Shown here one piece after another: positions 1 to 64,000 of a stretch of DNA of 64,000 nucleotides (its first letter is position 1; the number at the start of each line of letters is the position of its first letter). A model generated the notes under the pieces. That model did not search any database, was not told the origin of the DNA, and saw only the letters and a program-made list of their open reading frames with translations. Made by a program: the position numbers and the translations under genes. Origin of the DNA: Candidatus Bathyarchaeota archaeon (GTDB lineage: Archaea > Thermoproteota > Bathyarchaeia > Bathyarchaeales > Bathycorpusculaceae); the NCBI GenBank assembly GCA_963702095.1, contig OY969706.1, positions 2,080,001 through 2,144,000 of the forward strand, in the 5' to 3' direction.

Positions 1-1645
1 GTGTGCCATGGGTGCCGACGTGCATAATGACGTTTGCGCCGAAGACGTCGCGTATCCAGCGGTAGTAGGCGTGGTAATGGTAGGGCATGGCTATGTCGGG
101 GCTATGGTAGATGTTTACGGACTCCTCCATAAAGCCGCGCGGAGGCTGCATTCCGATGAAAACATTGCCGTTGATTAAACCTGCAACCACCAATTTGTCG
201 TTATAACAGAAGATTTTACCAGGCCGCTTTCCCCAGTCCTCCTCCATCTTGGCTGCGATGTCGGGGGCTAAATCTTCAAACCACAACTCATACTGTGAAA
301 GCGAAATTTTGTCCAGTGCACGTTCGTAGAGTTCCTGTGGACTTGCCCATCTTCTATCGTTAGTTAAGCCTGCAATGATTGTGTCCATGAGTTTCTGGCT
401 GCTTTCCGGCAACTCGCCCAGCGTGTAGCCTTGCTGCTTTAAGCCCTCAAGAATGTTCATCACTGAAGCGGAAGAATCTAAGCCGAAAGCATGACCAATC
501 GTGTCGTTTCTTGGGGGGTAATTGTGGAAGATAATTGCTACCTTCTTCTCTTTGTTGGGTAGCCGACCAAGTTTTCCCCAGTTAATGGCGAGGCGAACCG
601 CTTTTTGGGTGCGTTCCTCTATGGCTTCATACTTGATTAGCCGTGTTCCAGTGGATGGGTTGATTTGGCAATAGTCCATGGCGGCAACTGGCACCGTTAT
701 GAGGGCGCCGTCGAATTCTGGCATTGCAACGTTAGCTGGAATGTCCATTATGTTGAGGCCTTGTTGTGTGTCGCGCCATTCCTCGTAGGTGTTGCAGGTT
801 AAAATGGCTTTTATAATCGGGACATTGAGTTTTCTGAGTATGCCTGATGCGTCGATGCCTGAGAGGCATGTGGAAAACGAGAAAGAAAACATGCTCAAAA
901 CCACGTCAACGAGTGGTTTGCCGTTTTTTAGGAAGTAGTTGTCTATTATCCATTCAAGCCCGTTTATGCCCAGTTTGGGGTTTTTTGATCCGCTGAAGAA
1001 CACTGGAAGTACATTGGCGCCTTGCGCTTCGATTTCACGGATTGCAATGTCGATGAAGCCTGTGTTGCCGCCGATCCAGTGGCTCTGATGGAACCATAAC
1101 CCAACAGTCACGCGGTTGTGCAGCAGCTTCTTTTCTGTGTACTCCTCCAGAGTAGGGAGATGGTCGAAGTCAGGGTGGTAGATGCCTTCCCAAAGCGGCT
1201 TTGTAGGAGGTTCAACGGTGAAGTTGGCGCCAGCAAAGCGGCTGAGCAAATAGTAGAAGAGGTTTTCAAAGTTTTTTACGCCGCCATAGTTGAGGTAAAA
1301 GTAGATTTGCTGTTTATCCTCGGCCGGCACCGTTGTATATTTTGTTTGTTTATTGCCTCCAAAGAAAGGCGCGGCAACCATTAGCGGCACTTTAGCGGTT
1401 TTTAGGGCTTCAACTAACTTGTCGAATTCTGGGAGGTCACCCATCAAATGTACGATGACTATGTGGGCTTTTTGGGAGAAACGGATAAAATCGTCCAGTG
1501 TACCGAAGTCTCGGAAGTCGCCGCCAGTACGCAGACACAGCTCAACGGAGTCGGGATTTTTCTGGTTTAGCAGTTTAGCTGCTGCTATGGCGGGGGTCGC
1601 ATCAGTGGGGATTGTTGTTGCTAATGCTACTTTTAGTTTGGACAT
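1..1645 (-). CDS. cobN: Cobaltochelatase CobN-family subunit, N-terminal part (runs off window start)
   Basis: Not in ORF track. Manual translation from ATG at 1645 gives MSKLKVALATT...YLNYGG..N..N..WEGIYHP...ANVAMPEFDG...IIFHNYPPRND.IG.A.GLDS...QPPRGF...YH.PD...P.HY.AYY.W...F.A..IMHVGTHG, which are typical CobN/Mg-chelatase H motifs. Confidence 0.93.
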   Translation of the reverse strand, partial: MSKLKVALATTIPTDATPAIAAAKLLNQKNPDSVELCLRTGGDFRDFGTLDDFIRFSQKAHIVIVHLMGDLPEFDKLVEALKTAKVPLMVAAPFFGGNKQTKYTTVPAEDKQQIYFYLNYGGVKNFENLFYYLLSRFAGANFTVEPPTKPLWEGIYHPDFDHLPTLEEYTEKKLLHNRVTVGLWFHQSHWIGGNTGFIDIAIREIEAQGANVLPVFFSGSKNPKLGINGLEWIIDNYFLKNGKPLVDVVLSMFSFSFSTCLSGIDASGILRKLNVPIIKAILTCNTYEEWRDTQQGLNIMDIPANVAMPEFDGALITVPVAAMDYCQINPSTGTRLIKYEAIEERTQKAVRLAINWGKLGRLPNKEKKVAIIFHNYPPRNDTIGHAFGLDSSASVMNILEGLKQQGYTLGELPESSQKLMDTIIAGLTNDRRWASPQELYERALDKISLSQYELWFEDLAPDIAAKMEEDWGKRPGKIFCYNDKLVVAGLINGNVFIGMQPPRGFMEESVNIYHSPDIAMPYHYHAYYRWIRDVFGANVIMHVGTHGT

Positions 1646-2484
1646 GCTTTTAGCTCCTTGGAGTCTTTAGATTTATTTTCGAAGAACAGGTGTATTCTTG
1701 AGGAATACTCGTTAGCTTCGTTCACTATCGGCGTAATTTGGGGTTTACCGACAATGGAGAGGGAAACATCTGCCTTGATTCCGTAGACAGCCTCGATATT
1801 TTGGGCCGTAATCACTTCTTCAGGGCTTCCCACCGCGTAAATACAGCCGCGTTTAAGCATAAGCAGCCGATCAGAAAAACGACTGGCTAAATTCAAGTCA
1901 TGCATACTGAGAATAATGGAGCGTTCTTTGCTTTGCGCTAAACCCTTCAGCAAACAGAGAATCTCAAGCTGATGTTTAATGTCAAGTGAACTTGTGGGTT
2001 CATCAAGAAGCAGAAGCTGCGGCTGCTGTGCTAGAGCACGAGCGATGATAACTTTTTGTTGCTCGCCGCCGCTGAGTTCAGTGAAATGGCGCATGGCAAG
2101 GTGGTCAATTCCTAAGAACTGCAGCATTTGAGCGACGATTTCGTTGTCACGTTCGCCGATGCTCCAGTGTATGTAGGGTTTTCTGCCCATCATTACGATG
2201 TCGAATACTGTGAAGGGGAAGGTGCTGGTTGAGCTTTGGGGGACATAACCCATTAGTTTGGATAATTCTTTGAGGTTGAGTTTGCTGGTGTCTTGGTCGT
2301 CAACGAGGATAGTGTTCTGTTTTGTTTTTAAAATGCGGTTAATGCATTTTAGCAGGGTGCTTTTGCCTGAACCGTTAGGGCCAATAATGGTTACTAACTC
2401 GCCCAGTCCAACGCTTAAATCGACGTCTTTTAGGACCTCAACTCCAGCGTAACTGAAGGATAGATCATTTATTGTCAGTTTCAA
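1633..2484 (-). CDS. Type II ABC importer ATPase (BtuD/FecE family)
   Basis: Walker A GPNGSGKS, LSGGEQQ signature, LLLLDEPT Walker B, MHDLNLA. Overlaps the cobN start. Confidence 0.95.
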   Translation of the reverse strand: MKLTINDLSFSYAGVEVLKDVDLSVGLGELVTIIGPNGSGKSTLLKCINRILKTKQNTILVDDQDTSKLNLKELSKLMGYVPQSSTSTFPFTVFDIVMMGRKPYIHWSIGERDNEIVAQMLQFLGIDHLAMRHFTELSGGEQQKVIIARALAQQPQLLLLDEPTSSLDIKHQLEILCLLKGLAQSKERSIILSMHDLNLASRFSDRLLMLKRGCIYAVGSPEEVITAQNIEAVYGIKADVSLSIVGKPQITPIVNEANEYSSRIHLFFENKSKDSKELKACPN

Positions 2485-3554
2485 CCGAAACTTCGCCGCC
2501 GTTTGCTTATTAGTAGATAAACGAAGAATGGAACACCTATTAGAGCAGTAACGATGCCCACGGGAAGTTCTGTCGGCATAATTATTAGGCGGCCTACTGT
2601 GTCGGCGCCAAGAAGCATAAGTGAACCCATAAGGATGCTGCAGGGGATGAGGTAGCGGTGGTCGTTGCCGATGAGCATCCTAGCGATGTGGGGAGCAATT
2701 AAATCTACAAAACCGATGATTCCAGTAAACGCTATTATGCTTGCAGTTGCGACGGTTTCCAAAATCATGTTTGTAGCCAAAACACGTTTGGAGTTCACAC
2801 CTAGGCTTACGGCGACGTCTTCGCCCATGCTCATGATGTTGATGTTCCACGATTGAAACATCATAAGAACCATTGCGATGCCGACAATTGGCAGGCAGAT
2901 TAGGATGCTGTCCCAAGTTGCCGTGTAGAGCCCGCCCATGAGCCAAAAGACAATAGCTTGCACAGCGTTCTGTTGAGGAGAAATATATTGTATCAGTGAA
3001 AGGAGCGCTGAAAACAGGAAGCCGACGGCTACCCCCGCCAAAATCACGGTTTCTGAACTCATCCCCCTTATGCGCGCGATTGTATATACGATTATCATTG
3101 CTATCAGGCAGAATACGAAGGCGTTACCGATTACCAGGTATCCGCCTAGGGTGGCGACGCTTATTCCAAAGACTATAGCTAAGGCAGCGCCGAAACCTGC
3201 AGCTGAAGAAATGCCCAGTACATAAGAGGAAACAAGTGGGTTCCGCAGAATTCCCTGCATGGCGGCACCTGCGGCGGCAAGACCTGCGCCAGCTATTATT
3301 GCCATGACAATTCTTGGCAGTCGTATGGTCCAAATTATGGTTTGGTCAAGGGATGACCCGGGGTTAATATGTAGGAAAGGGAAAGTTTTTGAGATGATAA
3401 CGTTTATTGCTTCACCGAGACCAGGGGAAGCAGCGCCTAAACTCAGTGAAACAATAGCGGTTAATACTAAAGCTAAAAAGATGGAGAGTATGACAAGAAT
3501 TTTTTTCTTCTTGCCTTTACTGTAGAGTTTCTTTATTTCAGCGGTTGTTGTCAT
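2481..3554 (-). CDS. Type II ABC importer permease (BtuC/FecCD family)
   Basis: IRLPRI..A..AGA.LA..GA.MQ.ILRNPL, GEDVA.SLGVN, ELPVGIVTALIG.PFF motifs. Confidence 0.95.
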   Translation of the reverse strand: MTTTAEIKKLYSKGKKKKILVILSIFLALVLTAIVSLSLGAASPGLGEAINVIISKTFPFLHINPGSSLDQTIIWTIRLPRIVMAIIAGAGLAAAGAAMQGILRNPLVSSYVLGISSAAGFGAALAIVFGISVATLGGYLVIGNAFVFCLIAMIIVYTIARIRGMSSETVILAGVAVGFLFSALLSLIQYISPQQNAVQAIVFWLMGGLYTATWDSILICLPIVGIAMVLMMFQSWNINIMSMGEDVAVSLGVNSKRVLATNMILETVATASIIAFTGIIGFVDLIAPHIARMLIGNDHRYLIPCSILMGSLMLLGADTVGRLIIMPTELPVGIVTALIGVPFFVYLLISKRRRSFG

Positions 3555-4777
3555 GGATACGCAAACGTCCCTGCGATGGCTGTTCCGAAAAACTTTTGAT
3601 TAAGTTCCTGGCTTACTGTACCTGGGTCTATGTCTGAGAAGAGGCTTGGCTGGAGCCATTTCGCCCAGTAAAGGTATCCGACTACCGAGCGGACACCGTT
3701 AATGGCGTAAAAGTCGCAGATATAGACCCTATCATACTTGACAGCATCAGTACCTTGTGTTGAAACACGGTTCATTACTGAATTTTTCGCAGCTATGAAA
3801 TCATTGATGTTGAAAGTTTGGCTGTTAAACAGTTCGATAATTACAGAAGGGTTCGCTTCGACTATGAATTCGGGGCTTATAAATGGCGAGTAAGCTGACT
3901 CGTTTTCAGCAATGTTAATTCCTCCAGCTTGGTATACAGTTTGAGTGACGAAGGTGCGGTAATTGTTGTCGTACCATTCAAGGAAGACTTTGACTTGTTG
4001 ACCAGGTTCTAAGGAGTATATTCGGTCTTTGACGATTTTATTGTAGTTCTGCGCCCAAGTGATATATTCAGTTGCTTCTTGTTGGTGACCTATAATTTTT
4101 GTGAAGTTTTGCATTAAGTCACATGTCAAGTCAACTCTTGTGGGTAAAGCGTATAGTTCATCTTTGGTCATTTCAGATGGATTGGTCGGTTCAGGAGTTG
4201 TTGAGTCAACAATAAAGACGGGTATGCCCGCGTCAATGAGTTGTTGATAGGCTGTGGGGTTGTATGGCAGCATTGAACTGGCAAATATTACATCAGGGTC
4301 TTTTTCTATAAGGGTCTCAACGTTAGGGGCGTAATCGTTTTCTCCGACTGAGGTTACGTTTGAAAGTGAAGGCGGCATTGTGCAACTGTCGCATCTTGCA
4401 ACAATCATGTTTTGGGCACCCATGGCACATAAAATCTCAGAAATGCCTCCGTCGAGGGCTGCAACAGTGTGCACTGGAAGAGGAATAGTCATGGTGTTTC
4501 CTGCGTTATCAGTAACTGTGACGCTTGTAGGGGCTGGTGTGGGACTTGTAGTTGGCTGTGACGTAGCTGTTGAGGTAGCCGTTGGGTGAGGAGTGGATGT
4601 AGATGTGCCTGTTGGGCTTGTGGTAGGAGCAGAAGTGGGTGCTTGAGTGGGGTTTGCTGTTGGAGTTGGAGTCGGCGACGGGGTGTTTGCGAAGTAAACG
4701 GTGTATGCGCCATAAGCTGACGCAGACAAAATTACTGCAACAAGGACGAGGGTGATAACAGTGTAAGTTTTATTCAT
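3551..4777 (-). CDS. Membrane-anchored substrate-binding protein (BtuF/FecB class III), Pro/Thr linker
   Basis: N-terminal TM, PT-rich linker, VTVTD..G..., SEILCAMGA, PNVE.LI..DPDV, AGGINIA, ISPE.I...NP, AVK..RVY. Confidence 0.9.
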   Translation of the reverse strand: MNKTYTVITLVLVAVILSASAYGAYTVYFANTPSPTPTPTANPTQAPTSAPTTSPTGTSTSTPHPTATSTATSQPTTSPTPAPTSVTVTDNAGNTMTIPLPVHTVAALDGGISEILCAMGAQNMIVARCDSCTMPPSLSNVTSVGENDYAPNVETLIEKDPDVIFASSMLPYNPTAYQQLIDAGIPVFIVDSTTPEPTNPSEMTKDELYALPTRVDLTCDLMQNFTKIIGHQQEATEYITWAQNYNKIVKDRIYSLEPGQQVKVFLEWYDNNYRTFVTQTVYQAGGINIAENESAYSPFISPEFIVEANPSVIIELFNSQTFNINDFIAAKNSVMNRVSTQGTDAVKYDRVYICDFYAINGVRSVVGYLYWAKWLQPSLFSDIDPGTVSQELNQKFFGTAIAGTFAYP

Positions 4778-4791
4778 TTTTTCACCTCCCC

Positions 4792-6786
4792 TTAATTGTT
4801 AATAGGTATCCCGGAGGGATCGTGAAACAGTTTAGTTCTAACAGCTGAAGCAATAGGTGCCGCGCTTAATTCCTCTAAACGCAGATACTTACCGCGCATC
4901 GCATCAGAAATCTGCTTAACCAAACCAAAAGTGATGAAGCCGCGTTCAGTGTCTATAGCGATTGATTGTATGTTTTTAGAAGCTATTTCACAAGCGAGAC
5001 GTTTTGCCTCTTCCACTGGGTCGCCGCCGTATAGGTTAACGTTTGCACGCCCGTCAGAAACCAACACTAAAAGAGGAATGTCATCAGTCCGCAGGCTATA
5101 CTCGACAGCATCCATACCGAGTTTTAATCCATGAGCCAATGGGGTTCGACCGCCCGTGGGTAGTTTAGCTAAATATTTCTGCGCTAACTCAACACTGTTG
5201 GTGGGAGGCAACACCAGCTCCGCTGAGTTCTTGCGGAACACCACCATGCCTACGCGGTCCCGCCGCTGATAAGCATCCAGCAAAAGAGAAAGAACCGCGC
5301 CTTTGGTGGCGCTCATCCGTTCCTCAGCCGCCATAGAACCGCTGGCGTCAACAACAAACATGATTAAGTTGCCCATCTTGGTTTCCCTGACTTTTTCACG
5401 TAAATCGCAGTTTTCAATCAAAAGGGCTGTCGGCTGGGCGCTGGCTGATTCTTTTCGGCGTTTCTGGAAGGGGGCCGCCGCACGTAGGGTTGCGTCAAAC
5501 GCTAAATCGGTGACTTTGCCTTTGGGAATCATGCTGGCTACATAGTGGCCTCTTTTAGAATCGGTAAGTGTTTTTGACCTTCGTCCCGAACCATGCCGCT
5601 CAACATCGTCGAGGACACATGCGGATAAGGGTTTTACGGTGTAGGGTTTGTCAGCTTGGAAAACCTGTTCTTTTGCATGTTCCTCTTGCTTATTGGATTC
5701 GTTGGGATTTTGGGAACTGTCGTTTTCTTGTGGTTTTGGTTGCTTGTTCTGGTTCCATTTCTGTATGCTCTCCTTAACTTGCTGTTGCTCCATTTCGGGT
5801 TCTTCGAAAGGCTGGCGGCGTTGGCGATGTGGAAGCACCAGTTCGGCGGCTTCTTTTATGTTGTCTTCGGTGACTTCTGTGCGTCCATTATAGGCGGCTA
5901 TGGTGCAAGCAGTTTTATACATTGTAATGTCTGCTCGGTGACCGTCCACGCCAAAGTCAATACAAATCTGAATTATAAGATCAAGTAAGTCTGCACTTAG
6001 TATTACCTTGGGTAAAAGTGCGGTTGCAGAGAGAATTCTTTGGCGCAGCATTTCTTGGTTATCAAACTGGGCAGCAATGAAGGAAGCGAAGTTGCTTTCA
6101 AAAGCAATACGTCGGCGAACTATTTCGGCTCTGGCTTCCCGGTAGGGTATACCTTTAACCTCCACGGAGAGGGCAAAGCGGTCTAATAATTGAGGCCGCA
6201 GTTCGCCTTCCTCAGGATTCATAGTTCCAATCAAAACAAATTGGGAGGGATGGCAAAAAGATACGCCTTCGCGTTCAACAAAGTTTACGCCCATTGCCGC
6301 CGCGTCAAGAAGTACATCGACTAAGTGGTCATCGAGCAAGTTTACTTCGTCAATATAGAGGATGTTGCGGTTGGCTTGAGCTAGGATGCCGGGATCAAAA
6401 TGTTTCTCGCCTGTTTTGATGGCTTTCTCGATGTCGATTGTGCCTACCAATCGGTCTTCTGTGGCGCCGACGGGCAACTCAACAACGGAAACAGAACGTT
6501 TGGTTACTGGGAGTTTTTCGCCGTTTGCATGTTTTGCGGCACAGGCTTCGCAGAGGGCTTTGAGGTTTTTTGGGTCACAGCGGAAGGGGCAATTGGTTAC
6601 GGTTTCGACTTCGGGCAGTAGGTTTGCTAGTGCGCGTACGGTTAGGGATTTGCCGGTTCCTTTTTCGCCTCGGAGAAGGACGCCGCCGATTTTTGGGTTG
6701 ATTACGTTCAGGATTAGGGCGAGTTTCATCTTTTCTTGGCCGACGATGGCGCTGAAGGGGTAGACGATTTTGTTTTGGCTCTGCAT
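4792..6786 (-). CDS. Chelatase ATPase ChlI/ChlD-like fusion (AAA+, linker, VWA)
   Basis: [10 protein letters not shown], Walker [37 protein letters not shown]-rich linker, [22 protein letters not shown]. Start placed at ATG 6786. Confidence 0.93.
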
Positions 6787-6840
6787 TGCGAACTTCTCCA
6801 CGGTTGGATGGATTAGCCAATACAACATATAAACTCTTGC

Positions 6841-6879
6841 TTAACACAAGTTAATAGTAAGTTGATTAACTCAGGTTGA
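6841..6879. promoter_or_regulatory. Tandem TTAAC-N4-GTT(A/G)A palindromes upstream of the chelatase operon
   Basis: ttaacacaagttaa (6841-6854) and ttaactcaggttga (6866-6879). Similar motifs recur at 9819-9844. Confidence 0.55.
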
Positions 6880-7028
6880 CCATAACCCAACAACAATACA
6901 AACCCAAACAAAACACCATACAAAACCGAACTAAAACAGATCGACAACTAAAAAAACAAACCCAAACCTAATCAATGAACCCATCCACAACAACACCTTC
7001 AAAAAAGCTTCAGCAGCACACACACATA

Positions 7029-7879
7029 CTAAGCGTCTTTTGTGTTGCCGCCGACCATCTCAACGATCTCTTTTCTGGCTTCGCCAATAGTCAGCGGATA
7101 GGGTTTATCGGGCATAAGCTGGTGGTGCTTGCTTAAAATCTCAAAGAGATGCGTGATTCTTGGCAACCTCAAATCCATGCTCCGCAAAGTGTCCGCTTGA
7201 GAGAACACCTCTTGCGGTTTACCATCCAAAACGATTTGCCCCTTGTTTAGTATGCAGATTTGGTCTGCGAAAAGCGGCACCAAGTCCACATCATGAGTAG
7301 CTATAATGAGGGTTAATCCCAATTCTTTGTTGAGTTGCTGGAGCAAAGCCAATATTTTGCTTGATGTGCGGGGGTCAAGATTAGCCATAGGCTCGTCTAA
7401 AACTATGATTTCGGGCTTCATGGCTAACACGCCAGCTAAGGCGGCGCGTTTTTTCTGTCCAGTGCTAAGGTTTTGGGGAGGCTTATTCTCTAGTTCCATT
7501 ATTTCTGTGGCTTCAAGCGCCCATTTTACCCGTTCTTGAACTTCCGTTTTCGGTAAACCCAAGTTAATGGGCCCAAAAGCAACGTCTTGGCCGACTGTGC
7601 GTGCAAAGAGTTGGTCGTCGGGGTCTTGGAATACTAAGCCAACTTTTTGGCGCACCCAATCAAGGTTTGAAGCGGTGACTTCTTTTTCGAGAACCATGAC
7701 TTTTCCTGAAGTTGGCATGTTTAAGCCGTTGAAATGGTGGAGCAACGTTGATTTGCCTGCGCCGTTTGGCCCAGGATTGCCATGTTTTCGCCTTTTTCAA
7801 CGCTGAAGTTGAGGTCGTTGAGGGCTTTTGTGCCGTCATGGTAAGTATAAGTTAAATTGACTGTTTCGATTGCTTTCAA
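7029..7879 (-). CDS. cbiO: ECF transporter ATPase CbiO (frameshift near 7770)
   Basis: Two overlapping ORFs join into one CbiO: LGPNGAGKST broken by an indel, then VFQDPDDQLF, LSTGQKKR, DEP.ANLD, THDVD. Confidence 0.88.
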
Positions 7880-7898
7880 ACAGGTTACCTTTCTTGTT

Positions 7899-8681
7899 TT
7901 AGATGACGAATGCGTCGAGTAGGACAACGCTTATACTAGCAGCAACAACTAATAAACCTACAAATACATCGAGCCGCGGTATCTTTCTGTTTTCATAAGT
8001 AAAAAGCGTGTATTTTCCAGTGTATCCTCTGGAAACCATGGCGTTGCCGACTTTAACTGCTCTGTCAAACGACCGTAGCAGCAGGGACCCTGCTATGTTG
8101 CCGTAATTAGCTATTTTGCCTAAATAGCTGACTTTGCCTGAGTGCCCGCATCTTGACTGCTGAGCACGGTACATGCGTGTGCTCTCGTCTGAGAGTATGC
8201 CGATATAACGGAACATCAAAAGCATTGTGTCAATTATTACTGACGGTACTCGGAACCAAGATAGGGAATCCATGACTGTTGTGATGGGTGTAACGAGGAT
8301 AAGCAGGTTTAGAACTGAAACCGCCGATATGCAGCGGGTGAACACGAGGACTCCGAAGTAGACGCCGTCTGAGTATAGGGGGATGTTTATGCCGGGAACT
8401 GTTGTAAGCACTACTGAGCCATAGGTAAAGGGCATGATTATTGCTACAAAAGCAACAAAGGTGATTGGGATAAGAAGTCTTTTACAGTAAACTGTCAAAG
8501 ATGCACGTGAATAGATTACCAGTCCGAAGCAAACGGCAAAGAAAAACAAAGGAACATACCAGTGCTGCAAGAAAACAATGCAGAATACCGACACTATGGC
8601 GCTGATTACTTTTATTCGAGCGTCTAACCTATGCAATGGAGAATTTCCTTCAGTGTACTCTTCGAGGTTTATTACGCGCAT
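7899..8681 (-). CDS. cbiQ: ECF transmembrane component CbiQ
   Basis: SPLHRLDARIK, LMFRYI, AQQSR.G, AMVSRGY motifs. Lies within the cbi operon. Confidence 0.92.
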   Translation of the reverse strand: MRVINLEEYTEGNSPLHRLDARIKVISAIVSVFCIVFLQHWYVPLFFFAVCFGLVIYSRASLTVYCKRLLIPITFVAFVAIIMPFTYGSVVLTTVPGINIPLYSDGVYFGVLVFTRCISAVSVLNLLILVTPITTVMDSLSWFRVPSVIIDTMLLMFRYIGILSDESTRMYRAQQSRCGHSGKVSYLGKIANYGNIAGSLLLRSFDRAVKVGNAMVSRGYTGKYTLFTYENRKIPRLDVFVGLLVVAASISVVLLDAFVI

Positions 8682-8818
8682 CAAATCTTAAACGGGTCCG
8701 TTTTTCTTATTCGCTTTAGTTTTCTAAGTTTCAGGTTTCTTCCGATGATGAGGAAAACGAAAAAACCAACGGTTGTTAGTATACCAACAAGTGGGTCACC
8801 CAATAGCCATTCCAGCAT
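8681..8818 (-). CDS. Unannotated 45-aa single-TM microprotein inside the cbi operon
   Basis: MLEWLLGDPLVGILTTVGFFVFLIIGRNLKLRKLKRIRKTDPFKI. TAATG overlap with the cbiN stop and TGATG overlap with the cbiQ start. Confidence 0.75.
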   Translation of the reverse strand: MLEWLLGDPLVGILTTVGFFVFLIIGRNLKLRKLKRIRKTDPFKI

Positions 8819-9120
8819 TAGTTTACCCTCCCTGAAGTTGTACTCTTGTTAAATACTGAAGGCATTATGTATCCAACGATGAATCCGCCGACTGCACCAG
8901 CTATGAAGAATGCAACGTATTCGCCCTCTTCGCCGAATGCTTCAATGGTAAAGGGTGAATAGGTTGTGCCTCCTCCCCCTAGGTCGTTCACTATGTCATC
9001 TGTTGCCGCGTTGCCGCCCACAGCATAGCCGACATAGGCGCCTACAATCATGACGGCTACAATCACAACCATGGTTATTAGGGCGTATTTTGTAAACTTA
9101 TCCATATCTTTTACCACCAA
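8818..9120 (-). CDS. cbiN: CbiN-like small membrane component
   Basis: Two TMs around an acidic loop (ATDD..., EGEY.AFF.AGA.GGF.VGY). Lies between cbiM and cbiQ. Confidence 0.8.
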   Translation of the reverse strand: MVVKDMDKFTKYALITMVVIVAVMIVGAYVGYAVGGNAATDDIVNDLGGGGTTYSPFTIEAFGEEGEYVAFFIAGAVGGFIVGYIMPSVFNKSTTSGRVN

Positions 9121-9761
9121 CCTCCATATTTCAATAATTCAGGTCTATGATTTGCCACATACTGCACCGCCGCGGCGCTAAACCCGAATTCCAACACTGC
9201 CAAAGGAATCTGAGTTGGCAAATATCCAAGGGTGAATATTCCCCACCACTCAAAAAAGCTTGTAGGATGCAAGGAAAGCGCCATCTGGAATGCTGCCGCA
9301 ACATAAGTCATCAAATCACCGATCAACGCGCCTACACCTGCTGAGAGCCAGATTGATGCACCTGCCTTTCTCAAGCCGCGCCAAACAGCATATCCGGTGA
9401 ATGTTCCAACGATACCCATGGATATAGTGTTTGCGCCTATGGTGGTTATGCCTCCGTGGCCGATGAATGTTTGGAAGAATATTGCAATTGCAGAGATTAC
9501 GACCGTTGGAAAAGGCCCAATTATCATTGCGGCCATAGGACTTCCTGCTGGGTGTGAACATGACCCTGTAACTGGGACGGGGATGTGCCAGACTGAAATC
9601 ACAAAAACAGCTGCACCTAAAAGGCCCACTATTGACATGTAAGCGGGGTTTAGTTTGCGTCGTTTGTTTATTTGTGCTGCACCGATTGCTACAAAGATTC
9701 CTGCTACTATGAACCAAGCTATACACCATTGTGGGGTGAGGATTCCGTCGGATATGTGCAT
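9111..9761 (-). CDS. cbiM: Cobalt ECF S component CbiM
   Basis: Metal-binding N-terminus MHISDG, GSCSHP.G, HGGITT.GAN, PTQIPLA (CbiM-type). Confidence 0.9.
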   Translation of the reverse strand: MHISDGILTPQWCIAWFIVAGIFVAIGAAQINKRRKLNPAYMSIVGLLGAAVFVISVWHIPVPVTGSCSHPAGSPMAAMIIGPFPTVVISAIAIFFQTFIGHGGITTIGANTISMGIVGTFTGYAVWRGLRKAGASIWLSAGVGALIGDLMTYVAAAFQMALSLHPTSFFEWWGIFTLGYLPTQIPLAVLEFGFSAAAVQYVANHRPELLKYGGWW

Positions 9762-9818
9762 ATTTTTTTTCCTCTCTCTTGGATGGTATATCCAACCCGA
9801 AAACTTATAAACATTCGT

Positions 9819-9844
9819 TTAACTTAAGTTTAACATCAGGTTGA
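9819..9844. promoter_or_regulatory. TTAAC...GTT palindromes in the divergent cbiM/regulator promoter
   Basis: ttaacttaagttta (9819-9832) and ttaacatcaggttga (9830-9844), just before the regulator ATG. Confidence 0.5.
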
Positions 9845-9848
9845 ATTA

Positions 9849-10679
9849 ATGATGGGCAAGCAATCCGATACTCGCCTCCTACAAAACAAAGGCGAATTCA
9901 CCAAATTCCAAATCCTCCTCGAAATCATGCGCAACCAACCCCACGTTAAACAAAAAGACATCGCCGAAAAACTCGGAATCACCATACAAGCGGTCTCAAA
10001 ATACTTCAAAAAACTCGCCAGGGAAGGATTGCTGGAATCCAGCTCTGAGAGGGCAGATTATCGTTTAACCCCTAAAGCCCTTTCCACGCTTCAGGAGAAC
10101 TTGAAGGGGTTAGAAAGATACGTTAACTCAACAAAGAACGAAATGAAAGTTGAGCGATCCCTCCCCGCCATAGCAACCATGCCAGTTAGAAAAGGAGAAG
10201 TAGTTGGTTTAATCATGAAAGGAGGAGTCGTATACACTGTTCCTTCGGATCACTCTGAAGCAAAAGGCACTGCACTGGAAGATGCTCAACCTGGAGAAGA
10301 TTTAGGATTAACCAATTTACAGGGCAAAATAAGTGTTAAAGAAGGAAAAATTCTCATCCTAAAGTTACCCAGCATAAGAAAAGGTGGGTCGCGAGCAGTC
10401 GACCTTGAAAAAGTCAAGGCGTTCTATGACGAGTTCAAACCTGACCGCGTCGGCGTTATGGGCGCAGTTGGAAGAGCGGTAGTAAACAAGTTAGGGCTCA
10501 AAGCAGACATTGAATTCGGAATCAGCCGCGCCGCAGCCATAGCAGCGTCGAGAGGACTAAACGTTTTGGTGCTGGTTGTAGGCAGAATGAGTAACCGCAT
10601 GACAGAAGAAATAGAGAACGTAAACATGAAAAACACCGCCAACATCAGCTACGAAGTCCGCGACGCAGTCAAAAAATAG
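9849..10679 (+). CDS. Winged-HTH transcriptional regulator, archaeal COG1497-like family
   Basis: TKFQILLEI...QPHVKQKDIAEKLGITIQAVS HTH plus the conserved C-terminal domain (..AA.RGL.V.V). Divergent from cbiM. Confidence 0.8.
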   Translation: MMGKQSDTRLLQNKGEFTKFQILLEIMRNQPHVKQKDIAEKLGITIQAVSKYFKKLAREGLLESSSERADYRLTPKALSTLQENLKGLERYVNSTKNEMKVERSLPAIATMPVRKGEVVGLIMKGGVVYTVPSDHSEAKGTALEDAQPGEDLGLTNLQGKISVKEGKILILKLPSIRKGGSRAVDLEKVKAFYDEFKPDRVGVMGAVGRAVVNKLGLKADIEFGISRAAAIAASRGLNVLVLVVGRMSNRMTEEIENVNMKNTANISYEVRDAVKK

Positions 10680-10684
10680 CCAAA

Positions 10685-11517
10685 TTAGAATTTACGGAGG
10701 TTTTTTGTGAGGACCGCCAGAGCTTCATCGTAAGTTATTGGCACCTCATCTATAACTCCCAATGCTTTGAGTTTACCGAAAAGCCGTGCTATCGAGGGCG
10801 GTTCAAGCCCTGCCGATTCAAGCAAATGTTCGTCTTGGAGAACCTTGTGCATTTCGCCCCCGCCAAGCAGCGAACCGTGGCTGACAACAACAACGCGGTC
10901 TGCAAGTTCAGGCAATGCCTCAACGTCGTGAGTGGAGATGACAATTGTGGTTCCTTCGGCGCTGAGTTCGTTAAGCAAGTCGATAAGCCCTCTTCTTGAC
11001 ACTAAATCCAAATTTGCAGTAGGCTCATCAAGGATTAGCAGTTCGGGTCTTAGAATCAGGGCGGTTGCCAGGGAGACTTTTTTCTTTTCTCCGAAGCTTA
11101 GCCTGTGGGGTGGGCGGTCTTTGAGGTGGCTTATGCCGATGTCTTCGAGGATGTGGTCGCATCTTTGGCTTATAACTTCAGGGGCTAATCCGAGGTTTTT
11201 GGGCCGTATTCTATGTCTTCTTTTACGCTGGGGGTGAAGAGTTGGTCGTCGGGGTCTTGGAAGACGATGCCTATGCGTGAGCGTAGTTTGGGGAAGTCCT
11301 TCGAAGTGGTTGGTTGACCGAACACTTTGATGTGGCCCTTACTTGGAGTCAGCAGCCCTGCTATGAGGAGAATCAGTGTGGATTTGCCTGAACCGTTAGG
11401 CCCTAGAATTGCGACTCGCTCGCCGGGCTTAATCTCAAGAGACACACCCTTCAGTGCACTGACGCCGGCTGGGTAAGAAAACTTTACATCTTCCACAGAG
11501 ACAATCGATTCGGTCAT
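10685..11517 (-). CDS. ECF ATPase NikO/CbiO (frameshift near 11195)
   Basis: GPNGSGKST and VFQDPDDQLF in ORF 11185-11517. LSFGEKKK, DEPTANLD and THDVE in the downstream frame. Confidence 0.85.
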
Positions 11518-11529
11518 GTACTGGGCCTT

Positions 11530-12343
11530 CTATGACAGCGCAAATAATGCAACAGTGATTATTAACGCTGACGCAAAAGCCACATCATAAACGTGGAAAG
11601 ACGGAAGTGAGGACTTGGCGCTTTTTTCTATCTCGAACCCACGGGCTTTCATGGCTAAATAGACCCGCTCCGAACGCTCGTAGGTGCGGATGAACAAAGT
11701 AGCTACTACTGATCCTAAATCTTTGAGGGCTTGCATATTGAACGTCTTTTTATGCACGTAGGTCCGGGCTTCTTTTGCTATTAAGACGCTTTGAGCCTCA
11801 TGGACAGATACAAAAAAGTACCGGTAAGTAAGGCTGAATAGTTGGACAATTACGCTAGGAACTCTCATGGCGGAGAGAAGCGCTAACATTTTGTCAAACC
11901 CTGTGGACAAAATCAGCGATATTAGGGATGCCACACAGAACCATACACGAACAGTGAAGACGGCAGCATTTGTCAGACCCTCGACAGTTACTGTTAGGTG
12001 CAGGCCGCCGAGGCTAGCTCGCCCAAATGGGGGTTCCTGCGGCAAAGAAGATGGGGGGTATTGAGAGCAATGCTGCTAAAGCTGTTACAAAAGCGGTTCT
12101 TACGAAAAAGTGCGTAAGCGGAATCCTCGATGAAACCGCTAACACAATTGGAATTATGCAAAGTATAAGCAGGTATGATAGGTTAAAAATAAAGAGGGAA
12201 GCCACAATCATCGCGACTACCGCTACCAGCTTGGCTAAGGGATTAATCGATTGCAAGAGGCCTTTTCTGTTGCTTAAGTCTTCTAAGTAAACTAGTGATT
12301 CTGCGCCTTCCATTAGGTCTCTTAGGGATTGCGGTGCCTTCAT
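11530..12343 (-). CDS. ECF T component NikQ/CbiQ (frameshift near 12030)
   Basis: GLLQSINPLAKL in the N-terminal ORF; LTYRY, AKEAR, AMKARGF in the C-terminal ORF. Confidence 0.85.
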
Positions 12344-12347
12344 ATGC

Positions 12348-12632
12348 TTAACTCTTTTTCCTGCCCAAGGCTTTAGCAACTGCGAAACCTACAATGAACA
12401 ACAACGCTGTTCCGCCTATGCCGATAATCAGTCCGCCTGTTGTACTATCGATGCCAGCGATTGAATAATCTGCGAATGGCGCCTCATAGACGGGTGATTC
12501 TTGTGCGCCGAGTTGTTCTGCTTTTACGTCAAGTGTCTCCATGGCGTAGGATAGGAAGAAAACGCCGATGAGGACAAAGATTATGGCTACTGTTAAACCC
12601 ACTATGATTGTTTTCTGGTTTTTAGTTACCAT
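12348..12632 (-). CDS. NikN-like (PDGLE-type) small membrane component
   Basis: TM-ETLD..AE..G..E..YEAPFADYSIAG-TM. Lies between the M and Q genes. Confidence 0.75.
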   Translation of the reverse strand: MVTKNQKTIIVGLTVAIIFVLIGVFFLSYAMETLDVKAEQLGAQESPVYEAPFADYSIAGIDSTTGGLIIGIGGTALLFIVGFAVAKALGRKKS

Positions 12633-12635
12633 TCC

Positions 12636-13324
12636 TTATGCCTCCACTGGTTGTTTGTTTTTGAACATGCTTAGTTTGCCTAAAATTGGGCTTCTTTCCA
12701 AGACATCAGGGCGCAGTTTGAATAATGTGCCAATGATGATCACTGAAACTATGCCCTCTGCCACGCCAATGATCGAGTGATTCAGCGCCATTGCGGGAAC
12801 TGCAATGCTTAAGCCGTATTGGAAGGTTGGTGTAGATAAGCCGAGTTCTGTGCCTGCTGAGATGGCTGCGAGCACGTCACCGACGAACGCTGATATGAAT
12901 ATTGTAACGAATATGCTGGTCATGGTTTTTAATTTGAAGACTTTGTTGGCTACTAAGAATATGATGCAGGGGACAAATATGCCGATTATGCCCATGTTGA
13001 GGACGTTTGCGCCTAGTGTTGTGAGTCCGCCGTCGCCGAAGAGGAAGGCTTGCAATACGAGGATTATGGTGATGGAGATGCAGCCTGCGAAGGGGCAGTA
13101 TGACGGCCGATGGTTGCGCCGCCGAGTAAGTGTGCTGTTGTTCCTCCGAGGATGGGGTAGTTCATCATCATTGCTGCGAAGAAGAGGGCTGTGAGTAGTC
13201 CCATTATGGGTATTTGTTGTTCTGTTAGTTTGCTTTTTTTGACTGATATTCCCCAGAATATGATTGTTATGATGAATGCGGGTATTATGACGTATAGTGT
13301 TAGGAATCCGTCTGGTATGTGCAT
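12636..13324 (-). CDS. nikM: Nickel-type ECF S component NikM (indels near 13060-13110)
   Basis: MHIPDG N-terminus, GTTAHLLGG, QAFLFGDGGLTTLGAN, H..IG.AEG are NikM-type signatures. Confidence 0.85.
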
Positions 13325-13347
13325 ATTTTTTACTCCCTAGCTCTCGA

Positions 13348-13375
13348 GTATTACGTTTGTTTAGAAAAGTGTTAC
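13348..13375. promoter_or_regulatory. NikR-like operator 1 (GTATTAC-N14-GTGTTAC) upstream of nikM
   Basis: Ends 24 bp upstream of the nikM ATG. Same spacing as three other copies. Confidence 0.7.
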
Positions 13376-13441
13376 GTTTATATTAAGCTTTTGCGTGAAA
13401 TAACCCAATCCGACCCATTCAAAACCCTCACGGTGAAGCAA

Positions 13442-13672
13442 ATGGTTGAAGCACTCACAAAAGAAAAACTCAAAGAAAGAGAATTAATCCGCATGTTCGA
13501 GCCCATAGAGGGCGAAATAAGCTTAATCAAAGCAAACGCAAAATTCAATCACACAGTAAATAAGACGCCTGAGCGGGAAACAAAGATTATTCTAGCCTAC
13601 GCCGAAGACACTCAACACCTTGTTCGCATCCTAAAAGAGAGGATAAAGCTGCTGTTGGATGCCACAAGCTAA
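13442..13672 (+). CDS. Small hypothetical helical protein (76 aa)
   Basis: ATG at 13442 within ORF 13319-13672. Coding-like composition, divergent from nikM. Confidence 0.45.
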   Translation: MVEALTKEKLKERELIRMFEPIEGEISLIKANAKFNHTVNKTPERETKIILAYAEDTQHLVRILKERIKLLLDATS

Positions 13673-13697
13673 CCTTGTCTACGGTGGCCAGATAATA

Positions 13698-13831
13698 GTT
13701 TTTGTTTTTTAGTGTTAGATGAAGCGGGGAGTCCTTTACTCTTCTTCTTGCTGCGGGGTTGGCATGCGGTTGCTTTTTGGTTTGGTTTGTGTGTTGGGTT
13801 GCTGGTTGGTTGTGGCTGGTTCCTCATGCGG
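13698..13831 (-). repeat. Intergenic repeat family B, copy 1
   Basis: Reverse complement reads ccacaaccaaccagcaaccc...aagaagaagagtaaagg...cttcatctaacactaaaaaac, similar to five other copies. Confidence 0.65.
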
Positions 13832-13892
13832 AGGGAACTTGTTTGGCTCTGTTCGAGAAGTATATTCCCCCCCCCCCCCACAAACACCTATA

Positions 13893-13920
13893 GTATTACT
13901 TATTTATAAAAAGGTAATAC
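13893..13920. promoter_or_regulatory. NikR-like operator 2, perfect GTATTAC-N14-GTAATAC, orphan
   Basis: Perfect half-site palindrome with TTTATAAA inside the spacer and TTATAT right after. No convincing protein gene starts here. Confidence 0.7.
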
Positions 13921-13958
13921 TTATATCTCTGCCGCACTTATGCATACAACGCAACTAA

Positions 13959-14130
13959 GCAGTCGGGAACAGTTAGTACTGCCCTACTAACGCAAAGCAA
14001 TCCCCTCCCGGTGCTGCGCCAAAACTGAACCTTTCGGTTGGCTGTAAACAACCGAAACCCCAAAAGGGCGATTAGGCAAACACCGCGACTTTTAACGCCT
14101 AATCGGGTTTCCTTGGCGCTTCGGGCTTCC
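13959..14130. ncRNA. Candidate structured non-coding element (multi-stem)
   Basis: Stems: gttagta/tactaac; gcgccaa(14016)/ttggcgc(14113) enclosing tttcggttg/caaccgaaa, ccc/ggg and cgattaggc/gcctaatcg. Confidence 0.45.
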
Positions 14131-14162
14131 AAAAAAATAGACAATTTGAAAAAAGTTAGCGG

Positions 14163-14937
14163 TCAAGCGAGAGGGGCTATAGGGATAATGTACGGACTTT
14201 TCCTGCTGTAGTTTATCTCTACTTCCACACCATAAACTAACCGTATGTTTTCAGCAGTTAAAACAGAAGAGGGATTGCCTGCAGCATAAATGTTGCCAGC
14301 CTGCATCATCATGATTCTGTCACAAAATCTCGAAGCCAGATTCAAGTCGTGAATTGCGATGACAGCGGATAAAGATTGTTTTGAAACGATTTCTCGGGTG
14401 AGACTCATAACTTCGAGTTGGTGTCTTATGTCTAAATTGCTTGTTGGTTCGTCAAGGAGGAGAACCTTTGCTTCTTGGGCTAAAGATCGGGCTATGAGAA
14501 CCCGCTGTTGCTCCCCGCCGCTGAGTTCAAAAAAGTTCCGCATTGCGATGTGTTCGATGTTGAGGGCTTTTAGGGCTGCCCATGCTTTCTGGCTGTCTTT
14601 TTCGCTGCCCGCCCAAGTAATGTGGGGTCTTCTACCCATCAAGACGATTTCGTAAACAGGAAGTCCTTCGGGGTTATCGACTGAGGTCTGAGGGACGTAT
14701 CCAAGGTGTTTGGCGACTTCGAGGCGGTTCATTTTTTTTATTGATTTGCCATCTAGCATTATTTTGCCTTGTGTTGGTTCGATGATTTTGTTTATACATT
14801 TGAGCAGGGTTGTTTTTCCTGAGCCGTCGGGCCTGGATTAGGCGTAGTACTTCTGAGTTTTTGAGTTCTAAGGAGATGCCTGCGAGTGTGGGGTTGCTGC
14901 GGTAGCTGAATGTTATGTCTTGTACGGTTATGTTCAT
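14163..14937 (-). CDS. Type II ABC importer ATPase (FecE-like), indels in the Walker A region
   Basis: MNITVQDITFSY..., disrupted GP.GSGKTT, LSGGEQQR, LLDEPTSNLD, IHDLNLA. Confidence 0.88.
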
Positions 14938-14980
14938 GGTGTTGTCTCGGTTAGGGTTTAGTCTTTTTTGTGGTATTTGA

Positions 14981-15008
14981 GTATTACTTTTCCAGCGTTT
15001 GGTAACAC
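14981..15008. promoter_or_regulatory. NikR-like operator 3 (GTATTAC-N14-GTAACAC)
   Basis: In the divergent promoter between the ATPase and binding-protein genes. Confidence 0.72.
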
Positions 15009-15017
15009 AACACATAA

Positions 15018-15045
15018 GTATTACATTTTTACAAAAAAGTAACAC
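15018..15045. promoter_or_regulatory. NikR-like operator 4 (GTATTAC-N14-GTAACAC)
   Basis: Ends 11 bp before the binding-protein ATG at 15057. Confidence 0.72.
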
Positions 15046-15056
15046 TGTGACCGAAT

Positions 15057-16575
15057 ATGAAAACAGTAACCATAGCAGCCATCCTGCTCATAACAATAGT
15101 CGTCATATCCTCAGCCGTAATAGGATACAGCCAAAACTGGTTCCAAACACCAGCCCCAGAAGCAACCTCAACACCCCAACCAACCACCACTCCTACCGCA
15201 ACACCAACCACACAGCCCACGGCAACAACAAGCCCAACCGCAACAGCCAAACCAACCGCCACTACCCAACCGACCCCGACACCAACAACTCAGCCCACAA
15301 CAGTCGCAGCCATGGACTTAACCCTTGAAATATACGGAAACGCCAACATGGATGATAAAATAGACGCAAGTGACGTAACTTACTTACAACAGGTAATCAG
15401 TGGTTCAAAAGAGGCCGACTCAGTTTGCTGATGCAAACCATGACGGCGCCATCAATTTGACAGACGTAGACCAAATCAACACCATCATAAACGGCAACGA
15501 AGAAAAAATCTACCTCTTAGACGGCAACAAACAGGAAATATCGGTTTCGCTGCCTGCAAACAGATTAGTAGTTGAATACAACCAAAACACCGAGCTTGTA
15601 CGGATACTTGGAGTAGAAGACCTTGTTGTCGGCATTGACTCTGGCGTTGAGCCAGTCAAAGAATTGTTCTTCCCAGACAACTACGCTGACATAACTTGTG
15701 TGGGACAAATGAGTTCACCGGACTACGAAGCAGTCCTGAACCTGAACCCCACCACATTGCTGACTTTCACAGCTGCCACCGCTGACAAAGCTGCACATCT
15801 ACCCGGCGTGGACGTGGTTTACTTAGGATTGTACAATCCAAACGTTACCAAGCCTGAAGATTCCAGATTCATCCAAGGCGTACTCAAAGCAGGCTACATC
15901 TTCGACAAAGTACCCCGCGCAACCGAATACGCAAACTGGATACTTAGCCTAACATCCGCCATCAACGAAAAAGTCAACAGCATACCAGAAAGCCAACTGA
16001 AAACAGTTATGATAACCAACTGCCCAACCCTCACCACCTCTGCCCCCAAAGCCTACACTGCACAGGACACTTTGGCGCAAGCATGCATTTTGTCTGGAGG
16101 CCAAAATATAGCTTCGTCGCTTACTGGTGCGTCCATAACCATCGATACTGAATATGTACTTGACCAAGACCCAGACTACATCTTCGTCCACACCGTACGG
16201 TACACATACGGCGGAGGCACCATGGAGCCACCACAAGGCATAGACGCTACCGAAATCGCAGGCATGCGCTACCAGTTGGCACAGTACATCGCTCAACCTG
16301 GCTTTTCAAACTTAACCGCAGTCCAGAACGGCCACGTCTACATGATCGCAGGCGACTTCCGAAACAACGCAATGGGCGGCACCTTAGGCGCAGTCTACAT
16401 GGCAAAAGTCCTCTACCCTGACGTCTTCTCTGACTTTAACCCGCAAGCAATCCACGAAGAATACCTCACACACTTCCTAGGCTTAGACTACGACTTAGAT
16501 ACAAAAGGTGTTTTCCTCTACCCAGCAATAACCGTCAACGGCGACACTGTAGGCATACCCAACGGAGCAAGCTAA
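15057..16575 (+). CDS. Substrate-binding protein with TM anchor, PT linker and dockerin-like domain (frameshift near 15410)
   Basis: GNANMDDKIDASD and ADANHDGAINLTD form a duplicated Ca-binding dockerin-like motif, followed by a class III SBP (PDYEAVL.LNP, GGQNIA, AVQNGHVY). Confidence 0.87.
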
Positions 16576-16652
16576 GAGATGGTGCAAGACTGTTTCTTCT
16601 TCCCCCTTTATTTTTTTCAATTTAGGCTTAACAGAAACCAAAGGTTGGTTTT

Positions 16653-17450
16653 ATGACGGCAGGCGTGGTGGATTGGTTACAGCTAAGGCAAAATATGCTG
16701 CTATCCACAAAAAGAATCGAGTTGTATAACCCAAGTTACTGGGATAAAGAAGCCACTACTGTCAATGAGAACATGGTGCAATGGGCTGAGTTTACAAAGA
16801 AACAGCTAAAAACACTGCCTATTTCCTCTGAAGCCACGGTTCTTGATGTGGGCGCCGGCACGGGGCGTATGACGTTGCCAATGGCAAAACTTGCCAAACA
16901 TGTTACGGCGTTAGATCCATCCCAAAAAATGCTCACCATCCTTAAAGAAAACGCTCAAAAACAGCGTATCCAAAATATTGAATACATTAATGACTCCTTA
17001 GAAGAACTAAAAGTAACCAACTCTTACGATTGGGTCGTTGCTTCGTTCTCACTTTTTATGTATAACATTGAAAGCGCACTGGCAAAGATGAATGCGTTAG
17101 CATCCAGAGGCGTTTACCTTTTCCTTTCAGCGTCGCCATGGATGGACACGGAAATGCAGAAAGCAGTCAATGACGGCTTGAATGTTTGGTCAGACTTCAT
17201 TTTCATCTACAACATTCTCTATGACAACGGCATACCCGCCAACGTTGAAATCTGGGACTACCAACTCAAACAGAACTATGCAGACTTGGAATCCGCAGTT
17301 TCAAAGCTATCACTAACCTATCATATCCCAGCTTCAAATACAAACAAACTAAGAGAATACCTCGAAACAAAATTGGTTGAAGAAAACGGAAAATTATGCT
17401 ACAACCGCGAAAGGAAGGCAGCAACAATATGGTGGACAACCAACCAATAA
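16653..17450 (+). CDS. Class I SAM-dependent methyltransferase
   Basis: VLDVGAGTGR, VTALDPS..ML, YD.VVASFSL. Overlaps the permease start. Confidence 0.9.
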   Translation: MTAGVVDWLQLRQNMLLSTKRIELYNPSYWDKEATTVNENMVQWAEFTKKQLKTLPISSEATVLDVGAGTGRMTLPMAKLAKHVTALDPSQKMLTILKENAQKQRIQNIEYINDSLEELKVTNSYDWVVASFSLFMYNIESALAKMNALASRGVYLFLSASPWMDTEMQKAVNDGLNVWSDFIFIYNILYDNGIPANVEIWDYQLKQNYADLESAVSKLSLTYHIPASNTNKLREYLETKLVEENGKLCYNRERKAATIWWTTNQ

Positions 17451-18523
17451 CGCCCCAAATTAAAGAAACAAGCAACGTCGATGAAGAAAAACGGAAATAC
17501 CGGCGGCTTGTTGCCAAAAGAGGTTTGTTTTTAGGTTTAAGCTTGATCTTGCTCTTCGTTGTGGCCGGCATAGCTCTTAGTTTAGGTTCAGCCGACATGA
17601 CATTTTTCGATGCTTATGCAGCAGTGTTTGCAAGGGCTTTCCCAAACACGTTCCATGTAAGTGGGTTGGCTGACACGGTTGTTTGGACGCTGAGGTTGCC
17701 TAGGATTTTTTTGGCGGTTTTTGCGGGGGCAGCTTTAGCTATGGGCGGCTCTATTACGCAGGCAACTTTGAGAAACCCCATTGCAACCCCGTATACTCTG
17801 GGTGTTTCGGCAGGCGCCGGGTTAGGAGCAGCCATCGGCATCATATATGGTACGGGATTTCTCAACGGCGAATTTGTTATAATCGGAAACGCCTTTGTTT
17901 TCTCGTTAATCCCCGTCGCAGTAATCTTGTTGTTGGTGAAGCGTAAGGGAGCAGCGCCGGAAACCTTGATTTTGGCGGGGATAGCGATGGTGTACATTTT
18001 TTCTGCCTGCACCACTATTCTGCAGTATTTTGCAGAATCAAACGCTGTAAGCACCACGGTGTTTTGGATAGTGGGGGATTTGTCACGGGCTGCTTGGTGG
18101 CAACTGCCCTACATTTTGGGAGTGCTGGTTATTTGCATTCTAATTAACATCAAATTGGCTTGGGACATCAACATCATGAAAATGGGTGATGACACAGCAA
18201 AAAGTTTAGGCGTAGAAGTTGACCGCACAAGAACAATCGTGTTAATCACAGCTTGCCTCTCAACCGCGACGGTGGTTAGTTTCACAGGAGCTATCGGATT
18301 TATCTGCCTTGTTGCGCCGCATATTTGTCGTGCCGTTGTAGGCGGAGACGAACGGTACTTGATTGTTTCGTCTGCGGTTTTTGGGGCAATTCTCCTATTA
18401 GTCGCCGACATAGTTGCTAGGCGGTTGATTGCTCCGGTTGTGTTACCGGTGGGCGCGATAACTGCGTTTCTGGGTGGACCAATGCTGCTTTATCTGCTCG
18501 TTCGAAGGAGGCGAATGCGTTGA
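17429..18523 (+). CDS. Type II ABC permease (FecCD/BtuC family)
   Basis: LRLPRI, LRNPIATPYTLGVSAGA, GDDTAKSLGV, LPVGAITAFLGGP. Confidence 0.95.
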   Translation: MVDNQPITPQIKETSNVDEEKRKYRRLVAKRGLFLGLSLILLFVVAGIALSLGSADMTFFDAYAAVFARAFPNTFHVSGLADTVVWTLRLPRIFLAVFAGAALAMGGSITQATLRNPIATPYTLGVSAGAGLGAAIGIIYGTGFLNGEFVIIGNAFVFSLIPVAVILLLVKRKGAAPETLILAGIAMVYIFSACTTILQYFAESNAVSTTVFWIVGDLSRAAWWQLPYILGVLVICILINIKLAWDINIMKMGDDTAKSLGVEVDRTRTIVLITACLSTATVVSFTGAIGFICLVAPHICRAVVGGDERYLIVSSAVFGAILLLVADIVARRLIAPVVLPVGAITAFLGGPMLLYLLVRRRRMR

Positions 18524-18725
18524 AACAATGTTGGGGGTCTAGCGTTTTATGCATTGCCCTGTGGCGGGGTCGAAATGGTTTGTGTCGCCGTAATCGCAGT
18601 TTTTGCAGTCGTTTTTTATGTCTTGCCCAAACGGGCAACCCTTCAAATCAGCCATACTCTGCACCTAAAACGAGTGGTAGCACATATAAGATTTAAACCT
18701 TCTTTGCCGGTCCACCCAGTTCAGC

Positions 18726-19424
18726 TCAAGCAACTGCCATACCTGATTCCAAACCTACAAGCAAAGGCTCAAAGTTCTGATCCAAAACCACGATTTGATC
18801 AACTCTTGCAAAGAAAGCAGCCACTGAAGCATAAACCTCAGAGTATTCAAATCTCATTTTTAGTAAATAGCAATCCGTGAAGGTAAAGTCATATTCCCAC
18901 TCAACCTGTTGGTAGCTGCTTTGATTTTTGTAGAAGAACTGCATGCTGCCAGAACTAATGGTTTCTAGCCCGTTGGGGGTGGATATCACGATAGTGTTGT
19001 TATGCCATGTTACGTTTGGAGGGGGAAGGCTGTTATATATTTGCAACTCAGAGCATTTCGAAGCGTTTGCACTGTAGTTTAGCGACACACCTTTGGGTGA
19101 TTCTTTACCCTGTTGGCTAACGTAGCGTGTTTCATAATAGCTCAATGTTTTTGAGTCGACATAGTTAGGATAAACATATGATAAGTAAGTGCCGGGATTT
19201 AGGTAGGCTTGAGGGTCACTATCACCGCCGAAGCGTTCTTTTGAAGTTATGGCTGCATAGTTGAGAGATTCGGCTTCACTAATGGCATGTTCCTCATCGG
19301 CGGTCTCAAAGTTGCGCTCTACAGTCCTCTGGTAACTTGGTGGAATTTCTGGAGACAATACGCTCGATAGGTACAGTGCCGTCCCAACCACCGCAATCAG
19401 GCAGACCGCAAGTACCACAAGCAC
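18726..19424 (-). CDS. Hypothetical membrane-anchored extracellular protein
   Basis: N-terminal hydrophobic segment and Tyr/Ser/Asn-rich body with N-glycosylation sequons. Confidence 0.7.
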   Translation of the reverse strand: MLVVLAVCLIAVVGTALYLSSVLSPEIPPSYQRTVERNFETADEEHAISEAESLNYAAITSKERFGGDSDPQAYLNPGTYLSYVYPNYVDSKTLSYYETRYVSQQGKESPKGVSLNYSANASKCSELQIYNSLPPPNVTWHNNTIVISTPNGLETISSGSMQFFYKNQSSYQQVEWEYDFTFTDCYLLKMRFEYSEVYASVAAFFARVDQIVVLDQNFEPLLVGLESGMAVA

Positions 19425-19655
19425 TGTTTTTCGTCTTATCGGGGAGCACCCTCTCTCTATTTTATTGCAATTGATTTAAAATTATCCCCAAAATCAGGAG
19501 CTGTTAAGGCTGCGGCGGCGAGAAGCACAACAAAGAGTAGGGGGCTATTCGGTTGAGGCGATTCATGGTTGTTGTTAGCTAAGAGTTGTGATAAAAGGCT
19601 TCTTGTATAGGTTTCTTGACAGAGGTTAGTCTAACTTTGTTGACAAGCATTAAAG

Positions 19656-19790
19656 CTGCTTGTGGAACAGCCCACAACCAGCCTACAACTTGAAACAGAT
19701 GCTGAAGCAAAAACGGATTGTTTTAACCAATCGGCTGGTAGTTGTTGTGCATAGGGGGTTTTCTGCAACAACAACTATAAGAAAAAAGAA
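19656..19790 (+). repeat. Repeat family B, copy 2 (GTT/AAC-stem subtype)
   Basis: ctgcttgtgg..ccacaaccagcc...tagttgttgtgca..tgcaacaacaactataagaaaaaag. Closest to the copy at 62495-62628. Confidence 0.65.
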
Positions 19791-19803
19791 TAATCGATGT
19801 TAG

Positions 19804-19879
19804 TGGTAGCCCAGAAGAGATTCGAACTCTTGTCAAAGGCTCCAGAGGCCTCTATGCTTGACCACTACACCACTGGGCT
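19804..19879 (-). tRNA. tRNA-Gln (CUG), CCA encoded
   Basis: Cloverleaf agcccag...ctgggct-acca, anticodon arm gaggc-ct-CTG-ga-gcctt, T loop ttcgaat. Confidence 0.97.
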
Positions 19880-20064
19880 GCGCAGACACAGAGAAACACC
19901 GTTGGGTTTTATTAACTTTAACTTGCGTTCCGCGGGCTTTGAGCGTTTTCTCTCCAAAAAAAGATAAAGAACGATCACCCGGGAGGTTCTCAGGAAGACT
20001 ATCTATCCAGCGGAAGAACAAAAGCTAAAAGGACAAACAAGCCAACTATATAGTCGGGAGAAAT

Positions 20065-20238
20065 ATGTGGAGAAATGCAAAATATACTTGCAAGAGTTGT
20101 GGCTTCGCTTTTCCTAAACAATCGGCTGTGATTAGCGGTCACGAGGGCGGAGAACGCGGCAAACACGTGCACTGTGACAGATGCGGAGCTATCGTAGCCG
20201 ATTTTATCAAAACCGAAAAGACAGCAATGGCAGCTTAA
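20065..20238 (+). CDS. 57-aa zinc-ribbon microprotein
   Basis: MWRNAKYTCKSCGFAF...HVHCDRCGAIVADF..., two CxxCG motifs, GGGAG upstream. Below the ORF-track cutoff. Confidence 0.75.
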   Translation: MWRNAKYTCKSCGFAFPKQSAVISGHEGGERGKHVHCDRCGAIVADFIKTEKTAMAA

Positions 20239-20422
20239 AGCAAACAGAATGATCTATTGGGCACAGAATACATAGCCAATTTATATGACCGTTAAGCCTC
20301 AGGCAGGTACCTTCGAATGGGCTGAAAATCAAGAAAACAGTGGACACTCAAGCAAAGGTGTTTAGAACGGCTTTTCCGTATGTAGGAGGATTTTCTATTG
20401 GAAGAAACCCTTAAGGTGGCAG

Positions 20423-21427
20423 TCAAGGTACTAGTATTGCTCTGCCCACGATTTTACCCTGCTTAAGCTTAATCAACACATCCTCCGCTTCACTAAGCCG
20501 ATAGACGTTAAAGTCCACTCGCACCCTGCCCATCGAAGCCAACTTCAAGGTCTCATTCATATCCAGCCTAGTACCGATAACACTTCCGATAATGGAGCGT
20601 TCTTCAGGAAAACTAATTGACACATTACCAAGCACCCCCATCAAAACAGTGCCTCCACGCTTAACAACCCGAAAAGCTTGATCCACGGCTCTCTGTGAGG
20701 GCGCATGAACCATAACTACGTCGGCACGCCCAGTTTTTACAATAAAATCCTCAAGCTCCGAAGCATCCATAGCGTGGTCAGCACCAATGTCCTGCGCCAA
20801 CCTCAATTTTTCCTCAGAAGTATCCACCGCGATGGTTTCGGCACCCGCTAACTTGGCGAACTGCAAAGTCATATGCCCCACGCCGCCAACGCCGATAACC
20901 GCTACTCTTTGACCTATGCATACGTTGGCACGTTTAACTGCATGGTAAGCGGTGACGCCTGGACAGAACAATGAGGCGCTTTCTTCAAAGCCTAAATTGC
21001 CGGGTAATCGATGAACAAAAGCGGCGGGCGCAACCATGTATTCAGCGTAGCCGCCGTCGACGACTTCACCTGTGGTTTGACGTTTGAGGCAGAGGTTTTC
21101 GCGCCCAGAAAGACAGAATTCACATGTTCCATCGGCATTCCAGAGCACTTGCACTCCGACGCGGTCGCCGACTTCAAAACCCTTTGCAGAGGCACCGATC
21201 CGGTCGATGACGCCTGTGACTTCATGTCCGGGGATGATTGGGAGTTTCGCTGGGACGCCGAATTGTTTGAGTTCACCCTCTATCATGTGGAGGTTACTGT
21301 AGCATACTCCACAGGCTTTGACTTTTATTAGGACTTGGTCAGGTTGCGGTTGTGGGATGGGGACAGTTGTGTAGATGAGAGGGTGGTTTTCTATTTTATC
21401 GATTCGGGTAAGGAGTTGGGCTTTCAT
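20423..21427 (-). CDS. Zn-dependent alcohol dehydrogenase (MDR, AdhP-like)
   Basis: ACGVC, PGHEVTG, D.TCEFC...ENLC structural Zn site (Asp replacing the first Cys), GVGGVG. Confidence 0.93.
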   Translation of the reverse strand: MKAQLLTRIDKIENHPLIYTTVPIPQPQPDQVLIKVKACGVCYSNLHMIEGELKQFGVPAKLPIIPGHEVTGVIDRIGASAKGFEVGDRVGVQVLWNADGTCEFCLSGRENLCLKRQTTGEVVDGGYAEYMVAPAAFVHRLPGNLGFEESASLFCPGVTAYHAVKRANVCIGQRVAVIGVGGVGHMTLQFAKLAGAETIAVDTSEEKLRLAQDIGADHAMDASELEDFIVKTGRADVVMVHAPSQRAVDQAFRVVKRGGTVLMGVLGNVSISFPEERSIIGSVIGTRLDMNETLKLASMGRVRVDFNVYRLSEAEDVLIKLKQGKIVGRAILVP

Positions 21428-21604
21428 TTGTGAACAGTCCACTGGCAAATAGTTAATATGTTTTTGAAGTAATTACTCTTAGGTTTATTGGTATGTGACT
21501 GATAAATCCGCAGCTACAAGCCACCTTTCTTATGTTTGGCAGGCGAAGGGAAATCACAATAACCCTTTTATTTCCCAAAAAAGTTGAGATTAAATGGATA
21601 CATT

Positions 21605-22036
21605 ATGCCCACAATTAAAGACATCATGACTAAAAAAGTTATAACGGTAGAAGCAAACAGAACCGTGTTTGAAGCCGCAGAGCTTATGACTGAAAAAGGG
21701 GTAGGCTGCATAATCGTGGTTATCGAAGGGTTTCCAGTGGGGATAATCACAGAGCGCGATATTGTTCGGAGAATCGTGGCTAAACGCAGTTCACTAGACA
21801 TTAAAGTCACGGAGGTTATGACAAAGACACTCATAACAGTCGACCCCGACACATCAGTAAGGGAAGCCGCAAGAATAATGTCAACCAATCGAATTCGACG
21901 GCTGCCCGTTCTAAAAAATAATAAACTGGTCGGGATAGTGGTCGCTTCAGATTTCGTTCGCAACGCCGGCAAAAAAACCACTACAGAAGAAATTTTGGAG
22001 GCACTGGGGCGGTATCCAACTGGACCCGTCTCTTAG
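21605..22036 (+). CDS. CBS-domain pair protein
   Basis: IKDIMT..VITV, GIITERDI, V.EVMT, IRRLPV...LVGIV. Confidence 0.93.
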   Translation: MPTIKDIMTKKVITVEANRTVFEAAELMTEKGVGCIIVVIEGFPVGIITERDIVRRIVAKRSSLDIKVTEVMTKTLITVDPDTSVREAARIMSTNRIRRLPVLKNNKLVGIVVASDFVRNAGKKTTTEEILEALGRYPTGPVS

Positions 22037-22205
22037 AGACCCCTTTTGCTTCTGGCTTAAAGTCGGTTGATTTGTAAATTGTGTTCCTTCATGACCAACT
22101 GGGGATTCAGAGGTTTGTTTTTGGAAGCCAGGTACGGTGGTTCTTGGGGATTGAGTAAGCGTCTGATTCTCTGCCACATCTCAATGAAAAGGCGGCCCTC
22201 ATCTG

Positions 22206-22967
22206 TTGTGTAGTACTTGCGTTCTTTATACTGGTATGTTAGAAGATTGGAAGCTTGTTTTAGTGATTATTGTGCCTTCCGCATATTTGGATGTTGAGAA
22301 TCAACGGTGGGTTTCCGCAATAGAGACCCAGATGCCCATGCTTGTCCGCGGAGTCTCCGAATCCCAGGAAACCGGGTTAACCCTAGTTAAAGCGTTGGAG
22401 AAGGTTGTTGATAACAAGTTAATCAGGCATCCATTATCCGACGAAATCAAACGGTTAACTGTTCAGATGGCTTGGGGCACATCGTTTGAGCAGGCATTAA
22501 CCAACTTTAAAGAGCGAATCAACTCACCCATCGTAAACCGTTTCTGTGCGCTTGTGCTTGAAGCCAGCCAATCAGGAGGAACCATCCGCAAAGTCTTCAA
22601 CGCCACCGCAGGATTCATGGAGGAAATGAAAGACATCGACCGAGAAACAAGCAACCAGATGAAACCCTATATAATCATCATTTACTCAGCATTCATAATC
22701 TTCATAATCACCGCTGTGCTGCTGGTTCAATCCTTCTTTGCCCCCATGCAGGGCGCACCCCAAATCATGGGTTCTACTTCGCTGGGCAGCATCGGCGGAC
22801 TCAAAGATTTCTTTTACAAGGACATGCTGATTTCCGCGATAAGTGGCGGCTTAATGGCTGGGAAGCTTGGTGAACGCCGGGTAATGGCTGGTTTGAAACA
22901 CGCCATAATCCTCTCTGCCATAGGTTATGCAATTTTCTTTTTAACTATTCAACCGACATGGAGCTAA
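22206..22967 (+). CDS. T2SS-F/TadC-like pilus platform protein, apparently N-terminally truncated
   Basis: ETG.TL..ALE, L..EIK.L..QM.WG.SFE.AL, EAS.SGG, MKPY...IY, GLMAGKL. No convincing start and no partner ATPase upstream. Confidence 0.75.
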   Translation: MCSTCVLYTGMLEDWKLVLVIIVPSAYLDVENQRWVSAIETQMPMLVRGVSESQETGLTLVKALEKVVDNKLIRHPLSDEIKRLTVQMAWGTSFEQALTNFKERINSPIVNRFCALVLEASQSGGTIRKVFNATAGFMEEMKDIDRETSNQMKPYIIIIYSAFIIFIITAVLLVQSFFAPMQGAPQIMGSTSLGSIGGLKDFFYKDMLISAISGGLMAGKLGERRVMAGLKHAIILSAIGYAIFFLTIQPTWS

Positions 22968-23461
22968 AAGAAATGAGAAAGTTTGTACGTAACAAAAGAG
23001 CGTTGTCAACGGTGATTTCTACGTTGCTGATGATTATGGTGGCTATGGTCGGCATGACTGTGGCGTTTGCCAGCGTCGTCGTCTACGCGGACACTTATAA
23101 GAACGGAGTAGGAGGCTCAGTGCTGGAGTCACTAACGGTCGAAGACGTTTACGAGAATGCTGAACACAATATTGTCGTCACTGTCTATAATCCATCGACA
23201 AATGACAATCTTGGAACAGACGTCCAAGTGAAAGTAACAGGAATCTACGTTGACGGCGGCCAAGCTCTTGCTAACGTCAGAGGCAGCCAGAGCAGCAACA
23301 TAAACTACAACAAAGTGGACTTCGATGAGCAGACCGTTGCTGCGGGTGAACACATTACCTTTGTGGGCAGAGCTAACTGCGTGCTCTCGTCTGGATCACA
23401 TGCCTTAACGGTCGCGACACAGAGAGGGTCCAACTTTTATAGCCAATTCACGGCATCTTAG
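22958..23461 (+). CDS. Archaeal type IV pilin-like protein
   Basis: Class III signal peptide NKRA|LSTVISTLLMI, ESL..EDV, C-terminal T.RG..F. Confidence 0.88.
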   Translation: MELKEMRKFVRNKRALSTVISTLLMIMVAMVGMTVAFASVVVYADTYKNGVGGSVLESLTVEDVYENAEHNIVVTVYNPSTNDNLGTDVQVKVTGIYVDGGQALANVRGSQSSNINYNKVDFDEQTVAAGEHITFVGRANCVLSSGSHALTVATQRGSNFYSQFTAS

Positions 23462-23473
23462 GAGCGAAATGAT

Positions 23474-23965
23474 TTGCTTAAAAAATTTAGAAGAAACCGA
23501 AATGGCACAGCAGAAGTAATAGGAACTATCATGCTTGTCATGATACTTTTGTTTTTCTTCACCAACGTTTATGTTTGGCATGACACAGCGGTGAAGCAGG
23601 CAAACCAACTGTACGTGAAACAACTGAGCTCTAGCTTTAAGATACAGCAGGACACAACAGGCATAAACATCACCGCCGACGGCGGCTCAGACATTTATCT
23701 TTCAAGACTATGGATAGTTGACGAATCAAACCCTCATAGCCCCCACTTATACGCAGATTTGTCTGGCGCCCATATCAACGCAGGCGCCACATTTTTCATC
23801 AAATTCAATGAGGAATTGGCGCCCCAAGACAACAAGGTCCAAGCAGACCCACCTTACGGCAACGAATTAAAAGTGCACTATAGCATCCAAGAAGGGTTAA
23901 CCTGCAAAGTTGTTAACACGTTGGGGATAGAAAAATCAGTTGTAATTACTGGTCTGCCAGCATAA
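23474..23965 (+). CDS. Archaeal type IV pilin-like protein
   Basis: RRNRNG|TAEVIGTIML class III signal peptide, RLWI, C-terminal VNTLG. Confidence 0.85.
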   Translation: MLKKFRRNRNGTAEVIGTIMLVMILLFFFTNVYVWHDTAVKQANQLYVKQLSSSFKIQQDTTGINITADGGSDIYLSRLWIVDESNPHSPHLYADLSGAHINAGATFFIKFNEELAPQDNKVQADPPYGNELKVHYSIQEGLTCKVVNTLGIEKSVVITGLPA

Positions 23966-23994
23966 ACATTCCTCTTTCTTTGTGTATTTTTCTC

Positions 23995-24235
23995 TCTCTT
24001 TATGTGGGTGTGGGGGTTTGCGGGGCACCACAAGACTGCTTGAGGCGGCGGCGGCTTTTTTGGGTTGCAACGGTTCCCAGCGCCTGTTACGGTGTGGCAA
24101 TGATGTTTTTCTTTCACGCCCTGCATGGCCCTATGTTGAAGCCGTCAGGGTATGTATGTGAAAGCATGTATCGTTTGCTTTTTCCCATTTAAATAGCAAT
24201 GAACAGCACAATCCAGCGGACACTATCAGGGTCAT
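23995..24235 (+). repeat. Intergenic repeat family A, copy 1
   Basis: tctttatgtgggtgtgg...ccacaag..tgcttgaggcggc head plus cacgccct..cagggt tail, shared with 31745, 48594 and 51585. Confidence 0.85.
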
Positions 24236-24361
24236 TCGGAATTACGTCCACCCGCAAAACCCCCAACCAAACGCCCCAATAAGCAGTTTCGGAAAACAAA
24301 AAGCACAATACACACAACCGAAAACAACCCTTATAAACCCCGAAGGGCAATAACTGCAGGT

Positions 24362-24478
24362 TTGCCGGTCATAGGGCACGGGTTCCACCTGATCCCATTC
24401 CGAACTCAGAAGTTAAACCGTGTTCCGTTCCCAGTTGTAGTGTGGTCTTAGGCCACGTGAACCTGGGAAAGCTGGCAA
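24362..24478 (+). rRNA. rrf: 5S rRNA (unlinked)
   Basis: ttgccgg...ctggcaa terminal stem, conserved ccattccgaactcagaagttaa, ~117 nt, TTATAAA box about 30 bp upstream. Confidence 0.95.
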
Positions 24479-24628
24479 CATCTTCTCTTCACTCAAAAAC
24501 CCAAATGGGCCGAACTACAAAGCCAAAACAGCTCTACAAATGCCCAATTAATTAAGCAAGCGCCTTATCCTTTGTTTTGTACAGGAAACCTTAAAACATG
24601 ACAGGGCATTTTTATTCCAATTCAGTTT

Positions 24629-24706
<78 letters not shown>

Positions 24707-24740
24707 CTGAACCTTTTCTAGCAAAGCTTTAATCCCATTT

Positions 24741-24756
24741 GTTATACATGTATAAC
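24741..24756. promoter_or_regulatory. Perfect 16-bp palindrome, likely TA autoregulatory operator
   Basis: gttatacatgtataac immediately before the antitoxin ATG. Confidence 0.7.
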
Positions 24757-24758
24757 TT

Positions 24759-24965
24759 ATGAGTGCCAAAACAAAAGTAAAATGCTGGGGCAACTCCTTA
24801 GGCGTAATCCTTCCCAAAGCCCTCGTAGACCAAGAGGAACTAAAAGAAGGCGAAGAAGTCGAAATAACAGTCCACAAACTATCAGACGTTCGTTCCCTCC
24901 GCGGCAAATACCCTTTCAAAGACCTGCAACATGAAAAAGACCAGATGAAACACGGCTGGGAATAA
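24759..24965 (+). CDS. vapB: AbrB/MazE-type antitoxin
   Basis: KVK.WGNSLGVILPK..V....LKEGEEVEI. Confidence 0.9.
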   Translation: MSAKTKVKCWGNSLGVILPKALVDQEELKEGEEVEITVHKLSDVRSLRGKYPFKDLQHEKDQMKHGWE

Positions 24966-24966
24966 G

Positions 24967-25347
24967 TTGGAAAAAACCCGTTTCTTCTACGACAGCTACG
25001 CGGTTATGGCTTACCTCAGCGACAACTCCAATTACAGAGCATACTTTGAAGAAAACAACGGCTACTTAACCAAATTAAACCTCATGGAAATTTCTTATCG
25101 CACACTCGAACTCCACGGTACCCATGCAGTTTCCGAAGTAGTCAACCTATTTGCAAAATATATCATTGACTTTGGGTTATCTGACATTGTTGGTGCAATG
25201 AAGCTACGGTTGAAGCTTAAGAAAGATGGTCGAAACATATCTTACGCGGATGCCCTTGGATACTACATGGCGTTAAAAAATAGGCTAAAATTTCTAACAG
25301 GTGACCGAGAATTCGAGCGGTTAGAGAATGTTGAATTTATTAAGTAA
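24967..25347 (+). CDS. vapC: PIN-domain toxin
   Basis: FYDSYA, NLMEI, ISYADA, FLTGDREF. Confidence 0.9.
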   Translation: MEKTRFFYDSYAVMAYLSDNSNYRAYFEENNGYLTKLNLMEISYRTLELHGTHAVSEVVNLFAKYIIDFGLSDIVGAMKLRLKLKKDGRNISYADALGYYMALKNRLKFLTGDREFERLENVEFIK

Positions 25348-25355
25348 CCCCATCG

Positions 25356-25410
25356 TCAGCCTTTGTCTTCTAAGCGAGGGGTAAGGGTTCCAAATCCCCT
25401 CCCGCCCGCC
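25356..25410 (+). repeat. Degenerate copy of the tRNA-Arg 3' half (att-like)
   Basis: tcagcctt..cttctaagc.gaggg.taagggttc.aaatccc.tcccgcccgcc matches 24657-24705. Confidence 0.8.
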
Positions 25411-25485
25411 CCACCCAACTTCTTCAGAGGCTGTTTGGGCTTTACAAGTAAATTATATAACCCAATAGATACACCAAGTTTCCTT

Positions 25486-26221
25486 ATGGATTGGCTGTGC
25501 AAGTATCTCTCGATATGCTTAGTTATAATCTTAGCCGTCTCAAGCCTAATTGCAATTGAATTTGCGGAGGCTCAAACGCCATCCACTCCAACATTTAAAG
25601 TTAAACTAATAAGTGGCTACAATGAAGTCCCAACGACTTACTCGACTGACCCGTATACTGGGGAACAATAACCAAAATAGGCTACACAGTAAATACAATG
25701 AATATTTCATTTGTAATTGATAATTCGCCAAATACTTCGTTCTATCTAATACAACTAAAGGGTCACTATACCCCAGAATGGTCAACACTATATGAAGACG
25801 GGTATAACATTACTGCATTTGCCTCTTCAGATCCGCAGACTGCCTTTATCCTACTTTATGGTAGTAACGAAACAAGCCCTGAAGGAAAAATTGGACTTTT
25901 CTTCCCACCTCACTGGGGAATCAATGTACCTCTGGGCAGTCAGTTGGATTTTCGATTGCAGGCAGTTAGTGGAAATATAGTAGTCTCAGACTGGGGTGCA
26001 AACTACAATTGGGCTGTAGGCGAAACAAGTGCTTGGAGTAATACACAGACTATTAAAGTAGTTGAAAGTTCACCTACACCATCTCCTTCAGTTCCAAGTT
26101 TCCCACAACCTTGTCATTGGCTACAATACTATCTGTTGTTACTTTATTGGTACTAATACGGAAAAATGTAATCCCTTTTCGGCAGCCCAATAGTTTTTTA
26201 GCAGAACCAACAAGCCTTTAG
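25486..26221 (+). CDS. Secreted PEF-CTERM-type surface protein with two frameshifts (or pseudogene)
   Basis: Signal peptide, TTYSTDPYTG, ...GETSAWSNTQTI. Restoring 1 nt near 26096 gives a PSVP.FP-TM-basic tail. Confidence 0.65.
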
Positions 26222-26258
26222 TAATGGTTCACTGTTGACACCTATATCTGGTGGATTC

Positions 26259-26532
26259 ATGAAATTCGGCGTTTAGTCGAAAAAATGAGGATGGCTATTA
26301 CGTTGCTTATGTTCCAGATTTGTCTGGCTGCCACACGCAAGCCAAAACGCTTGATGAAGTCATGAAACGGATCAAGGAAGCAATTCAAGCCTGCCTTGCC
26401 GCTGAAGGACTGAAAAGCCATGGGCGCACTGAACTTGTTGGCGTTCAGCACAAAAAACAGAGAAAAAACCTAAGCAAGAAACTCCTCATTGTTTCTTGGA
26501 CACCGCAATTTCTTTCGGGAATAAGATTCTGA
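26259..26532 (+). CDS. HicB-like antitoxin (frameshift near start), no hicA
   Basis: EDGYYVAYVPDLSGCHTQAKTLDEVMKRIKEAI. Confidence 0.75.
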
Positions 26533-26727
26533 TAAAATGATGGTGCCTGTCAGCTTAGCCTCCGAGGCTACTATATGAGCTAATTCACCTGTTTTTCAGC
26601 AATTTTTTCATAACATGTATATTAACTACTCGCTATTCTTAGTGGGTTGCATTGAACGCATTTTAGTTTAAAGCCCTAAATCGGGTTTTAATCGTTTAAT
26701 GACGCTCTTTGCAAGTAGTGAGTCGAA

Positions 26728-27699
26728 GTGAGCATAACCCAAAAAACCGTAGGTAAAGAGGCCCCAAAACCGCAACAGCATTTCGCTGAAAAATGCCCTG
26801 AATGCACAAGCAAAAACCTAGTTCACGATTACGATAGTGGCGAAACGATTTGTGGCGACTGTGGCCTTGTTTTGTTCGAGCAAATGATGGATAAGGGACC
26901 GGAATGGCGTGCGTTTACTCAGGAAGAGAAAGCCTCAAGAAGCCGCGTCGGTATGCCCTCATCATATTCAATTCATGATAAAGGATTATCTACAACCATC
27001 AGTCAAGTCGATAGAGACGCACTCGGCAGAAAACTGCCAATATCCACACGTCTGCAAATGTGGCGTCTACGCAAATGGCAAATCAGAAGCCGCGTGCACT
27101 CGTCTGTAGACCGAAACCTCTCTCAAGCCATGAGTGAACTTGATCGATTAGCAGGTAATGTTGCCATTGCGCCGCATGTCAAAGAAAAAGCCGCTCTTAT
27201 CTACAGAAAAGCACTCGACAAAGGCCTAGTCCGAGGCAGATCAATATCCGCCATCGCTGCAGCTTCATTGTACGCCGCATGCCGTAAAAGTGGATTACCA
27301 CGTACACTACGCGAAATCGCGGAAGCAAGTTTAGTGGATAGAAAAGATGTTGCGCGCTGCTATAGGCTTCTGCTTCATGAACTGGATTTCCACATGCCAA
27401 TCTCAGACCCCTTGACTTACATATCCAAAATTGCAGAAAAGAACCGTGTTTCTGGAAAAACACAGGGTGCAGCCATTGAAATTCTTAGGAATGCACGCCT
27501 AAAACGTGTGTCCGCAGGAAAAGACCCGATGGGTATGGCTTCAGCTGCAATTTACATAGCTTGTCTGCAGAATAACGAGAAAATAACTCAGAAGGACATT
27601 GCGGAAGCCGCTGGAGTCACAGAGGTTACTGTTAGAAACAGGTACAAAGCCTTAAGGAAGCAGTTGGACCTTGAAATTCCCGAAAGAGCTCATTCTTAG
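26728..27699 (+). CDS. tfb: Transcription initiation factor B
   Basis: Zn ribbon CPEC..CGDCG, GPEWRAF, two cyclin repeats, GKDP.G.A, TQ.DIAEAAGVTEVTVRNRYK. Confidence 0.97.
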   Translation: MSITQKTVGKEAPKPQQHFAEKCPECTSKNLVHDYDSGETICGDCGLVLFEQMMDKGPEWRAFTQEEKASRSRVGMPSSYSIHDKGLSTTISQVDRDALGRKLPISTRLQMWRLRKWQIRSRVHSSVDRNLSQAMSELDRLAGNVAIAPHVKEKAALIYRKALDKGLVRGRSISAIAAASLYAACRKSGLPRTLREIAEASLVDRKDVARCYRLLLHELDFHMPISDPLTYISKIAEKNRVSGKTQGAAIEILRNARLKRVSAGKDPMGMASAAIYIACLQNNEKITQKDIAEAAGVTEVTVRNRYKALRKQLDLEIPERAHS

Positions 27700-27745
27700 C
27701 TCTACCTATTTTTTGGTAAGCGCTTAAATTCTGGGTTGAAGTTAG

Positions 27746-27771
27746 GGGTTCAAATCCCTTCCCGCATGCCA
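27746..27771 (+). repeat. Second tRNA-Arg 3'-end fragment (att-like)
   Basis: gggttcaaatcccttcccgc (20 nt) is identical to 24681-24700, then atgcca instead of ccgcca. Confidence 0.75.
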
Positions 27772-27844
27772 TTTCCTCTTTTGCGCTTTTTGTTATACTG
27801 AAAAGACTTTTGTGGGTCGAGGCTTACTATTATTTGTGGTTTTT

Positions 27845-29077
27845 ATGTCTGAGATTAAAAATCCGCTTCCAATTTGCCCAGGCGTCTTTTGGGTAGGCGT
27901 CAACGACACCGACATCACGCAGTTCGAGGGTCTGTGGAGCATCCCCGAAGGCGTCTCATACAATTCTTACCTTGTGAAGGGCACAGAAAAAACCGCGTTA
28001 ATAGACTGTGTGCATGAGCGAAAAGCACAGGAGCACTTCGAAAAAATCAGCCAAGTCACAGATATCTCCAAAATCGATTACCTCGTCATCAACCACATGG
28101 AACCCGACCACACAGGCGCAATCCCCCAGTTCCTCAAGAAAGCCCCCAACGCAAAAGTAATCTACACCCCCATCGCACAGAGCATCTTCCGCAAATTCTA
28201 CCACCTCGACCCCCAAGCCATCCTCACCAAAGGCGACGACATGACCGTCTCCTTAGGCGGCAAAACCCTGCGCTTCATCCAGACGCCGTGGCTGCATTGG
28301 CCCGAAACCATGAGTACCTACCTCCCAGAGGATAGGGTGATGTTTTGCTGTGACGCTTTTGGCGCATTCAAGCAGTTGCCATCAAACGCCATTTTGGAGA
28401 CGCAGATGGACGTGGATAGGCAGAATGTTTGTGGGTGTTCAAAGAAGTATTTTGCTTCCGTTTTTAATGGGCAGAGGGAGTGGGTTTTGAAAGCCATAGA
28501 TAAATTCGCCAAATTGGGCTTAGCCATTGATGTTTTGGCGCCAAGCCACGGCCCAGTCTTCAACAAAACCCCACAGAAAACCCTTTCTGATTGGGCAAAC
28601 TGGGGCAGAGGTGTCTACAAGAAAACCGTTGTCGTCGTCTACGGCTCCATGTACGGCTTAACCGCCAAGTGCCTAGGCGCCATCGAGGAGGGTATTGGGG
28701 AAGCCGGAGGCAAAATGCAGGCCTTCAACATATCCGAGGCCAAACCCGTCGATGCCTTAACCGCGTTGGTTGAGGCGCCGGCGCTGATAATTGGTTCATC
28801 CACTTATGAGCATGAGGTTTTCCCCAAAATCGCTGACTTCGTCAACTTGCTACGGGTGAAAAAGTATTCCGGTCGGTGTGTTGGTGTTTTCGGCAGTTTC
28901 GGATGGAGCGGCGAAGCAACAAGGAAGATTGCTGCAGAGTTGGCGGCGCTGGGGTTTGAAGTGGTGGGGCAACCGCTTCCGGTTTATGGCAGCCCAACCG
29001 AAGAAGACCTCTCCAAAGCTAAACAATTAGCCAAAGAAACCGCACAGCAAGCCTTCTTAAAATACCGCGCCACCTAA
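27845..29077 (+). CDS. fprA: Flavodiiron protein (FprA family)
   Basis: GVSYNSYL, HMEPDH, HWPE, CDAFG, PSHG, flavodoxin domain YGSMYG.T and FGSFGWSG. Confidence 0.95.
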   Translation: MSEIKNPLPICPGVFWVGVNDTDITQFEGLWSIPEGVSYNSYLVKGTEKTALIDCVHERKAQEHFEKISQVTDISKIDYLVINHMEPDHTGAIPQFLKKAPNAKVIYTPIAQSIFRKFYHLDPQAILTKGDDMTVSLGGKTLRFIQTPWLHWPETMSTYLPEDRVMFCCDAFGAFKQLPSNAILETQMDVDRQNVCGCSKKYFASVFNGQREWVLKAIDKFAKLGLAIDVLAPSHGPVFNKTPQKTLSDWANWGRGVYKKTVVVVYGSMYGLTAKCLGAIEEGIGEAGGKMQAFNISEAKPVDALTALVEAPALIIGSSTYEHEVFPKIADFVNLLRVKKYSGRCVGVFGSFGWSGEATRKIAAELAALGFEVVGQPLPVYGSPTEEDLSKAKQLAKETAQQAFLKYRAT

Positions 29078-29097
29078 CCCGCCGTCTGTTTGGCACC

Positions 29098-29820
29098 CTA
29101 TCCCTTTTTTCTTGAGGGCAACCAAACAACCGGTACAACAAGCAAAACCAGAAGCGGCAGCGCAAACAGGGGGAATTCGGGAACGGTGAGTGCCCAAACC
29201 TGCGGGTTAGTGTTGGTGATTGTTTCAGTGAAGATTTCGGTTTCTGAGCCAAAAGTGTCTCTGCTTATGTAGTATGAGGATACCGCTATGCCTTTAGCTT
29301 TGTCAAAGTGCATGTCGGTTTTGTCATAGTGTTTACCCGATGCTGTTTCAACTAGGCGTTCGTTGGTGTCTCGGTCTCCGTTTTGGTAGGTGCGCACGGC
29401 AGAGTTGGTTATGGTTGCGTCGCCGCCTAAGGGGTAGATTTTGTCGTTAACGTTGAGGTTGCCGGCTATGATTAAGTTGCCGTGTAGCATGTTTATGTCG
29501 CTTGACTGGACATCGACATAGCCTACTTCGGTGCTGGTTGACCCGTCAGTGTAGGTGGTGGTGACTTCGCCGTTGACTCTTGAACCGTCAACATCGGTTA
29601 TTTCGATTTGGAAACTCTGTACCTTGGCAATATCCGCTATGACATCGGGCATTGACACGTTGGGGTCGGTTGAGTTCCATGTAACATAATAGTTGTAGGT
29701 GAAAACGTCGCCTTTCGCTACGCCGGGTGTGCGCTCTTGGGCTGAGGCGACTCCTACTGTGGATGAGGCAAACATGATTGATATGATAATTAGGGTGATT
29801 AGGCTTTTTTTGTTAGTCAT
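29098..29820 (-). CDS. Secreted PEF-CTERM surface protein
   Basis: Signal peptide, PGV..GD.F.Y, C-terminal VPEFP-TM-RKK sorting signal. Confidence 0.85.
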   Translation of the reverse strand: MTNKKSLITLIIISIMFASSTVGVASAQERTPGVAKGDVFTYNYYVTWNSTDPNVSMPDVIADIAKVQSFQIEITDVDGSRVNGEVTTTYTDGSTSTEVGYVDVQSSDINMLHGNLIIAGNLNVNDKIYPLGGDATITNSAVRTYQNGDRDTNERLVETASGKHYDKTDMHFDKAKGIAVSSYYISRDTFGSETEIFTETITNTNPQVWALTVPEFPLFALPLLVLLVVPVVWLPSRKKG

Positions 29821-29867
29821 AAATTACACCTTTGCTGTTGGGGTTCCTAAAAAAGGGGAAAAAGAGA

Positions 29868-31426
29868 TTATTTGACCATAGTTATGGTCACGTCGTCGAT
29901 GTAGATTGCTGCTGCTGATGACATGCCTTGGCTGATGAACTGGAATCTAAAGTTGCTGGTGAAGGCTGGATTGTTAGGTATTACCACTGTGTATTGATGC
30001 CATTCGTTGGCTGAGTACTTGCTGGTATCGCCCAAGTTTACACCTAGATTTATCCAGTTTACACTGTTGTAGTTGCTTGTGACGGTTACTCCGTATCGTA
30101 TCTGGAAGTTGCTTGGCTGCACATACTGGTTGATCATGAACTGGAAGGTTACCGTGACGTATTTTGCTCCGGTGGCGTCCTGTGGGCTGCTGGAAAACGC
30201 GCCTTGGTTGCTTTGCACTGACCGTACACAATCGGGTGCGCTGTGATATGTACCTGTGTAAACATTCCACGGCGGGTTAGTCCAGTAGTTCCAGCCTTGA
30301 TCCCATTGTTGCCCGTCAAATCCGGTGGTAGCAGGCAGTTCGGTGGTGGCTTCTGGGTTGCTGATGGTGAATGTTGTGCTTACTGAAGCGTAGTTTGAAG
30401 CTGAAGCGGTTAGCGTCGGTGACCCTGCAGCTGCGGCTTTATAGTACACGTTGGCGTAGCTGCTGCCGCTGTTTATGGTTATCGAGGTTATAGCTGCGGC
30501 GCAGTATTGGTCTGAGTAGAATGTTCCAGCAGTTGCATCTAAGCTGACGGTTGTACTGCCACTTGTTATTGCTGAACCGCTGGAGGTTTGGCGTTGTATC
30601 CTGATTTGTCCCGAAGGCTCACCGACTAGCATAGATTCGCCTGTGCCCTGTGTCATTACTAGCTTGTTAGAAGTTGATGGAATAAAGTTGGCGGTTATGG
30701 TACCGGCGCCGGCTTGGTTAGCAGTTGCTGTGGTTGAGGCTGAATTGGGGTTCGCGAATGTTATGCCGTCACTTGAGGTCCATGATGAGAAGACATAGTT
30801 GGTGCTGGGCTGAGCAGATATAGATGTTGGAGTGCCCAATGTGAATGGTTGTGTCCCTGAAGGGGTCGTGGTTCCGCTTGCTGTGGGGTTTACCGCGAAA
30901 GTTACTTGCATTTGATTGGGTGCATTTGTCGGTGAAGGCGTTGGACTTGAAGAACTGCTTGAGCTTGAACTCGAGCCCGAACTTGATGAGCTTTGCGTTG
31001 CATGAAGGTGCCTTCGATGGTGACTATTTTGATTCTTATGTGGTCAACAGGGCTGTAGATGAAATCTGTGACTACTTCTGCTGTCTGTCCTACGTTGATG
31101 GGTATTAAGCCGCCTGGGCTGATTGCCGTTCCCGAAGGACTCTCGATGATATTGTAGAGGGTGTCGTTGACGTATACGCTGCCGTCCTGTTTAAGATGCG
31201 CTATTCCTTGACCAGTGTTCTGAACGTAGACGACTAGGTTGCCGTTAGATGCGTAGCTCTGGATTTGGATGGCGTTGCCGGCTTGCGTTGTTTTGCCGCC
31301 TAAGAAACCCATGACCCACGCGTAAGCGACAAGTGAAGCCACTACGGCTATTGCAATCATTAGTAGAACTGAGATTACTGGGGAAATTGCTTTGACTGAA
31401 CGTCGAATCTTTGTTATTTTTCGCAA
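29868..31426 (-). CDS. Type IV pilin fused to Ig-like and putative glycan-binding domains (frameshift near 30990)
   Basis: KA|ISPVISVLLMIAIAV pilin N-terminus. The alternative frame continues through a Ser-rich linker into ORF 29868-30911 (YVFSSW repeat, Trp-rich beta domain ending YIDDVTI). Confidence 0.8.
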
Positions 31427-31744
31427 AAATTTTTTCTCCTAAAAGTTTGGCTATCTAAAAAGTTAGCGCTTTATTGAGAAACCCTTTGATGTTTTGGGTA
31501 TTTAAGCTAGGATAGAACAAACTTCCACTTGATTTGAAAAAAGTCAGAAGCCTTTCGAGGGTTGATTTCGTTTCTAAAGATTTAGGACTAAAAAAGAAAA
31601 AAGTTGTTTAGGGTGTGTAGGTGACTACAACCCATACTTGAGTGCATTCCGCATAAGTAAAGTCTGAACCCCACCAACTGCCGCTATCATGTGATCTAAG
31701 TCCAACGCCGATTTGCAGGTTATTAATGTCAGCCCATGTCCAAG

Positions 31745-31803
31745 CGCCGCCGCCTCAAGCAGTCTCGTGGTGCCCCGCAAACCCCCACACCCACATAAAG
31801 AGA
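31745..31803 (-). repeat. Repeat family A, copy 2 (head only)
   Basis: 59 nt with 1 mismatch to 23995-24053, inverted. Confidence 0.88.
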
Positions 31804-31893
31804 CAAAACAATTTTGCTTTTTTAAAAAAGAAACAACAAAAAACGCAGCCGAGACGGCGTAATTCCTTTTAAACCTTCCCTGCATATTAGTGT

Positions 31894-32604
31894 GTGAGGA
31901 ATCAAGTTATGTTTATTGAGCAGACCCCTGAAGCGAACACGGTGTTTTTTGTTTGGCTAAACCAGTACAGCGGCATCCTGCTAAAAACCCCCACAGATAC
32001 GTTGGTCATTGACCCCGTGGACGTTAAAGCAAAAAAACTAGGTAAACTCGACGCAGTTTTAATCACCCATGAACACTACGACCACCTCGACCCGCCCCTA
32101 ATCATGGAAATCCAAAAACAAACCGGGTGCAAAGTAGTCGCCGACGCCGCCTCCACAAAAAAACTCGCCCACCTCCTACCCACCGATAAACTCCAAGAAA
32201 TCAAACCCGGCGACCAAACCAAAATCGGCGCAGTCACCATAAAAGCAGAAAAAAGCAATCACCCCGCACAAGCCCCAGTCACCTACATCATCACAAGCAT
32301 AGATGGCGTCAAAATCTATCATACCTCTGACAGCCTGCCATTCCCCGAGTTAGCGTCGATGGCGCAACAGGAACCATTCGACGTGGTCTTCTGTACCGTC
32401 GGCATCGCTCCTGGCGCGACTTTCGAAACTGGTTTTGAAATCGCGCGTTTAACCAAGCCGCCGCTTGTCGTGCCCTATCATACCGCGTCGGTGCAGAGCC
32501 AAACCATGTTCGAGGAACTCGTCAAACGTGACCTCCGCATGACCACCTGCTTGATTCCCCAGCAAAACAAAATCTACCAAATCACCAAGAGGCAAACCCC
32601 ATGA
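31894..32604 (+). CDS. MBL-fold metallo-hydrolase
   Basis: IDP, THEHYDH, NH, YHTSD, PYH. Confidence 0.9.
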   Translation: MRNQVMFIEQTPEANTVFFVWLNQYSGILLKTPTDTLVIDPVDVKAKKLGKLDAVLITHEHYDHLDPPLIMEIQKQTGCKVVADAASTKKLAHLLPTDKLQEIKPGDQTKIGAVTIKAEKSNHPAQAPVTYIITSIDGVKIYHTSDSLPFPELASMAQQEPFDVVFCTVGIAPGATFETGFEIARLTKPPLVVPYHTASVQSQTMFEELVKRDLRMTTCLIPQQNKIYQITKRQTP

Positions 32605-33227
32605 CACAAAAAGCAGCTTTAGACAAAAAAGAGCGCATGGCAAACATCCTCTTAAAAATCGACGCCGTCAAATTCGGCGTATACAAGCTTTCCACTGGCA
32701 AAGCAAGCCCCTACTACATCGACCTCCGTGTCATCCCCAGTTTCCCCGACGCCTACAGAGAAATCTGCGACTTCTACACCCAGACCATCACCGCACAAAT
32801 CGGCTTAGAAAACTTTGACCGCATTGCAGGCATCCCACTCGCCGGGCTACCCTTCGCCAGCCAAATCGCCTACAACCTCAAAAAACCCTTCCTCTACGTC
32901 CGCAAAGGAATCAAACTCCAAGGACGCCAACGCCGAGTAGAAGGCATACTCATTTCAGGCGACCGCGTTCTAATTGTCGACGACTTACTCACCACCGCTG
33001 TAACACTCAAAACCGCTGTGGAAGCTGTCCGCGCAGAAGGAGGCGTAGTCACCGATGCAGTTGTGTTTTTGGATCGTGAGGAAGGGGGAAGAGAGATGCT
33101 TGAAAAAGAAGGCGTGAAATTGACTGCGCTGCTTAAGATAAGTGAAGTTGCACGTTCCCTCTACGAAATCGGTGGGTTGGACCAGGAAAGCTTGAGGACG
33201 ATTCTAAAACAGGTAAAGAAGCCGTAG
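32601..33227 (+). CDS. pyrE: Orotate phosphoribosyltransferase
   Basis: KLSTGKASPYYIDLR, YVRK, IVDDLLTT, DREEGG. Confidence 0.93.
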   Translation: MTQKAALDKKERMANILLKIDAVKFGVYKLSTGKASPYYIDLRVIPSFPDAYREICDFYTQTITAQIGLENFDRIAGIPLAGLPFASQIAYNLKKPFLYVRKGIKLQGRQRRVEGILISGDRVLIVDDLLTTAVTLKTAVEAVRAEGGVVTDAVVFLDREEGGREMLEKEGVKLTALLKISEVARSLYEIGGLDQESLRTILKQVKKP

Positions 33228-33233
33228 TTGATT

Positions 33234-33794
33234 CTACTCGTAAAAGATCAAGCTGTATTCTTTTAGCAGCAAATGCAGTTTATCAACTGCGCCATAGACA
33301 TCTTGCTCTCTTTTGGCGCCGGTGCACACGAGTTTTCCACTGGCGAAAAGCAAAACAACCACTTTAGGTTCTTCCATGCGGTAAATTAACCCGGGAAACT
33401 GTTCAGGCTCATACATCGCGTGCCCCAACGAGTACGCGGCTTTTTCAAGGTCAATCATGCCGCCGAGTCCTCCTGAAGCAACGATGTTTTGGATTTTAAG
33501 TTCAGGTTTACTTATGATGATTATGCCGCCCTTTTTGAGTTCTTTAACCACTTTCATCACGGCGCGTTTGGCTTCTTTTTCAGATTTTGCGCCTGTGCAG
33601 ACCATTTTGCCAGAATTAAAGATTAAAGTGGCGGTTTTTGGGCGTTTGAGGCGGAAAACTAAACCGGGGAACTGTTCTGGGTGGTATTCGACGCCGGGGT
33701 AGCCTTTTACAACAGAGTTGAGGTCGACTTTCTGGTTAAGTGTTGCCGAAGCGACCACGTTCTCTATGCTTATCGAGGCTTTACCTTCTGGCAA
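33234..33794 (-). CDS. tbp: TATA-binding protein
   Basis: Two repeats NVVAS...YxPEQFPGL..R...LIF.SGKMVCTGAK. Confidence 0.98.
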   Translation of the reverse strand: MPEGKASISIENVVASATLNQKVDLNSVVKGYPGVEYHPEQFPGLVFRLKRPKTATLIFNSGKMVCTGAKSEKEAKRAVMKVVKELKKGGIIIISKPELKIQNIVASGGLGGMIDLEKAAYSLGHAMYEPEQFPGLIYRMEEPKVVVLLFASGKLVCTGAKREQDVYGAVDKLHLLLKEYSLIFYE

Positions 33795-33859
33795 TAAATT
33801 CTCCCCTGCTATACCCGCTGTTAAGTATTCTTATTCCATATCTTTGTTAATAAATACAT

Positions 33860-34545
33860 CTATACCTGTATGCCTTCATGTTTTTGTTGTTGCTCAAGCC
33901 CCTTCTTCTTTTTGGCTTTTGTAATCGGCAAAATAAACTGCAAAATAATAATCAGGACTATAACGCCGACCACTGTAGGGAGAAACCAAGAGTTGGCGTT
34001 CATAAACAGAGTTATCCAGCCAAGATAGGGTATCCGCATAACTACTCTGCCCAACACCTGATCCTGTGATACTCCTTGTCCCGTAGTCCAGAGAGTGTTA
34101 GAGTCGTATTGGGAAGAATTCACTGAGTTGGCCAAGGTATACAGTTACCGTCGCCTTTAGTTTGAAAATACAGTGTGCCGTTGATAGTGTACTCTGCGAC
34201 TATGCGATGGACAATCGGGGTGGCTTTTAAATTGCCCATTACGGCGGGGTTCTGGTAAACGATTATGTCACTGTTTGGGTAATTGGCGTTGAGGTCTTTT
34301 GGGTCTACTTGTTGGATTATGATTACGTCCCCGACATGCAGGGTTGGTTCAAAAGGGTGGCTCCAACCGTCACATCCATCAGTATTGGTGCACATGCTTC
34401 CGCTTTCCACCACACGGATGGGCACTGAAGTCCCAAGCACCAGTCCTAAAGCCAAAAAAGAAGCGATCACAATGGCGATGACCAAGACGAGTGTGACCAG
34501 GACTGTGAAGGAATCGCTTTTTAGGAACTTGCGTAGTTGGGGCAC
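33860..34545 (-). CDS. Signal peptidase I, Sec11-type (frameshift near 34130)
   Basis: VESGSM, GD.III, IVHRI, TKGDGN, G.V..RIPYLGW. Confidence 0.88.
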
Positions 34546-34658
34546 TTTTTGGGTTCACCGAAGATAAATATCCTTGTTTATCTGGGGGTTTAAAACTACC
34601 GCTCCTAAAAAAGAAAAAATAGAGTGCTCTAGAGAATGGCACTTTAACAGATGGGGGT

Positions 34659-34829
34659 TTAGATTTTCTGTTTACTTAACACTTCACGGAACACGTTGCC
34701 GCATTTGGGGCATTCATAAAGGCCGATTTCTAGTTGCATGCGTTTACCCGCTTTGTCTGGGCGGCCTGCCATTTTCCATGTTTTCTTTGGTTGTGCAACG
34801 TCGGTTCCACATTTTGGACATTTTGCCAT
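34659..34829 (-). CDS. Cren7-like chromatin protein, Zn-ribbon type (56 aa)
   Basis: MAKCPKCGTDVAQPKKTWKMAGRPDKAGKRMQLEIGLYECPKCGNVFREVLSKQKI, with the P.K.W...IGL..P..G..FR Cren7 pattern. Not in ORF track. Confidence 0.8.
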   Translation of the reverse strand: MAKCPKCGTDVAQPKKTWKMAGRPDKAGKRMQLEIGLYECPKCGNVFREVLSKQKI

Positions 34830-35147
34830 AAGTCGTTTATCTCCGTGTTATCGCTTTGAAGGCATTCGCCTGATTGGATAAAAAAGTTTCCATAGTATTC
34901 TCATAGATAATGGGTTTTGCTTCATAGAAATTAGACATCTTTATGTTTACGCCATGGAAAGCCGATAAAGGAAATGTCGAAAACGCCGATGCGATCATGG
35001 GCGATTCATCAGGAACAGAGTCAATAAATCAGGCAAACCTCAAAAACATATTGCCAAATTATGCTCGTAAACGGTGCATATGCGCCCTAACATTTTTTAT
35101 AGCACAACACAGGCTTATGTTCTAATCAGTTCGAGGTTCAATTTGTA

Positions 35148-38024
35148 TTGCAGGCAACATTGGAAACCGCTTTTGAAATGCTTGTAAAGCCAGTGCGACG
35201 GCTAGTTGAGCAGAAGGGATTCTCTAAACCCACCGAGCCCCAAGAAAAAGTGATACCTAAAATCCTCGACGGCAAAAACGTGCTGTTAATCTCTCCAACC
35301 GCCACAGGCAAAACCGAAGCTGCTTTTCTGCCTGTGCTTAGCATGCTTTTGCAGCAACCCAAGACTCCGGGCATAAAAGTGCTCTACATCACGCCGCTGC
35401 GGGCACTTAACCGGGACCTAATGGAGCGGCTGCAATGGTGGTGCAACAACCTCGACATAAAACTGGCAGTGCGCCACGGCGACACCGAGCAGAAGGAGCG
35501 CACACGCCAAAGCCAATGCCCCCCAGACATCCTCATAACTACACCTGAAACCCTCCAAGCCATACTCTCCGGTTGGCTGTTGCGGCAGCATCTTCAAGCC
35601 CTCAAATGGGTTGTCATTGATGAGGTGCATGAGTTAGCGGATACTAAACGGGGTAGTCAGCTGTCGCTGGCGCTTGAACGCATCCGCGGTTTAATCGGCA
35701 GAGAATTCCAAACCGTAGGCTTATCCGCCACTGTGGGTAGCCCCGAAAAAGTCGCGCAGTTCCTCGTTGGCAGCCAGCGCCCTGTCGAGATCGTGCGGGT
35801 GTCAGTGGCTAAGATGGTGAAGCTGCAGGTGATTTATCCTAAACCCACCGAAGAGGATGTGCAGTTTGCAGGCAAAATCTATACGCACCCCGAAGTGGCG
35901 GCTAGGTTAAGGATTATCCGCGATTATATGTCTAAGCGTAAATCGGTTTTGCTTTTTACTAATACGCGTTCTGTCAGTGAGGTTTTGGCTTCGCGTTTCA
36001 AGGTTTGGGATGTTGATTTCCCGATTTCTATTCATCATGGTTCTTTGGCGAAGCCCAGCCGCATCGCCGCTGAAACGGGGCTCAGACGCGGGGACCTCAA
36101 GGGGTTAATCGCCACCAGCAGCCTCGAATTGGGCATCGACGTTGGACACATCGACTTGGTCATTCAATATATGAGTCCAAGGCAGGTGTCTAGACTTATT
36201 CAGCGTGTGGGCAGGGCAGGGCACACCTACGGCAACCTATCTGAGGGCTTAATCATTGGCATGGACTCCGATGACACACTTGAAGCGCTGGTTATTGCCA
36301 GACGGGCATTACAGGAGCAACTCGAACCCATCGCAATACCCGACAAACCCTATGATGTGTTGACTCATCAAATCGCTGGGTTACTGCTCAAAAACAGGCG
36401 CCTGACCTTCCAAGAAATCCTTGACATATGCAGAAAAGCTGCCCCATTTCAGAACCTAACCATCGCCGATATAGAAAAAATCATCAAGTACATGCATGGA
36501 CGCTTTCCACGTTTGGCATGGGCATCCATCGAAGACCAAGTGGTCCTAAAACCCCAACGTACCAAAGCACTCTTCGAATACTATTTTGACAATCTCTCCA
36601 TGATTCCGGAGGAGAAACAGTTTTTAGTTATCGATGAAACCTCGGATTCATCCATAGGCGTCCTCGACGAGGCGTTTATGGCTGAATATGGGAAACCAGG
36701 CACCAAATTCATCATTCGCGGCAGTCCATGGCAAATCATCCATGCCACCGAAGAAAAAGTTTACGTGCGCCCAGTCGACGACCCCACAGGCAGCATACCT
36801 AGCTGGATAGGCGAAGAAATCCCCGTGCCCTATGAAGTGGCGCAGGAACTCGCGGAGATCCGGGGCTTCGTGGAAGAGGAAACCCACCGTGGCTGTTCGC
36901 CCCAACAGATTAGCGAGTCACTTTCACAGCGTTACCCCGCTGACCCAGAGAACATTTTGCATGCGCTCGCAGAGACCGTGGAGCAGGTGCACAGCGGTTT
37001 CCCAGTGCCTACGCCACAGCGGATTGTGGTTGAAGACTGGGGAGAATTCATAATTGTCCACTCTAACTTTGGCTCACTGACCAATAGGGCTTTGGCGCAG
37101 CTTCTGGGGCAGGTACTCTCCGATAAGTTCGGCCGCGGCATAGTCGTGCAGCATGACCCCTACCGCATATTTGTGCAGACCATGGGCACCATGACTGCCG
37201 ACCGCCTCGTCGAAGTCCTAAAAGAAATCAAAGCCCTCCCCGAACAAGTCATCCGCAGCACCCTGACAATGTCAACGGTGAAGACAGGCTTATTCAAACG
37301 TCGAGTCATACAGGTCGCCCGCCGCTTCGGAGCGCTCAAGAAGTGGGCTGACTTCGGCAACATCAGTTTACAAAAACTGATCAGCAGTTTCGAGGGCACC
37401 CCCATCTATGAGGAGGGCCTCAAAGAGGTTTTCAGCAAAGACCTTGACGCCGACGGCTTAGTCATGGTTCTTGGGCGCCTCCGCGATGGTAACGTGCGGT
37501 TGCAGGTGGTGGATACAGGCGGCAACGCGACGCCAGTGGCACGTGTCGGCATTGAACGGGTCAGCATGAAAACCGACCTTATCCCGCCTGAACAGATGCG
37601 TGCCGTCTTGGTTGAATCTGCCAAAGCACGCTTACTTAACGAAACAGGCAACTTTGTATGCACTGCCTGCTGGGATTACATGCAACTAATCCGCATAAAA
37701 GACCTTCCCGACAAGCCCAAGTGCCCCAACTGCGGTTCCGCAGCCATCGGATTGCTAAAGGTTGAAGAGGAAAAAGCCATGGGCTTGCTTGAAAAGAAAG
37801 GGGAACACTTAGCTAAAAATGAGGAGCGAATGCGCAGCCATGCCAAACAGACCGCGGAGTTAATCGAGCGGTATGGCAAGGTGGCGGCGGTTGGTTTGAG
37901 TGCAAGGCGTGTTTCGGCAGCGGATATTTTGGGTGTTTTAGAGAAGGAACCGAAGCTTTCAGACAAGTTTTACGAGTTGGTTTTGGAAGCTGAGCGTAAG
38001 GCATTGAGCAGACGTTTCAGGTAA
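35148..38024 (+). CDS. lhr: Lhr-family SF2 helicase
   Basis: PTATGKT, TPLRAL, DEVH, SAT, HHGSL, SSLELGID, QRVGRAGH, C-terminal Zn finger. Confidence 0.95.
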   Translation: MQATLETAFEMLVKPVRRLVEQKGFSKPTEPQEKVIPKILDGKNVLLISPTATGKTEAAFLPVLSMLLQQPKTPGIKVLYITPLRALNRDLMERLQWWCNNLDIKLAVRHGDTEQKERTRQSQCPPDILITTPETLQAILSGWLLRQHLQALKWVVIDEVHELADTKRGSQLSLALERIRGLIGREFQTVGLSATVGSPEKVAQFLVGSQRPVEIVRVSVAKMVKLQVIYPKPTEEDVQFAGKIYTHPEVAARLRIIRDYMSKRKSVLLFTNTRSVSEVLASRFKVWDVDFPISIHHGSLAKPSRIAAETGLRRGDLKGLIATSSLELGIDVGHIDLVIQYMSPRQVSRLIQRVGRAGHTYGNLSEGLIIGMDSDDTLEALVIARRALQEQLEPIAIPDKPYDVLTHQIAGLLLKNRRLTFQEILDICRKAAPFQNLTIADIEKIIKYMHGRFPRLAWASIEDQVVLKPQRTKALFEYYFDNLSMIPEEKQFLVIDETSDSSIGVLDEAFMAEYGKPGTKFIIRGSPWQIIHATEEKVYVRPVDDPTGSIPSWIGEEIPVPYEVAQELAEIRGFVEEETHRGCSPQQISESLSQRYPADPENILHALAETVEQVHSGFPVPTPQRIVVEDWGEFIIVHSNFGSLTNRALAQLLGQVLSDKFGRGIVVQHDPYRIFVQTMGTMTADRLVEVLKEIKALPEQVIRSTLTMSTVKTGLFKRRVIQVARRFGALKKWADFGNISLQKLISSFEGTPIYEEGLKEVFSKDLDADGLVMVLGRLRDGNVRLQVVDTGGNATPVARVGIERVSMKTDLIPPEQMRAVLVESAKARLLNETGNFVCTACWDYMQLIRIKDLPDKPKCPNCGSAAIGLLKVEEEKAMGLLEKKGEHLAKNEERMRSHAKQTAELIERYGKVAAVGLSARRVSAADILGVLEKEPKLSDKFYELVLEAERKALSRRFR

Positions 38025-38074
38025 TGTTGCTTGGAGCCTAAACGATTCGTTAGGGATCAAAATTTGGGCTTTTT

Positions 38075-38205
38075 TTATTTTTATTATTAGATGAAGGCAG
38101 AGTCGCCCTTACTCATCTTCTTCTCGAGGCTTTTAGGGTGGTTTGTTTTTTGTGTTCGGGCTTGAAGTGGCGTTGCTGGCTGGTTGTGGAGACTTTCTCA
38201 AGCAG
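38075..38205 (-). repeat. Repeat family B, copy 3
   Basis: Reverse complement ctgcttgag..ccacaaccagccagcaac..gaacacaaaa..aagaagatgagtaagggc..gccttcatctaata. Between convergent genes. Confidence 0.78.
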
Positions 38206-38272
38206 ACAGCAAACTTTGGAGCCACCATTAAACGCTAAAAGGGAGAGCCAAGTATTTTGGAAGCCTCCGTTC

Positions 38273-39079
38273 CTATGTTTTGCCACTCAAATTCCACTCT
38301 TTGGTCGTGTATTTTTCTTTATAGAGCTTGTTCGCCATCTCTTTTTCTTCGGCTATAAGCTCGCCCACTTCCAACTGTATTTTAAGCATGATACGGAAGC
38401 CCTGAGCTAAGGCGTTGGCGACTGTGTCGGGGCTGATTCTGTGCCCCAATTCAGCTTCGAGGCTGGTGATTTTGCGTTTGGCGATGTCGGCGGCTTGGAT
38501 GCAACTGGCTCCTTTGAGTTGGAGCAGCTGGAACATTTTCGGCAAATCCACGCTCCGTAACAAGGTGCCGTGTTGGAGGACGACGCCGTGGGTGATGGTT
38601 TGGCTGCTGCCGCTGATTTTTTTGCCGTTGACGGTAAGGTTTGGGCAGTTTTTTGCGTCTCCACTGCTAAAGTCTGAGCCTGAGCCCAAAATCCGCAGGG
38701 CATCTCTTACGGCACCGTAGATTTTGGTGTAGACGGCGGTTATGTCGGCGCCTCCTAAATCGGCGGTTTTGGCGACGACTGCGTAGGTGACTTCGCCTTC
38801 GCTGTCATGGTAGACGGTGCCTCCGCCGCTGATACGCCGAACCACATCCACGCCCAACTGCTTTGCCGCGTCGAGGTAGACTTCCGCTTCGGGGTTCTGG
38901 TTTCTGCCCACGCTGACCGCGGAGGGTTGCCAGCGGTAGAGCCTAAGCGTGTTGGGGGCTTTGTCGGCGATGCGGGCTTGGAGGATGGCTTCGTCGATTG
39001 CCATGTTCAATGCGGCATCGTTGGTTGAGAGGGGGAGGTAGCGCCATGTATCCATAGGGTTCACTATGGAGATTACCAC
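38273..39079 (-). CDS. Lipoate-protein ligase A family
   Basis: NMAIDEA, SVGRNQ, VRRISGGGTVYH, KKISGSSQ, QHGTL. Confidence 0.93.
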   Translation of the reverse strand: MVISIVNPMDTWRYLPLSTNDAALNMAIDEAILQARIADKAPNTLRLYRWQPSAVSVGRNQNPEAEVYLDAAKQLGVDVVRRISGGGTVYHDSEGEVTYAVVAKTADLGGADITAVYTKIYGAVRDALRILGSGSDFSSGDAKNCPNLTVNGKKISGSSQTITHGVVLQHGTLLRSVDLPKMFQLLQLKGASCIQAADIAKRKITSLEAELGHRISPDTVANALAQGFRIMLKIQLEVGELIAEEKEMANKLYKEKYTTKEWNLSGKT

Positions 39080-39103
39080 TTAGTTCAACGTTAAAAGCGT
39101 AGC

Positions 39104-39598
39104 CTACTGCCCCTGCTGTTTTACGCGGGCGTTGATGGCTGTAATGTTTTCGTCAACGATTTCCAGCCACTGCTTGTTCTGAGCGGAGTCCAGGCCTTTG
39201 TCGGTGAAAATTTGTTTTGCCCGCATAAGCGCCTCCACTGCTGCGGGTAAGCATCCGAGCGCCGCCAATGCAGTGCCCTGATTCACCTGCGCCATCAACC
39301 ACCTGCCCACATCCGCTGGGTACTTGTCGCCGCATTGATCGTAGAAAACCAACGCCTTATTCGCCGCTGCGAAGCTCTCCAGATGCCTCTCCAACCGCCC
39401 CAACGCACCAGACAAACCCGCATAGCACGAAGCCTCAAAGCGACGGCGGTCAAACTCCGTGGTTTCTGGCAGGGACTGGCAAAGCCGCAATGCCTTGTTG
39501 TAGCATTCAACCGAACCCTCATAGTTACCCTCATGGAAAAGCCGATCGGCGTCTCTGTAAGCGTTCTGCATGTCCCTGATTACATGAGCCATTTTCAT
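39104..39598 (-). CDS. TPR-like helical protein (DUF3856-like)
   Basis: TPR pattern, E.FD...FEA.C.AGLSGAL..L.R... Confidence 0.7.
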   Translation of the reverse strand: MKMAHVIRDMQNAYRDADRLFHEGNYEGSVECYNKALRLCQSLPETTEFDRRRFEASCYAGLSGALGRLERHLESFAAANKALVFYDQCGDKYPADVGRWLMAQVNQGTALAALGCLPAAVEALMRAKQIFTDKGLDSAQNKQWLEIVDENITAINARVKQQGQ

Positions 39599-39715
39599 TA
39601 CTTAATCATGAAGGTTAGTTGCATACCGATTTTATCAATCTTTGTTAACGGCATTAGTACCAACTTTGGATACCTTCTTATTCAACCTGCAGCGTAAGGT
39701 TCTGTAGGTTGTAAG

Positions 39716-39958
39716 ATGGTAGCACGGAAATTTACTGTATTGCTGGAACCCGCAGAAGAGGGCGGCTTTATAGTTAAATCTGTGGAGCTCCCCGTTGCTT
39801 CGGAAGGCGAAACCAAAGATGAAGCCTTGAGCAATATCAAAGAAGCCATCGAGGGTTACCTTGAAGTTAAGGCTAAACTTCTTAACCGCAAAACCAAAGC
39901 TGAAAAGGCTGAAGTTGTTGTCGAAGCTCCCTCTGCTCTCATGGCGTGTTACCGTTAA
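39716..39958 (+). CDS. hicB: HicB-family antitoxin
   Basis: FTVLLEPAEEGGF....ELP..SEGET.DEAL.NIKEAI.GYLE. Confidence 0.9.
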   Translation: MVARKFTVLLEPAEEGGFIVKSVELPVASEGETKDEALSNIKEAIEGYLEVKAKLLNRKTKAEKAEVVVEAPSALMACYR

Positions 39959-40162
39959 GGCACTTTCAAAGCTGGCTTTGAGGTTGCAAGGCAGAAAGGC
40001 AGCCATTTAATTCTTGTGAAAGGAGAGCGTATTGTGCCTGTTCCGAAACATGAGCAAATCAAGAAGGGAGTGCTCTTGGCAATTATTGAAGAGGCAGAGC
40101 TAACGAAAGAGGAATATAGAGCTGCTAAAGTAACTTGCAAAGGTACGAAGATAAAACCTTAA
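39918..40162 (+). CDS. hicA: HicA-family toxin (frameshift near 39968)
   Basis: Manual translation: LSKLPLLSW...VKAL|AGFEVARQKGSHLILVK...VPVPKH..IKKG.L.AI. Confidence 0.78.
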
Positions 40163-40184
40163 AACCTGAACCTGCATCACTAAA

Positions 40185-41084
40185 TTGCGAGAGGAAACAG
40201 ATTTGAAAATAGTCTCCGGTCCCGCGTCCAAGCCCTTGGCTGAAGCTGTTTCAGCCCAAAGCGGCATCCCAAACGTTCCAGTCATCTCCAAAATTTTCCC
40301 TGACGGCGAATCCTACGTGCGCTTAGACGGCGACGTAAAGGGCGAAGAAGTCGCCATCATCCAAACCACCTGTCCCCCAGCCCAAGACGGCAGGCTGTTC
40401 CAACTGGCGTTTTTAGCTGACTGTGCTAAGCGGGCGGGCGCCGCCAAAGTCACCGCAGTCGTCCCCTACCTCGCCTACGCACGGCAGGACAAAACCTTCC
40501 TCGCAGGCGAAGGCATAAGCGTTGAAACTGTTGCTCGCATGCTTAAAGGCGCCGGTATCGACGAATTCCTCACCGTAAACATCCACTCCGAGCACTCGTT
40601 GGCGCAGTTTCCTTTTCCTGCACGGACAGCGAGTGCCATCCCGCTCATCGCAGACTATTTCGTCAACAAGGGCTACAAGGGAGCCTACGCCCTCTCCCCC
40701 GACAAAGGCGCCATGTACATCGCAGAGCAGGCGCAGGCAGTGTTGGGCGGCGACGCAGGGCACCTAAACAAAACCCGCGACCGCTACACCGGACAAACCG
40801 TGCAGACCGCTGAGGGCTTAAACGTCAAAGACCAAACCGTCATCATTCTCGACGACATCATCAGCACAGGCGGCACCATAGTCGGCGCAGCAAAAATCCT
40901 CCGCGAACAAGGCGCCAAACACGTATTCTGCGGCTGCGTGCACGGCTTGCTCATCGGCGACGCAGAGAAACGCATCCTCGACGCGGGCGTGGAGGAAATC
41001 GTGGGGACCGACAGCGTACCCTCAAACATCAGCAAAGTGTCTTTGGCGCCGCTGATTAGCCGAGAACTTAAAGGGGCAAAGTAG
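40185..41084 (+). CDS. prs: Ribose-phosphate pyrophosphokinase
   Basis: FPDGESYVR, PYLAYARQDK, SPDKGA, DDIISTGGT. Confidence 0.96.
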   Translation: MREETDLKIVSGPASKPLAEAVSAQSGIPNVPVISKIFPDGESYVRLDGDVKGEEVAIIQTTCPPAQDGRLFQLAFLADCAKRAGAAKVTAVVPYLAYARQDKTFLAGEGISVETVARMLKGAGIDEFLTVNIHSEHSLAQFPFPARTASAIPLIADYFVNKGYKGAYALSPDKGAMYIAEQAQAVLGGDAGHLNKTRDRYTGQTVQTAEGLNVKDQTVIILDDIISTGGTIVGAAKILREQGAKHVFCGCVHGLLIGDAEKRILDAGVEEIVGTDSVPSNISKVSLAPLISRELKGAK

Positions 41085-42133
41085 TGCCTAAACTCTTCTT
41101 TTTACTCTCCGGCGAAAACTCGACGTTGCCAGCGGCTGAAGTTGTGGCGATTCTGGAATCCGAAGGATACCCCTACAGCAACCCAGAGGAATTCGACCAG
41201 ATTCTGCGGCTCGACGCATCGGTGGAAAGCGTCAGGGCAGTGCAGATTCGCTCGGCTTACACGCGGGTCTGCGCACAGGAACTCTTCGTCACCGAAGCAA
41301 CTTACGCCGCTATTGCCCAAGCCGCCGCCAAAGTTGATTTTTCCGCGGTAATCCAGCCGGGCGAAAGCTTTGTGGTGCGCATCAACCGCATCAAAAACTA
41401 TGCTGACGCCGACATCAACACGATGCAACTGGAGATTAAGCTGGGCGAGCAAATCCTGCAGCAAACAGAGGGCGCCACAGTCAACCTCAAAAACCCAGAC
41501 AAAACCCTAATCGGCATAATCACCAACAACAAACTCATCTTGGGCTTAAAACTCACCGACATAACCAGCAAAACCTTCTCGGAACGTCGTCCCCGCAAAA
41601 AACCGTTTTTCCACCCGTCGGCGATGCCGTCGAAGATGGCGCGGTGCATGGTCAACCTATCGCATGCCAAAGCCGAGTCGGTGCTTCTCGACCCCTTCTG
41701 CGGCACAGGCACCTCACTCATCGAAGCCACTTTCATCGGCTGCCGAGCCGTCGGCGTTGATGCGCAGAGGCGGATGATTTTGGGTACCAGAAAAAACCTT
41801 GCCTACTTCCACATCCACGCCGAAGGGCTGCTGCTAGCGGATTCCCGCAAAATCCCGCTCTTTAAAGTCGACGCAGTCGTCACTGACCCACCGTATGGGC
41901 GCTCGTCGAGCACGCTCAAATCAACGACGATTCAGTTGGTGCAGGATGTTTTGGCAGCCTCCTATGCGCTGCTCAGTGTGGGGCAACGAATTTGTATAGC
42001 CGCGCCCAAAACATTAGACATATCCCGCCTCGGCGCCCAATCCGGGTTTAGACATGTTGAATCCCACTTCGCCTATGTCCACCAGACGCTGACAAGGGAA
42101 ATCGCGGTGTTTGAAAAGGTGCAGAAGCCATGA
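41084..42133 (+). CDS. trm11: tRNA (guanine10-N2) methyltransferase, THUMP-containing
   Basis: LSGE, R.P.K.PFFHP, DPFCGTG, TDPPYGRS. Confidence 0.9.
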   Translation: MPKLFFLLSGENSTLPAAEVVAILESEGYPYSNPEEFDQILRLDASVESVRAVQIRSAYTRVCAQELFVTEATYAAIAQAAAKVDFSAVIQPGESFVVRINRIKNYADADINTMQLEIKLGEQILQQTEGATVNLKNPDKTLIGIITNNKLILGLKLTDITSKTFSERRPRKKPFFHPSAMPSKMARCMVNLSHAKAESVLLDPFCGTGTSLIEATFIGCRAVGVDAQRRMILGTRKNLAYFHIHAEGLLLADSRKIPLFKVDAVVTDPPYGRSSSTLKSTTIQLVQDVLAASYALLSVGQRICIAAPKTLDISRLGAQSGFRHVESHFAYVHQTLTREIAVFEKVQKP

Positions 42134-43050
42134 GCATCCGAGTAGTGTTCCTAGGAACAAGCGGCAGCGTGCCGACGCTTAAGCGGAGCTTGCCCTGCGT
42201 GGTTGTGCAGTGCCCCCGTGACCAATGGATGTTTGACTGCGGCGAAAACTCCCAGCGCCAGATGATGGCTTCGAAAGTAAGTTTCCACCGTAAAATGAAG
42301 GTCTTCATCACCCACCTCCACGGCGACCATGTGCTCGGTTTGCCGGGGCTGCTGCAGACGATGGCGCTTATGGAACGCAGAGAACCCGTAGAAATCTATG
42401 GCCCTGTCGGCATCAAAAACTTCCTCGTATGCACCAAAGAAACCCTGAATTTCGGCTTAAACTACCCCGTCACCATCAACGAAATCATCGCTGAAGGCAT
42501 CATCTGCGACACCGGCGAAATCCAAGTCACCGCGTTTCGCTCTAGCCACGCCGTGGAAAGCTACGCCTACGCGTTTGAAGAGAAGCCTCGTCCAGGCAAG
42601 TTTTACCCTAAAAAAGCGCAGGCGCTGGGCCTCCCAGTGGGGGAGTTGTGGTCTGAGTTGCAGAGTGGCCAAGAAGTCACCGCGTCAAACGGCAAAACTG
42701 TTAAGCCCAGTGACGTGATGGGTCCTATGCGGCGGGGCAGAAAAATCGTTTACACAGGCGACACCAAACCGTTTAGCGGCTTTGCCAAGTATGCGGAGGG
42801 CGCTGATTTGGTGATTCACGACTGCACTTTTGACGATTCTTTGAAGGAAAAAGCGGAAACGGACGGGCACTCGACACCCAGCCAAGCCGCAGCCCAAGCC
42901 AAAGCCGCAGACGCAAAACGCCTTGTCCTTAGCCACATAAGCGCACGCTACCCAGACGCCTCATCCCTGCTAGAGCAAGCCAAAAAAATCTTCCCCAACA
43001 CCATCTTAGCCGAAGACTACTTGGAGCTTGAGTTGCCCCTAAACGAGTAG
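42130..43050 (+). CDS. rnz: Ribonuclease Z
   Basis: FLGTSGSVPT, THLHGDH, exosite PGKF...G.P.G, HST, HISARY. Confidence 0.96.
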   Translation: MSIRVVFLGTSGSVPTLKRSLPCVVVQCPRDQWMFDCGENSQRQMMASKVSFHRKMKVFITHLHGDHVLGLPGLLQTMALMERREPVEIYGPVGIKNFLVCTKETLNFGLNYPVTINEIIAEGIICDTGEIQVTAFRSSHAVESYAYAFEEKPRPGKFYPKKAQALGLPVGELWSELQSGQEVTASNGKTVKPSDVMGPMRRGRKIVYTGDTKPFSGFAKYAEGADLVIHDCTFDDSLKEKAETDGHSTPSQAAAQAKAADAKRLVLSHISARYPDASSLLEQAKKIFPNTILAEDYLELELPLNE

Positions 43051-43821
43051 ACGCTTAAGCTCGGCGATGCTTTGGGGCACGTCTCGGATGGATTCGACGA
43101 GGACGGTTTTGTCGTAGCCAATTCGCTTGAGGTTGGCGATGACGTCTTGGTAGTTGATGTTGCCATCTGCGACGCCGTTGTGTTCGTCGTGTTCGCCGTG
43201 GTTGTTGCTGGCGTGGATATGCACGATTTTGTCGGCTAACTGGTCAAAGAAAAGCTGAATTTGCCCCTCTAAATTGGCGTGTCCAAGGTCAAGGGTGATG
43301 CCGATGGGCAAACCCGTTTCTTTGTAGAACCGCTGAAACTCCGCTGGAGAATTCATCAGAAACCCGTATTTGGCAGGCAAATTCTCCAACCCCATGTTCA
43401 AACCGTACTCCTCTGCCACAGCATAGAGTTCTTTGATGCTTTCGCAGCCCTGCTTAAAGAGCGCGTCAGGGTAGAACTGGCTTATCCCCGTGATTTGGGC
43501 GGGGTGGAACACCCACATTTTAGCGTCGAGTTCATGGGCGTTGGCGAGGGATTGTTTGAGGCGTTTTATCCCGGCGGCGAGCATGGGTTTGGCGGGGGAT
43601 CCGATGTTTATGTCTGCGAAGGGGGCGTGGAGGGAGTAGGTTAAGCCGTAGCTTTTGGCTGCTTCGCGAAGTTGTTGGATGCGGGTTTTGTTTAGGTCGT
43701 GGGTGCCGTCGTCAACGATTTCTATGTATTTGGCTTCCATGTTGCCGAGGCGCTTAACCATGCGGTTGAAGGGTTCGCCTAAGCAGTAGAGCATTGAAAC
43801 GCCGACTTTGGGTTTAGACAT
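43039..43821 (-). CDS. Sugar phosphate isomerase/epimerase (AP endonuclease 2 TIM barrel)
   Basis: HAPFADINI, FHP, LENLP, DLGHA, HIH..N.G..DEH. Confidence 0.9.
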   Translation of the reverse strand: MSKPKVGVSMLYCLGEPFNRMVKRLGNMEAKYIEIVDDGTHDLNKTRIQQLREAAKSYGLTYSLHAPFADINIGSPAKPMLAAGIKRLKQSLANAHELDAKMWVFHPAQITGISQFYPDALFKQGCESIKELYAVAEEYGLNMGLENLPAKYGFLMNSPAEFQRFYKETGLPIGITLDLGHANLEGQIQLFFDQLADKIVHIHASNNHGEHDEHNGVADGNINYQDVIANLKRIGYDKTVLVESIRDVPQSIAELKRLLV

Positions 43822-43901
43822 AAAGTTTCCTCTGTAACTGGGTGTTTCTGGTTAAAAGCCAAAACCGCCTAAAGAACTTACCCAAAAACAACGTGGAAAA
43901 A

Positions 43902-44417
43902 TTATGGGAACAGATGTCTTCCCCATTGGTTTGGCTCAGAGGAAACCGGTCGGGTGGTCTTGTACTGGTTTTCTCTTTGTCCCAGCGCCAACTCTGTAAA
44001 CTCCTTAACTGTCGTATTACGGAACTCCCAAGTCGGCGTGCCAAACCGCAAGCCATTACACATTGTATCAGCATAGACGTAGAGAGTGTGCCCCATGTAC
44101 GGGTATTCAGCCTGTTTTGCTTCGCCGTATTTGGGTTCCGCCAATACCTTGAAAGGCCAGATTTTGCATGCGTTGGGCTTCATGCCTTGCAAGCCGCAGA
44201 AGTAGTTGTGGTTTTTGCTACAGAGAAAAGCGCAACTGCCGTCGCTGCATCGTTTGATATAGAATTTATCCAGTGCCGCCACAGTGGTTTGGCCGCCGAA
44301 GGTTTTGGTGAGGTTTAGCCATTCATGGAAACCTAAGACGACGCCGTAGAGTTTACAGCAATACCCGCAGCCTCTGCATCGCCAATCCGCAACGGTTTGC
44401 CATGGAACAAACTGCAT
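43902..44417 (-). CDS. YkgJ-family cysteine-cluster protein
   Basis: CRGCGYCC, C.FL, C.L...KP.AC..WPF. Confidence 0.88.
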   Translation of the reverse strand: MQFVPWQTVADWRCRGCGYCCKLYGVVLGFHEWLNLTKTFGGQTTVAALDKFYIKRCSDGSCAFLCSKNHNYFCGLQGMKPNACKIWPFKVLAEPKYGEAKQAEYPYMGHTLYVYADTMCNGLRFGTPTWEFRNTTVKEFTELALGQRENQYKTTRPVSSEPNQWGRHLFP

Positions 44418-44477
44418 CCTAAGCTACACTCAGAGGCAAAGAGGAGAGGCAACACCTAAAAAATCTTTTGAGCCAAC

Positions 44478-44954
44478 TCAGGGTTTACGATAGAGGTAAA
44501 TCGTGTGCGACGGGTAGCCCAACTGGGGGTTTTCGCAGAAGGTCTCTATTTTTTCTGGGCGCCAACCGACCACTTCGTAGTCGTGGGAGACGACGCGGGC
44601 GCCTTTTCTGAGGTCGCGTTCCAGTTTAGGCTTGATTTTCTCGTTTGCACTGGTGGTTAAGTACAGGTAAACCACGTCGGCGGAGGTCAAGTTCACGTTG
44701 AACATGTCGTCGTTTATGATGGTAACGCGGTTTTCTAAGCCGCTTTCATGAATAGTGCTCAACGCCTTCTTCGCCAAGTCCTCTCGAAGTTCTATACCGA
44801 CGCCTCTGGCGCCAAAGGTCCGCGCCGCCATAATCACCGTTCGACCATCACCGGCACCCATGTCAAAAAGCACTTCGCCCGATTTCAAATCAGCCAACTT
44901 CAGCATGTACTCTACTACACTGTTTGGACTTGGAACAAAAGGCGCAATAAACAT
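44478..44954 (-). CDS. Archaeal protein-lysine methyltransferase (aKMT/FAM173-like)
   Basis: PFVPSP..VV..ML, D.G.GDGR, A.VV.LYL....NE..KPKLE..L..G.RVVSH. Confidence 0.8.
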   Translation of the reverse strand: MFIAPFVPSPNSVVEYMLKLADLKSGEVLFDMGAGDGRTVIMAARTFGARGVGIELREDLAKKALSTIHESGLENRVTIINDDMFNVNLTSADVVYLYLTTSANEKIKPKLERDLRKGARVVSHDYEVVGWRPEKIETFCENPQLGYPSHTIYLYRKP

Positions 44955-44987
44955 ACATAAACCTCTAAAAGCTAACGTTTGCCAATG

Positions 44988-45314
44988 TTATGCGACATAC
45001 GCGTCCTTTTTAGACTGCGGTCTTCTAGCTTCGCCGCATTTCACGCAACTTTGCGCACATAAGTCAAGGTATTTCTCTTCGTCTCCGGAGCCTATGGCGA
45101 CTGCGGCTTTGCTGCATAATTCGCTGGGTTCGCTGCAGCCTTCCTCTTTGCACAGTTTTGAGATGTGTTCGCATATTTCCTGTACGTCGTTGGGTTCAAG
45201 TACTGCACGGTTTGTGCGCACAAGTAAACAGAGTTCCCGCGCCATAACACAGGTTCTAACGAATTTGATTCGCTCCAAAACTTCGTTGCGTAGGTTTTTT
45301 CGGCTTATTTCCAA
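44988..45314 (-). CDS. Cys-rich helical hypothetical protein
   Basis: 108 aa with helically spaced Cys (CAQSCVKC). Upstream of the methyltransferase in the same orientation. Confidence 0.75.
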   Translation of the reverse strand: MEISRKNLRNEVLERIKFVRTCVMARELCLLVRTNRAVLEPNDVQEICEHISKLCKEEGCSEPSELCSKAAVAIGSGDEEKYLDLCAQSCVKCGEARRPQSKKDAYVA

Positions 45315-45441
45315 CTTTTAATCTCCTATGGCACAACAAGCGCAAACAACAGAAATAGACGATTCTACACTTAAAAAGGTGATGTATTCTAAATATCGCA
45401 AAAGACTAAATAAGTAAAGAGCAATTTTTTAAAAAGAGATA

Positions 45442-46392
45442 GTGTTCGCCCCGAACAAGAAAAAAATCCTCATAACAGTAATAATAATAGCTTTAGCCCT
45501 AAACACATTCACTTTCATCACAGCGTACCCTCAAACCTTAAAGCCCTTGTCCTCATCGTTTGCAGCGGATTTCTCAGCCTACTACATCGGCGAATGGCGA
45601 TTCTTCCATAACCCCACCCAAATCTACGAAGCCGGCAGCTATCTGCCAGGCGACTACGTTATTGAACCAAGCCCTCAAAGCTTCATGTACACACCGTCTT
45701 TTCTGCTCTTCTTCGCACCCTTCCTCGCCCTAAACTACCAAAACGCACTCAACGCCTTTGATATTCTGCAGTTCTTTTCGGTCTTCGCTTTAGCCCTCTT
45801 CATCTACAAAATCGTCAAAGGCAAAAACCTTATTCTGGGTTGTGTGGCGACGGTGGTGGTTTTGCTTCTGCCCATACCCTACTCGATCAGTTTGGACCCT
45901 GCAGCTTTTTTCCAAGGTTACTATTGGGGCTATGCCTTGGCAAACGCGCATATAATCCAAGCATCACTTGCCGTGGGAGCATTGTATTTTGGCTTCACAA
46001 AAAGACCTTGGGCCTCCGCGTTTCTGCTTGCAGTTGCTTCCTTTGACCCCCGTGTTACGCTGGTCGCCCTGCCCTTGATGGTATGGTATAACAGGCAGAA
46101 ACTACTCAAGTTTGCATTGGGGTTTGTCGGGTTCATTGCCCTGTTGAACTTGCCCTTTTTCTTCTATTATGACGTAGGTTTCACTTTTCTGCAGAAAAGA
46201 GCATTAGGCCACATTGCAGTTCAGATGTACGCGTATGATTGGGTTCCAATATGCACCGTTTTAGCATTAACCATTGTTGAAGCAGTCACCGTTATCTCGG
46301 CAAAGAAGTGGTTCAATTTCCCAAAATTGCAGCGTCCAATGCGAGTTCACAACAAGGAGGTTGCGAATAATCAGCAAACCCCTCTCCTCTAA
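45442..46392 (+). CDS. GT-C membrane glycosyltransferase (GT87/DUF2029-like)
   Basis: DFSAYY...IY...F.Y.P.F followed by multiple TMs. Confidence 0.78.
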   Translation: MFAPNKKKILITVIIIALALNTFTFITAYPQTLKPLSSSFAADFSAYYIGEWRFFHNPTQIYEAGSYLPGDYVIEPSPQSFMYTPSFLLFFAPFLALNYQNALNAFDILQFFSVFALALFIYKIVKGKNLILGCVATVVVLLLPIPYSISLDPAAFFQGYYWGYALANAHIIQASLAVGALYFGFTKRPWASAFLLAVASFDPRVTLVALPLMVWYNRQKLLKFALGFVGFIALLNLPFFFYYDVGFTFLQKRALGHIAVQMYAYDWVPICTVLALTIVEAVTVISAKKWFNFPKLQRPMRVHNKEVANNQQTPLL

Positions 46393-46409
46393 CAGCGGAT
46401 TGCATTGTT

Positions 46410-46540
46410 CTGCTTGTAGTTTGTTCCACAATCAGCCAGCAACCCATTGCCAAGGCAGAACACAAAACGCAGCCGCCTGCTAAGCCCATAGGAAGAAGAT
46501 GAGCAAGGGGGCATTGCCTTCTTCTTAAACTAGTAAAAAC
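46410..46540 (+). repeat. Repeat family B, copy 4
   Basis: ccacaatcagccagcaaccc..gcagaacacaaaac..ctgctaagccca.aggaagaagatgag. Very similar to 57220-57350. Between convergent genes. Confidence 0.85.
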
Positions 46541-46566
46541 TTGATCTACCGATAAGCCGAGAGGAC

Positions 46567-47988
46567 CTAAGTTTTCTCTTTATGCCATCTTATGCCTTGT
46601 GCGGTGTCTTCTAGCACGATGCCCATGGCTTTTAGTTGCGCACGTATGGCGTCGGCTTCTTTCCAGTTTTTGGCTTTGCGGGCTTCCTCACGCTTCTGCA
46701 CCAACTCATCGATATCTTGGGGCAGGGCTTCTTCCACTTCAACTTTGCCGATGACGCCTAAAACCTCGTCAAGCCGCATCATTAAACCGCCTACATCCGC
46801 CGCCTCATTTTTGCCGACCAAGTTGACGTCAAGCAACGCGTTCATTTCACGGACAAAGTCGAACAGCGAGGAGAGGGCAATGCCAATGTTGAGGTCATCA
46901 TCCATGGAGCCGCCGAAGCAAGCTTCCAACTTTGCGGTTAAAGTGGCAACTTTTCCCGTGGCAGTTCCCTCTGCCTCATGGAGGCGCCTCACAAAATTCC
47001 GAAGCCTATCCACCGCCGCTTTCGCTGCGTCCAGTCCTTCGAAAGTGAAGTTGAATTGCTGCCGATAATGCGTCGACATTAACAGGTAACGTATGGCGAT
47101 TGGGTTATAGCCTTTGGCTAAGAGGTCGCGGAGCGTGTAAAAGTTGCCGAAGCGTTTGCTCATTTTTTTGCCTTCAACTTGGAGGTGCTCGTTATGCATC
47201 CAGTAATGCACAAAGGGTTTGCCTGTGGCGGCTTCGGATTGGGCTATTTCGTTTTCATGGTGGGGAAACATGTTGTCGACTCCGCCGCAGTGGACGTCAA
47301 AGGTTTCGCCCAGAAACTTCATACTCATCGCAGAGCATTCAATGTGCCAGCCAGGGCGACCCTTGCCCAGTTCAGTCTCCCAAAACACGTCGCCGTCTTC
47401 CGGGCACCACGCCTTCCAAAGTGCGAAGTCTTGGGCTTCTTCTTTGGCGTATTCATCTTGGCTGACACGTGCACCGGCTTTAAGTTCGCCGACTTTTAAG
47501 TGGGAGAGTTTGCCGTAATCAGGGAATTTGGCGACTGAGAAGTAGATGGAGCCGTCTTCGCCTTTGTAGGCGACGCCTTTTGCTATTAAAGTCTGGATTA
47601 TGTTAACCATTTCGGGGATGTGGTCGGTGGCTTTGGGGTAAACGTCGGCGGGTTCGATATTGAGGGTTTTGATGTCTTCGAAGAAAGCTTTAATGTAGAA
47701 GTCGGTGAATTCTCGGAGGGGGATACCTTGTTTTTGGCTGCCTTTGATGGTTTTGTCATCGATGTCGGTTAAGTTCATCACATGGGTAACTTGGTAGCCG
47801 CTGAATTTGAGCCAACGCTTCAAGAGGTCTTCAAAGAGGAAGGCGCGGAAGTTGCCGATGTGGGCGTAATCGTAGACTGTGGGGCCGCAAGTGTACATGC
47901 CGACTTTGCCAGGTACAATGGGAGTGAATTCCTCTTTTTTGCGGCTCAAAGTGTTAAAAATGCAGATGGACTGTTGCTTGGTGGTCAA
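46567..47988 (-). CDS. cysS: Cysteinyl-tRNA synthetase
   Basis: CGPTVY, HIGN, GRPGWHIEC, FPHHENE, KMSK. Confidence 0.98.
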   Translation of the reverse strand: MTTKQQSICIFNTLSRKKEEFTPIVPGKVGMYTCGPTVYDYAHIGNFRAFLFEDLLKRWLKFSGYQVTHVMNLTDIDDKTIKGSQKQGIPLREFTDFYIKAFFEDIKTLNIEPADVYPKATDHIPEMVNIIQTLIAKGVAYKGEDGSIYFSVAKFPDYGKLSHLKVGELKAGARVSQDEYAKEEAQDFALWKAWCPEDGDVFWETELGKGRPGWHIECSAMSMKFLGETFDVHCGGVDNMFPHHENEIAQSEAATGKPFVHYWMHNEHLQVEGKKMSKRFGNFYTLRDLLAKGYNPIAIRYLLMSTHYRQQFNFTFEGLDAAKAAVDRLRNFVRRLHEAEGTATGKVATLTAKLEACFGGSMDDDLNIGIALSSLFDFVREMNALLDVNLVGKNEAADVGGLMMRLDEVLGVIGKVEVEEALPQDIDELVQKREEARKAKNWKEADAIRAQLKAMGIVLEDTAQGIRWHKEKT

Positions 47989-48058
47989 GTTCTCAGCTCG
48001 AATAAGGAAGGTTAGAGACCGAAATTATTTAAGGATTAACCAGGCAGTAGGCAACTGA

Positions 48059-48250
48059 TTAGCACGGGTTCTTCAGGCGACTTTTTTCCCGCGGTGTCAG
48101 CGTTGCCCAATAGAGGTCTATGGCTTCTCGGATGTTATCCAGCACTTCGGGTAATGTGTCGCCTTGTGTGTGGCATCCCTGCAGGGAAGGCACGATAGTT
48201 ACGTAACCGCTCGTTTCATCCTCCAAAAGAACAATATCAAAATCCTGCAA
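48059..48250 (-). CDS. Solo HicB-like protein (possibly a remnant)
   Basis: GYV..VPSL.GCHTQGDT..E...NIREAI.LY. Confidence 0.75.
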   Translation of the reverse strand: MQDFDIVLLEDETSGYVTIVPSLQGCHTQGDTLPEVLDNIREAIDLYWATLTPREKSRLKNPC

Positions 48251-48489
48251 ATCAATTCGCTAACACGGTAGCGGAGAGCAATAAAAGCCTCAACTATCCA
48301 CGCGTCAAGTTGCACAGAGGTCGGCTGCAAACGCCCGGCAAAAACAAGCCGTATCCCACACATCCCTTTTGCAAAAGCCGCCAACTCAAGAACGCAGCCT
48401 ACTGCTAACCAGAGGACTATGCAAGCGTACAGCCTATATCAGTAGATCAAAATAGTTGTTTGTTTGGGGTTGGTGGCGGTGTGTCTGTT

Positions 48490-48745
48490 TGTTTTGCCAT
48501 GCTGGTGCCCCGACCTGCATTGCGCTGTTCTTTGTCTCGCTAAGAAAGTAGTCGATACATGTTTTCACACACACATCCAGTCCACCTCTGCAGGGAACCA
48601 TGTAGGGCGTGTGGAAGAAATGCATATCCCACACTGAAACAGACGCCTAAAAACAATGCAAACCAAAAAAGCAGCCGCCTCAAGCATTCTTGTGGCACCC
48701 CGTAACCGCCACACCCACATAAAGAATGAACAAACAACCAGCAAA
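48490..48745 (-). repeat. Repeat family A, copy 3
   Basis: 48594-48745 is the exact reverse complement of 51585-51736. The tail (gtgaaa.catgtatcg..aacagc.caat.cag) resembles copy 1. Confidence 0.92.
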
Positions 48746-48799
48746 ATCCTCGGTGACCGAGTACTGTGAAGCTCGTTCACGCTGGCATATTCAGTGGCA

Positions 48800-50134
48800 T
48801 CAAATAGCAACATAACCCAATTCGCCGCTGTCTTCCTGTGGCAGAACTTTGCCTTTGAGGTAGGTTTGGGAAGCCTCAGTCACTTCAACCCGCAAGTTTT
48901 TGCCAAGCAGGTCCTCGCCGCTTTTAACGGCGACTGGTTTGTAGGCGAAGTTGCGTCCCACCCATGAACCCTCCACTTTACCCCGCTCATCAAACAGCAC
49001 CAACCCGCTCCAGCCGACCCAACGCAGGTTACGCTTAGCCGACAACTCACTAGCCAACTGAGCCGCCAACGTGCTTCGCCGCTTAATCTCTTCCCTATCC
49101 ACCAAACCCTCATGGAGGTCCCAAGCGGGTGTTTTGGGGCGCGCAAAAAACTTGGAGACGTTGGTTATGTCTGGCTGGATTTCTCTTAGCAGCTTGAGCG
49201 TGTTTTGGAAGGCTTCCTCTGTTTCACATGGGTAACCCACAATCACATCGGTTGCCAAAGTTAAATCGGGGAAAACCTCGCGGAAAGCGTCCACTACCTC
49301 CCTAAACTGCTCGACGGTGTAGAACCTACGCATCCCTTTAAGCACCGAATCATCACCGCTTTGCACCGGCAAATGCAGGAACTTGAAGATTTTCTGCGAC
49401 TCAAAAGCACACAAGAGCCGCTCCTCAATGTTGGCAACCAAGTTGGGAGTCATCATGCCCACTCGGACACGGAAATCACCCTTTAAACTGTCCAGTGCCA
49501 ACAGCAAGTCGGCAAGACTGGACTTGATGTCTCTGCCATAGCTTGCGGTGTCCTGTGAGGTAACCCAGAACTCCCTTGCCCCCGCCGCATAGTCGGCTTC
49601 CACACGCGCCACTATGTCTTTGATTGGGTAACTGCGGAGTTTGCCTCTTGCTTGGACAACGCAGCAGTAGGCGCAGCTGCCTAGGCAACCGTAGTTTATG
49701 GGAACTATGCTTACGGCTGGGTTGCTTCTTAGGTGCGGTAGACTCAACGGCGGCAGTGACTTCTCCTTAGAGGCAGCTAAATCAACCACTTTTTCCCCAG
49801 CCAAAACCCGCCGCACAACATCAACGATTGCTAGGCCTACCGCTGGGCCCACAGCGCCGTCAAAGCGGACTTCACGTTGGAGCCTTTCGTAACAAATTTT
49901 GGGGAGACAGCCTGAGACCACGATTTTTTTGCCTGTTGGCACCGTTTTTATGTCGTTGATTATGCGGTTCTCAGTTGGCCCTTTCACTGCGCAGGTGTTG
50001 TAGATGATTAGGTCTGCTGTGGCTTCGTTGTTTGTGAGGGTGTAGCCTGCTTGTTTTAGGCATCCTGCGAGGGTTTCTCCGTCTGCGGTGTTGCCTGAGC
50101 AGCCGTAGTTTTTTATGTGGATGTTTTGGGGCAT
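48800..50134 (-). CDS. tRNA methylthiotransferase (archaeal e-MtaB/CDKAL1-type, radical SAM)
   Basis: YGC..N, NTCAVK, SGCLP, CLGSCAYC, HLPVQSG, C-terminal TRAM domain. Confidence 0.93.
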   Translation of the reverse strand: MPQNIHIKNYGCSGNTADGETLAGCLKQAGYTLTNNEATADLIIYNTCAVKGPTENRIINDIKTVPTGKKIVVSGCLPKICYERLQREVRFDGAVGPAVGLAIVDVVRRVLAGEKVVDLAASKEKSLPPLSLPHLRSNPAVSIVPINYGCLGSCAYCCVVQARGKLRSYPIKDIVARVEADYAAGAREFWVTSQDTASYGRDIKSSLADLLLALDSLKGDFRVRVGMMTPNLVANIEERLLCAFESQKIFKFLHLPVQSGDDSVLKGMRRFYTVEQFREVVDAFREVFPDLTLATDVIVGYPCETEEAFQNTLKLLREIQPDITNVSKFFARPKTPAWDLHEGLVDREEIKRRSTLAAQLASELSAKRNLRWVGWSGLVLFDERGKVEGSWVGRNFAYKPVAVKSGEDLLGKNLRVEVTEASQTYLKGKVLPQEDSGELGYVAI

Positions 50135-50342
50135 GTTTGTCTGTTTTGTTAGTTGCTGTGTCTTGGCATAAAAACGTGTTCCCTGCATCTGCATATTTGA
50201 CATTTCCCTGCTCCAAACATGTTTGCGCTTTTATATATGCTGGAACCAACATATTATGTGCATATATGTAGCATGATATGTAGGAGTATAAGTGTCGAGT
50301 AGCGTTGTATAGTTGTAAAAGCAGTAGGGGAGACTAACCAAC

Positions 50343-50498
50343 TTGAAACTAATCACTCTGTATCTACCTGAAACGTATATAAAAGCTTTGGACCAGTTAG
50401 TGGACGAACGGTTCTATCCCAACCGGGCTGAAGCTATCCGAGTTGCCATACGCGACCTCATCAGCGCAGAAGTTTGGAGGAGAAAAGGCGTTGACTAA
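50343..50498 (+). CDS. Ribbon-helix-helix regulator, CdrS-like (51 aa)
   Basis: MKLITLYLPETYIKALDQLVDERFYPNRAEAIRVAIRDLI..., TTG start with GGGGAG upstream. Not in ORF track. Confidence 0.85.
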   Translation: MKLITLYLPETYIKALDQLVDERFYPNRAEAIRVAIRDLISAEVWRRKGVD

Positions 50499-50757
50499 AC
50501 ACTTACATGACGAACTCAAATGCCACGTCTCCGTTGAAGACGCCAAAGTGCTGCCGCAACTCATCGACAACACTTCCTTGGTTATCGGTGCTCCCGTCAT
50601 TAAAGTTAAAGATAAAAGGATGGTTAAGGCAAAAATGACCCCTAAAAAAACCAAACTTGACCGAGCCACAAGCAGCCTCTATGACCTCGAAGACAGCCAC
50701 GGCCCTGAAAAAACACTCAACATCGACTTGGGACTCTACCAAATGGAAGACTTCTAA
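50491..50757 (+). CDS. 88-aa protein resembling a degenerate FtsZ C-terminal region
   Basis: TTG start overlaps the RHH gene end. LVIGAPV...KMT and the tail LYDLE...PEK.L.IDLGLYQMEDF. FtsZ similarity is from recall, not computed. Confidence 0.55.
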   Translation: MTKHLHDELKCHVSVEDAKVLPQLIDNTSLVIGAPVIKVKDKRMVKAKMTPKKTKLDRATSSLYDLEDSHGPEKTLNIDLGLYQMEDF

Positions 50758-50827
50758 GCCTTCCACCCCAACAGTTTTTGTTAAGTTTAGAAAAGCACTT
50801 ATTTTCCAGGTAACTGATAAGTTTGTT

Positions 50828-51538
50828 ATGAGTCCTCTCCTTGAGCAGGTCAGAGCAGAACTTGCCGCCAACACCGACCCGCAAACAAAAATGGGCGCCC
50901 AGCGTTATTTCAAGGAACCCATCAAAGTGTATGGCGTCAAAACCCCCTTGGTTGGGAAAATCGCCAAGAAGTATTTGCCTCAAACCAAAAAGTTAAGCAA
51001 AGAGGCGCTTTTGGGTTTATGTGAGGAGCTGCTTAGCTCAGATTACATGGAGGAAGCCTTCGTCGCCGCCGAGTGGCTGCCACATTACATAGACAAACTC
51101 CAAGCCAGTGACATACACACCTTCAAACGCTGGACAGAATCCTACATGGACAACTGGGCAAAATGCGACAGCTTCTGCAACCACACAGTGGGCGACCTCA
51201 TACAGAAGTGCCCCGAAGTCGCGGTGGAAGTGAAGAGTTGGGCGAAGAGTAGCAACCGATGGCTCAGGCGGGCTTCGGCGGTTTCGTTTATTGTGCCTGC
51301 GAAACGGGGCATGTTTTTAGAGATTTCGTTTGAAATCTGTGATGTGCTCCTGCTGGACGGCGACGATTTGGTGCAGAAGGGTTACGGTTGGCTGCTAAAA
51401 GAGGAAAGCCGAGTCCACCAAAAAGAGGTTTTCGACTATGTGGTCAAGCACCGCAAAGAGATGCCCAGAACAGCATTACGCTATGCAGTTGAGTTGATGC
51501 CCAAAGAATTCAAAGCGGAAGCAATGAAAAAAGACTAG
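50828..51538 (+). CDS. DNA alkylation repair protein (AlkD-like HEAT repeat)
   Basis: YGVKTP, DNWAKCD, NRWLRR, DDLVQKGYGWLLKE, MPRTALRYA.E. Confidence 0.9.
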   Translation: MSPLLEQVRAELAANTDPQTKMGAQRYFKEPIKVYGVKTPLVGKIAKKYLPQTKKLSKEALLGLCEELLSSDYMEEAFVAAEWLPHYIDKLQASDIHTFKRWTESYMDNWAKCDSFCNHTVGDLIQKCPEVAVEVKSWAKSSNRWLRRASAVSFIVPAKRGMFLEISFEICDVLLLDGDDLVQKGYGWLLKEESRVHQKEVFDYVVKHRKEMPRTALRYAVELMPKEFKAEAMKKD

Positions 51539-51584
51539 CTGCGATGCCTCCTCTTTCCCCTCATCTCTCAGTAATCAAAAGTTG

Positions 51585-51770
51585 TTTGCTGGTTGTTTGT
51601 TCATTCTTTATGTGGGTGTGGCGGTTACGGGGTGCCACAAGAATGCTTGAGGCGGCTGCTTTTTTGGTTTGCATTGTTTTTAGGCGTCTGTTTCAGTGTG
51701 GGATATGCATTTCTTCCACACGCCCTACATGGTTCCATGTTGAAACCGTCAGGGTGTGGATGTGAAACAA
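51585..51770 (+). repeat. Repeat family A, copy 4
   Basis: First 152 bp identical to copy 3. Tail atgttgaa.ccgtcagggt matches copy 1. Confidence 0.92.
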
Positions 51771-51900
51771 TATGGGAACCTCAAAAGCCCAAGCGGTCTC
51801 TACCAACTGGGGCAGCAATCCTTTAACGCTTGTTTTTTTCCGGGTAGACAACCCCCGACAATTTTAAATAAGGATAAAGGGTAAAGTTTTATGTCGATTT

Positions 51901-52470
51901 TTGGAGCCCGAGCCAATGAAAGTGGAAATTGCAGCAAAAAACAGCCTATACCCATTGCCCACCGTTTTAGCCGGAGCATTAGTTGCAGACAAACCCAACT
52001 ACATTGCAATAGCACACGTGGGCATAATTTCGCCGGACACCGTGTCTTTGGGCATGAACAAAACACACTACACTAACCAAGGCATAAAAACCAACAAAAC
52101 CTTCAGCGTAAACATCCCATCCGTCAAACAAATAAAAGAAACCGATTATTGCGGCTTAGTCTCGGGCAGAAAAGTGGACAAAGCAGCCCTGTTTAAAACC
52201 TTTTATGGCAAACTAAAAACTGCTCCCCTAATTGAGGAATGCCCCCTAAACATGGAGTGTGAACTCGTACAGACAATTGATTTTCCAGAGCACGATGTTT
52301 TTGTGGGCAAAGTCGCCGCTACCTACTGCGAAGAATCCATCGTCGCCCAATGCGCTGTAGACATTGAGAAGTTGCAGCCAATCCTGTTTGCCATGAACGA
52401 CCGCAGTTACTACGGCGTAGGCAAGAGGTTGGCAAGGGCTTGGGATGCTGGGAAAGACCTGAACAAATAG
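51901..52470 (+). CDS. Flavin reductase-like protein (flavoredoxin family)
   Basis: LYPLPTVL, FSVNIP, DYCGLVSG, APLIEECPLNMEC, HDVFVG. Confidence 0.9.
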   Translation: MEPEPMKVEIAAKNSLYPLPTVLAGALVADKPNYIAIAHVGIISPDTVSLGMNKTHYTNQGIKTNKTFSVNIPSVKQIKETDYCGLVSGRKVDKAALFKTFYGKLKTAPLIEECPLNMECELVQTIDFPEHDVFVGKVAATYCEESIVAQCAVDIEKLQPILFAMNDRSYYGVGKRLARAWDAGKDLNK

Positions 52471-52572
52471 CTAAACTAACGTTTTAGGGTTCATCTCTCC
52501 CTTAGGGAAATCGACAAACGTACATAATCTATATAAAGTATGTTTTTTTTCTTCGAAATAGGTGCAAACCAG

Positions 52573-52983
52573 ATGTCATATAACCTGCAGAGTGGTAAAA
52601 CCTTTGAGGAAACAGTTGAAACATTATTCAAAGTCATGGGCTACAATACCAAACCCAAAACTGTACTGCATACTCGATCGGCACACATTAGTGCAGTAAT
52701 GCATCATCCGAAAGGAAAACAGAAACTACTCATAGAATGCCAAACTAACGAGGAACCCATAAGCATCCATGATGTGCAACAATTCTGCTCCAAAGTTGCT
52801 CACGCCAGAGAAAAATCAGAGGCGGATACCGGGGTGCTTGTTTCAACCACCGGTTTCAGCGATGAAGCAGTCGCATGGTGTACCAGCAATTGCTCATTTG
52901 TCCAGCTCAAGACTTACAGAGAAGTGATTTCAAAGACAAGCAACATTCAAAAACTGCTACGAAAGTTCCCACAGTTTTCTTAA
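52573..52983 (+). CDS. Mrr-cat restriction-endonuclease-fold protein (degenerate active site)
   Basis: G..FEE.V..LF..MGY, IECQ, DVQ.F, G.LVST.GFS..A. The canonical D and K appear replaced. Confidence 0.75.
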   Translation: MSYNLQSGKTFEETVETLFKVMGYNTKPKTVLHTRSAHISAVMHHPKGKQKLLIECQTNEEPISIHDVQQFCSKVAHAREKSEADTGVLVSTTGFSDEAVAWCTSNCSFVQLKTYREVISKTSNIQKLLRKFPQFS

Positions 52984-53534
52984 CCCCATTTATTAATTTG
53001 GTAAAAGAGGGTTAATTCCTCTTTCGTTATCCCTGCTTTCTGTAGCGTGGCAACGCAGTTTCGGTATTGCCTTGCTGTAAACTGGGCTTGTCTGATTGGC
53101 TGAGTCGTGAAATGGAGTGTTTTTTCTGTGGCTTTGCCCTTCTTTAATGCAGCAAGCTGTGTTTTGAATCTGTTTAGGGGTTCGCAATCGATTGTTTGCA
53201 TGCCAAAAAGTGTGTTGGGGTATTGTCGGCAGCCGTCAGGGCGGATTTCATAGATAGAACAGGTGTTGCCACTTAGGAATGGGCAGGGAGTATGGGTTAT
53301 GCGGTGCTCGTATTTTTCTGGGTCAGCCTCCCATAGCGTTCCTAGTTCTTCGTAGAGTGCATCAGCTTTGGCTTGGGCATCTGGGTTTTTTGGTTCAGTT
53401 TTGATTTTACCTGCAATCAAGAAATCGTCTAATGTGCAGCATACGCCGCATTTGTTGCAGAGAAAGGGCAGGTTGATTGACCATTTTCCGTTTTTGGCTT
53501 TGAATTCTAAATGGGCATAAACTGTCTCAATCAC
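52980..53534 (-). CDS. YkgJ-family cysteine-cluster protein
   Basis: CNKCGVCC, CPFL...CSIYEIRP.GCRQYP. Confidence 0.85.
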   Translation of the reverse strand: MIETVYAHLEFKAKNGKWSINLPFLCNKCGVCCTLDDFLIAGKIKTEPKNPDAQAKADALYEELGTLWEADPEKYEHRITHTPCPFLSGNTCSIYEIRPDGCRQYPNTLFGMQTIDCEPLNRFKTQLAALKKGKATEKTLHFTTQPIRQAQFTARQYRNCVATLQKAGITKEELTLFYQINKWG

Positions 53535-53635
53535 AATGGATCAGCAACAGGTTATGTGTATCTCACTTTCAAGTTTTTCCCTAAGAAACCTACTAATTTA
53601 AAAACGATCTTGTGCTAGAATAACTTTTGTTAGTT

Positions 53636-55588
53636 ATGACTATTAACGGCGCCAATTTACTCGAAGTCCTCAACAGAATCAAAGACAACATCGTTGCCCT
53701 CGACAACGACTACGTTATCACTTATGCTAACCCAGCGTTTGGCGAATTATTCGACGTTAAGGTCTCAGAGATCATTGGAAAAAACATTTGGAAGATTTTA
53801 CCCAAAGATGTAGAGGAAGTCGTTCACGATAAAGTTGTTGAGACCGTAGAGAAAAAAGAGATCACACTGTTTGAATGGGAAGGGGTATTCTCTGGCAGAT
53901 GGTGGGAAACCACAATTTACCCTTCTGAAAAAGGCATAACAGCCATTACCAAGGATATAACAAAGCGCAAAGAAGCCGAAGAAGCGCTAATCAACACAAA
54001 AAAAGAACTTGCCACAATTCTAGAAAATATCGATGACGGATTCTTTTCCTTGGATAAGAACTGGCGTTTTGTTTACATTAACGATAAAGCAGCCCGTAAT
54101 GTTGGTTATGAACCTGAGGATTTGGTGGGCAGGAACATTTGGGATTATTTTCCCAAGATTGCAAAAACAAACGCAGAAACACAATATCATAGAGCTATGG
54201 CAGAGAGAAAGACCCTGTTATTTCAGGAGCACGGCGTCTTAACTGACCGTTGGTATGAGGAAACCGTTTATCCGACCGCTCAAGGGATAGCTGTTTTTTG
54301 GAGAGATATCACAGAAAAAAAGAAAACAGAAGAAGCCATAGAAAAGCAAAGGAAACTCGGAGAAGCCATTAACCGAATCCTAGAAGAAGCGTTGAGCGCA
54401 GGAGATGAGGAAACTTTAGGCGAACTCTGTCTTTCTATCGCCGTAGAGTTAACAAATAGCAAAATCGGATTCATAGGTGAAGTTAACGGAGAAGGCTTGC
54501 AGGATATCGCTACCAGTAATCCAGGCTGGAACAATTGCTATGTTATAGCACCCGAAGGTCACCGGTCAAGGCCTGGCAGCTTAAAAGCACATGGTCTCTA
54601 CGGTAAAGTGTTAAAAGAAGGAAAAAGCTTCTTCACCAATGACCCCGCAAGTCACCCAGCGCATATAGGGTTGCCCACTGGTCATCCGCCGCTGACATCC
54701 TTCTTAGGCGTACCGCTCATTAACGAAGGCAACACAATCGGCATAATTGCAGTAGGTAACCATGAAGGCGGTTACACCCAAATTGAACTTGAAGATTTAG
54801 AGGCGCTGGCGCCCTCCATCGTGGAAGCTTTTTTACGTAAACGCGCCGAAGTAAAGCTTGAACAATACAGCAAGCACCTAGAAAGCTTAGTTGTGGAACG
54901 CAGCAGGCAACTGCAGGATAAGGAACGCTTAGCCGCGATCGGCGCCACCGCAGGCATGGTAGGACATGATATCCGTAACCCCCTGCAGGCGATTGTGAGC
55001 GATGTTTACCTGCTCAAAGAGTACCTTGAAACGATGCCTGAGATGAAAACCAAGTGTGATGTAACTGAAAGCCTCAACAGCATCGACCAAAACGTGGGGT
55101 ACATTAACAAGATAGTGGCTGACCTCCAAGACTACGCTAGACCCCTAAACCCTGAATACTCGGAAGTTGATTTGGCACAGTTAATCGGAAGCATCTTCAC
55201 CGTAATCCCCATACCCGACAACGTAAAACTATCGATTGATGTTAAAGAGTTCCCCAAACTATTAACCGACCCCATGTTCATCAGGCGGGCACTGACAAAC
55301 CTGGTGAATAATGCGCTTCAAGCCATGCCAGACGGCGGAAACCTGACGCTGGAAGGGACTGAACACGACAATCTTGTAACAATCACTGTTTCTGATACGG
55401 GCGTCGGCATCTCTGAAGGTGTGAAAACCAAATTGTTCACGCCTATGATGACGACTAAAGCGAAAGGGCAAGGCTTAGGTTTGGCGGTTGTTAAACGGCT
55501 GATTGAGGCTTTAGGCGGCTCCGTAACCTTTGAAAGCGAGGAGGGCAAAGGAACAACGTTTATTATCATTCTGCCCGCCAAACGCTAA
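53636..55588 (+). CDS. PAS-PAS-GAF sensor histidine kinase
   Basis: Two PAS domains, GAF (GLPTGHPPL..FLGVPL), H-box GHDIRNPL, N box, DTGVGI, GQGLGL. Confidence 0.95.
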   Translation: MTINGANLLEVLNRIKDNIVALDNDYVITYANPAFGELFDVKVSEIIGKNIWKILPKDVEEVVHDKVVETVEKKEITLFEWEGVFSGRWWETTIYPSEKGITAITKDITKRKEAEEALINTKKELATILENIDDGFFSLDKNWRFVYINDKAARNVGYEPEDLVGRNIWDYFPKIAKTNAETQYHRAMAERKTLLFQEHGVLTDRWYEETVYPTAQGIAVFWRDITEKKKTEEAIEKQRKLGEAINRILEEALSAGDEETLGELCLSIAVELTNSKIGFIGEVNGEGLQDIATSNPGWNNCYVIAPEGHRSRPGSLKAHGLYGKVLKEGKSFFTNDPASHPAHIGLPTGHPPLTSFLGVPLINEGNTIGIIAVGNHEGGYTQIELEDLEALAPSIVEAFLRKRAEVKLEQYSKHLESLVVERSRQLQDKERLAAIGATAGMVGHDIRNPLQAIVSDVYLLKEYLETMPEMKTKCDVTESLNSIDQNVGYINKIVADLQDYARPLNPEYSEVDLAQLIGSIFTVIPIPDNVKLSIDVKEFPKLLTDPMFIRRALTNLVNNALQAMPDGGNLTLEGTEHDNLVTITVSDTGVGISEGVKTKLFTPMMTTKAKGQGLGLAVVKRLIEALGGSVTFESEEGKGTTFIIILPAKR

Positions 55589-55672
55589 AGTCTCAGGCAC
55601 CCACAAACGGATTCTATTAATATGAGTGGACACCATTGAAACTATCAGAGATTTCGTGTAGAGGCTGAAGTT

Positions 55673-57090
55673 TTGACAGTAGGAATGCGGTCTTATGAGG
55701 TTACTCCCGAAGTTCCACACTCTTATAACCGCACGCTCTACCAGTATATTTACCGGTTTTTTCTTCTCCCACAGAAGGAACGGTTCGCTGATATTTCGAG
55801 AGATGATTTTTCAATCAGTTATACTGTTATAGATGCTTCACAAAAAAGAAGATTAGAAGTTCAAGTTTCAGGCAGCGACTACTTGAAGGTTTCTATTGAG
55901 CCATTGGTTGATTCTGTTTCTGACGACGAATTTGTAAGATCAAAAGAAGATATCGACATCGCTGTAAACATGTTCGAAGACCAAGTAAGAAAAAACAGTG
56001 TCTTCTTCGCGTGGAGAGAAGGCGAATCAGTTGTGCCTGAAAAGGTTTCAGGAAAAGAGAACAAATCTTTGCAACGCATTTTCTTGGAAACCCAAATCTT
56101 ACTCATAGCCGTCTTCATGACTGTTGGCATATTCCTATTCTTCCTCATAGGTCCCTTGGTTCCCATTGTTTTGCTTGCCATACAATTCGTGTTCGTTTTT
56201 TACTCAAACAAGATAATCTCTAGGGCAGCTGATTGGCACATTACCGAAAAAAACCCATACATCCACATACTCCAATATCCCCTCTCCGCGGGAATAGATA
56301 ATCCCAGTGCGAAATTATCTGATCAAGAGTTAGCGCAGTTGAAACAACAGATTTACAAAGAAACCATAGCTGAGAACGGAGAACTTGACTGCCAAAAAGC
56401 CCACAGCATATTCTCCAAATTCGGGATAAACTGCGACCCACAGAATTTGATTGCACGAAAAGTAAATGTTTACGATATCGTGAAGACAACAGCCGATAAA
56501 TTCGGTTATAAGGTGCCTGAGACAGTAGTTTCCAACACCCTCTTGCCCAACGCGGCGGCTTCTGGCCCAGCCCCAGCCGAGGCTTGGTTCTAATAACAAC
56601 CGGAACTTTTCTGCAACTCAACGACGAAGAAATCATAACGGTTCTGGGCGATGAATTCGGCCATTTGAAGGGACGAGACCCGCTTTGGCTGTATGGGTTA
56701 TCAGCGGTTCAGTATATCTTCTGGTTCTATGTCCTTTTCGCTTATATTCAAACCACCTCCTTCATTTTGATATTTATCTATTTGTGGGCGCTTCTGACGC
56801 TGACTTATTTCATCGCCAAATTCTTCGAGGCGAGGGCAGACTTGATCTCGGCGATGGTTATAGGGAAACCTAAGCTTCTGGCGGATTCATTGGAAAAGAT
56901 AGGTTTCCAGAGGCTGCTCTACGAGCGCGTGCCCGCTTTTCGTTTTCAAGAATGGTTAAGTGCGGATCCGCATCCGCCTATCTACTTTAGGATAGCGCGA
57001 CTAAGAGCGCTTCCCGAGCCATACACTGAAAAGCATCCGCTGATCAGATCGGCAAATGAAGTCATAAGGGGCTTCCTACACAGTTTTTGA
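55673..57090 (+). CDS. HtpX-like M48 membrane metallopeptidase with N-terminal extension (frameshift near 56575)
   Basis: PNAAASGP, LITTG, DEFGH in place of HExxH, E.RAD, HPP...R. Confidence 0.82.
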
Positions 57091-57219
57091 GCAAGCCGTT
57101 TGATTTAGGCAAAGCGCCGGGCGAATAGTAAGCTCTCTTTACTTGGTTTTGTGCTCCATCACTGCAAGGCTATGTTTATGGCTGTGCAGAATAAAGTGAA
57201 ATCAAAGGGTTCTTTGGTT

Positions 57220-57350
57220 CAGCTTGCGGATTTGTCCACAACCAGCCAGCAACCCAAATCCGTTGCAGAACACAAAACACAACCGTCTGCTAAGCCCACA
57301 GGAAGAAGATGAGTAAGGGCGCATTGCCCTCTTCTAATACTAGAAAAACA
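57220..57350 (+). repeat. Repeat family B, copy 5
   Basis: ccacaaccagccagcaaccc...ggaagaagatgagtaagggcgcattgccctcttctaatactag. Between convergent genes. Confidence 0.85.
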
Positions 57351-57363
57351 AACAACCCAAATA

Positions 57364-58107
57364 TTATCTACCGATAGTTGGAGGCACTGCGGCTTGGGCT
57401 GGGGGAGGCTGGATTCTAAAAAACGCCACTGCCAAGAGCAACCAAGCGATTTCCTGCACCACGGCACCTGGCAAAACCATGAGACTTAATTGATCATAAG
57501 TTATCAAATTGACATAAGCAAACACGCCGAAAACAACGCCGGATACAGCCATCAACAGACCGCCCGCCAACAGAACCTTAGCGGCAGTCCTAAACATTGG
57601 AACCCCCGATTTGCCGCCCAGCAGGTTGAAGGCAAGTACATCAAGCACGATGTTGATTAACGCAATAAAACCGAACACTGCCAGAAAAGACGCAAAGTAG
57701 GGCATTAATAGCGATTGAATTTGGCTCGATGAAGGCATGGAGGAAGCGGAACTTGGGAGGATGCTGGCAAAATAAACCAAGAAATATGCAATCATAACTA
57801 TCACGGCGACTATAGCGGCTACTATGCCGATGAGGAGCCCGTAGAGGACATAGTTGAAGATTCTGCGTTCACAGTAGTCTCTGGAGAACCCATACATTGC
57901 TACCAAGAACAGTATGAACCCGACAAACGCCAAGACGCCGACGGCGCCGGCGACCGCGGAAACTGCAAGGTCAGCAGCTAAGGATGTGGGATATAAGTAC
58001 CGAAATAGTGAAAGGGCGGTGCTGACGGCGCCGACCAGGGTGAAGCAGGCGCCTAACAAGCCCAAGGTTCGGTTACTCTGAATAGTCACGTTTAACACCC
58101 AAACCAT
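57364..58107 (-). CDS. DUF996-like membrane protein
   Basis: LG..GA.., VG.IL.L.A.YG.S..Y....IF, SG..F.TA, AW..L..AFF. Confidence 0.75.
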   Translation of the reverse strand: MVWVLNVTIQSNRTLGLLGACFTLVGAVSTALSLFRYLYPTSLAADLAVSAVAGAVGVLAFVGFILFLVAMYGFSRDYCERRIFNYVLYGLLIGIVAAIVAVIVMIAYFLVYFASILPSSASSMPSSSQIQSLLMPYFASFLAVFGFIALINIVLDVLAFNLLGGKSGVPMFRTAAKVLLAGGLLMAVSGVVFGVFAYVNLITYDQLSLMVLPGAVVQEIAWLLLAVAFFRIQPPPAQAAVPPTIGR

Positions 58108-58142
58108 GTATTATGCAGTGAAGGGATAAGTTTTTTGTTCAG

Positions 58143-59171
58143 TTACTGAGCAGAAGCTTTCTGGGCCTTCAAATCCACTTTGCCCACCCGCAGCTTATCC
58201 ACCTCAGCCCTCTGCGGCAACGTCACCGTAACGGCTTTGCCGAGGCTGGTTTTTCCGTATTTGACGGTGGCTTGCGGGGTTTTAGCGTCAGAGTAGAACG
58301 CTGTCAGTTTTGCCGCGGTCTCTATTGCAGCTTTGGTTTTGGGACCCTGAAGAAGCGTGACTGGGCCAACAACTACTGGCAATTCAAAATAGTAGTCGCC
58401 CGGCAGTTTGTTGGCGGTTAAGTACTGGTTCTCAGAGCGGTTTCTGCCCACGATGAATTTGTTTTCGCCGACTCGGAAATGCCTGCCCACGCGGAGCAGG
58501 TCAATGTCGGAGGCTGAGACACGTTTTTTATGCTCGAAGAGGTCCCAGAGTTTTTTGCTGTACTCCTCGCAGGTCAAAAGGCAACCGCCCGCCGGAGAAG
58601 GATACACTTTTATGTCGTATTCTTTGGCAAGGGCAAACTGGGGTTTACGAGACCGACCCTGAATACCCAAAAGTTTGCTGCGGTCAACATGCCCATTCTT
58701 CTCAGCCTCAGTCTGCGCCAGCAATTTCGCTGAGAGGGGACGCAAAAGTTTACCCTCTAAACCGGCTTCCTGCGCGATTGTTTTAAGTGCAGGTCCATGC
58801 TGTGACATGGGGCGTTCGCCTAAAACTTCGCCTGTAAATAGAAAGTCAGCGCCGATTTCCTTGGCGTATTTCTTGGCTTGTTTTAGGATGAAGATTTTGC
58901 AGTCGACGCAGGGGTTGAGGTTTTTTCCGTAGCCGTGTTTGGGGTGGCGGAGCATTGTGATGTATTCTTTGTCCACGCATTTGATTACGAGTGGGATTTT
59001 GAGTTGTGAGGCGGCTTGGGTGGCTTCGGTGGCGCCGTCTTTTTTGGGTATGCCAAAGGGGGTTTTAACGTTGAAGGCTATGACTTCTATGCCTTGGCGG
59101 CGTATGAGTTCAGTTGCGAGTATGCTGTCGAGTCCCCCGGAGAATAAGCTTATTGCCTTAACCTTCGCCAT
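58143..59171 (-). CDS. PP-loop tRNA thiolation-type protein (ThiI/MnmA-like with DUF814/NFACT-R C-terminus)
   Basis: SGGLDS, NPCVDC, GEVLGERPMSQ, PAGGCLLT, GRHFR, GRN..EN. Confidence 0.85.
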   Translation of the reverse strand: MAKVKAISLFSGGLDSILATELIRRQGIEVIAFNVKTPFGIPKKDGATEATQAASQLKIPLVIKCVDKEYITMLRHPKHGYGKNLNPCVDCKIFILKQAKKYAKEIGADFLFTGEVLGERPMSQHGPALKTIAQEAGLEGKLLRPLSAKLLAQTEAEKNGHVDRSKLLGIQGRSRKPQFALAKEYDIKVYPSPAGGCLLTCEEYSKKLWDLFEHKKRVSASDIDLLRVGRHFRVGENKFIVGRNRSENQYLTANKLPGDYYFELPVVVGPVTLLQGPKTKAAIETAAKLTAFYSDAKTPQATVKYGKTSLGKAVTVTLPQRAEVDKLRVGKVDLKAQKASAQ

Positions 59172-59365
59172 AACAGTGACTTAGGCTGACCACACAAATA
59201 ATAATGTAACTGTCCACTGCAAAAAAAATGCGAATGGAAGACAAAAAAAAAGGCGCTAACAGCAGGTTTGTTCATTCAAAGCGACTTGGCACTTACCTGA
59301 TACTAGAATAATTTAAAAAGCCTCTTGCGAATTACTCTTACTTTGAAGGCTTCAGGGACAAACAA

Positions 59366-60475
59366 ATGGACATCAGCATTTTCATTCCCGTTTACAAGGA
59401 ATCAAGCCAAGTAGAGGGCTTACTCAATAAGCTCTGTCCCCAGAACGTCAGTAAAGAAGTCTTCGTCACCGTAGACGCCCCAACCGAGGATTTCCAGAGG
59501 AAAATTAAGCAACTGCAAAGAGAAAACGTCCACTTCATAGTTAACTATGAACGCACAGGCAAAGCCAACTCCCTAAATGCGGCGGTACCCCAATCAACCG
59601 GCACAGTGCTGCTTTTTCTGGATGCAGACGTAGGTGTCCCAGACGACCCTGACTACCTCCGCAGAATCATCATGGAAATGCAGCATAACGACGTATTAGA
59701 CATCAAAAAACAGGTTATCAAAGACAAATCCTTCCTCTCAAAAATGGCCTACTACGAATACCTTACCTTTAACATAAGCGCATGGCTTGCATCCCGATAC
59801 ATGCACAAATGCCCAGCCGTCAACGGTGCAGCATTTGCTATCAGGCGGGAGATGTTTGAGAAAATAGGCGGTTTCCGCAAAGTCGTCGCCGAAGACATCG
59901 ACATTGCAACCCGCGCTTTCCTCCAGGACAGTCGCTTCGCCTACATTCAAGATGTGGAGGTACAGAATGTGGTGTTTGGCGACTGGAAAAAATGGTTTAC
60001 CCAGCGCCGGAGATGGGCAATTGGGCAGGCGCTTTGGCTCAAAGACTGGTATAAACAGTTAATCAGCCGTTTTATCAAAAAACCTCAGGTGTTCTTGCCA
60101 AGCCTGTTTTTCCTCTACCCGTCAGTTGCAGTGTTCTTTTTGAGTGCGGTGGTTCCTAGTCTCTGGATGTATAATGGGCTGCTGTTTTTCTCGCTTCTGC
60201 TCTCAGTTAAATTCAACATTGCCTTGCCCATCTTTTTGGTTTCGTTAGGAACGGCGGACATACTTAAAATTCTGCTTATTTCTATGTCAGGCTTCGCCAT
60301 AACAGCCGCGGTTTTCTATGGCTTCTCACGCAAGCTGGGTTTCAACGACTTTAAAATCCACGAACTCTTCGTCTATTATTTCCTCTATTCCTCAGTTTGG
60401 ATGATAATTATCGTAATTGGACACATTCAAGTGTTGGTTATGCGTAAAAACTCGGGGCCAGACTGGAAAACATAG
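59366..60475 (+). CDS. GT2 processive-type glycosyltransferase
   Basis: IPVYKE, GKA.SLN, DAD, AED, QRRRW, C-terminal TMs. Confidence 0.92.
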   Translation: MDISIFIPVYKESSQVEGLLNKLCPQNVSKEVFVTVDAPTEDFQRKIKQLQRENVHFIVNYERTGKANSLNAAVPQSTGTVLLFLDADVGVPDDPDYLRRIIMEMQHNDVLDIKKQVIKDKSFLSKMAYYEYLTFNISAWLASRYMHKCPAVNGAAFAIRREMFEKIGGFRKVVAEDIDIATRAFLQDSRFAYIQDVEVQNVVFGDWKKWFTQRRRWAIGQALWLKDWYKQLISRFIKKPQVFLPSLFFLYPSVAVFFLSAVVPSLWMYNGLLFFSLLLSVKFNIALPIFLVSLGTADILKILLISMSGFAITAAVFYGFSRKLGFNDFKIHELFVYYFLYSSVWMIIIVIGHIQVLVMRKNSGPDWKT

Positions 60476-60606
60476 ACGGTCCAAAACGTTTTTTCAGCAT
60501 TTAATGGGCACTCTTTTCAGCCAATAGGAACCACCCCTTTTGCCCTTGCTTTGATAAGGCTTAATAGTTTCTTATACGGTGTAACATCAATTATACGTGA
60601 TTTGGC

Positions 60607-61890
60607 ATGGTTGATGTTTGGCTTCCCTACGGAAAAACAGACGTATGCGTCCGAATCCCGGCTCGAAACCTGCTTGGCACCATAGAGCCTAAAGAGAGGG
60701 CAGGCGTAACCGACCCAAAAGCCGAAGTAGATCGCGCACTAAAAGAACCCATCGGCACTAAACGTCTATCAGAAATCGCCAAACCCGAATCCAGAGTCAC
60801 CATCGTAGTCGACGACGCCACCCGCAACACCCCAAGCGAACATGTGCTACTGCCAGTGCTGGCTGAACTCAACAGCGTGGGCGTCAAAGACGAAAACATC
60901 ACAGTGATTTTTGGCTGCGGAACACACCGCGGAGTCACTCCCCAAGAAGCCCCCAAACTTATAGGGGAAGAAGCCTCAAAAAGGGTCAAAGCCATCAACC
61001 ATGATGCCGCAGCCGCTGACTTAGTCTACATCGGCACCACCAAAACATACAGCAACAAAGTGTTTGTGAACAAGGTGTTTGCCGACGCAGACGTTAGAGT
61101 GCTCTTAGGCGACGTGCAAATCCATTATTATTCGGGGTACGGGGGGGGCAGAAAAAGCGTGTTGCCAGCGGTGTCTGGTGCGGAGACCATCCGGCATAAC
61201 CACGCTTTGCTTGTTAACCCCAACGCCACTGCCGGCAACCTCGAAAATAACCCTGTACACATAGACATGACTGAAGCTGCTCGGTTAGCTAAAGTGGATT
61301 TCATCGTAAACGTGGTTGAGAATAAGAAGGGAGAGATCGTTAAGGCGTTTGCAGGCGATTTAGAGGCGGCATTCCTTGAAGCCGTGAAGCTGGTTGATGA
61401 ACTCTACAAGGTCAATGTTGACCGCCGCAGTGACATCATCGTGGTAAGCGCTGGCGGAAGCCCCTGGGACCTCACCCTTTACCAGGCGCTCAAAGGCATG
61501 GATGCTTCTTTGGACGCTGTTAAACGGGGAGGAGTTATCATTCTTGTCGCTGAATGCATCGAAGGCTACGGTAACCAAGTGTTCTATGAATGGATGACTC
61601 GACTGGGAGAAATTAAGGGGATGGAGCGTGAGGTTAAACGGAACTTTGCCATAGGCGGACAGCGAGCTTACTACCTGCTTAAGGCACTGCTAAACCACCA
61701 AATCATCCTCGTCTCTTCGATGCCTGATTTCTACGCTACCAGCATATTCAAGCTCAAAACTGCACGGGCAGTCAACGACGCCTTGAACGATGCATTGAAG
61801 GTGGCGGGTTCAGCGTCGCGTGTTTGGGCGATGCCGCAGGGCAGCAACACTTTGCCAGTTTACAAGTCACCTGAAGAAATTAAACAGTAA
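60607..61890 (+). CDS. larA: LarA-family nickel-pincer racemase/epimerase
   Basis: DD.TR, GTHR, NHD, HY.SGY.GGRKS.LP, NH, YQA.K. Confidence 0.9.
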   Translation: MVDVWLPYGKTDVCVRIPARNLLGTIEPKERAGVTDPKAEVDRALKEPIGTKRLSEIAKPESRVTIVVDDATRNTPSEHVLLPVLAELNSVGVKDENITVIFGCGTHRGVTPQEAPKLIGEEASKRVKAINHDAAAADLVYIGTTKTYSNKVFVNKVFADADVRVLLGDVQIHYYSGYGGGRKSVLPAVSGAETIRHNHALLVNPNATAGNLENNPVHIDMTEAARLAKVDFIVNVVENKKGEIVKAFAGDLEAAFLEAVKLVDELYKVNVDRRSDIIVVSAGGSPWDLTLYQALKGMDASLDAVKRGGVIILVAECIEGYGNQVFYEWMTRLGEIKGMEREVKRNFAIGGQRAYYLLKALLNHQIILVSSMPDFYATSIFKLKTARAVNDALNDALKVAGSASRVWAMPQGSNTLPVYKSPEEIKQ

Positions 61891-61990
61891 AAAGTCAGTT
61901 TCCAGGTGAGACTAGACGGGCGCTGGGTTGACGTGGAAAGCGCAACCTTTAAAATCTGGACAAATAAATCCTGTTAGGCAAGGCGAAAAG

Positions 61991-62470
61991 ATGGAACCAA
62001 CCTTTACGCTCCGGAAGTTTGCTCCGGACGACTTACAAATGGTCATGCAAATTAATCGAGTGTGCCTACCTGAAAACTATACTGACTTCTTTTTTGTGGA
62101 TTTGCATCAACGGTTTCCCGAAACCTTTATTGTGGCAGAGCAAGAAGGCAAAGTCATCGGCTACATCATGTGCCGCATAGAAGTGGGCTTGTCAAACTAT
62201 GGTTTCGGCGGGTTAGTCCGCAAGGGACATGTTGTCTCCATTGCGGTTTTGCCTCAGTACCGGCGCAAAGGCGTCGCCCAAGCCATAATCAACCGTGCGC
62301 TCAAAGGCATGGAGTACTATAAGGCTAAACAGGGGTTTCTTGAAGTCCGCGTAACTAACGAAGCTGGAATTTCACTCTACAAGAAACTGGGCTTTGAAAT
62401 AACCCGGACAATCAGCGGGTACTATAGTGACGGCGAAGACGCCTACGTTATGACCAAAAAACTCGCCTGA
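61991..62470 (+). CDS. N-terminal acetyltransferase (Ard1/RimI-like)
   Basis: LPENY, GYIMCRIE, GHVVSIAV, LEVRV.N, YY.DGEDAY.M. Confidence 0.93.
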   Translation: MEPTFTLRKFAPDDLQMVMQINRVCLPENYTDFFFVDLHQRFPETFIVAEQEGKVIGYIMCRIEVGLSNYGFGGLVRKGHVVSIAVLPQYRRKGVAQAIINRALKGMEYYKAKQGFLEVRVTNEAGISLYKKLGFEITRTISGYYSDGEDAYVMTKKLA

Positions 62471-62494
62471 CCATAGTTTTGCGGTAAATTACAT

Positions 62495-62628
62495 TTCTTT
62501 TTTCTTTAGTTGTTGTTGGGGGAAACTCCCTATGCTCAACAACAACCAGGGGCATTTGTGGGCGATTGTTTTTTGGTGTCTGCGTCTGCTTTGGGTTGCA
62601 GGTTGGTTGTGGCGGATTCCACAAGCAG
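62495..62628 (-). repeat. Repeat family B, copy 6 (GTT/AAC-stem subtype)
   Basis: Reverse complement ctgcttgtggaat.cgccacaaccaacctgcaaccc...gttgttgttgagcataggg..ccc.caacaacaactaaagaaaaaag. Confidence 0.7.
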
Positions 62629-62741
62629 ACGCCCCTAAATCATGCCAAAACGGCAGTTTTCTGTTGCTTCTTCAAGCCAGCCACATATGCTTAAACTCTA
62701 CTTGACACTTCTGTTTGCCGCCAAGTGGAGGTGAACGTGTT

Positions 62742-62915
62742 TTGAGCAACAGAAAAAAAGATTTACCCATAAACGAAGCGGTTTCCGAAGACGTTGAGGT
62801 GGAACCCAAAGACCACACGGTCACCGTGCCCACAAAGGAAGGCATCAAGCATAAACCCGACACTCAAGAGGACCTCTACCATCGCAGGGAACGCCGCAGC
62901 AAACAGCATCTCTAA
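62742..62915 (+). CDS. Small hydrophilic hypothetical protein (57 aa)
   Basis: Strong SD GGAGGTGA upstream of the TTG at 62742, with a TATA-like cttaaa further upstream. Confidence 0.55.
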   Translation: MSNRKKDLPINEAVSEDVEVEPKDHTVTVPTKEGIKHKPDTQEDLYHRRERRSKQHL

Positions 62916-63565
62916 GCCGCTTTCACGTGCAGGTTGGGTTTTGGCTGCGCAACCATGTGCCTTAGTGTTAGGGGAATAGCCAAATCCAAAGTGGCAATCA
63001 CGGCTATGAGTTCAAAACGCACACTTGAGGCAAGAGCAGCAGTGTCGACGAACACTTGGAAGTTCTGGGCGCCCGCCAACAGATTCATCGAACCCATCCC
63101 CAACGTGATCAGGGTCAGGGGAATGGCGGCGTAGAAGGATATTTTTTCTTTCATCTTATAGAGCAGAACATACGCGAATAGGAGTACAGGGGCATAGAAC
63201 GCAAACGCGCCAAGGATACCCAGAGGCCACCCCAAAGGGTTGAGTTCGATGGCTAAGCCTGTGACGTTTATGGCGTAGAAAGTTGTTATCATGTCATAGC
63301 TCCAAAACGCTAAGGCGACACCTTGAAAGGCAAAAAGCAGGTTGCGCCACTTATGGCTGTCTTGTGTTGCCGACGGGGGAGTTTTGAGTTTCAGGATGGC
63401 TATGCTTGCGGCGGGGATAAGCAGTATAAGCAGGTAGGTTAAGCCTAGCCAAGCGTCTCCCCCACGTATCAGCGCCGCCACGCTCAATATCCATATTAGC
63501 CCGGTGGCGACGAGAAAGCCCTGGGCTAAGCTTTTCAGTGAACCCACTATATTTTTTCTCCCCAC
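62912..63565 (-). CDS. Hypothetical multi-TM membrane protein
   Basis: About six TMs, D..TT.YA...E.NP motif. Confidence 0.8.
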   Translation of the reverse strand: MGRKNIVGSLKSLAQGFLVATGLIWILSVAALIRGGDAWLGLTYLLILLIPAASIAILKLKTPPSATQDSHKWRNLLFAFQGVALAFWSYDMITTFYAINVTGLAIELNPLGWPLGILGAFAFYAPVLLFAYVLLYKMKEKISFYAAIPLTLITLGMGSMNLLAGAQNFQVFVDTAALASSVRFELIAVIATLDLAIPLTLRHMVAQPKPNLHVKAA

Positions 63566-63688
63566 TTATTTGCCAATGGAAGCTAAGCTAATTAACTTTT
63601 ATTCCCCAGACCCACGCCTAAGCTTCTGTTCTACAGCGGAACAATTATAAGCGAACCCCCAGAACCCATAACTGACAGGCGAAGCAGC

Positions 63689-64000
63689 ATGATAAAAAAC
63701 GCTGTGTTGAAACATAGAAAACGTATAGCCCTCGTTGCGCATGACAACAAAAAAGAGGATATGATGCAGTGGGCAAAATACAATTTAGGCACATTGCAGA
63801 AGCATGACCTCTACGCCACGGGAACTACGGGGAGGCTGCTGCAGACAGAGTTGGGGTTGGAAATCCACAATTTGGAGTCCGGACCCTTAGGCGGCGACAT
63901 GCAGGTTGGCGCACGCATTGCAGACGGCGACATTGACTTTCTGATTTTCTTCTGGGATCCCCTTTCGCCTTTGCCCCATGACCCCGACGTGAAAGCGCTG
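63689..64000 (+). CDS. mgsA: Methylglyoxal synthase (partial, runs off window end)
   Basis: Manual translation: [32 protein letters not shown]...PHDPDVKAL. Confidence 0.95.

Follow-up and report, generated by a model that had tools for sequence, protein, structure and literature searches.

We found that a Bathyarchaeia genome carries, directly behind its best NikR-type operator, a gene for a structured RNA of about 170 to 180 nucleotides, and we consider it probable that this RNA represents a new family, that it is a member of the nickel regulon with its own NikR-boxed promoter, and that it acts in trans. The gene lies in a 64,000-nucleotide stretch of DNA from a “Candidatus Bathyarchaeota” archaeon (assembly GCA_963702095.1, contig OY969706.1; here, the window), the features of which are listed in Table 1. 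As judged by comparison of related loci, it is a conserved unit with a conserved structure, a box that matches the published NikR signal, a nickel regulon context, and a stand-alone arrangement. The first-pass annotation of the window had inferred a NikR-repressed small RNA or a metal-binding RNA. The part concerning a stand-alone gene under a NikR-type operator is strongly supported by the comparison (conserved unit, covariation, box consensus, and nikR neighbors), while the nickel-sparing logic attached to it is not (see below).

Table 1. Features of the RNA locus and its surroundings (positions are those of the window)
Feature	Positions	Strand	Remark
cbiM/cbiQ/cbiO-type (nikMNQO-like) Ni/Co ECF importer genes	11185-13324	-	Pfam CbiM, CbiQ, and ABC_tran on fragments
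Second NikR-type box, 2 mismatches, then TTTATAT	13348-13375	.	Between divergent cbiM and small-protein gene
Gene for 76-aa protein, predicted helical hairpin	13442-13672	+	Frequent neighbor of the RNA
NikR-type operator, perfect palindrome GTATTAC-N14-GTAATAC	13893-13920	.	Right half-site abuts TATA box, BRE position
TATA box TTATAT of the RNA gene	13921-13926	+	Directly after operator
Structured noncoding RNA	13957-14122	+	Match to covariance model R1, 142.5 bits; 3' end undefined
gcag/ctgc stem	13959-13962 with 14014-14017	+	
Domain 1, conserved stem UCGGGA/UCCCGG around variable insert	13963-14011	+	Insert in source genome is hairpin 13972-13991
(t)cggga/tcccg(g) stem	13963-13968 with 14006-14011	+	
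gttagta/tactaac stem	13972-13978 with 13985-13991	+	
Domain 2, P1 (14016-22/14113-19) and P1a (14027-31/14106-10) close four-way junction with P2, P3, and P4	14016-14119	+	
gcgccaa/ttggcgc stem	14016-14022 with 14113-14119	+	
P2 hairpin, covarying stem, apical 10-mer GGCUGUAAAC at 14040-14049	14032-14057	+	
tttcggttg/caaccgaaa stem	14032-14040 with 14049-14057	+	
P3 mini-hairpin (14058-14068) and P4 hairpin (14069-14105)	14058-14105	+	Helices 5 and 6
ccc/ggg stem	14058-14060 with 14066-14068	+	
cgattaggc/gcctaatcg stem	14069-14077 with 14097-14105	+	
Convergent ABC ATPase gene, two ORFs in source genome	14163-15045	-	Orthologue is an intact 257-aa protein
Two tandem NikR-type boxes, 1 mismatch each	14981-15008 and 15018-15045	.	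Between ABC ATPase and Peripla_BP_2/FecCD importer genes

The operator is the sole mismatch-free copy of the palindrome in the 2.94-Mb genome from which the window derives (here, the source genome). It lies between convergent genes (a small plus-strand gene ending at 13672 and the minus-strand ABC ATPase gene ending at 14163), contains TTTATAAA at positions 13906 to 13913, and is followed by TTATAT, in agreement with the first-pass annotation. When up to 3 mismatches are allowed, the window holds 8 matches to the palindrome versus 1.43 expected, a number reached in 0 of 100 shuffles. The palindrome consensus equals the published NikR signal GTGTTAC-N13/14-GTAACAC of predicted delta-proteobacterial regulons, and GTATTAC-N14-GTAATAC is an inverted repeat of the required 27 to 28 bp; the box table in the cited section contains GTaTTAC-N13-GTAACAC, and variants with reversed half-sites are also on record there (PMC545781). 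The box stands before nickel uptake genes and is rare elsewhere, with the strict pattern occurring at only 5 sites in 2.94 Mb. Four of these belong to the RNA locus (one between cbiM and the small-protein gene, one before the RNA, and two between the ABC ATPase and Peripla_BP_2 genes), and the fifth is found upstream of a second Peripla_BP_2/FecCD operon. Of 35 aligned copies of the RNA (see below), 24 have a strict-pattern match at positions -150 to +45 relative to the RNA. A looser count gives about 29 to 30 of the 35, including near-matches and one cut copy: a box lies inside the modeled 5' part of L026, boxes with one mismatch are found at L035, L036, L046, and L044, and L016 is cut by the end of its contig. 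Across loci, the box takes one of two positions, next to the TATA box on its BRE side or across the predicted start.

The gene content of the locus and of the genome is consistent with a nickel regulon. Two matches to NikR_C above the cut-off, one of them also with RHH_1, were found in the source genome, and a NikR_C gene is present in 110 of 120 genomes of the genus. A nikR gene lies inside the RNA locus itself in 6 of the 35 copies; CbiM/N/Q genes do so in 8 and Peripla_BP_2/FecCD genes in 6. The Ni/Co ECF importer genes are split into several ORFs in the source genome, and their orthologues are intact in a relative (G007). The source genome also encodes CODH/ACS, [NiFe] hydrogenases, and LarA.

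In 19 loci, TTATAT comes immediately after the box; in 5 others, it stands before the box, and this downstream box is then the only one of the strict pattern. The distance from TTATAT to the first helix is 39 to 42 nt in 16 of the 18 loci with a recognizable domain 1, with the box upstream or downstream alike; that is, the RNA gene has its own promoter at a fixed distance. TTTATAAA was also considered as a TATA box and was rejected, because only TTATAT is conserved, and its distance to the RNA is fixed. From the usual archaeal spacing, transcription is predicted to start near positions 13947 to 13952.

The RNA fold begins about 40 nt downstream of the palindrome and consists of two domains, with a four-way junction. 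Every stem named in the first-pass annotation, which had described nested stems around such a junction, is present and is reproduced in the minimum-free-energy fold (z-score, -3.17; 0 of 200 shuffles fold equally well), which adds a gaacc/ggttt helix closing the junction. In domain 1, helix 1 is paired in 91.6% of the alignment cells, with compensatory changes in 6 of 7 pairs, and in relatives the insert varies or is missing. In domain 2, 6 of the 8 pairs of helix 2 and 3 of the 5 pairs of helix 3 have changed in a compensatory manner, and these helices are paired in 93.5% and 96.1% of the cells, respectively; the distal part of P4 is variable or deleted in some relatives. The gcag/ctgc stem and the exact gttagta hairpin are confined to the source genome and its nearest relative, whereas the remaining helices are family-wide. 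We also considered, on visual inspection, that the apical loop of P2 might pair with a GCAGUCC motif of domain 1; the source genome is mismatched there, and the loop never varies.

Box, TTATAT, and RNA align as one unit in 5 genome loci (that of the window and four related Bathyarchaeia loci) and in 11 loci once six metagenome contigs are added. With covariance model R1, the RNA was found at 29 places in 25 of the 120 genus genomes; it is single-copy in the source genome and occurs at most twice per genome across the genus. These copy numbers do not fit a dispersed repeat or mobile element with many copies per genome, and the proposal of the first-pass annotation thus withstands the outcome that it had itself named as speaking against it, a genome-wide dispersed repeat unlinked to the operator. 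In the 35 copies, 92.4% of the cells pair versus 26 to 49% with partners slid, and compensatory changes are seen at 31 of 39 pairs versus at most 14 when slid (the observed values were reached in 0 of 500 shuffles); these strongest figures come from an alignment fitted to model R1. An alignment of 11 copies made with MAFFT only gives 95.1% of cells paired versus 28 to 53%, and 8 compensatory pairs versus 0 to 3. A second such alignment, of 29 copies, likewise recovers the P2 hairpin and its covariation. The homologue search and covariation analysis that had been proposed with the first-pass annotation thus yielded a unit conserved in relatives, with compensatory changes in both the model-fitted and the MAFFT-only alignments. 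In the helices, G-U exceeds A-C modestly (61 versus 40), which is weakly informative on the strand, and the strand assignment therefore rests mainly on the promoter.

The RNA is patchily distributed. No match was obtained in 95 of the 120 genus genomes, although 110 of the 120 encode NikR; thus, the RNA is not core to nickel homeostasis. When R1 and R2 were run on the same 150 class-wide genomes, no match was found outside the source genome, and R2 on 150 genomes of the taxonomic family returned 3 matches, all of the box-less type (see below).

By our reading of mechanical ORF tables, the ORF that follows the RNA converges on it in 19 loci and runs in the same direction, but is functionally unrelated, in 14; in the other 2, the contig ends before a further ORF. 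Because the downstream gene is convergent or unrelated, we regard the RNA as a stand-alone gene, and a cis-regulatory reading (riboswitch or leader) was rejected on the same counts. A metal efflux or homeostasis gene, as expected behind a NiCo riboswitch, is not what follows the RNA; the next gene is convergent in the source genome and in 18 other loci, and the co-directional neighbors of the remaining loci have no relation to one another. The Infernal/Rfam scan suggested in the first-pass annotation, NiCo and cobalamin models included, gave no match. In Rfam 15 (4227 models), no family reached its gathering score on the whole window, no NiCo (RF02683) or cobalamin match was seen at an E value of ≤10 on positions 13650 to 14250, and no riboswitch match over the RNA, NiCo and cobalamin included, was seen at an E value of ≤1 on 20 family loci. 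Matches over the RNA were at chance level only (lncRNA FAS-AS1, E value of 9.8, in the window region; mir-70, E value of 0.14, in L026). In L026, the ThiT gene downstream of the RNA carries a TPP riboswitch of its own. A consistent terminator was not found, with a run of at least 5 T within 60 nt downstream in only 10 of the 35 loci; in the window, the T-run of the convergent ATPase gene (A7 on the plus strand, positions 14131 to 14137) lies just past the RNA.

The apical loop GGCUGUAAAC is nearly invariant in the 35 copies and has a mean unpaired probability of 0.91, compared with 0.39 for the whole RNA; it is likely a recognition element. Its exact complement is not enriched; it occurs at 5 sites in the genome, all inside long ORFs and away from Ni-enzyme gene starts, which is about the chance level as estimated rather than computed. 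Duplex scoring around all ORF starts returned 3857 windows at ≤-13 kcal/mol, with no pattern, and the starts of seven Ni-enzyme genes were not outliers (the best was at background percentile 0.039 after several start codons had been tried). No 7- or 8-mer complementary to the loop is present in 41 tRNAs or in 5S rRNA, and the rRNA operon region contains one loop-complementary 7-mer only, twice. In the first-pass annotation, the RNA was proposed to spare nickel in a RyhB-like manner. This target logic found no support, given that complementarity to Ni-enzyme mRNAs is not above background.

In the explanation that we favor, the RNA gene would be transcribed from its own archaeal promoter, with TTATAT as the TATA box and the NikR box against it on the BRE side; in some relatives, a box is found instead, or additionally, between the TATA box and the predicted start. 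Under nickel sufficiency, Ni-NikR would sit on the box and so deny TBP/TFB or RNA polymerase access to the promoter. When nickel is scarce, the RNA would be made along with the Ni/Co ECF importer, the two FecCD-type importers, and the small helical protein, which share the same box. The RNA would act in trans, and the neighboring gene would not be its object. Its four-way junction would serve as a rigid scaffold that presents the exposed, invariant apical loop, and the loop may be where an mRNA or a protein partner is recognized, through which the nickel economy of the cell would be adjusted.

There are other ways to read the conserved fold and loop. It is rather unlikely that the RNA does no pairing with mRNA at all and is instead a protein-binding scaffold or decoy, with the loop as the site for an RNA-binding protein, a nuclease, or the small helical protein. 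Such a role would suit an invariant 10-nt loop on a covarying stem for which no complementary target was found, and the small-protein gene, which in 6 of the first 11 loci precedes the RNA in the same orientation (at L009 and L017 not directly adjacent), adjoins it in 7 of the 13 genomes in which both occur. However, the protein is present in 29 of the 120 genus genomes and shares only 13 with the RNA; with this query, it was missing from 12 of the 25 genomes that carry the RNA, and the RNA in turn is missing from 16 of the 29 that encode the protein. AlphaFold2 predicts a helical hairpin (pLDDT of 92.4), the protein belongs to no Pfam or NCBIfam family, and a Foldseek search against the PDB returned nothing at an E value of ≤0.001, only generic helical hairpins. 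As a plain hairpin with no recognizable RNA-binding fold and with partial co-occurrence, the small protein was rejected as an RNA-binding partner, and no other candidate partner was identified. We regard it as quite unlikely that the RNA binds a ligand or metal (Ni2+/Co2+ or a nickel compound) in a pocket of the invariant junction and loop, which it would sense, buffer, or hand over in trans or use to control the read-through of its own transcript. Conservation is among the highest at the base pairs next to the junction, a pattern more usual for an aptamer than for a simple base-pairing small RNA, and the place of the RNA in the nickel regulon and the missing consistent terminator agree with ligand binding. 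Four-way junctions are also used by the Ni/Co (czcD) and Mn2+ (yybP-ykoY) riboswitches, as described in the cited sections (https://doi.org/10.1101/2025.08.02.668262; PMC6754395). However, no Rfam riboswitch, NiCo and cobalamin included, matches the RNA, there is no consistent downstream gene to control, the sequence of the P1/P1a internal loop is not conserved, and a metal-binding RNA produced only at metal scarcity has no obvious logic. In the trans-acting version, the NikR-repressed RNA would be a nickel/cobalt or nickel-cofactor aptamer that itself senses, chaperones, or rations nickel or titrates a nickel-handling protein; we give this a distinctly low probability, and if true, it would mean that a riboswitch-like sensor exists as a free-standing archaeal gene.

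Six copies of the RNA share the core fold and have no box. They come from at least three genera (G072, G090, G048, G316, G393, and G373), and three of them adjoin tyrosine recombinase genes, with the recombinase ORF running into the RNA in L088. Because these members lack the box and three lie beside recombinases, the core fold has no inherent link to nickel. It could be supposed from them that the RNA belongs to a mobile element or is an integration target, that its core function is unrelated to nickel, and that the nickel-regulated copies were recruited secondarily. This is very unlikely in our view, since the box accompanies about 29 of the 35 copies and no recombinase was found in the scanned flanks of the box-bearing loci; moreover, such an origin would be compatible with nickel control of the window copy. 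A viral origin was rejected: of 8 stretches picked out in IMG/VR with a degenerate pattern, none is a true family member by R1, and one gave a hairpin-only match. Finally, mechanical ORFs overlap the region (13938 to 14144 on the minus strand and 14038 to 14211 on the plus strand), and one could imagine that there is no functional RNA and that the conserved stretch is a DNA-level signal (protein-binding sites), what is left of a decayed coding sequence, or the site of incidental transcription from a bidirectional promoter under NikR control. This is extremely improbable: double compensatory changes in 31 of 39 pairs preserve the helices despite sequence drift, indels that separate close relatives come in lengths not divisible by three, and neither overlapping ORF has a Pfam match.

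Bacteria offer classic examples of small RNAs that are made in metal starvation and controlled by a metal-sensing repressor. In RyhB/PrrF-type systems, metal-loaded Fur represses a small RNA that is needed only in metal starvation, which is the same logic as that proposed here. Those RNAs are bacterial, Hfq dependent, and simple in structure. The Ni-enzyme start regions here have no outstanding complementarity to the window RNA. NikS of Helicobacter pylori is reportedly repressed by NikR and is said to be a simple base-pairing small RNA with a variable repeat, in contrast to the two domains and four-way junction of the window RNA. Like the RNA described here, NikS (IsoB/HPnc4160) is encoded by a small RNA gene under the nickel sensor NikR according to the cited sections (PMC8035401, PMC5385501), and such control adds a post-transcriptional arm to the nickel regulon. 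NikS is bacterial and the window RNA is archaeal, with no detectable relation in sequence or structure. A second parallel is sRNA154 of Methanosarcina mazei, which in the cited section is likewise an archaeal stand-alone intergenic small RNA with the palindrome of a global repressor in its promoter, by virtue of which it is made only under nutrient limitation (PMC3177094). It differs in its repressor (NrpRI), operator (GGTA-N6-TACC), and nutrient (nitrogen) (PMC3177094), it comes from another phylum, and the RNA itself is unrelated; sRNA154 is experimentally supported, whereas the window RNA is predicted from sequence. The NiCo (czcD) and yybP-ykoY riboswitches are, like the window RNA, metal-homeostasis RNAs built on a four-way junction, as the cited sections describe them (https://doi.org/10.1101/2025.08.02.668262; PMC6754395), but they are bacterial cis-acting leaders of efflux or homeostasis genes, whereas the window RNA is a separate gene predicted to be expressed at metal shortage rather than excess. 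The predicted delta-proteobacterial NikR regulons have the same half-sites, spacing, and inverted-repeat layout before nikMNQO-type transporters; in the cited section, they comprise protein-coding operons only (PMC545781), while at the window locus the best box fronts an RNA gene. A full-text literature search for an archaeal nickel-starvation small RNA returned only the work on H. pylori NikS and unrelated papers.

In Bathyarchaeia, an abundant and uncultured group of archaea, carbon and hydrogen metabolism relies on nickel enzymes. The locus described here is a clean, testable case, with a perfect NikR box, a defined promoter, a covarying 170-nt fold, and one invariant loop, and the RNA is far more elaborate than typical base-pairing small RNAs. 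The box-less relatives beside integrases pose the evolutionary question of how an RNA module was wired into the regulon. The RNA may be the first nickel-responsive regulatory RNA to be seen in archaea, and recognition through its junction and loop could reveal a new way in which metal status is coupled to gene expression.

In the single-contig, 2.94-Mb genome of this archaeon (G000), a candidate structured RNA lies between a small-protein gene and a convergent ABC ATPase gene. Upstream of it, the inverted repeat GTATTAC-N14-GTAATAC, perfect as read in the sequence, contains TTTATAAA and is followed directly on its 3' side by TTATAT. The sequence and the gene positions confirm this arrangement as described in the first-pass annotation, and the fold likewise agrees with the nested stems and four-way junction reported there. 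Domain 1 consists of a UCGGGA/UCCCGG helix enclosing a hairpin, and in domain 2 (helices P1, P1a, P2, P3, and P4) the pairings GCGCCAA/UUGGCGC and GAACC/GGUUU close three hairpins at a junction without unpaired bases. The fold has an energy of -66.8 kcal/mol (z = -3.17), and none of 200 shuffles was as stable. The opposite strand gives a z of -2.94, and the excess of G-U over A-C in the helices (61 versus 40) helps the strand call only a little; expression, ends, and strand are predicted, resting on the promoter.

Coordinates of the features discussed (window positions unless a locus or the genome is named)
Feature	Location	Coordinates	Strand	Remark
cbiM, cbiQ, cbiO-like genes	window	11185-13324	-	
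Box of the 76-aa protein gene	window	13348-13375		NikR type, with TATA
76-aa protein gene	window	13442-13672	+	ends upstream of the palindrome
G/T-rich low-complexity DNA	window	13712-13890		~180 nt, between small-protein terminator and box
13-C run	window	13867-13879		just upstream of the box
Inverted repeat (predicted NikR box)	window	13893-13920		perfect
Predicted transcription start	window	near 13947-13952	+	
Structured RNA	window	about 13957-14122	+	
P2 apical 10-mer GGCUGUAAAC	window	14040-14049	+	
A run	window	14131-14137		terminator of the convergent gene
ABC ATPase gene	window	14163-15045	-	convergent, ends at 14163
Strict-pattern sites (starts)	window	14981; 15018		
LarA (Lar_N) gene	window	~60628-61233	+	~47 kb from the RNA
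Fifth strict-pattern site	genome	1355434		
Genes near second RNA copies	L005/L010	551-1291; 1300-1986	-; +	equivalents in L008/L011
TPP riboswitch RF00059	L026	1768-1880	+	70.3 bits
Box-less RNA copy	L033	1501-1660	-	
Box-less RNA copy	L040	1501-1630	-	
Box-less RNA copy	L041	1501-1589	+	
Box-less RNA copy	L088	1501-1664	+	
Box-less RNA copy	L089	1501-1614	+	
Box-less RNA copy	L090	1501-1670	+	

For covariation analysis, 35 sense matches (34 distinct rows) were aligned to R1, a covariance model built from eleven loci, and compared with controls in which the 3' partners were slid by 1 to 3 columns and with 500 shuffles. Standard pairs fill 92.4% of the cells (26 to 49% when slid), 31 of 39 pairs are changed on both sides (at most 14 when slid), and the covariation score is 0.272 (at most 0.072 when slid); no shuffle equaled the observed values. 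Because this alignment is fitted to R1, the count was repeated on a MAFFT-only alignment of the eleven seeds, in which 95.1% of the cells are paired (28 to 53% when slid), with compensatory change in 8 pairs (0 to 3 when slid). A MAFFT-only alignment of 29 divergent copies recovered only P2, with CG-to-UA and GC-to-AU exchanges. Covariation thus supports the structure. The domain 1 insert, the P3 loop, and distal P4 are variable or missing in some copies, while the junction-flanking pairs and the P2 apical 10-mer are kept; the predicted unpaired probability of this loop averages 0.91 over the 35 copies, versus 0.39 for the whole RNAs. Indel lengths between copies from close relatives do not come in multiples of three, and mechanical ORFs overlapping the RNA match no family; a coding reading of the region is therefore excluded. 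No Rfam 15 family, the NiCo and cobalamin models named in the first-pass annotation included, matched the RNA at gathering score over the whole window, at E values up to 10 over 13650-14250, or at E values up to 1 over 20 loci of the family, and we rate the RNA as a new family.

Within the window, the palindrome has 8 matches with up to three mismatches (1.43 expected; none of 100 shuffles reached 8). Those with zero to two mismatches, starting at 13348, 13893, 14981, and 15018, are also four of only five sites that the strict pattern GT[AG][ATG][CT]AC-N13/14-same finds in the whole genome, the fifth preceding another Peripla_BP_2/FecCD operon. Around the four local boxes are genes for a cbiM/cbiQ/ABC (nikMNQO-like) ECF importer, the 76-aa protein of no assigned family, the ABC ATPase, and a Peripla_BP_2/FecCD importer. 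The palindrome consensus equals the NikR signal GTGTTAC-[N13/14]-GTAACAC, a delta-proteobacterial consensus that was itself predicted, upstream of nikMNQO operons, in a report that also tabulates sites whose half-sites are reversed and the variant GTaTTAC (PMC545781). Because of this identity, and because two NikR_C proteins are encoded elsewhere in G000, the palindrome is read as a predicted NikR box.

By BLAST, the element is present in 4 of 24 genomes from the same genus and absent from 16 genomes of other families of the order. An exact-pattern scan of GTDB species genomes returned the same four loci, and a scan of JGI metagenomes six more. Box, TTATAT, and RNA align together in all eleven loci; neither the flanks nor the 30 nt that separate TATA from RNA can be aligned. 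With R1, the RNA recurs in 25 of 120 genus genomes (29 places) and was not found in 150 other genomes sampled across the class. R2, a second model based on 35 copies, gave three extra matches among 150 genomes of the family, all in two genera other than that of G000, and no further RNA in the class sample.

A strict-pattern box was found between -150 and +45 of the model match in 24 of the 35 copies. In 19 of these, TTATAT directly follows the box as in G000; in the other five (L015 and L029 to L032), the order is TATA, 3 to 4 nt, box, RNA. L018 and L038 show both arrangements. Inspection by eye places the TATA-then-box order of L026 within a mis-modelled 5' part and shows one-mismatch boxes at L035, L036, L044, and L046; the contig end cuts the box of L016. 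No box was seen at L033, L040, L041, L042, or L043, and the L043 RNA directly follows the cbiN stop codon. Among loci with a recognizable domain 1, TTATAT starts 35 to 42 nt before the first helix (39 to 42 nt in 16 of 18), whichever side the box occupies. TTATAT, rather than the unconserved A/T-rich spacer within the palindrome, is thus the TATA box, and from the usual archaeal TATA-to-start spacing we infer a transcription start about 10 to 15 nt before domain 1. Depending on the arrangement, the box sits over the BRE position or over the predicted start site. Archaeal repressors at either place exclude TBP/TFB or RNA polymerase, and the position of the box thus argues by analogy for repression of the RNA.

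The dispersed repeat that the first-pass annotation had weighed is ruled out, the RNA being single-copy in G000. A leader or riboswitch is unlikely because no gene is consistently downstream: according to mechanical tables of ORFs of at least 75 aa plus Pfam results, the next ORF in the 35 loci is convergent in 19 and co-directional in 14, with a contig end in 2, and the co-directional functions are unrelated (nikR twice, OsmC, deoxyhypusine synthase, SUI1, a TPP-riboswitch/ThiT unit, and others). Terminator-like runs of at least five T occur within 60 nt downstream in 10 of 35 copies. Runs of at least five A occur within 45 nt downstream in 20 of 35 loci, including loci without a convergent gene; some of these, the one in G000 included, are the terminators of genes that converge on the RNA. 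Of the 35 loci, 6 contain nikR (L006, L016, L017, L037, L039, and L047), 8 contain CbiM/N/Q, and 6 contain Peripla_BP_2/FecCD (the identical L035 and L036 counted separately), with at least one of these in 18. By this reading, the RNA is a stand-alone gene in a nickel neighborhood.

Of the first 11 loci, 6 have the gene for the 76-aa protein upstream of the RNA and on the same strand, although in two of these (L009 and L017) it is not directly adjacent; the protein is encoded in 29 of 120 genus genomes, 13 of which also have the RNA. Its model is a confident two-helix hairpin (pLDDT 92.4), with no Pfam, NCBIfam, or PDB relative and no informative structural match. The family spans 76 to 88 aa and is often found beside cbiM, nikR, or the RNA. 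Several further observations concern individual loci. The G/T-rich stretch is missing from the closest relative, where the gap is ~80 nt. Each of the cbiM, cbiQ, cbiO-like, and ABC ATPase genes is broken into at least two ORFs in G000, and their orthologues are intact in G007, which points to frameshifts, either homopolymer assembly errors or real decay. A 2,191-nt contig of G009 (L009, identical to L006), which bears nikR and the small-protein gene as well as the RNA, is titled "Candidatus Acidoferrum sp.," yet G009 (56% complete) is congeneric with G000; either a mislabeled public record or mis-binning of the contig may account for this. In G005 and G007, the second copy of the RNA is downstream of a gene for a conserved, family-less protein of 246 to 248 aa; a SPASM-domain radical SAM gene and a divergent gene for a 228-aa membrane protein are also close by. 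In L026, a locus from this genus, the TPP riboswitch just downstream of the RNA precedes a Thia_YuaJ thiamine transporter and an AIR-synthase-related gene, and in L025 the convergent neighbor is a LarB-like AIRC-domain gene.

Six copies form a branch that lacks any NikR box (L033, L040, L041, L088, L089, and L090), to which all three matches found beyond the genus belong. These copies keep P1, P1a, P2 with the loop GGCUG-AAAC, and P3, with P4 reduced in some, and have conserved flanking hairpins of their own: a GCGGGRCUGAUAUGCGUCCCUC-like one upstream and, downstream, an A8 run with a GUUGCCCU...AGGGCAAC hairpin. Tyrosine recombinase genes adjoin three of the six (L033, L040, and L088), and this branch may be an integration target or a mobile-element RNA. 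Given the shared core, the core fold predates or outlives the nickel wiring. The branch lowers confidence in a nickel-specific biochemical activity and leaves the evidence for the box over the window's copy untouched.

The first-pass annotation proposed a NikR-repressed small RNA or a metal-binding RNA. The conserved box/TATA/RNA unit favors a small RNA gene under a NikR-type operator; the expected complementarity to mRNAs of nickel enzymes did not emerge, as the start regions of seven such genes (three [NiFe] hydrogenase large-subunit, two CODH-type, CdhC, and LarA) were not outliers, the best reaching percentile 0.039 after several start codons had been tried. The loop complement has 5 genomic sites, all within long ORFs and by rough estimate about as many as chance would give. 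No feature stood out in a genome-wide duplex scan with the loop, and tRNAs and rRNAs had no match beyond one 7-mer, twice, in the rRNA operon region. Binding of a protein or ligand would also suit the elaborate conservation centered on the junction, and both are retained as rival readings.

Full-text literature searches found neither a nickel-responsive archaeal sRNA nor an ncRNA study of Bathyarchaeia; a single apparent match was due to an author named Nickel. The closest functional analogue is Helicobacter pylori NikS, a NikR-controlled sRNA (PMC8035401, PMC5385501), and the closest archaeal one is Methanosarcina mazei sRNA154, with an NrpRI operator in its promoter (PMC3177094); likeness to four-way-junction metal riboswitches is structural only. 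The best-supported reading from sequence is a NikR-repressed, structured RNA acting in trans, with the invariant, exposed P2 loop as its putative recognition element. With nickel present, NikR on the box would exclude TBP/TFB or RNA polymerase from the promoter; under nickel shortage, the RNA would be made alongside the nickel uptake systems. The only perfect box of the genome belongs to this RNA; if affinity follows symmetry, no other member of the regulon would be repressed as tightly.
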